Assembly (NCBI RefSeq): GCF_003334355.1
Contig: NZ_QOWP01000002.1
Reading direction: 5' to 3' (one strand)
Length of the DNA: 64,000 bases
From: Escherichia coli
Lineage (GTDB): Bacteria; Pseudomonadota; Gammaproteobacteria; Enterobacterales; Enterobacteriaceae
Part shown: positions 1 through 64,000 of the stretch, in pieces
Layout of the letters: each line of letters begins with the position of its first letter
Position numbering within the stretch: position 1 is the first letter of the stretch
Notes under the pieces: model-generated
What the model was told of the DNA's origin: nothing
Databases searched by the model: none
What the model saw: only the letters and a program-made list of their open reading frames with translations
Made by a program: the position numbers and the translations under genes

Positions 1-173
1 ATTTCCAGATCGATAAGCCAGGTCATGGCCTGCTGACGCGAGTTACCGCACATTTCAGCACTGGCTTGTAAGCCTGCACAGACTTTCGGTCGCAGTGGCG
101 AGGTGAAAATTTTACAGCGTTGCTGTTCATCAAGCTGAATGCAGGGCGTATTGGCGGGCTTGCCATCTGGCAT
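1..173 (-). CDS. yeiW: Partial CDS, N-terminal ~57 codons of a small cysteine-containing protein (YeiW-like); continues past window start
   Basis: Minus-strand frame open from ATG (revcomp of 171-173) to position 1; translation [57 protein letters not shown]; position immediately upstream of yeiP matches K-12 gene order. Start codon choice uncertain. Confidence 0.5.
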
Positions 174-393
174 ACCGGGAATAGGGCTGGAAATTGAAGG
201 GGCAGTGCAACACGCCCCGCAACCCGGACGGCATTCCATACGTTGTTCTCTTAAGGTTAACCATCGGATTGATGAGCGCGCACAGTACCACCTTTTTTGC
301 ACCAGCAAAAGTGCGAATACCACTTGCCCGAAAGGCCCGTCGCGAGTACTTTGTCGCGATATTTTTGACATTTTCGACTACAGGAATTTTTCG

Positions 394-966
394 ATGCCAA
401 GAGCGAACGAAATTAAAAAAGGTATGGTACTGAATTACAACGGCAAACTGCTGCTGGTTAAGGATATTGATATTCAGTCGCCCACTGCCCGCGGTGCCGC
501 TACGCTGTACAAAATGCGTTTTTCTGATGTCCGTACCGGGCTGAAAGTAGAAGAGCGTTTCAAAGGTGATGATATCGTTGACACCGTGACGCTGACCCGC
601 CGTTACGTTGACTTCTCCTATGTCGATGGCAACGAATATGTCTTTATGGATAAAGAAGACTATACCCCGTATACCTTCACCAAAGATCAGATTGAAGAAG
701 AGTTGCTGTTTATGCCAGAGGGCGGCATGCCGGACATGCAGGTGCTGACCTGGGACGGTCAACTGCTGGCGCTTGAGCTGCCGCAGACCGTTGATCTGGA
801 AATCGTTGAAACCGCACCAGGCATCAAAGGGGCATCTGCCAGCGCCCGTAACAAACCGGCGACATTGAGCACTGGTCTGGTGATTCAGGTACCAGAATAC
901 TTAAGCCCGGGCGAAAAAATTCGTATCCATATCGAAGAACGCCGTTATATGGGGCGTGCTGACTAA
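394..966 (+). CDS. yeiP: Elongation factor P-like protein (EfpL/YeiP), 190 aa
   Basis: ATG at 394 gives the expected 190-aa product ([24 protein letters not shown]...); the ORF-track start at 139 is an upstream extension. Confidence 0.9.
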
Positions 967-983
967 CTTCAGCCGCATGCAGA

Positions 984-1013
984 AAAGGGATAGCTCAGGC
1001 TGTCCCTTTTTTA
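984..1013 (+). terminator. Putative intrinsic terminator after yeiP
   Basis: Imperfect GC-rich hairpin (aagggatagc tcag gctgtccc) followed by a T-run tttttt. Confidence 0.45.
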
Positions 1014-1188
1014 ATTTATTATACCAATCTTCTATTTTGCGCTTCCTGAACACCTTACGCCCTCAATTTTCACTCGTTGATTGATCGCCCTCACACTTCA
1101 TCGCATTAACAATCCAGACCAATTTCAATTGCTGTCATATAACTTTACACTGTCATTGTTAATTTATCGTTACTAAGACGTGACTCCT

Positions 1189-2655
1189 ATGAAGACAATT
1201 GCCTCCGTTACGCTCCCGCATCATGTACACGCTCCACGCTACGATCGCCAGCAGTTGCAATCACGTATCGTTCATTTTGGCTTTGGCGCCTTTCACCGCG
1301 CTCATCAGGCGTTACTGACCGATCGTGTGCTGAATGCCCAGGGCGGCGACTGGGGGATCTGTGAAATCAGCTTGTTCAGCGGTGATCAACTGATGAGCCA
1401 GCTCCGCGCACAGAACCATTTATATACCGTGCTGGAGAAAGGTGCGGACGGCAATCAGGTGATAATTGTCGGTGCCGTTCACGAATGCCTTAATGCAAAA
1501 CTGGATTCCTTAGCGGCAATTATTGAGAAATTTTGCGAGCCACAGGTGGCAATTGTTTCCCTGACGATTACCGAAAAAGGCTATTGTATTGACCCGGCCA
1601 CCGGTGCACTCGACACCAGTAATCCGCGGATTATTCACGATCTACAAACCCCTGAAGAACCTCACTCCGCACCGGGTATTCTCGTCGAAGCACTGAAACG
1701 CCGCCGTGAGCGCGGCCTTACACCGTTTACCGTGCTCTCCTGCGACAATATTCCCGACAATGGTCATGTGGTGAAAAACGCGGTGCTGGGAATGGCAGAA
1801 AAACGTTCGCCAGAACTCGCCGGGTGGATAAAAGAGCACGTCAGTTTTCCGGGAACCATGGTCGACCGAATTGTTCCGGCTGCAACCGACGAATCACTGG
1901 TGGAAATCAGCCAGCATCTGGGGGTGAATGATCCCTGCGCGATTAGCTGCGAACCGTTTATCCAGTGGGTGGTGGAAGATAACTTCGTCGCTGGGCGTCC
2001 TGCCTGGGAAGTCGCAGGTGTACAAATGGTGAATGATGTCCTGCCATGGGAAGAGATGAAACTGCGGATGCTTAATGGCAGCCACTCTTTTCTCGCTTAT
2101 CTGGGTTACCTCTCAGGATTCGCCCATATCAGTGATTGCATGCAGGATCGCGCATTTCGCCATGCCGCCAGAACATTAATGCTGGATGAGCAAGCGCCGA
2201 CACTGCAAATTAAAGATGTCGATTTAACACAATATGCGGATAAGTTAATTGCACGTTTTGCTAATCCGGCGCTGAAACATAAGACCTGGCAAATCGCGAT
2301 GGATGGCAGCCAGAAATTACCGCAACGCATGCTGGCAGGTATTCGCATACATCAGGGGCGCGAAACGGACTGGTCGTTGCTGGCATTAGGCGTTGCAGGC
2401 TGGATGCGTTACGTCAGCGGCGTTGATGATGCCGGAAATGCCATTGATGTTCGCGATCCGCTTAGCGATAAAATTCGCGAACTTGTTGCGGGCAGCAGCA
2501 GTGAACAACGCGTAACCGCCCTGCTTTCCCTGCGTGAAGTTTTCGGTGATGATCTGCCAGATAACCCGCATTTTGTGCAGGCCATCGAACAAGCCTGGCA
2601 ACAAATCGTACAATTCGGCGCACATCAGGCGCTATTAAACACCCTCAAAATTTAA
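1189..2655 (+). CDS. yeiQ: Putative mannitol-dehydrogenase-family oxidoreductase YeiQ, 488 aa
   Basis: ORF 1180-2655; ATG at 1189 gives the 488-aa length I recall for YeiQ (MKTIASVTLP...); mannitol dehydrogenase-like sequence. Confidence 0.85.
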   Translation: MKTIASVTLPHHVHAPRYDRQQLQSRIVHFGFGAFHRAHQALLTDRVLNAQGGDWGICEISLFSGDQLMSQLRAQNHLYTVLEKGADGNQVIIVGAVHECLNAKLDSLAAIIEKFCEPQVAIVSLTITEKGYCIDPATGALDTSNPRIIHDLQTPEEPHSAPGILVEALKRRRERGLTPFTVLSCDNIPDNGHVVKNAVLGMAEKRSPELAGWIKEHVSFPGTMVDRIVPAATDESLVEISQHLGVNDPCAISCEPFIQWVVEDNFVAGRPAWEVAGVQMVNDVLPWEEMKLRMLNGSHSFLAYLGYLSGFAHISDCMQDRAFRHAARTLMLDEQAPTLQIKDVDLTQYADKLIARFANPALKHKTWQIAMDGSQKLPQRMLAGIRIHQGRETDWSLLALGVAGWMRYVSGVDDAGNAIDVRDPLSDKIRELVAGSSSEQRVTALLSLREVFGDDLPDNPHFVQAIEQAWQQIVQFGAHQALLNTLKI

Positions 2656-2672
2656 CGATTTCTGCGGTTAAA

Positions 2673-2705
2673 GCGGATGAAGCTCACCTTCGTCCGCTCT
2701 CCCCT
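2673..2705 (+). terminator. Possible terminator after yeiQ
   Basis: Near-perfect hairpin gcggatgaag ctcac cttcgtccgc followed by a T/C-rich tract; weak U-run. Confidence 0.3.
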
Positions 2706-2772
2706 TCTCTTTTCTGCCTTTTTTAGCCAGGATTAACGCTCAGTTAACTTACCAGAGTATTGCGGAGCCGTT

Positions 2773-3759
2773 GTGACCAGGACCAACCTCATCACCGGTT
2801 TTCTCGGCAGCGGGAAAACCACGTCGATTCTTCATCTGTTAGCCCATAAAGATCCCAACGAAAAATGGGCGGTACTGGTTAATGAATTTGGGGAAGTCGG
2901 AATTGATGGTGCTTTGCTCGCCGATAGCGGCGCATTGCTGAAAGAGATCCCCGGCGGCTGCATGTGCTGCGTTAATGGTTTACCCATGCAGGTAGGGTTG
3001 AATACCTTACTGCGTCAGGGAAAACCAGACCGCTTGTTGATAGAGCCGACCGGGCTGGGCCATCCGAAACAGATCCTCGATCTGTTAACCGCACCAGTCT
3101 ATGAACCGTGGATAGATCTGCGCGCCACCTTGTGCATTCTCGATCCACGCCTGCTGCTGGACGAAAAAAGCGCCAGCAATGAAAACTTCCGTGACCAGCT
3201 GGCTGCCGCAGACATCATTGTCGCCAATAAATCCGACCGTGCGACGCCCGAAAGTGAGCAAGCGCTACAGCGTTGGTGGCAGCAAAATGGTGGCGATCGA
3301 CAATTAATTCACAGTGAGCATGGGAAAGTTGACGGTCATCTTCTGGATTTGCCGCGTCGCAATTTAGCCGAGTTGCCCGCCAGCGCCGCGCATTCTCATC
3401 AGCATGTCGTGAAAAAAGGGTTAGCAGCGTTAAGCCTGCCAGAGCATCAACGCTGGCGTCGCAGTCTGAACAGCGGGCAAGGATATCAGGCCTGCGGCTG
3501 GATATTCGACGCTGATACGGTATTCGACACCATTGGCATTCTGGAATGGGCGCGACTTGCACCGGTGGAACGCGTCAAAGGCGTGCTGCGTATTCCCGAA
3601 GGGCTGGTACGAATCAACCGTCAGGGCGATGACCTGCACATTGAAACGCAAAACGTTGCGCCACCGGACAGCCGTATTGAGCTGATTTCCAGCAGCGAAG
3701 CTGACTGGAATGCCTTACAGAGCGCGCTGTTGAAGCTTCGTTTAGCGACTACCGCGTAA
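2773..3759 (+). CDS. yeiR: Zinc-binding GTPase YeiR (COG0523 family), 328 aa
   Basis: GTG-initiated ORF with P-loop GFLGSGKTT and CxCC motif (GGCMCC); GGAG Shine-Dalgarno 6 nt upstream. Confidence 0.85.
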   Translation: MTRTNLITGFLGSGKTTSILHLLAHKDPNEKWAVLVNEFGEVGIDGALLADSGALLKEIPGGCMCCVNGLPMQVGLNTLLRQGKPDRLLIEPTGLGHPKQILDLLTAPVYEPWIDLRATLCILDPRLLLDEKSASNENFRDQLAAADIIVANKSDRATPESEQALQRWWQQNGGDRQLIHSEHGKVDGHLLDLPRRNLAELPASAAHSHQHVVKKGLAALSLPEHQRWRRSLNSGQGYQACGWIFDADTVFDTIGILEWARLAPVERVKGVLRIPEGLVRINRQGDDLHIETQNVAPPDSRIELISSSEADWNALQSALLKLRLATTA

Positions 3760-3797
3760 GGTTGCCTGCGTTTTTCAGTAAGATAATTAGAGAAAAT

Positions 3798-4511
3798 ATG
3801 ATTAAAAATTTGCCGCAAATAGTGTTGTTGAATATTGTCGGCCTCGCGCTGTTTCTTTCCTGGTATATTCCCGTTAATCATGGATTCTGGTTGCCGATTG
3901 ATGCGGATATTTTTTATTTCTTTAATCAGAAACTGGTCGAAAGTAAGGCCTTTTTGTGGCTGGTTGCATTGACCAACAATCGCGCTTTCGACGGTTGTTC
4001 TCTGCTGGCGATGGGAATGTTGATGCTGGGTTTCTGGCTGAAAGAAAACGCCCCTGGCAGACGACGTATCGTGATTATGGGTCTGGTCATGCTATTAACT
4101 GCAGTGGTATTAAACCAGCTGGGTCAGGCATTAATTCCTGTAAAACGGGCCAGCCCAACATTGACTTTTACCGATATTAACCGCGTCAGCGAACTGCTCT
4201 CTGTTCCCACGAAAGATGCCTCACGAGATAGCTTTCCCGGCGATCACGGCATGATGCTGCTTATTTTTTCGGCATTCATGTGGCGTTATTTCGGCAAAGT
4301 TGCAGGCCTTATCGCCCTTATTATTTTTGTGGTTTTTGCATTTCCCAGAGTAATGATTGGCGCACACTGGTTTACTGACATCATTGTCGGTTCGATGACC
4401 GTGATATTGATCGGTTTGCCCTGGGTGTTGCTGACGCCATTAAGTGATCGATTAATCACCTTTTTTGACAAATCACTACCGGGAAAAAACAAACATTTCC
4501 AAAACAAATAA
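3798..4511 (+). CDS. lpxT: Lipid A 1-diphosphate synthase LpxT (YeiU), 237 aa, PAP2 family membrane protein
   Basis: ATG at 3798 gives 237 aa (MIKNLPQIVLLNIVGLALF...); multi-pass hydrophobic protein; ORF-track start 3762 is an extension. Confidence 0.85.
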   Translation: MIKNLPQIVLLNIVGLALFLSWYIPVNHGFWLPIDADIFYFFNQKLVESKAFLWLVALTNNRAFDGCSLLAMGMLMLGFWLKENAPGRRRIVIMGLVMLLTAVVLNQLGQALIPVKRASPTLTFTDINRVSELLSVPTKDASRDSFPGDHGMMLLIFSAFMWRYFGKVAGLIALIIFVVFAFPRVMIGAHWFTDIIVGSMTVILIGLPWVLLTPLSDRLITFFDKSLPGKNKHFQNK

Positions 4512-4922
4512 CTCACAGTAATTAACATCATCAGGCTTATTTTTATAGTGAGGATAATCCTGATGATGCGCACCGTGCTTTCATCCATCGCGCGCAAAAA
4601 TCATTCTCTAAGTAAATGAATGGATTGCATGCGTTTCACTCAATCGTACTTTAATTGACCAATCCCGCTTATTAACTTTCTGTATCACTTTTTCTTATAA
4701 AAAATCATGCAAAACCGCTCGCCAAGACCGCATCAATCGGGTAATCTCGAACTCGTTTTGCCTCGGCGGTAGATTATCCTCACAGCATATAATTTTGTGC
4801 GTTAGTCCACAGATTTGGCCTTAAGGAATTGTTTCAACATGCCCAGGTAATTAGTCTCGTGTCGCTTGGCATTTTTTTATAACGATATTTGTCGTTAAGG
4901 ACTTCAAGGGAAAACAAACAAC

Positions 4923-5489
4923 ATGGTCAAATCTCAACCGATTTTGAGATATATCTTGCGCGGGATTCCCGCGATTGCAGTAGCGGTTCTGCTTTCTGCA
5001 TGTAGTGCAAATAACACCGCAAAGAATATGCATCCTGAGACACGTGCAGTGGGTAGTGAAACATCATCACTGCAAGCTTCTCAGGATGAATTTGAAAACC
5101 TGGTTCGTAATGTCGACGTAAAATCGCGAATTATGGATCAGTATGCTGACTGGAAAGGCGTACGTTATCGTCTGGGCGGCAGCACTAAAAAAGGTATCGA
5201 TTGTTCTGGTTTCGTACAGCGTACATTCCGTGAGCAATTTGGCTTAGAACTTCCGCGTTCGACTTACGAACAGCAGGAAATGGGTAAATCTGTTTCCCGC
5301 AGTAATTTGCGTACGGGTGATTTAGTTCTGTTCCGTGCCGGTTCAACGGGACGCCATGTCGGTATTTATATCGGCAACAATCAGTTTGTCCATGCTTCCA
5401 CCAGCAGTGGTGTTATTATTTCCAGCATGAATGAACCGTACTGGAAGAAGCGTTACAACGAAGCACGCCGGGTTCTCAGCCGCAGCTAA
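4923..5489 (+). CDS. mepS: Murein DD-endopeptidase MepS (Spr), NlpC/P60 lipoprotein, 188 aa
   Basis: Lipobox LLSAC near N-terminus; NlpC/P60 catalytic-domain sequence; matches Spr. Confidence 0.9.
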
Positions 5490-5536
5490 TAAACCGTTTG
5501 GATGCAATCCCTTGGCTATCCTGACGAGTTAACTGA

Positions 5537-5568
5537 AAGCACTGCTTAGGCAGTGCTTTTTTGTTTTC
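5537..5568 (+). terminator. Intrinsic terminator after mepS
   Basis: Perfect hairpin aagcactgc ttag gcagtgctt followed by ttttttg. Confidence 0.6.
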
Positions 5569-5669
5569 ATTCATCAGAGAAAATGATGTTTCCGCGTCTT
5601 GATCCAGGCTATAGTCCGGTCATTGTTATCTTTTAAATGTTGTCGTAATTTCAGGAAATTAACGGAATC

Positions 5670-7226
5670 ATGTTCATACGCGCTCCCAATTTTGGACGTA
5701 AGCTCCTGCTTACCTGCATTGTTGCAGGCGTAATGATTGCGATACTGGTGAGTTGCCTTCAGTTTTTAGTGGCCTGGCATAAGCACGAAGTCAAATACGA
5801 CACACTGATTACCGACGTACAAAAGTATCTCGATACCTATTTTGCCGACCTGAAATCCACTACTGACCGGCTCCAGCCGCTGACCTTAGATACCTGCCAG
5901 CAAGCTAACCCCGAACTGACCGCCCGCGCAGCGTTTAGCATGAATGTCCGAACGTTTGTGCTGGTGAAAGATAAAAAAACATTCTGTTCATCTGCGACCG
6001 GTGAGATGGACATTCCACTCAATGAATTGATTCCGGCGCTCGACATTAATAAAAACGTCGATATGGCGATCTTACCCGGCACGCCGATGGTGCCGAACAA
6101 ACCCGCAATCGTCATCTGGTATCGCAACCCTTTGCTGAAAAATAGCGGCGTCTTTGCCGCTCTGAATCTCAACCTGACGCCTTCACTCTTTTATAGTTCA
6201 CGGCAGGAAGATTACGATGGCGTCGCCCTCATTATTGGCAATACTGCGCTATCTACCTTTTCTTCACGTTTGATGAACGTTAACGAATTAACCGACATGC
6301 CAGTCCGTGAAACTAAAATTGCGGGCATTCCTCTGACCGTTCGGCTTTATGCAGATGACTGGACATGGAACGATGTGTGGTACGCATTTTTACTGGGCGG
6401 CATGAGTGGAACTGTCGTTGGCCTGCTCTGCTATTACCTGATGAGCGTACGTATGCGCCCCGGCAGAGAAATCATGACCGCCATCAAGCGCGAACAATTT
6501 TACGTGGCGTATCAACCGGTGGTGGATACACAAGCTTTGCGAGTAACGGGCCTGGAAGTACTGCTACGCTGGCGGCATCCTGTCGCGGGAGAAATTCCCC
6601 CGGATGCCTTCATTAACTTTGCCGAATCGCAAAAGATGATTGTGCCGCTGACTCAGCACCTGTTTGAGTTAATTGCCCGCGATGCCGCAGAATTAGAAAA
6701 AGTGCTGCCGGTAGGCGTCAAATTTGGTATTAACATTGCGCCGGACCATCTGCACAGCGAAAGCTTTAAAGCAGATATCCAGAAACTGCTCACTTCCCTG
6801 CCCGCACACCATTTCCAGATTGTGCTGGAAATTACCGAGCGCGATATGTTGAAAGAGCAAGAAGCCACACAACTCTTCGCCTGGCTGCACTCGGTCGGCG
6901 TAGAAATTGCTATTGATGACTTCGGCACCGGGCACAGCGCGCTTATCTATCTTGAGCGTTTTACGCTCGATTATCTGAAAATTGACCGTGGATTTATCAA
7001 CGCCATCGGTACGGAAACGATCACTTCACCCGTACTTGACGCGGTGCTGACGCTGGCGAAACGCCTCAATATGCTGACGGTTGCTGAAGGGGTCGAAACG
7101 CCGGAACAGGCGCGATGGCTAAGCGAACGCGGCGTTAATTTCATGCAAGGCTACTGGATTAGTCGCCCGTTACCGCTGGACGATTTTGTTCGCTGGCTGA
7201 AGAAACCGTATACGCCGCAGTGGTAA
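5670..7226 (+). CDS. rtn: EAL-domain c-di-GMP phosphodiesterase Rtn (PdeN), 518 aa
   Basis: N-terminal membrane/periplasmic region plus C-terminal EAL domain (QPVVDTQ..., EITERDM...); matches Rtn. Confidence 0.85.
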   Translation: MFIRAPNFGRKLLLTCIVAGVMIAILVSCLQFLVAWHKHEVKYDTLITDVQKYLDTYFADLKSTTDRLQPLTLDTCQQANPELTARAAFSMNVRTFVLVKDKKTFCSSATGEMDIPLNELIPALDINKNVDMAILPGTPMVPNKPAIVIWYRNPLLKNSGVFAALNLNLTPSLFYSSRQEDYDGVALIIGNTALSTFSSRLMNVNELTDMPVRETKIAGIPLTVRLYADDWTWNDVWYAFLLGGMSGTVVGLLCYYLMSVRMRPGREIMTAIKREQFYVAYQPVVDTQALRVTGLEVLLRWRHPVAGEIPPDAFINFAESQKMIVPLTQHLFELIARDAAELEKVLPVGVKFGINIAPDHLHSESFKADIQKLLTSLPAHHFQIVLEITERDMLKEQEATQLFAWLHSVGVEIAIDDFGTGHSALIYLERFTLDYLKIDRGFINAIGTETITSPVLDAVLTLAKRLNMLTVAEGVETPEQARWLSERGVNFMQGYWISRPLPLDDFVRWLKKPYTPQW

Positions 7227-7307
7227 GGTGTGCTTACGTCCCTTATTATTCATAGTGAAAGCATGCCGGATTGCGGCTAATGATGAGTAAAAGGAAATCC
7301 GTTGCAG

Positions 7308-9122
7308 ATGATTGTGCGCATACTGCTGCTGTTTATCGCTCTGTTCACCTTTGGTGCGCAGGCGCAGGCTATCAAGGAAAGCTATGCCTTTGCCGTGCTG
7401 GGCGAACCCCGGTACGCGTTTAATTTCAACCATTTTGATTATGTGAACCCCGCCGCGCCAAAAGGTGGGCAGATAACGTTGTCAGCCCTCGGCACCTTCG
7501 ATAATTTCAACCGCTATGCACTGCGCGGCAACCCGGGCGCACGCACCGAGCAGCTGTACGACACGCTATTTACGACTTCCGATGACGAACCAGGCAGTTA
7601 TTACCCGCTGATTGCTGAAAGCGCACGCTATGCTGACGATTATTCCTGGGTGGAGGTCGCTATTAATCCGCGCGCCCGTTTTCATGATGGTTCGCCCATT
7701 ACTGCCCGCGATGTAGAGTTTACTTTTCAAAAATTTATGACCGAAGGCGTGCCGCAATTTCGTCTGGTCTACAAAGGCACCACCGTCAAAGCCATTGCAC
7801 CGTTAACCGTGCGCATTGAGTTAGCTAAACCCGGCAAAGAAGATATGCTGAGTCTGTTTTCGCTGCCGGTATTTCCAGAAAAGTACTGGAAGGATCACAA
7901 ACTTAGCGACCCGCTCGCCACGCCTCCGCTTGCCAGTGGTCCGTACCGCGTTACGTCCTGGAAAATGGGGCAAAATATTGTCTATTCCCGCGTGAAAGAT
8001 TACTGGGCAGCAAACTTACCGGTAAACCGTGGACGCTGGAATTTCGACACCATTCGCTACGATTATTACCTCGATGATAATGTCGCCTTTGAAGCGTTTA
8101 AAGCAGGTGCCTTTGATTTGCGTATGGAAAACGACGCTAAAAACTGGGCCACGCGTTATACCGGTAAAAATTTCGATAAAAAATACATCATCAAAGATGA
8201 GCAAAAGAACGAATCAGCCCAAGATACGCGCTGGCTGGCGTTTAATATCCAACGTCCGGTATTCAGCGATCGCCGGGTCCGGGAAGCAATCACTCTCGCC
8301 TTTGACTTTGAATGGATGAACAAGGCGTTGTTTTACAACGCCTGGAGTCGCACGAACAGTTATTTTCAGAATACCGAATACGCGGCCAGAAATTACCCCG
8401 ACGCCGCGGAGCTGGTGCTTCTGGCACCAATGAAAAAAGATCTACCGCCAGAAGTCTTCACACAAATCTACCAGCCGCCGGTATCTAAAGGCGATGGCTA
8501 CGATCGTGACAACCTGTTAAAAGCCGACAAACTTCTCAACGAAGCGGGCTGGGTGCTGAAGGGTCAGCAACGCGTTAATGCCACAACGGGTCAGCCGCTC
8601 AGCTTTGAATTATTGCTTCCCGCAAGCAGCAATAGTCAGTGGGTATTGCCGTTCCAGCACAGCCTGCAACGGCTGGGTATCAATATGGACATTCGCAAGG
8701 TGGATAACTCGCAAATCACTAACCGCATGCGCAGTCGCGACTATGACATGATGCCGCGCCTATGGCGGGCGATGCCGTGGCCCAGTTCCGATTTACAGAT
8801 TTCCTGGTCATCGGAATATATCAATTCCACTTATAATGCCCCCGGCGTGCAAAGCCCGGTTATCGACTCGCTGATCAACCAAATTATTGCCGCGCAGGGA
8901 AATAAAGAAAAATTACTGCCGTTGGGGCGAGCACTGGATCGCGTATTAACGTGGAATTATTACATGCTGCCAATGTGGTACATGGCGGAAGACCGTCTCG
9001 CCTGGTGGGATAAATTCTCCCAACCCGCTGTACACCCTGTTTACAGCCTGGGTATCGATACCTGGTGGTATGACGTTAATAAAGCGGCCAAACTGCCGTC
9101 AGCCAGACAACAGGGAGAGTAG
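7308..9122 (+). CDS. yejA: Periplasmic substrate-binding protein of the YejABEF peptide/microcin C ABC importer, 604 aa
   Basis: Signal peptide ([21 protein letters not shown]); family 5 SBP-like; first gene of the yejABEF cluster. Confidence 0.85.
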
Positions 9123-10217
9123 ATGGGCGCTTACCTGATTCGCCGTCTGTTGCTGGTGATCCCAACGTTATGGGCGATTATCACTATCAACTTTTTCATC
9201 GTGCAAATTGCGCCTGGCGGTCCGGTCGATCAGGCCATCGCCGCCATTGAGTTTGGTAATGCCGGAGTATTACCCGGCGCAGGCGGTGAAGGTGTTCGTG
9301 CCAGCCATGCGCAAACGGGTGTCGGCAATATCAGCGACAGTAATTACCGTGGTGGACGCGGATTAGATCCAGAAGTGATCGCTGAGATCACTCATCGCTA
9401 CGGTTTCGATAAGCCGATCCACGAACGTTACTTCAAAATGCTCTGGGACTACATCCGCTTTGATTTTGGTGATAGCCTGTTTCGCAGCGCCTCGGTGCTG
9501 ACGCTGATTAAAGACAGTCTGCCGGTTTCCATCACCCTCGGATTGTGGAGCACGCTGATTATCTATCTGGTGTCGATTCCGTTAGGCATTCGCAAAGCTG
9601 TTTATAATGGGAGCCGCTTTGACGTCTGGAGTAGCGCATTTATCATCATCGGCTACGCCATTCCGGCCTTTTTGTTTGCCATCCTGCTGATTGTCTTCTT
9701 CGCGGGCGGCAGCTATTTCGACCTGTTCCCTCTACGCGGCCTGGTTTCCGCTAACTTTGATTCGCTGCCGTGGTATCAGAAAATCACCGATTATCTGTGG
9801 CATATCACGCTGCCGGTGCTGGCGACAGTGATTGGTGGCTTTGCGGCGCTGACCATGCTGACCAAAAACTCATTCCTTGATGAAGTGCGCAAGCAATACG
9901 TGGTGACCGCGCGTGCGAAAGGGGTAAGTGAAAAAAATATTCTCTGGAAACATGTGTTCCGCAACGCCATGCTGCTGGTGATTGCCGGTTTTCCGGCGAC
10001 GTTTATCAGCATGTTTTTTACCGGCTCGCTGCTGATTGAGGTGATGTTTTCACTCAATGGTCTTGGCTTACTGGGCTACGAAGCGACCGTCTCGCGCGAT
10101 TATCCTGTAATGTTTGGTACCTTGTATATTTTCACCCTGATTGGCCTGCTGCTGAATATTGTCAGTGATATCAGCTATACGCTGGTCGATCCGCGTATAG
10201 ATTTTGAGGGACGTTAA
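9123..10217 (+). CDS. yejB: ABC transporter permease YejB, 364 aa
   Basis: ATG directly abuts the yejA stop (tag atg); polytopic membrane protein. Confidence 0.9.
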
Positions 10218-11242
10218 TGTCGCGACTCAGCCCCGTCAATCAGGCCCGTTGGGCGCGTTTTCGCCATAACCGTCGCGGCTACTGGTCGTTATGGATTTTC
10301 CTCGTTTTGTTTGGTTTGAGTTTGTGTTCTGAACTTATCGCCAACGATAAACCGTTGCTGGTACGTTATGACGGCAGTTGGTATTTCCCGTTGTTGAAAA
10401 ACTACAGCGAAAGCGATTTTGGCGGCCCGCTGGCAAGTCAGGCTGATTATCAGGACCCGTGGCTGAAACAACGGCTGGAAAATAACGGCTGGGTACTGTG
10501 GGCACCGATTCGCTTTGGTGCTACCAGTATCAACTTTGCTACCGATAAGCCCTTCCCTTCTCCACCCTCCCGGCAAAACTGGCTGGGAACGGATGCCAAC
10601 GGCGGCGATGTGCTGGCACGTATTCTCTATGGCACGCGGATCTCGGTTCTGTTTGGCCTGATGCTGACTCTCTGTTCCAGCGTGATGGGCGTGCTGGCGG
10701 GGGCGCTACAAGGCTATTACGGCGGTAAAGTCGATCTCTGGGGGCAACGCTTTATTGAAGTATGGTCGGGGATGCCGACGCTGTTTTTGATTATTTTACT
10801 TTCCAGCGTCGTACAGCCTAACTTCTGGTGGCTGCTGGCAATTACTGTCTTGTTTGGCTGGATGAGTCTGGTCGGCGTGGTGCGGGCGGAGTTTTTACGT
10901 ACCCGTAATTTCGACTACATTCGTGCGGCGCAGGCGCTTGGTGTCAGCGATCGCAGTATCATCCTGCGTCATATGTTGCCTAATGCCATGGTCGCGACCC
11001 TCACCTTTTTACCGTTTATTTTATGTAGTTCGATAACCACCCTGACCTCACTCGATTTCCTCGGCTTCGGTCTGCCGCTCGGTTCACCGTCACTCGGTGA
11101 ACTGCTGTTACAAGGGAAAAATAACCTTCAGGCTCCGTGGCTTGGGATCACCGCCTTCTTGTCGGTGGCGATATTATTGTCTTTGCTGATCTTTATTGGT
11201 GAAGCCGTCCGCGACGCATTTGATCCTAATAAGGCGGTGTAG
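10217..11242 (+). CDS. yejE: ABC transporter permease YejE, 341 aa
   Basis: 1-nt overlap with the yejB stop; polytopic membrane protein. Confidence 0.9.
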   Translation: MSRLSPVNQARWARFRHNRRGYWSLWIFLVLFGLSLCSELIANDKPLLVRYDGSWYFPLLKNYSESDFGGPLASQADYQDPWLKQRLENNGWVLWAPIRFGATSINFATDKPFPSPPSRQNWLGTDANGGDVLARILYGTRISVLFGLMLTLCSSVMGVLAGALQGYYGGKVDLWGQRFIEVWSGMPTLFLIILLSSVVQPNFWWLLAITVLFGWMSLVGVVRAEFLRTRNFDYIRAAQALGVSDRSIILRHMLPNAMVATLTFLPFILCSSITTLTSLDFLGFGLPLGSPSLGELLLQGKNNLQAPWLGITAFLSVAILLSLLIFIGEAVRDAFDPNKAV

Positions 11243-11243
11243 C

Positions 11244-21332: not shown

Positions 21333-23924
21333 TCAGAACGTCCAGACCACACCCGCCTGAGTATTCCACGGCGATTCTACCCCTGCGCCATTGCCATAGC
21401 TGACTGACAAATGACCGCTTAACGTCGGGGTAAACGATGACCTTATCCCAGCCTGATAAACGCCACGGGTTCCAGCCACATCATTATTAAATTTGCCATC
21501 GTCATTAACTTTCACCTGGTTAGAATCGGCGTATTCCTGACGTACGGCGGCTTTCAGCCAGGGTTCCAGCGTCGTACCATTTTGCAGGTCCATGTGATAG
21601 CTTACCGCCGTTCCCGCTTCAGCGCGTAATATCCGGGTATTTCCCACATCAGCGCGCATGCCGTTTGATAACGTGTAGTCCTGACCATCTGTGGTAAAGC
21701 CGGTAAAGGCCAGATAGGGTCTAACACTCCACAATCCGTCAACCCAACGGAACCCGCTCTCAACATGAGCACCCGCGCCGTTACTATTGTAATCGCCAAA
21801 CGCTGTTGCCCCATTACTCATCTTGCCATGGATGGTGTTGGCAAAACGGTCAACTTTCACCACCCCATCAACATAGGCACCGTTCTGATGCTCCCAACCG
21901 GCATAAGCCCCCAGGGTATAGCTATCGATATTACCTTTTCCGCCGCGATCAAAACCAATATCAGAATGAGAGTAACCAAAGAACAAGCCGCGAATTGTAC
22001 TGCTTTCTTCACGGGAGAAACGGCTATCGATACCGAGCGTCAGGCCCGTCAATGTTTGCTCAAAACCAGCTCCCGCATCAGTGGTCACGTTGTTGCGGGT
22101 GTTAATTGCCGAACTCCACATCGCCGTATCGTAACTAACGCCTTTTACGCTACCAAGACGCTCACGCACGGTGTCCAGTTCTGCATCAAATACCAGCGGT
22201 TGTGCGGCCGCCATATTCAGCACATCAGTGGTTGAAGGGGTAATTTGCGCGCGATTCTCTGCCAAACTCCAGCTATGGTTGCCATTATCCAGCAAGGTAT
22301 ATTCATACGTACCGATATCAACAACGCCTCCGGCATTGCCCAACGTGAATGCAGCATCACCGCCGCCCGTCGTTACCAGTGTAAGGCTATCTCCTGCTGC
22401 CGGGCTGGCCCCCGTGTCCGTCACGAATATTTTGAAATCACCTGTTGCCTGACCGGTCACGTTGAGCTGATCGCTCTGATGATTGGCCATATCGGTACGC
22501 ATATAAAAATTGCCGTTTCCCGACAGGGTATTAGTGGTCAACGTAATGAAATTTTCCGCACTTGCCGTCACAGATGAACGAGTCACTGGCTCATCCATCA
22601 TAATCACATTTGCGCCAGACATCGCAAGGTTGGCTAAATTGAGGCGGGTGTTTTGGTTCGTCGTAGTGATATCGGCAATGATGGTCCATGCGCTATTTTC
22701 GAGCGAAACATCCGCTTTGCTGGTATCCACGGCACCATGCGTTCTAAAAGAAGCGCCCTCAGAAACCACTACCTTACCCACCAACATAGCGGGTGCATAA
22801 TTTATTTGCGGCTTCATGACCTCAAGAATGCCATCATTCCCTCTGACTGACACGTTAACCATTGTGCCAGCCCAGACATTAGCGCGGCCATTGTTGATTA
22901 CCATATTTTCAGAGATGGCTTTTGAGGAATACGTGATACTTCCATTCTGGTCTGATCGACCGAGATCATATACCACATTTGCCTGCACTTTCGTACCAGT
23001 ATCCTTTCCCAGCGATTGCATAGTGGCATGCTCATCAAGGATAGTGTCAATGGCCTGCGTGTCCTCCATAACAATGAGCCCGGAACCATCATCCAGTTCA
23101 TAATTTTTTGACACACCATCTTTTATACTAAATTGGCCTTTACTGTTTGTACCACTCACTTCCAGCGCATTCGTTGAGACAATTAATTTTCCGCCTGCTT
23201 TTTTATCAACGCCAGTTGCAGTCCCGCCATCCATAACCTCCAGTAAGCCGCCACTATCTACAGTAGTATTATAAGCGAAGTCATTTTCTTCAACTCGCAA
23301 ACTCCCGCCGTTTTCCAACAGCATATTGTTAGCAATACCATTCTTGATTTCGAACTGACCGAGACGGTTTGTTCCGAATACCTCCATGACCCGCGTGGTT
23401 GCTTTAATAGCACCGCCTGCTTTCTGATCTACCGCAAATGCAAATCCCCCCTCTTTAACCTCCAGTAATCCTCCCTTTTCGATAGCGGCAAAGACGGTCC
23501 CCCCATCTTTTTCAACGATTAAGCGCCCGCCTTTAATCGTGGGATCATTCGCCGCGCTATAAACCTGTAGCACACCATTATTGAGCGTAGTCTGGTTTGC
23601 CGCGCCACCCATTTGAACAATTTGATAACCGTCATTTAATACTGAGTATTCTGCGGCGCCATTCATTTCAATGTACTGATACCCTCCGTTAATTTCAGTA
23701 TTATTACTTACACCAAATTCTTTTATATGCTGTTCTCCGCCAGGATTGATTTTCGTATTATTGGCGGTCCCATAAACCAGCTGGATATCTTTTTCCAGGA
23801 CAACACCATCAACTGTCTCACCATACTCAACAGTTGATGCCAATGCTATGGGTGAATATAACGCTGTAGCCACCAGAACAGATATTGCGGAACGACAAAG
23901 AGAAACAGAACCAGATTGATGCAT
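21333..23924 (-). CDS. yejO: Autotransporter (type Va) adhesin-like outer-membrane protein YejO, 863 aa, apparently intact
   Basis: Uninterrupted 863-aa ORF; N-terminal signal peptide; passenger with reiterated ~80-aa glycine-rich motifs; C-terminal beta-barrel domain ending ...AGVVWTF. Confidence 0.8.
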   Translation of the reverse strand: MHQSGSVSLCRSAISVLVATALYSPIALASTVEYGETVDGVVLEKDIQLVYGTANNTKINPGGEQHIKEFGVSNNTEINGGYQYIEMNGAAEYSVLNDGYQIVQMGGAANQTTLNNGVLQVYSAANDPTIKGGRLIVEKDGGTVFAAIEKGGLLEVKEGGFAFAVDQKAGGAIKATTRVMEVFGTNRLGQFEIKNGIANNMLLENGGSLRVEENDFAYNTTVDSGGLLEVMDGGTATGVDKKAGGKLIVSTNALEVSGTNSKGQFSIKDGVSKNYELDDGSGLIVMEDTQAIDTILDEHATMQSLGKDTGTKVQANVVYDLGRSDQNGSITYSSKAISENMVINNGRANVWAGTMVNVSVRGNDGILEVMKPQINYAPAMLVGKVVVSEGASFRTHGAVDTSKADVSLENSAWTIIADITTTNQNTRLNLANLAMSGANVIMMDEPVTRSSVTASAENFITLTTNTLSGNGNFYMRTDMANHQSDQLNVTGQATGDFKIFVTDTGASPAAGDSLTLVTTGGGDAAFTLGNAGGVVDIGTYEYTLLDNGNHSWSLAENRAQITPSTTDVLNMAAAQPLVFDAELDTVRERLGSVKGVSYDTAMWSSAINTRNNVTTDAGAGFEQTLTGLTLGIDSRFSREESSTIRGLFFGYSHSDIGFDRGGKGNIDSYTLGAYAGWEHQNGAYVDGVVKVDRFANTIHGKMSNGATAFGDYNSNGAGAHVESGFRWVDGLWSVRPYLAFTGFTTDGQDYTLSNGMRADVGNTRILRAEAGTAVSYHMDLQNGTTLEPWLKAAVRQEYADSNQVKVNDDGKFNNDVAGTRGVYQAGIRSSFTPTLSGHLSVSYGNGAGVESPWNTQAGVVWTF

Positions 23925-24243
23925 TGAGCTTTCATCCTATGAAATTAATTGCTGTTAAAAGCATTGGGTACAGAAAATACCCATAGCTCCATACCCGGAG
24001 TCAGTTTTTAAAAACTGTTTAAAGAAATGCACAAGTATTGTGATTGATTTTTTAGTTGTTTTTCTTGATGAGAAGCTGATGCAAAATTCCGTCTTTATAA
24101 TGAAAATGATGCCAAAGCGAACGACAAGGTTGTAGTTTTCACTACATGTCCATACATAAAATGGGGTAACATTCACGCGCCTGGTAGCGTTACCAACGCT
24201 ACGCTCAAACATAATGATTCTAATAAAACCTCAGGAGACTACT

Positions 24244-24891
24244 ATGCCTGAAGCAACGCCTTTTCAGGTGATGATTGTGGATGATCATCCACTTATGCGA
24301 CGCGGTGTTCGTCAGTTACTGGAGCTTGATCCTGGCTTTGAAGTGGTCGCCGAAGCGGGCGACGGCGCGAGCGCTATCGATCTGGCGAATAGACTGGATA
24401 TCGACGTGATCTTGCTGGATCTCAATATGAAAGGTATGAGTGGCCTGGATACTCTCAATGCCTTGCGCAGGGATGGCGTTACCGCGCAAATTATTATCCT
24501 GACCGTATCCGATGCCTCCAGCGATGTCTTTGCGCTGATAGACGCAGGCGCAGACGGTTATCTATTGAAAGACAGCGACCCGGAAGTATTGCTGGAAGCG
24601 ATTCGTGCCGGAGCGAAAGGCAGCAAAGTCTTTAGCGAACGCGTCAATCAGTACTTACGTGAACGTGAAATGTTTGGCGCGGAAGAAGATCCCTTCAGCG
24701 TGCTGACGGAGCGCGAGCTGGATGTTCTGCACGAGCTGGCACAGGGGCTGTCAAATAAACAGATTGCCTCGGTGTTGAATATTTCCGAGCAGACAGTAAA
24801 AGTACATATTCGCAATCTGCTGCGTAAACTCAATGTCCGCTCACGCGTGGCGGCCACCATTCTGTTCCTGCAACAACGCGGGGCACAATAA
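24244..24891 (+). CDS. narP: Nitrate/nitrite response regulator NarP, 215 aa
   Basis: Receiver domain (MIVDDHPL..., LLDLNMKG) plus LuxR-type HTH; ATG at 24244 gives 215 aa. Confidence 0.9.
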   Translation: MPEATPFQVMIVDDHPLMRRGVRQLLELDPGFEVVAEAGDGASAIDLANRLDIDVILLDLNMKGMSGLDTLNALRRDGVTAQIIILTVSDASSDVFALIDAGADGYLLKDSDPEVLLEAIRAGAKGSKVFSERVNQYLREREMFGAEEDPFSVLTERELDVLHELAQGLSNKQIASVLNISEQTVKVHIRNLLRKLNVRSRVAATILFLQQRGAQ

Positions 24892-24892
24892 A

Positions 24893-24927
24893 AATAGCCC
24901 GATGGCATCACCATCGGGCCTCTTTTT
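24893..24927. terminator. Bidirectional terminator between convergent narP and ccmH
   Basis: Perfect hairpin gcccgatgg catca ccatcgggc with flanking taaaaata / ctctttttatt. Confidence 0.6.
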
Positions 24928-25978
24928 ATTTACTCTCCTGCGGCGACAAATGTTGCATCGCCTGCGCGATACTACGTTCAATCACCGCACGGCGAGTATC
25001 GTTGGCAGGTAAGAGTTTCAACATCATCTCCCACGCGGCAACGGCTTCGCCAAATCGCTGCTGCTCAAAGGCATTAAACGCATACATGCTTAACACACGG
25101 ATATTGCTGTGGTCGCTTCTCACCAACTGGCGCAGCAGTTCACCACCGAGGCGGTTGTCGTTGGGATCAGATGAACGTGTCAACGCTTCAGCATAACCCA
25201 GTGCGGCATCGCTGTTTTTCGGATCGAGGCGATACGCAGTAGCGTATGCATCGGTGGCGATACTAGCGTTACCCAGCGCCATGCCAACGCGGCCCAACAT
25301 AATCCAGCCTTCTATATCTCCCGGATTTTTTTGCAGTTGAGTACGCATCCCCAGCGCAAGACGCGACATCTCTTCTTCGTTGAGCGGATCGGTTTTCGGA
25401 TCCAGCGCCCTGTCCAGCAACGCCGGAGCCTGTGCCGTGGCCTGCTGCCAGATTTTCACCTGCTGATAATTGCCAGTCTGGTAGTAGCTGACGCCAGCCA
25501 CAATTAACGCCACCACAATACCCGGCAGATAAACAATATATCCGGCACGCTTACCTTCCTGCACGCTTTGTTCAGGAAACGCTTCCGGCACTACGCGTAC
25601 CCGACGCCGCGAGCGGGCGTATATGACCCAACCGCCAATGCCAATAGCCACTACCGGAAGCACCCACAGCAGCACGGTCAGCGGCGTTAACGGCGGATCG
25701 TAAGTGACGAAGTTGCCGTAACGCGCCACCATATAATCGACAATCTCTTTTTTACTTTTACCTTCCTGCATCAGTTCATACACTTTCTGACGCAGGTCGG
25801 TGGCAATCATCGAGTTGGAATCGGCAATGCTGTTGTTCTGGCATTTCGGGCAGCGCAGTTCTTCAGTGAGCTGACGGAACTGTTGTTCCTGTGCTTCATC
25901 TTTAAACTGCAACACGTCGATGGTCGCCAGTGCTGAGCCGGAGATCATCAGCATCAGCACGCCCAATAAAAACCTCAT
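24926..25978 (-). CDS. ccmH: Cytochrome c maturation protein CcmH, 350 aa
   Basis: CXXC motif (LRCPKCQNN) and TPR-like C-terminal half; last gene of the ccm operon. Confidence 0.9.
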   Translation of the reverse strand: MRFLLGVLMLMISGSALATIDVLQFKDEAQEQQFRQLTEELRCPKCQNNSIADSNSMIATDLRQKVYELMQEGKSKKEIVDYMVARYGNFVTYDPPLTPLTVLLWVLPVVAIGIGGWVIYARSRRRVRVVPEAFPEQSVQEGKRAGYIVYLPGIVVALIVAGVSYYQTGNYQQVKIWQQATAQAPALLDRALDPKTDPLNEEEMSRLALGMRTQLQKNPGDIEGWIMLGRVGMALGNASIATDAYATAYRLDPKNSDAALGYAEALTRSSDPNDNRLGGELLRQLVRSDHSNIRVLSMYAFNAFEQQRFGEAVAAWEMMLKLLPANDTRRAVIERSIAQAMQHLSPQESK

Positions 25979-26532
25979 TGTGCGGCCTCCTTACTGTATT
26001 TCTCCCACAGCGGCTTGATCTCTTCTTCCCAGACGCGAGGATTGAGATCGCCCGCATGGCGATAGCGAATGATACCGTCGCCGTCAATAAGGAAGGTTTC
26101 TGGCGCGCCATAGACACCGAGATCCAGCCCTAACATGCCGTCGCCATCAAACAGGCTTAGCGCGTAAGGATTGCCCAGCTCTTTCAGCCAGCTGATTGCC
26201 TTCTGGCGATCGTCTTTATAGTTCATGCCGACCACGCGAATGCCCTGCGCTGAAAGCTGATTCAGATATTGATGTTCCGCACGGCAGGTCGGACACCAGG
26301 TCGCCCAGACGTTAAGCAGTACTGGTTTGCCCTGAGTCAGCACATCCGCCTGATAAAACTGCCCCGGATTGTCCAGTGATTCGAGACGAAACTTCGGCAC
26401 AGGCTTGCCAATGAGCGCCGATTCCAGATTGGTCGGATCATCCCCTTCGGCATTACGCGCCAGCTGCCACAGCAGCGCCGCGGCAATCGCCAGGAAGATA
26501 ATCAACGGAATTAACAATACTTTGCGCTTCAT
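25975..26532 (-). CDS. ccmG: Thiol:disulfide interchange protein CcmG (DsbE), 185 aa
   Basis: Thioredoxin-fold WCPTC motif; 4-bp overlap with ccmH. Confidence 0.9.
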   Translation of the reverse strand: MKRKVLLIPLIIFLAIAAALLWQLARNAEGDDPTNLESALIGKPVPKFRLESLDNPGQFYQADVLTQGKPVLLNVWATWCPTCRAEHQYLNQLSAQGIRVVGMNYKDDRQKAISWLKELGNPYALSLFDGDGMLGLDLGVYGAPETFLIDGDGIIRYRHAGDLNPRVWEEEIKPLWEKYSKEAAQ

Positions 26533-28472
26533 ACGGCCTCCGGCGCAGTTTTTTGCGGACTCACGCGCTTACGATAGCGAGGATCAAACAGACACAGCAG
26601 TCCGCCCAACGCCATCATCAGCCCGCCCGCCCAAATCCAGCGAACAAATGGTTTGTAGTAAAGACGCACGGCCCACGCGCCGTTTTCCAGCTCTTCACCG
26701 AGCGCGGCGTACAGGTCACGCGTGATGCCGCCGTCAATTGCCGCTTCGGTCATCATCGACCCGGCAGTGTTGTAATAACGTTTTTCCGCATACAGCACCG
26801 TTTCCGGCTTGCCATCGCGCGTTACGCCGATAGTCGCCACACCGCCACGCCAGTTCGGGCCAGTCACCTCTTTGACATCACGGAAGGTGAAGCGATATTC
26901 ATGAATATCGACGCTATCGCCGGACTTCATGCGCACATCACGCTCAACGCTATAGTTCTGGCTAAAGGCAATGCCAACAATTGTCACTGCCAGCCCAAGG
27001 TGAGCCGCCACCATCCCCCAATAACTGAAGGTGGTTTTCGTGCCGCGTGAAATACGTAGCGCAGCTTCCGCAATTGCCAGCACCGCAATCCAGCAGGCCA
27101 TTGCCATGCCGAGCACCGTCATCGCCACAACTTTGCTTTCGAACAGCCACGGCAACAGCAGCGACAGCACCAGCGTAGAGATGAAGGCGATAATCAATAA
27201 ATTGCGGATCTTACGCGGGCGATCCCGCCCCCAGCGCACCAGAGGACCGACACCAAGCAGTAGCGCAAACGGCACCATCAGCCAGGTAAACATGGTGTTG
27301 AAGAACGGTTCGCCAATCGAAATACTGCCCAGTCCCAGTTGCTTATGCACCAACGGCAGCAGCGTCCCCAGCAACACCACCAGCATCGCAGCGACCAGCA
27401 AAACATTGTTCGCTAACAGCAAAGATTCCCGCGACCACAGCGCATTGTTTACGCGTGAGCGAACTTTGTGTCCACGCGCGGCAAACAGCAGCAGCGAACC
27501 GCCAATCACCAGCACCATAAAGGCGAGGATAAACATACCGCGCGCCGGATCAGACGCAAACGCGTGTACCGATACCAGCACGCCGGAACGCACGAGGAAG
27601 GTCCCCAGCAGACACAACGAGAAGGCACTGATTGCCAGCAGTAATGTCCACGCTTTGAAACTGGCGCGTTGTTCAGTGACCGCCAGTGAGTGCATCAGCG
27701 CAGTCCCCACCAGCCACGGCATAAACGAGGCGTTTTCTACCGGATCCCAGAACCACCAGCCGCCCCAGCCGAGTTCGTAATAGGCCCATGCGGAACCGAG
27801 CACAATGCCGAGCGTCAGGAAAATCCACGCCGCCAGCGTCCACGGGCGAGTAAAACGCGCATAAGTGCTGTCCAGACGCCCGCTCAGCAAAGAAGCAATG
27901 GCAAAAGCAAACGCCACCGAGAACCCCACGTACCCCATATAGAGCAGAGGCGGATGGAAGATCAGCCCCGGATCCTGTAACAGCGGGTTAAGATCGCGCC
28001 CTTCAATCGGGAAGTTCGGCAACGTGCGTGAGAACGGGTTAGAGGTAAAGAGAATGAACAGCAAAAAGCCGACGCTGACCATCCCCATTATCGCCAGTAC
28101 GCGGGCCACAATATCCAGCGGAATACGCTGACTAAAAATCGCTACCGCAAAGGTCCAGCCGCTCATCAGCAGCACCCACAGCAGGAGCGAGCCTTCATGC
28201 GCGCCCCAGGTAGCCGCCACGCGATACCACACCGGAAGCTGGGTATTGGAGTTGCTGGCAACATAGGTGACGGTGAAGTCGTTGACCACGAAGGCATTGA
28301 CCAGTACCAGAAATGCGCCAGCCACAGACATAAACAGCAGCCAGGCAAACAAGCGGGAAGACGCCATCATGCGCGCATCTCCGCGCGCTACGCCCCATAG
28401 CGGATACACGGACAGCAGCAGCGCAATTCCTAGCGCCAGACACAGCAGCCCGTTACCAATTTCCGGCATCAT
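26529..28472 (-). CDS. ccmF: Cytochrome c-type biogenesis heme lyase subunit CcmF, 647 aa
   Basis: Large polytopic membrane protein; 4-bp overlaps on both sides. Confidence 0.9.
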
Positions 28473-28948
28473 GATGCTGGGTCCTTATAAACACTCGCCG
28501 GGCGACGGTGATTGGCTTCCATCGCTTTCTCAACTTCTGGCGGCGTGTAGTTTTCGTCGTGTTTCGCCAGCACTTCTTTTGCGAGGATATGATTGCCTTT
28601 TTCCAGTTCGCCCTGCACCACAACGCCCTGCCCTTCACGGAACAGATCCGGCAAAATGCCTTCGTAAGAGACATCTACTGAACCTTCAGCGTCGTAAATG
28701 GTGAAAGTTACTTTTAGCGAATTGGGATCGCGCTGCACGCTACCCGGCATCACCATCCCGCCAACGCGCAGACGCTGACCGACTTCCGGCATTTGCTGAG
28801 TTTCACGCTTGCCGTAGAGAATTTCCCCCGGCGTATAAAAGAGATCGATATTCGAGCGCAGCGCATATAGCACCAGACCGATAGTCAGCGCCAGCCCTGC
28901 CAACACGGCACAGGCAATCCACAAGCGGTTTTTACGGCGAATATTCAT
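28469..28948 (-). CDS. ccmE: Heme chaperone CcmE, 159 aa
   Basis: Single N-terminal TM helix; length and operon position match. Confidence 0.9.
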
Positions 28949-29154
28949 GCAGCCTCCTGCTGTTGCGCAGCACGTAAACGCGCCTCACGCGCCCGCTGTT
29001 GCGCCACACCACGCAGAATTGCGCGATGTTGCATCACCGAGTGCACGACCAAAACCACCAGCGGAATAACGGTCATCACCACCGCCAGCCAGACAAAAAA
29101 GGCGTAACCGCCCATTGCGAAAAATTCATTCCAGGAAGCAAATGCAGGGGTCAT
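28945..29154 (-). CDS. ccmD: Heme exporter protein CcmD, 69 aa
   Basis: Small single-TM protein between ccmC and ccmE; 4-bp overlaps. Confidence 0.85.
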
Positions 29155-29888
29155 TTACGGCCTCTTTTCAGTATCAGTTCACTCACCCACGGACGGCGTT
29201 TTTCCATCAGCAAAATCAAATTACGCATCCGCATCAGCGTCAGCGTGGCAGACAGGAGCAGGAAGCCAAAAATCGACCAGCGCAGCGGCGAACGCATCGC
29301 CGGATCGATACTTTGCTGCATCCGCGTTGATCCCTGATGCAGGGTGTTCCACCACTCCACGGAGTAATGAATAATCGGCAGATTCACCACGCCAATCAGC
29401 ACCAGGATACCTGCCGCACGGCCCGCCAGACGGCGGTCGTCGAAGGCGTGCCACAGGGCAATCACACCCACATACAAAAACAGCAGCACCAGTTCAGAAG
29501 TCAGACGTGCATCCCATACCCACCAGGTGCCCCACATCGGTTTTCCCCATGCAGAGCCGGTAACCAGGGCAATAAAGGTAAACACGGCACCAATGGGGGC
29601 CATCGCCGCCACCGCCAGGTTGGCCATTTTCATCTGCCAGACAAGGCCAATAAACGCTGCCACTGCCATTGATGCATAAATGCCCATCGACCAGATCGCC
29701 GCAGGCACATGCAGGTAGATAATGCGGTAGCTATTTCCCTGCTGATAATCAGCCGGAGCAAAGCCGAATCCCCAGATCCAGCCGACGGTAAGCACGACCA
29801 CACTGGCAATTGCCAGCCACGGTATAAACCAGCCACAGATTTGATACAGCCGTGGTGGGATCGCCAGTTGATGCAGTGTTTTCCACAT
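29151..29888 (-). CDS. ccmC: Heme exporter protein CcmC, 245 aa
   Basis: Internal ATG (MWKTLHQLAIPPRLYQ...) gives 245 aa; tryptophan-rich WGxxWxWD motif present. Confidence 0.85.
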   Translation of the reverse strand: MWKTLHQLAIPPRLYQICGWFIPWLAIASVVVLTVGWIWGFGFAPADYQQGNSYRIIYLHVPAAIWSMGIYASMAVAAFIGLVWQMKMANLAVAAMAPIGAVFTFIALVTGSAWGKPMWGTWWVWDARLTSELVLLFLYVGVIALWHAFDDRRLAGRAAGILVLIGVVNLPIIHYSVEWWNTLHQGSTRMQQSIDPAMRSPLRWSIFGFLLLSATLTLMRMRNLILLMEKRRPWVSELILKRGRK

Positions 29889-29929
29889 AGTTTCGATACC
29901 AGACTCGAACAAAAATCAGTAATCCAGCG

Positions 29930-30592
29930 TTATTGAATGCTGATTCGTAACGCTGCCGCCGTCGCAAAAGGACTTAATGTCGCGGTGCCTGCCAGCAACG
30001 CGCCTAAAATTGCCAGATACCCGTCAACGGGCAAATGCATGGAAGCCGCGTCCATCGCGGCGGTGGCAAAGATGAGTAATGGGATAGTCAGCGGTAACAC
30101 CAGTATGCTGAGCAGCACACCACCGCGCTTAAGTCCCACTGTCAACGCCACACCCGGTGCACCGAGAAAGCCAAGCGTAGGCGTTCCCAGCAGCAGCGTC
30201 AGCGCCATCACTTGCCAGCCATAAACATCCATTCCCAGTAGCATTGCTACCAGTGGCGAAAGGATGAGTAACGGCAGACCGGTTACCATCCAGTGCGCCA
30301 TCACCTTCGCCAGCACAACGGCGGGCAAGGGTAACGGCAACAACATCAATTGTTCAAGACTGCCGTCCTGCAAATCGTCACGGAACAGTCGTTCCAGCGC
30401 CAGCAAGGATGAAAGCAGCGCAGCAACCCAGATAATGCCCGGTGCAATACGCGCCAGCAGTTGCGGCTCCGGACCGATACTGAGCGGAAAAAGGGTAATT
30501 ACAATCAGGAAGAACCACAGCGGGTTGGCGATTTCGGCGCTATGGCGAAACGCTACACGCAGCTCAAGACGGAAAATGCGCCAGAACATCAT
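29930..30592 (-). CDS. ccmB: Heme exporter permease CcmB, 220 aa
   Basis: Polytopic membrane protein; 4-bp overlap with ccmA. Confidence 0.9.
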
Positions 30593-31212
30593 GCGGCCCT
30601 CGTTTGCGTCAGTGAAATGCGGCGAATTTTACTTTCAGCAACGTTGAGCGGCTGGTGGGTAGTCAGAATCACAATCCCCCCCTGCTCCGTATGCTGCGCC
30701 ATACGCTGGGTCAGACGATCGACGCCGTTAACGTCAATCGCGGTAAAAGGCTCGTCGAGGATCCATAACGTGGCACGGGTCAGCCACAGACGCGCTAAAG
30801 CGACGCGGCGTTGTTGCCCGGCCGAGAGCTGATTTACAGGAATATCTTCGAATCCGGCAAGCCCGGCCTGCGCCAGGGCTTCCAGACATTGTGCGGTATC
30901 GCCATCGCGATGATAAAAGTGCAGATTTTCTAACGCCGTCAGCCGGGTTTTGATCCCCGGCTGATGGCCTATCCATAACAGGTTTTGATGGTAGCTGTCG
31001 CGTACCTGATGCAAGGGCTGCCCTTGCCAGAGAACCTCGCCTGCGTCAGGGCGAGACACCCCCGTCAGCAAACGGAGAAGCGTTGTCTTCCCCGCGCCGT
31101 TGCTACCGGTGATTTGTACCCACTCTCCTGCGTTCAGCGTAAATGACAAGCCACTAAATAAGGTTCGTTCATCCCGCTCACAAAGTAACTCTCTGGCTTC
31201 AAGCATACCCAC
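30589..31212 (-). CDS. ccmA: Heme exporter ATPase CcmA, 207 aa
   Basis: Walker [10 protein letters not shown] and ABC signature LSAGQQRR. Confidence 0.9.
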
Positions 31213-31224
31213 GCAATAACCCTG

Positions 31225-31827
31225 TTAAAAACCTGGCTCGACTTCACGCATATCGGGCAGCTTGTGCGCTATCCCTTTATGGCAATCAATACAGGTTTGC
31301 CCATCTTTCACCGCCTGGTCATGCATCTTCGCGGCAACCGATTTCTGGGCGGTTGTATCCATATACTCGAAGTTGTGACAGTTACGGCACTCCTGCGAGT
31401 TATTGTCCTTCATGCGCCGCCACTCATTCTGTGCCATCGTCAGACGATGAGCTTCAAATTTCTGCGGCGTGTCAATAACGCCAAAAATTTTACCATACAG
31501 CTCTTTACTTGCTTTGAGCTTGCGTATCATCTTCGGCACAAACTCGTGCGGAACGTGACAATCCGGACAGGTCGCACGGACGCCGCTACGGTTGTTGTAG
31601 TGCACGGAATCCATGTATTCCTGATACACCGTGTTGCGCATTTCGTGGCAGCTAATGCAGAACTCTTCGGTATTGGCTTTTTCCATCCCGGTGTTAAAGC
31701 CACCCCAGAAGACGATGCCGCCAACAAAACCGATCAACAGCAGCGTCCCCAGCGCCAGACGGCTGGGGGTACGCCACCATTTCCACAGGCGCTTAATCAG
31801 ACCAGGCTTACGGTCAGAATTTCCCAT
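31225..31827 (-). CDS. napC: Tetraheme cytochrome c quinol dehydrogenase NapC, 200 aa
   Basis: Four CXXCH heme motifs (CISCH, CPDCH, CRNCH, CIDCH) and N-terminal membrane anchor. Confidence 0.9.
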   Translation of the reverse strand: MGNSDRKPGLIKRLWKWWRTPSRLALGTLLLIGFVGGIVFWGGFNTGMEKANTEEFCISCHEMRNTVYQEYMDSVHYNNRSGVRATCPDCHVPHEFVPKMIRKLKASKELYGKIFGVIDTPQKFEAHRLTMAQNEWRRMKDNNSQECRNCHNFEYMDTTAQKSVAAKMHDQAVKDGQTCIDCHKGIAHKLPDMREVEPGF

Positions 31828-31836
31828 AATAACCTC

Positions 31837-32286
31837 TTATTTCCCGTAACCTTTTGATGGGGTAAAGGTATTCCCCACGATTGGCGCGGTATCGGCCTGC
31901 GGTACGTGACATTGCAGACAGAAATAACGACGCGGAGCCACTTCCGCGCCCACTTTGCCGTCGCTGTCCATAAAGTGAGTAGGACTGATACGCGGCGCGC
32001 CAGTGGTGTGATAGCTTTCGACACCGTGGCACTGCAAGCAGCGGTTGGTATTGGTCGTTACCTGATAACCTTCAACGCTATGCGGGATCATTGGCGGCTG
32101 ATTCACATAGTTCAGCGGCATCCGTTCCTGCTCTTTTGGCATCCGAATGGCCCCTTCCTGTGTCCCGGATACTTCCGGCGACTGGCTAAAATCGACGCCA
32201 TTAGCCGCCCAAACCGCGCCGCTTACCACCAGGGCCAGCATCGCCGTCCATTGACACAGCGCTTTCTTCAGGTCATGGCTTTTCAT
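31837..32286 (-). CDS. napB: Diheme cytochrome c NapB, 149 aa
   Basis: Two CXXCH motifs (CLQCH twice); ATG at 32286 overlaps the napH stop (ATGA). Confidence 0.85.
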   Translation of the reverse strand: MKSHDLKKALCQWTAMLALVVSGAVWAANGVDFSQSPEVSGTQEGAIRMPKEQERMPLNYVNQPPMIPHSVEGYQVTTNTNRCLQCHGVESYHTTGAPRISPTHFMDSDGKVGAEVAPRRYFCLQCHVPQADTAPIVGNTFTPSKGYGK

Positions 32287-46454: not shown

Positions 46455-46548
46455 GCTATCATCATTAACTTTATTTATTACCGTCATTCATTTCTGAATG
46501 TCTGTTTACCCCTATTTCAACCGGATGCCTCGCATCCGGTTTTTTTTT
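46455..46548 (+). ncRNA. micF: MicF antisense sRNA (represses ompF)
   Basis: gctatcatcattaactttatttattaccgtcattcatttctgaatgtctgtttacccctatttcaaccggatgcctcgcatccggttttttttt; divergent from ompC; ends in hairpin ccggatgc/gcatccgg plus T-run. Confidence 0.85.
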
Positions 46549-46858
46549 ACCCTTCTTTACACACTTTCATTATTCTGTGCTACCACAGAAAAACTATAAC
46601 TCTTGTTAACTATTTCACAAATAATTAACATCAGCATAATTTCCAGCAATCTTCGTTTATTTGCAATTAATTTCGTTGGGCTTTTTGTAGGTTATTTGTA
46701 CAGCAAAATGGCGCTTGTACATCTATTTCCCCCAATGCAGGATGATAAATATCACGGGAGAATAGAGAATCATCAATCAGGTAAGAGTCTGGAATTTCAC
46801 ACTGTACCCTTTATACTGCCCTATCACTTCGCGAAGTTTTAACAGGTCATAAACACGA

Positions 46859-49531
46859 ATGCGTCAGAAAGAGACAACGGCCACGACCCGCTTTTCACTC
46901 CTACCGGGGAGCATTACCCGCTTCTTTTTACTGTTGATCATTGTGTTACTGGTGACGATGGGTGTAATGGTACAAAGCGCCGTTAACGCCTGGCTGAAAG
47001 ATAAAAGTTACCAGATTGTCGACATTACCCATGCTATCCAAAAGCGCGTCGATAACTGGCGTTACGTGACCTGGCAGATCTACGACAACATTGCCGCGAC
47101 GACCTCCCCCTCCTCCGGCGAAGGTTTACAAGAGACGCGCCTGAAACAGGATGTCTACTATCTGGAGAAACCACGCCGCAAAACGGAAGCGTTAATCTTT
47201 GGCTCTCACGACAACTCAACGCTTGAGATGACTCAGCGGATGTCCACTTATCTGGATACATTGTGGGGCGCAGAAAATGTACCGTGGTCGATGTATTACC
47301 TGAATGGTCAGGATAACAGTCTGGTGCTGATCTCAACCCTACCCCTTAAAGATCTCACCTCCGGATTTAAAGAATCGACCGTCAGCGACATTGTTGATTC
47401 ACGTCGTGCAGAGATGTTGCAACAGGCCAACGCCCTCGATGAACGCGAAAGCTTTTCTAACATGCGCCGCCTGGCCTGGCAGAACGGTCATTACTTTACC
47501 TTGCGTACCACGTTCAACCAGCCGGGACATCTGGCAACGGTCGTGGCTTTTGATCTGCCGATTAATGATTTGATCCCACCGGGTATGCCGCTGGACAGTT
47601 TCCGCCTTGAGCCAGACGCGACGGCAACGGGAAACAATGATAATGAGAAAGAAGGGACGGATAGCGTCAGTATCCACTTTAACAGTACGAAGATTGAAAT
47701 CTCCTCGGCACTCAACTCTACCGATATGCGCCTGGTCTGGCAGGTTCCTTATGGCACCTTATTGCTGGATACGTTGCAAAACATTCTGCTGCCACTGCTG
47801 CTGAACATCGGTTTGCTGGCGCTGGCGTTATTTGGCTATACCACATTCCGCCATTTCTCCAGCCGCAGTACAGAAAACGTCCCCAGCACGGCGGTCAATA
47901 ACGAATTGCGCATTTTACGGGCAATCAATGAAGAGATAGTCTCACTGCTGCCGCTCGGCCTGCTGGTTCACGATCAGGAATCGAACCGCACTGTCATAAG
48001 TAACAAAATTGCCGATCATTTGCTGCCGCATTTGAATCTGCAAAACATCACCACCATGGCGGAACAGCATCAGGGGATTATTCAGGCGACGATCAATAAC
48101 GAGCTGTATGAGATCCGCATGTTCCGCAGCCAGGTCGCGCCGCGCACACAAATTTTCATTATTCGCGATCAGGATCGCGAAGTGCTGGTAAACAAGAAAC
48201 TCAAGCAGGCGCAGCGTCTGTATGAGAAAAACCAGCAGGGGCGGATGATCTTTATGAAAAACATTGGCGATGCGCTGAAAGAACCCGCACAGTCCCTGGC
48301 GGAGAGCGCGGCTAAACTCAACGCCCCGGAAAGCAAACAACTGGCGAATCAGGCAGATGTGCTGGTGCGGCTGGTTGATGAAATACAGTTAGCGAACATG
48401 CTTGCGGATGATAGCTGGAAAAGTGAGACGGTGCTGTTCTCCGTGCAGGATTTAATTGATGAAGTTGTGCCTTCAGTGTTGCCTGCCATCAAGCGTAAAG
48501 GTCTGCAACTGCTGATTAACAATCATCTGAAAGCACACGATATGCGCCGCGGCGATCGCGATGCCTTACGACGTATTTTGCTGCTACTGATGCAATATGC
48601 CGTGACCTCAACGCAATTGGGAAAAATCACCCTTGAGGTTGATCAGGATGAGTCCTCCGAAGACCGCCTGACGTTCCGCATTCTGGACACGGGAGAAGGC
48701 GTAAGTATTCATGAAATGGATAATTTGCACTTCCCGTTTATCAACCAGACCCAAAACGATCGCTATGGCAAGGCGGACCCGCTGGCATTCTGGCTGAGCG
48801 ATCAACTGGCACGTAAACTGGGCGGTCATTTAAACATCAAAACGCGGGATGGGCTTGGTACACGCTACTCTGTGCATATCAAAATGCTCGCAGCTGACCC
48901 GGAAGTTGAAGAGGAAGAAGAGCGTTTACTGGATGATGTCTGCGTAATGGTGGATGTTACTTCGGCAGAAATTCGGAATATTGTCACTCACCAGTTAGAA
49001 AATTGGGGTGCAACCTGTATCACACCCGATGAAAGATTAATTAGTCAAGATTATGATATCTTTTTAACGGATAATCCGTCTAATCTTACTGCCTCTGGCT
49101 TGCTTTTAAGCGATGATGAGTCTGGCGTACGGGAAATTGGGCCTGGTCAATTGTGCGTCAACTTCAATATGAGCAACGCTATGCAGGAAGCGGTCTTACA
49201 ATTAATTGAAGTGCAACTGGCGCAGGAAGAGGTGACAGAATCGCCTCTGGGCGGAGATGAAAATGCGCAACTCCATGCCAGCGGCTATTATGCGCTCTTT
49301 GTAGACACAGTACCGGATGATGTTAAGAGGCTGTATACTGAAGCAGCAACCAGTGACTTTGCTGCGTTAGCCCAAACGGCTCATCGTCTTAAAGGCGTAT
49401 TTGCCATGCTAAATCTGGTACCCGGCAAGCAGTTATGTGAAACGCTGGAACATCTGATTCGTGAGAAGGATGTTCCAGGAATAGAAAAATACATCAGCGA
49501 CATTGACAGTTATGTCAAGAGCTTGCTGTAG
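46859..49531 (+). CDS. rcsD: Rcs phosphorelay phosphotransfer protein RcsD (YojN), 890 aa
   Basis: Two TM segments, degenerate kinase-like core and C-terminal HPt domain; length matches. Confidence 0.9.
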   Translation: MRQKETTATTRFSLLPGSITRFFLLLIIVLLVTMGVMVQSAVNAWLKDKSYQIVDITHAIQKRVDNWRYVTWQIYDNIAATTSPSSGEGLQETRLKQDVYYLEKPRRKTEALIFGSHDNSTLEMTQRMSTYLDTLWGAENVPWSMYYLNGQDNSLVLISTLPLKDLTSGFKESTVSDIVDSRRAEMLQQANALDERESFSNMRRLAWQNGHYFTLRTTFNQPGHLATVVAFDLPINDLIPPGMPLDSFRLEPDATATGNNDNEKEGTDSVSIHFNSTKIEISSALNSTDMRLVWQVPYGTLLLDTLQNILLPLLLNIGLLALALFGYTTFRHFSSRSTENVPSTAVNNELRILRAINEEIVSLLPLGLLVHDQESNRTVISNKIADHLLPHLNLQNITTMAEQHQGIIQATINNELYEIRMFRSQVAPRTQIFIIRDQDREVLVNKKLKQAQRLYEKNQQGRMIFMKNIGDALKEPAQSLAESAAKLNAPESKQLANQADVLVRLVDEIQLANMLADDSWKSETVLFSVQDLIDEVVPSVLPAIKRKGLQLLINNHLKAHDMRRGDRDALRRILLLLMQYAVTSTQLGKITLEVDQDESSEDRLTFRILDTGEGVSIHEMDNLHFPFINQTQNDRYGKADPLAFWLSDQLARKLGGHLNIKTRDGLGTRYSVHIKMLAADPEVEEEEERLLDDVCVMVDVTSAEIRNIVTHQLENWGATCITPDERLISQDYDIFLTDNPSNLTASGLLLSDDESGVREIGPGQLCVNFNMSNAMQEAVLQLIEVQLAQEEVTESPLGGDENAQLHASGYYALFVDTVPDDVKRLYTEAATSDFAALAQTAHRLKGVFAMLNLVPGKQLCETLEHLIREKDVPGIEKYISDIDSYVKSLL

Positions 49532-49547
49532 CAAGGTAGCCTATTAC

Positions 49548-50198
49548 ATGAACAATATGAACGTAATTATTGCCGATGACCATCCGATAGTCTTGTTCGG
49601 TATTCGCAAATCACTTGAGCAAATTGAGTGGGTGAATGTTGTCGGCGAATTTGAAGACTCTACAGCACTGATCAACAACCTGCCGAAACTGGATGCGCAT
49701 GTGTTGATTACCGATCTCTCCATGCCTGGCGATAAGTACGGCGATGGCATTACCTTAATCAAGTACATCAAGCGCCATTTCCCAAGCCTGTCGATCATTG
49801 TTCTGACTATGAACAACAACCCGGCGATTCTTAGTGCGGTATTGGATCTGGATATCGAAGGGATCGTGCTGAAACAAGGTGCACCGACCGATCTGCCGAA
49901 AGCTCTCGCCGCGCTGCAGAAAGGGAAGAAATTTACCCCGGAAAGCGTTTCTCGCCTGTTGGAAAAAATCAGTGCTGGTGGTTACGGTGACAAGCGTCTC
50001 TCGCCAAAAGAGAGTGAAGTTCTGCGCCTGTTTGCGGAAGGCTTCCTGGTGACCGAGATCGCTAAAAAGCTGAACCGCAGTATTAAAACCATCAGTAGCC
50101 AGAAGAAATCTGCGATGATGAAGCTGGGTGTCGAGAACGATATCGCCCTGCTGAATTATCTCTCTTCAGTGACCTTAAGTCCGGCAGATAAAGACTAA
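49548..50198 (+). CDS. rcsB: Response regulator RcsB, 216 aa
   Basis: Receiver domain (MNNMNVIIADDHP...) plus LuxR-type HTH; ATG at 49548 gives 216 aa. Confidence 0.9.
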   Translation: MNNMNVIIADDHPIVLFGIRKSLEQIEWVNVVGEFEDSTALINNLPKLDAHVLITDLSMPGDKYGDGITLIKYIKRHFPSLSIIVLTMNNNPAILSAVLDLDIEGIVLKQGAPTDLPKALAALQKGKKFTPESVSRLLEKISAGGYGDKRLSPKESEVLRLFAEGFLVTEIAKKLNRSIKTISSQKKSAMMKLGVENDIALLNYLSSVTLSPADKD

Positions 50199-50204
50199 TC
50201 ACCT

Positions 50205-50397
<193 letters not shown>

Positions 50398-50404
<7 letters not shown>

Positions 50405-53247
50405 TCCCGCGATTTCCTGACCCTCTCGGCATATACCGTCAGCGTCTGTTTTATCACATCCAGCGTTACCGGCTTCGACAGGCAGCTGTCCATACCGGAC
50501 TCCAGACACCGCTGCTTCTCTTCAGCCAACGCATTAGCAGTTACTCCGATTACCGGCAACGTCAGTCCCAACTGACGAATGCGTTGCGTCAAGCGGTAAC
50601 CATCCATATTTGGCATGTTGACGTCGCTAAGCACGATATCAATATGATTCTTGCTAAGTACATTAAGCGCATCGACACCATCATTCGCGGTTTTACATTG
50701 ATAGCCCAACGATCCCAACTGATCTGCCAGCAGACGTCGGTTAATCGGATGATCATCCACGACCAGAATCATCATATCGTCATTATCGCTGACCGCTTTG
50801 TCCGTCGACGGCAGAGCGTTAGCAGGATCGTCGCTCTCCATCTCGATCAAATAAATACGCGCCAACAATGCCGGTAGCTCATGCGGGGCAGCCACACTGT
50901 GTACCCACTCCCCTGGCGCTTTCTCCAGCGGAATACCAATATGGCGACGACAGAAGGTCACTACCGCTCTACCCTGCCATTTTTTACTCACTACCTCGTC
51001 AGTAATTAACACATCTTCGGGAGTCGGTTCCTGCCCTTCGTATGTTGTAACGACGATGCCGCTGCGCTGCAAACTGGTTTCCAGGAACTGACAGAGCGAC
51101 GCATTGCGGACCGCCAGCCAGCAGCGTTTACCACTCAACCCTTCCACGCCTTTTTTCTGCGGGTACTGAGCGCCGTACAACGGAATACGCACGGTAAACT
51201 GGCTGCCCATTCCCGGTTCTGAATCTACCGAGATATCGCCGTCCATCATGCTGATCAGTTTTTCACAAATCGCCAGACCCAGACCGGTCCCCTGGAAGTT
51301 TCGCTGTACGCCCGTTCCGACCTGGAAGAAGGGATCAAACAAGCGCACCACTTCTTTCGCCGGAATCCCCACGCCGGTATCGCGAACACGGATAGAGAGA
51401 TAATCGCCATCAGCGCGGACATGCAAAACTATACAGCCGGTATCGGTGAATTTTATGGCGTTACTCAACAGGTTGGAGATGACCTGCTGTAAACGCATCG
51501 GGTCGCCATTTAAGGCCACTGGCACATCCGGTTCAATAAAGCAGTACAAGCCTAACTGCTTGCGTACCACCAGCGGTAAATAGTTGGCGGTGATGTGGTT
51601 CATCACTTCACGCGGTGAAAACTCACGCGGTTCGATCTTCAACTGTTCCGATTCAATCTTCGAGAAATCGAGAATATCGCTGATAATTTTCAACAACAGG
51701 CTGGAAGAGTTGTTCATTGCCGTCACCAGCCGATCGACGCCTTTCGGTAACTCTTTGGTTTGCAACAGATCCAGGTTACCGATAATGCCATACAGCGGCG
51801 TTCGCAGCTCATGACTGACGGTGGCAAGGAACATCGATTTTGACTGGCTCGCCTGTTCCGCTGCTTGTGCCATCTCCTGCAACGACTCTTCCATCTTCAC
51901 GCGCGAAGAAACATCCACCAGCACACAAATGGCCACGTTTTCATTACGATAGCGCGAATGGACGAAGCTGATTTGCAGATTGGTATTGTTGCTGGTCAGG
52001 ACATCAACAAAATTGACCTGCTGCCCACAGATAATTTGCGTCAGTCGTTGGCGGTCCTCATGCGTAAGCATATTGAGATAGGTATGCGCCAGTTCGTTAC
52101 TTAAAATATTGACGCCATCAGCGGTACGCAAAATGCAGATACCCACTGGCGCGGAGGCGACAATCTTGCGATTGAACTGCTCATGTTCTTCCAGTCGCAG
52201 GGCGTCGCTTTCCGCCGGAATGAAAATACGTCGCTCGTACATCCGTGCGAGAGTAAACAATGCAGCTCCGGCAAGCACATTCAGCAAAATTGCGTTAAGG
52301 ATCAACATGCGAATGCGTTCCAGCACCTTATCAACCGGCACCGAATACACGATGCTTAGCGATGAGGGTGGCAGATTTTTCTTCAGCACCAGCTCCCGGA
52401 ACCCTTCCGTATAGCCAAACCAGGAGCGTTCCTGCATCCAGCGAGGATCGCCCTTAATTTTACTTTCTGGTCCGGTAAGCGAAATCAGGGTATGACCATT
52501 TTCATCAAGAATGGTAACCCCCATCGGCAACGTACCCGGTAAGAAAAAGTTCTCCATCCGGATGGTCTGCTCGACACCCAAAAGCGCCTGCAACCGGTTC
52601 GCCAGATAAACTGGCGTCAACGCGTAAAAATACCCGACGCCAGGGCGCGGACCTTCGCTGATCCAGTAGAGGTTACTGCCGCTATCATCTTGTGGTGCAT
52701 TTCGATATTTATTGATGCGTTCATGCAAAGCTTTCAACGCGGTATCGCGTTCCACTGGCATATCACGCAGACCGAAATTGGCCATGCAGAGGTTATCGCT
52801 GCCGATTAAAAATACCCGGTTTAGATCGTAAGCCGCAGAAAAATTATCGCGCCAGTAGCGCATAAACCACGCCAATGACTCCAGAGAACCTCGCCAGGTG
52901 TTACTCATTGCGGAACAATCGGAGTCGGCAAACAGCGGTTCAAACGCAGGCACATCCGCCTGCGTTTCTCGTCCACGCGGGGAAAGCACACCGTTTTCTG
53001 CCGATAAGCGATTTTCGGCGATGTACTTCAGCTCTTTCATCACATCAGAGGTGCGTTGAATAAAGCGCTGAGCCTGATCGGAACTCAGATTAAATTCCTG
53101 ACGAATTTCCGATTCTCGCTGATGTAACGCATTAACGATGTAAAAAACGGATGAAAAAGCAATCAACAGCCAGAGCACTAACGCCAATGCTCTGAACATG
53201 TAGCGCGAGGCTTTCAGGGTTGTACGAAAAGAAGCAAGGTATTTCAA
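50398..53247 (-). CDS. rcsC: Hybrid sensor histidine kinase RcsC, 949 aa
   Basis: Periplasmic sensor region, HisKA/HATPase core and C-terminal receiver domain; length matches. Confidence 0.9.
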
Positions 53248-53413
53248 AGGGGCGAAGCTCCGCCTCAGGTGACCGATGGAGTGTGGTTAAGGTAGCGGTA
53301 AAAGCGTGTTACCGCAATGTTCTCTCTTCTCTGGAATATGATACACCGCCGAGAAATCATCACCTTAACCTCTGATAATCGTCATATACCGGACAAGACT
53401 AGTGGATTTCAGC

Positions 53414-55240
53414 ATGCATTATATGAAGTGGATTTATCCACGCCGCTTACGCAATCAAATGATCCTGATGGCAATCCTGATGGTCATTGTCCCAACGCTT
53501 ACTATTGGTTATATCGTAGAAACGGAAGGACGTTCAGCAGTCTTATCTGAAAAAGAGAAAAAACTTTCTGCCGTGGTCAACCTGCTTAATCAGGCACTAG
53601 GCGATCGCTATGATCTCTACATCGACTTACCACGTGAGGAGCGTATCCGCGCATTAAATGTAGAACTTGCCCCCATTACCGAAAATATCACTCACGCCTT
53701 CCCTGGCATCGGTGCTGGTTATTACAACAAAATGCTGGATGCGATAATCACCTACGCGCCTTCAGCGCTATATCAGAATAATGTCGGCGTTACCATTGCC
53801 GCAGATCACCCTGGTCGCGAAGTCATGCGTACAAATACCCCTTTGGTTTATTCAGGCAGGCAGGTGCGCGGCGATATTTTGAATTCAATGCTCCCCATTG
53901 AGCGTAATGGTGAAATCCTCGGCTATATCTGGGCCAATGAATTAACCGAAGATATTCGCCGCCAGGCCTGGAAAATGGATGTGAGGATTATCATTGTGCT
54001 CACCGCCGGTTTGCTGATAAGCCTGCTATTGATTGTCCTTTTCTCCCGTCGCCTGAGCGCCAATATTGATATCATCACCGATGGCCTCTCGACTCTGGCA
54101 CAAAATATTCCCACTCGATTACCACAATTGCCCGGTGAAATGGGGCAAATCAGTCAGAGTGTTAATAACCTCGCCCAGGCACTGCGTGAAACGCGGACAC
54201 TTAACGATCTGATTATTGAAAACGCTGCCGATGGCGTCATTGCCATTGACCGCCAGGGTGATGTAACCACCATGAACCCAGCAGCAGAAGTTATCACTGG
54301 CTATCAACGCCATGAACTGGTAGGGCAGCCTTACTCCATGTTGTTCGACAATACTCAGTTCTACAGTCCAGTACTGGATACGCTGGAACATGGCACCGAA
54401 CATGTGGCGCTGGAGATCAGTTTTCCAGGTCGTGACCGCACCATTGAACTCAGTGTCACTACCAGTCGTATTCATAACACGCACGGTGAAATGATAGGTG
54501 CTTTGGTGATTTTCTCTGATTTAACTGCCCGCAAAGAAACCCAGCGCCGCATGGCGCAAGCAGAACGCCTCGCCACACTGGGTGAGCTGATGGCTGGCGT
54601 CGCGCATGAAGTACGTAATCCGTTAACGGCTATTCGTGGTTATGTACAGATCTTGCGCCAACAAACCAGCGACCTAATACATCAGGAATATCTGTCCGTA
54701 GTACTCAAAGAAATCGATTCAATTAACAAAGTTATTCAGCAATTGCTCGAATTTTCACGTCCACGCCACAGTCAATGGCAACAAGTCAGCCTCAATGCAT
54801 TGGTTGAAGAAACTCTGGTACTGGTACAAACCGCCGGCGTACAAGCGCGGGTCGACTTCATAAGCGAACTGGATAATGAATTAAACCCGATTAACGCCGA
54901 TCGTGAACTGCTCAAACAGGTACTACTGAATATCCTGATCAATGCCGTCCAGGCTATCAGCGCACGAGGGAAAATTCGCATTCAAACCTGGCAATACAGC
55001 GACTCACAACAGGCCATTTCGATAGAGGACAACGGCTGTGGCATTGATCTCTCGCTGCAAAAAAAGATCTTCGATCCCTTTTTCACCACCAAAGCCTCAG
55101 GAACCGGGCTTGGTCTGGCGTTAAGTCAACGCATCATTAATGCCCATCAGGGTGATATTCGCGTCGCCAGTTTGCCGGGCTACGGCGCAACCTTCACGCT
55201 TATTTTACCGATCAACCCGCAGGGAAATCAGACTGTATGA
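53414..55240 (+). CDS. atoS: Sensor histidine kinase AtoS, 608 aa
   Basis: TM/HAMP/PAS regions followed by H-box (AHEVRNPL) and ATPase motifs; ATG at 53414 gives 608 aa. Confidence 0.9.
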   Translation: MHYMKWIYPRRLRNQMILMAILMVIVPTLTIGYIVETEGRSAVLSEKEKKLSAVVNLLNQALGDRYDLYIDLPREERIRALNVELAPITENITHAFPGIGAGYYNKMLDAIITYAPSALYQNNVGVTIAADHPGREVMRTNTPLVYSGRQVRGDILNSMLPIERNGEILGYIWANELTEDIRRQAWKMDVRIIIVLTAGLLISLLLIVLFSRRLSANIDIITDGLSTLAQNIPTRLPQLPGEMGQISQSVNNLAQALRETRTLNDLIIENAADGVIAIDRQGDVTTMNPAAEVITGYQRHELVGQPYSMLFDNTQFYSPVLDTLEHGTEHVALEISFPGRDRTIELSVTTSRIHNTHGEMIGALVIFSDLTARKETQRRMAQAERLATLGELMAGVAHEVRNPLTAIRGYVQILRQQTSDLIHQEYLSVVLKEIDSINKVIQQLLEFSRPRHSQWQQVSLNALVEETLVLVQTAGVQARVDFISELDNELNPINADRELLKQVLLNILINAVQAISARGKIRIQTWQYSDSQQAISIEDNGCGIDLSLQKKIFDPFFTTKASGTGLGLALSQRIINAHQGDIRVASLPGYGATFTLILPINPQGNQTV

Positions 55241-56622
55241 CTGCTATTAATCGCATCCTTATTGTGGATGATGAAGATAATGTTCGCCGTATGCTAAGCA
55301 CCGCTTTTGCACTACAAGGATTCGAAACACATTGTGCGAACAACGGACGCACAGCATTACACCTGTTTGCCGATATTCACCCTGATGTGGTGTTGATGGA
55401 TATCCGCATGCCAGAGATGGACGGCATCAAGGCACTAAAGGAGATGCGCAGCCATGAGACCCGGACACCCGTTATTCTGATGACGGCCTATGCGGAAGTG
55501 GAAACCGCCGTCGAAGCGCTACGCTGCGGAGCCTTCGACTATGTTATTAAACCGTTTGATCTCGATGAGTTGAATTTAATCGTTCAGCGCGCTTTACAAC
55601 TCCAGTCAATGAAAAAAGAGATCCGTCATCTGCACCAGGCACTGAGCACCAGCTGGCAATGGGGGCACATTCTCACCAACAGCCCGGCGATGATGGACAT
55701 CTGCAAAGACACCGCCAAAATTGCCCTTTCTCAGGCCAGCGTCTTGATTAGCGGTGAAAGCGGCACCGGGAAAGAGTTGATTGCCAGAGCGATTCACTAC
55801 AATTCGCGGCGGGCAAAGGGGCCGTTCATTAAAGTCAACTGCGCGGCGCTGCCGGAATCGTTGCTCGAAAGTGAACTGTTTGGTCATGAAAAAGGTGCAT
55901 TTACTGGTGCACAAACCTTGCGTCAGGGATTATTTGAACGAGCCAACGAAGGTACTCTGCTCCTCGACGAAATTGGCGAAATGCCGCTGGTACTACAAGC
56001 CAAATTACTACGCATTCTACAGGAACGGGAATTTGAACGGATTGGCGGCCATCAGACCATAAAAGTTGATATCCGCATCATTGGTGCCACCAACCGTGAC
56101 TTGCAGGCAATGGTAAAAGAAGGCACCTTCCGTGAAGATCTCTTTTATCGCCTTAACGTTATTCATTTAATACTGCCGCCTCTGCGCGATCGCCGGGAAG
56201 ATATTTCCCTGTTAGCTAATCACTTTTTGCAAAAATTCAGTAGTGAGAATCAGCGCGATATTATCGACATCGATCCGATGGCAATGTCACTGCTTACCGC
56301 CTGGTCATGGCCGGGAAATATTCGAGAGCTTTCCAACGTTATTGAACGCGCCGTCGTGATGAATTCAGGCCCGATCATTTTTTCTGAGGATCTTCCGCCA
56401 CAGATTCGTCAGCCAGTCTGTAATGCTGGCGAGGTAAAAACAGCCCCTGTCGGTGAGCGTAATTTTAAAGAGGAAATTAAACGCGTCGAAAAACGCATCA
56501 TTATGGAAGTGCTGGAACAACAAGAAGGAAACCGAACCCGCACTGCTTTAATGCTGGGCATCAGTCGCCGTGCATTGATGTATAAACTCCAGGAATACGG
56601 TATCGATCCGGCGGATGTATAA
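55237..56622 (+). CDS. atoC: Sigma-54-dependent response regulator AtoC, 461 aa
   Basis: Receiver domain, AAA+ core with GESGTGKE Walker A and GAFTGA motif, C-terminal HTH; 4-bp overlap with atoS. Confidence 0.9.
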   Translation: MTAINRILIVDDEDNVRRMLSTAFALQGFETHCANNGRTALHLFADIHPDVVLMDIRMPEMDGIKALKEMRSHETRTPVILMTAYAEVETAVEALRCGAFDYVIKPFDLDELNLIVQRALQLQSMKKEIRHLHQALSTSWQWGHILTNSPAMMDICKDTAKIALSQASVLISGESGTGKELIARAIHYNSRRAKGPFIKVNCAALPESLLESELFGHEKGAFTGAQTLRQGLFERANEGTLLLDEIGEMPLVLQAKLLRILQEREFERIGGHQTIKVDIRIIGATNRDLQAMVKEGTFREDLFYRLNVIHLILPPLRDRREDISLLANHFLQKFSSENQRDIIDIDPMAMSLLTAWSWPGNIRELSNVIERAVVMNSGPIIFSEDLPPQIRQPVCNAGEVKTAPVGERNFKEEIKRVEKRIIMEVLEQQEGNRTRTALMLGISRRALMYKLQEYGIDPADV

Positions 56623-56633
56623 CACCAAAACTT

Positions 56634-56674
56634 GCTATGCAGAAATTTGCACAGTGCGCAATTTTCTGCATAGC
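56634..56674. promoter_or_regulatory. AtoC operator (palindromic enhancer) upstream of atoDAEB
   Basis: Perfect 12-bp arms gctatgcagaaa ... tttctgcatagc (56634-56645 / 56663-56674) around a 17-bp core; matches the AtoC cis element as I recall it. Confidence 0.6.
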
Positions 56675-56756
56675 CGCTCATTCTCCTTATAAATCCCCAT
56701 CCAATTTATCCCTTCATATTCAATTAGTTAAATAACTAAATCCAATAATCTCATTC

Positions 56757-56772
56757 TGGCACTCCCCTTGCT
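56757..56772 (+). promoter_or_regulatory. Sigma-54 (-24/-12) promoter of atoDAEB
   Basis: TGGCAC-N5-TTGCT at 56757-56772, about 45 bp upstream of the atoD ATG. Confidence 0.6.
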
Positions 56773-56817
56773 ATTGCCTGACTGTACCCACAACGGTGTA
56801 TGCAAGAGGGATAAAAA

Positions 56818-57480
56818 ATGAAAACAAAATTGATGACATTACAAGACGCCACCGGCTTCTTTCGTGACGGCATGACCATCATGGTGGGCGGATTTATGGG
56901 GATTGGCACTCCATCCCGCCTGGTTGAAGCATTACTGGAATCTGGTGTTCGCGACCTGACATTGATAGCCAATGATACCGCGTTTGTTGATACCGGCATC
57001 GGTCCGCTCATCGTCAATGGTCGAGTCCGCAAAGTGATTGCTTCACATATCGGCACCAACCCGGAAACAGGTCGGCGCATGATATCTGGTGAGATGGACG
57101 TCGTTCTGGTGCCGCAAGGTACGCTAATCGAGCAAATTCGCTGTGGTGGAGCTGGACTTGGTGGTTTTCTCACCCCAACGGGTGTCGGCACCGTCGTAGA
57201 GGAAGGCAAACAGACACTGACACTCGACGGTAAAACCTGGCTGCTCGAACGCCCACTGCGCGCCGACCTGGCGCTAATTCGCGCTCATCGTTGCGACACA
57301 CTTGGCAACCTGACCTATCAACTTAGCGCCCGCAACTTTAACCCCCTGATAGCCCTTGCAGCTGATATCACGCTGGTAGAGCCAGATGAACTGGTCGAAA
57401 CCGGCGAGCTGCAACCTGACCATATTGTCACCCCTGGTGCCGTTATCGACCACATCATCGTTTCACAGGAGAGCAAATAA
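56818..57480 (+). CDS. atoD: Acetate CoA-transferase alpha subunit AtoD, 220 aa
   Basis: CoA-transferase family I subunit A sequence; length matches. Confidence 0.9.
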
Positions 57481-58130
57481 TGGATGCGAAACAACGTATT
57501 GCGCGCCGTGTGGCGCAAGAGCTTCGTGATGGTGACATCGTTAACTTAGGGATCGGTTTACCCACAATGGTCGCCAATTATTTACCGGAGGGTATTCATA
57601 TCACTCTGCAATCGGAAAACGGCTTCCTCGGTTTAGGCCCGGTCACGACAGCGCATCCAGATCTGGTGAACGCTGGCGGACAACCGTGCGGTGTTTTACC
57701 CGGTGCAGCCATGTTTGATAGCGCCATGTCATTTGCGCTAATCCGTGGCGGTCATATTGATGCCTGCGTGCTCGGCGGTTTGCAAGTAGACGAAGAAGCA
57801 AACCTCGCGAACTGGGTAGTGCCTGGGAAAATGGTGCCCGGTATGGGTGGCGCGATGGATCTGGTGACCGGGTCGCGCAAAGTGATCATCGCCATGGAAC
57901 ATTGCGCCAAAGATGGTTCAGCAAAAATTTTGCGCCGCTGCACCATGCCACTCACTGCACAACATGCGGTGCATATGCTGGTTACTGAACTGGCTGTCTT
58001 TCGTTTTATTGACGGCAAAATGTGGCTCACCGAAATTGCCGACGGGTGTGATTTAGCCACCGTGCGTGCCAAAACAGAAGCTCGGTTTGAAGTCGCCGCC
58101 GATCTGAATACGCAACGGGGTGATTTATGA
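57480..58130 (+). CDS. atoA: Acetate CoA-transferase beta subunit AtoA, 216 aa
   Basis: CoA-transferase subunit B sequence; 1-nt overlap with atoD. Confidence 0.9.
   Translation: MDAKQRIARRVAQELRDGDIVNLGIGLPTMVANYLPEGIHITLQSENGFLGLGPVTTAHPDLVNAGGQPCGVLPGAAMFDSAMSFALIRGGHIDACVLGGLQVDEEANLANWVVPGKMVPGMGGAMDLVTGSRKVIIAMEHCAKDGSAKILRRCTMPLTAQHAVHMLVTELAVFRFIDGKMWLTEIADGCDLATVRAKTEARFEVAADLNTQRGDL

Positions 58131-64000: not shown

Follow-up and report, generated by a model that had tools for sequence, protein, structure and literature searches.

Dar and Sorek reportedly described, in 2018, Rho-terminated transcripts that exonucleases trim back to a protective 3′ stem-loop. A Term-seq study of Escherichia coli K-12 prints an RNA 3′ end at MG1655 position 2269627, in the sequence ATTAACATCATCAGGG...GATGATGCGC and immediately before ACC (Adams et al. 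2021, PMC7815308). The authors classed this end as "orphan" because of its distance of 60 nt to the stop codon, and the peak is weak, with a score of 1323 in one of three growth conditions (PMC7815308).

Two transcription start sites have been published for mepS (spr). The start at −169 is supported by nine 454 reads and is preceded by a −35 element, CGCTCGCCA, and a −10 element, GGTAATCT, separated by a 17-bp spacer; the start at −59 was obtained by 5′ RACE with the sequence Gcttggcattttttt (Mendoza-Vargas 2009, PMC2760140). A long and a short mepS mRNA, which differ by 109 nt, are produced from promoters P2 and P1, respectively (Elgrably-Weiss et al. 2024, PMC10798246). The activity of P2 is higher in exponential phase, and that of P1 is higher in stationary phase (PMC10798246). 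The small RNA OxyS pairs with the mepS ribosome-binding site at G37–G47 of the short mRNA, and the long leader exhibits a 5.6-fold lower basal translation and a weaker response to OxyS (PMC10798246).

The sequence between lpxT and mepS was analyzed here within a 64-kb stretch of E. coli DNA, which is referred to as the window. The region is ordinary, in that it consists of a hairpin at the lpxT 3′ end together with mepS promoters and an OxyS-targeted leader that are already published. The hairpin is very probably the 3′-end stem-loop of lpxT (yeiR-lpxT), with the rest of the gap serving as the control region of mepS. MG1655 coordinates are converted to window positions by subtracting 2265056. 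The genes and the elements at the lpxT 3′ end are the following.

3798–4511, + strand: lpxT coding sequence (Kdo2-lipid A phosphotransferase), from the list of open reading frames and the RefSeq annotation of identical or near-identical genomes
4509–4511, + strand: lpxT stop codon, read from the sequence
4526–4568, + strand: stem-loop, probably at the 3′ end of the lpxT transcript, with arms at 4526–4540 and 4554–4568, from the fold, covariation, and wobble pairs
4571, + strand: mapped RNA 3′ end (MG1655 2269627), from Term-seq (PMC7815308, supplementary file 1)
4923–5489, + strand: mepS coding sequence, with its ATG at 4923, from the list of open reading frames and the RefSeq annotation

The gap extends from 4512 to 4922. 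A non-coding interval of 410 bp had been reported in an earlier note on this DNA; the interval exists, but its length is 411 bp. The RefSeq annotation places no features in it, and the same is true of the MG1655 record with its curated small genes and small proteins. The description of the gap as long for E. coli holds as well, since it is the longest one separating co-directional core genes in the ~50 kb around it in a closely related genome. The spacer is found once per genome, with 95–100% identity, in 5426 of 5426 complete E. coli genomes, which makes it part of the core sequence rather than a dispersed repeat. For comparison beyond E. coli, a MepS query was used to assemble 80 loci from different Enterobacteriaceae species. 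In 79 of these 80 loci, mepS is preceded by lpxT, and a spacer length of typically ~410–426 bp is maintained among the genera. Separately, a genomic island suggested by the annotation of strain 214-4 was dropped as a candidate; the window has no collinearity to that genome past ~21 kb.

The 10-mers catcatcagg (4526–4535) and cctgatgatg (4559–4568) had been correctly placed in the earlier note, and their extension to a 14-of-15 match around a 13-nt loop is confirmed by the sequence of the two arms. The absence of a U-tract is likewise borne out by the 3′ flank, CGCACCGTGCTT, which has one T in nine positions. The stem begins 14 nt past the lpxT stop codon. As + strand RNA, the hairpin forms 10 bp, a 1 × 1 mismatch, and then 9 bp that include G-U pairs, capped by a 3-nt loop. 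Half of the E. coli stem is G+C, and its apical part is long and A/U-rich. The 69-nt region folds with −21.7 kcal/mol on the + strand (z of −3.7) and −23.8 kcal/mol on the − strand (z of −4.5), and in each case 0 of 200 shuffles was equal. A shuffled 64-kb window contains 0.03 inverted repeats that match at 14/15 or better around a loop of up to 40 nt, or 0.17 at the base composition of the spacer; the actual window has four such places. Because the shuffles give 0.03 per window, the lpxT-mepS repeat is not a product of chance. The E. coli hairpin was not called by a terminator scan.

Nearly all of the 80 loci have a stable hairpin after the lpxT stop codon. The earlier note had proposed conservation and covariation as a check on the hairpin, and both speak for it. 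One sequence family, ATCAGGGATCG-loop-CGATCCCTGAT, occupies the same place at a constant distance to mepS in at least 59 of the 80 loci. The CATCATCAGG/CCTGATGATG stem of E. coli belongs to this ATCAGGGATCG/CGATCCCTGAT family, with an enlarged apical part. In an alignment of 55 distinct sequences, chosen by a motif search that demands both arms, compensatory changes on both sides are present in 13 of the 14 pairs, 82% of the alignment cells are paired vs 72% in shuffles and 27–45% in controls with slid partners, and the observed covariation is reached by 0 of 500 shuffles. Using a stem search that awards no G-U bonus, the mismatches within stems are G-U on the + strand nine times and on the − strand once. 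This 9:1 bias indicates that selection acts on the + strand RNA. The loop varies between 4 and 13 nt among genera.

A T-tract follows the equivalent hairpin in Kluyvera, Klebsiella, Siccibacter, Cedecea, Buttiauxella, and Atlantibacter; thus, the hairpin is a canonical lpxT terminator in these six genera. The T-tract is absent in the group of Escherichia, Citrobacter, and Enterobacter. The E. coli hairpin is the apparent descendant of an intrinsic terminator whose U-tract was lost. With the U-tract lost, its role in E. coli is most likely that of a weak, non-canonical terminator, of a barrier that would halt 3′-to-5′ exonucleases after termination farther downstream, or of both.

Mapping of RNA 3′ ends across the spacer had also been proposed, and the published Term-seq data provide it, with an end at 4571, 3 nt after the stem. 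Given this position of the 3′ end, the hairpin belongs to the lpxT 3′ end and not to the mepS leader, and it would define the 3′ end of the yeiR-lpxT transcript. An end at +3 without a U-tract fits exonuclease trimming to the stem better than classical intrinsic termination. The sequence downstream of the hairpin (4569–4700) contains 33 C vs 17 G. Such a C-rich, G-poor stretch would suit Rho loading, and Rho could load there past the hairpin in what would be a putative contribution to termination. No Rho-termination region near the hairpin is listed in supplementary file 2 of the Term-seq study (PMC7815308). The RNA end of the hairpin was already in a published table, and the "orphan" end can now be assigned to lpxT. 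In the proposed arrangement, the ~350 bp past the hairpin would constitute the mepS control region, composed of an upstream block, P2, a palindrome, P1, and the OxyS-targeted leader.

The lpxT-mepS palindrome could alternatively be a DNA site for a dimeric protein, instead of or besides an RNA structure. The arms ATCAGGGATCG and CGATCCCTGAT are strongly conserved among genera, and a palindrome, like a stem, is maintained by the symmetric changes. The left-arm identity across the 80 species (0.7–0.88) exceeds the need of a plain terminator, which makes an added sequence-specific DNA- or protein-binding role possible. In the arms found outside Escherichia, GATC (Dam) sites occur twice, as GGGATCG and CGATCCC (loci L007–L083, ~2101–2138). 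However, the 9:1 ratio of wobble mismatches favors + strand RNA, the variable loop would shift the spacing of the half-sites, the RNA 3′ end lies at the base of the stem, and several genera have a T-tract after the hairpin. A DNA site is thus an improbable explanation of the palindrome.

The reading of the hairpin as the lpxT 3′-end stem-loop leaves the downstream part of the spacer to mepS, for which the following elements can be placed.

4716–4724 and 4740–4747, + strand: −35 (CGCTCGCCA) and −10 (GGTAATCT) elements of mepS P2, with the start at 4754 (−169) (PMC2760140, PMC10798246)
4829–4834 and 4852–4857, + strand: putative −35 (TTGTTT) and −10 (TAGTCT) hexamers of mepS P1, assigned from spacing and invariance, with the start at G4864 (−59) from 5′ RACE
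4880–4897, + strand: predicted small, conserved leader hairpin UAACGAU-AUUU-GUCGUUA, from the RNAalifold consensus and centroid folds
4900–4910, + strand: OxyS pairing site at the mepS ribosome-binding site (GACTTCAAGGG), deduced from G37–G47 (PMC10798246)
4917–4919, + strand: RNA 3′ ends 4–6 nt before the mepS ATG (MG1655 2269973 and 2269975), from Term-seq (PMC7815308)

Conservation among the 80 species was judged against a baseline of 0.61 identity, which is that of the third codon positions of mepS. The spacer blocks above the baseline are 4675–4706, the P2 elements, the first 8 nt of the P2 transcript, and 4796–4811. Further conserved blocks comprise the −35 and −10 regions of P1 and nearly the entire short leader (4863–4921), in which the OxyS pairing site is 100% conserved. 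The least conserved stretch of the spacer is 4569–4670, with an identity of 0.2–0.5 in the ~100 nt after the hairpin.

The suggestion in the earlier note of a long, regulated mepS 5′ UTR is correct insofar as a 169-nt leader exists, is an OxyS target, and was already published, but the hairpin lies outside it. The start sites whose mapping it had called for are likewise on record at 4754 and 4864, but both are downstream of the hairpin, which ends at 4568; a minor additional start could lie within 4572–4753. The distance from the hairpin is 186 nt to the P2 start and 296 nt to the P1 start. These distances bear on the possibility of a cis-regulatory role of the hairpin in mepS expression, such as attenuation, in which it would be the opening structure of a mepS leader of great length or of a transcript that reads through from lpxT into mepS. 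The hairpin and mepS are on the same strand, the constant spacer length among genera suggests a functional unit, and some read-through from lpxT is likely because the hairpin has no U-tract. In contrast, the mapped mepS starts leave the hairpin out of either leader, an RNA 3′ end follows it after 3 nt, conservation in the spacer is lowest directly downstream of it, and the hairpin at the same place in other genera is a canonical terminator. A cis-acting element of mepS is accordingly judged unlikely.

The long mepS leader was also considered as a riboswitch-like structure and rejected, with a z of −0.12 and a consensus fold of two small hairpins. The leader hairpin at 4880–4897 lies directly 5′ of the Shine-Dalgarno sequence and contains one covarying pair (UA, UG, CG). 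The RNA 3′ ends at 4917–4919 were found in two growth conditions and scored as non-Rho-dependent (PMC7815308); they imply leader fragments of ~56 or 166 nt. Two further structures lie within mepS itself. A conserved 7-bp hairpin, AUCUCAA-CCGAUU-UUGAGAU, at 4931–4950 on the + strand covers codons 3–10 and begins 8 nt past the start codon. Its nucleotides are almost invariant among genera, its loop-closing pair is A-U or G-U, and it could have an effect on translation initiation. A strong hairpin, ATGCATCCTGAGA...TCTCAGGATGAAT, is present at 5026–5093 on the + strand, with chance-level microRNA-like Rfam matches on both strands, and a strong Term-seq 3′ end is located at its foot (MG1655 2270136, window position 5080).

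An unannotated small RNA, the other content proposed earlier for the spacer, found no support. A permissive Rfam search of the window region returned no relevant match, only microRNA and snoRNA matches at chance level, and a search of 20 related loci from 20 other genera at the gathering threshold returned nothing relevant. Conservation is low in the middle of the spacer, and the one promoter-like site found in the region compares with 2.8 expected from shuffles. This site, TTAACA-16-TATAGT at 4522–4549 in the hairpin, was rejected as a promoter, being within chance and having a −10 element that is not conserved: TATAGT becomes CATAGA, CATAAT, or CCATTT inside the genus Escherichia and is missing outside it. 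The small open reading frames at 4562 (18 codons) and 4617 (12 codons) were rejected as well, as their length and sequence vary among five Escherichia lineages, with 8, 12, 17, and 18 codons for the frame at 4562. That the 4522–4549 promoter drives a small RNA or the 18-codon frame at 4562–4618 (MMRTVLSSIARKNHSLSK) with a GAGGA Shine-Dalgarno sequence is therefore highly improbable, since the 10-of-12 agreement with the sigma-70 consensus and the GAGGA 7 nt ahead of the ATG are set against a chance-level site with a variable −10, a frame that is inconstant within Escherichia, a Shine-Dalgarno sequence and ATG buried in the stem, and the empty MG1655 annotation and Rfam results.

In addition to the published promoters and leader, the spacer contains conserved candidate control sites and the remnant of another.

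4578–4595, + strand: degenerate Pho-box-like remnant with 6/14 mismatches, from comparison with other genera
4614–4628, + strand: moderately conserved motif AAATGAA-N4-TTGC, from alignment and conservation
4675–4706, + strand: ACTTTCTGTATCAC...TTCTTATAAAAAATC, a block at −79 to −48 relative to P2 with the highest conservation in the non-transcribed sequence, from identity and alignment
4793–4814 (core 4796–4811), no strand assigned: CRP-like palindrome TGTG-N8-CACA, from its invariance, with CRP as the putative ligand

The palindrome is the sole copy of TGTG-N8-CACA in the 64-kb window, and its distance to the mepS ATG is constant in 83 of 83 mepS-carrying loci. It is centered at −60.5 relative to P1 and at +50 relative to P2. 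The window sequence matches the CRP 22-mer consensus at 12 of 22 positions, and the flanks in Cedecea and Buttiauxella extend to AAATGTG...CACATTT. A class I CRP site has the form TGTGA-N6-TCACA and is centered near −61.5. The layout of the candidate palindrome at P1 would be that of a class I promoter, with which the stationary-phase activity of P1 would fit. The palindrome could thus be a CRP-family site that activates P1 and blocks P2, such that leader usage would switch with carbon status. A CRP ChIP-exo supplement has spr solely in its table of RNA polymerase profiles, so that it does not speak for CRP binding.

The block at 4675–4706 has an identity of 0.8–0.98 vs the 0.61 baseline and in places exceeds the first codon positions of mepS. 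No known motif was recognized in it. The block may combine an UP-element-like A/T tract with a factor site.

The Pho-box-like repeat CTGTCAT-N4-CTGTCAT, allowing up to three mismatches, is present in the lpxT-mepS spacer of 49 of 81 loci, against a background rate of 0.039 per kb. All copies are on the + strand and fall between −339 and −354 relative to the mepS ATG, and all but one of them within −339 to −347. Eight species of Citrobacter, Phytobacter, and Leclercia carry it with zero mismatches (loci L010, L012, L014, L022, L028, L035, L036, and L043; ~2160–2177, at −341 to −343). The conserved position suggests a PhoB-dependent promoter toward mepS in other genera, which may represent a third promoter ~305 nt upstream of mepS in most Enterobacteriaceae, lost in Escherichia. 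The motif at 4614–4628 would coincide with the −10 and start region of this putative promoter in the other genera. A Pho box in E. coli was rejected, given the 6/14 mismatches at 4578–4595; as judged from the alignment, Escherichia is a lineage that has apparently lost the box. The text of an E. coli PhoB ChIP-seq paper does not mention the lpxT-mepS locus.

Enterobacter, Salmonella, and Citrobacter have a Fur-box-like 7-1-7 motif, aGATAATtATTATCa, that spans +16 to +30 of the P2 transcript. It has up to three mismatches in 13 of 81 loci, with a good match in Enterobacter cloacae. In locus L009, it spans ~2349–2363, at −152 from the mepS ATG, and L007, L019, and L021 have it at the same position. 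With six mismatches, the Fur box was rejected as a feature of the E. coli window.

On these grounds, it is possible, though somewhat doubtful, that the spacer holds unrecognized inputs to MepS, namely the palindrome, the block at −79 to −48 of P2, and, in other genera, the PhoB promoter. mepS appears to have such conserved candidate inputs (the palindrome, the P2 block, and the Pho box elsewhere), which would be relevant to the control of cell-wall hydrolase levels, as MepS is an essential-class cell-wall endopeptidase. If the inputs are real, the lpxT hairpin would still be the lpxT 3′-end structure. As far as was found, the palindrome, the block upstream of P2, and the Pho box in other genera have no published description.

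The downstream 170 nt of the spacer are exactly the region of the published work on mepS P2, P1, and the OxyS-targeted leader, and the start sites, the 109-nt difference, and the OxyS site all map onto the window. In contrast, the TGTG-N8-CACA palindrome, the block upstream of P2, and the hairpin are not described in that work.

Like REP/BIME elements, the lpxT hairpin is an imperfect intergenic palindrome directly after a gene. However, it is single-copy in each E. coli genome, lacks the REP consensus, and is orthologous among genera instead of dispersed. With a median of one place per genome in the 5426 E. coli genomes, a REP/BIME repeat was rejected.

With the protective 3′ stem-loops of Rho-terminated transcripts, the hairpin shares the lack of a U-tract, an end a few nucleotides from the base of the stem, and a C-rich, G-poor downstream sequence. 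It differs from them in that the table of Adams et al. 2021 has no Rho region near it.

The resemblance to an intrinsic terminator lies in the stable sense-strand stem-loop a few nucleotides past the stop codon, in the RNA 3′ end at its base, and in the T-tract that follows the equivalently placed hairpins of Kluyvera, Klebsiella, Siccibacter, Cedecea, Buttiauxella, and Atlantibacter. In contrast to a typical intrinsic terminator, for which the end is 7–9 nt into the U-tract, the E. coli hairpin is followed by the 3′ flank CGCACCGUGCUU, with no U-tract, and the end is at +3. The lpxT hairpin thus provides an apparent example of a terminator stem that has been kept under selection while its U-tract was lost.
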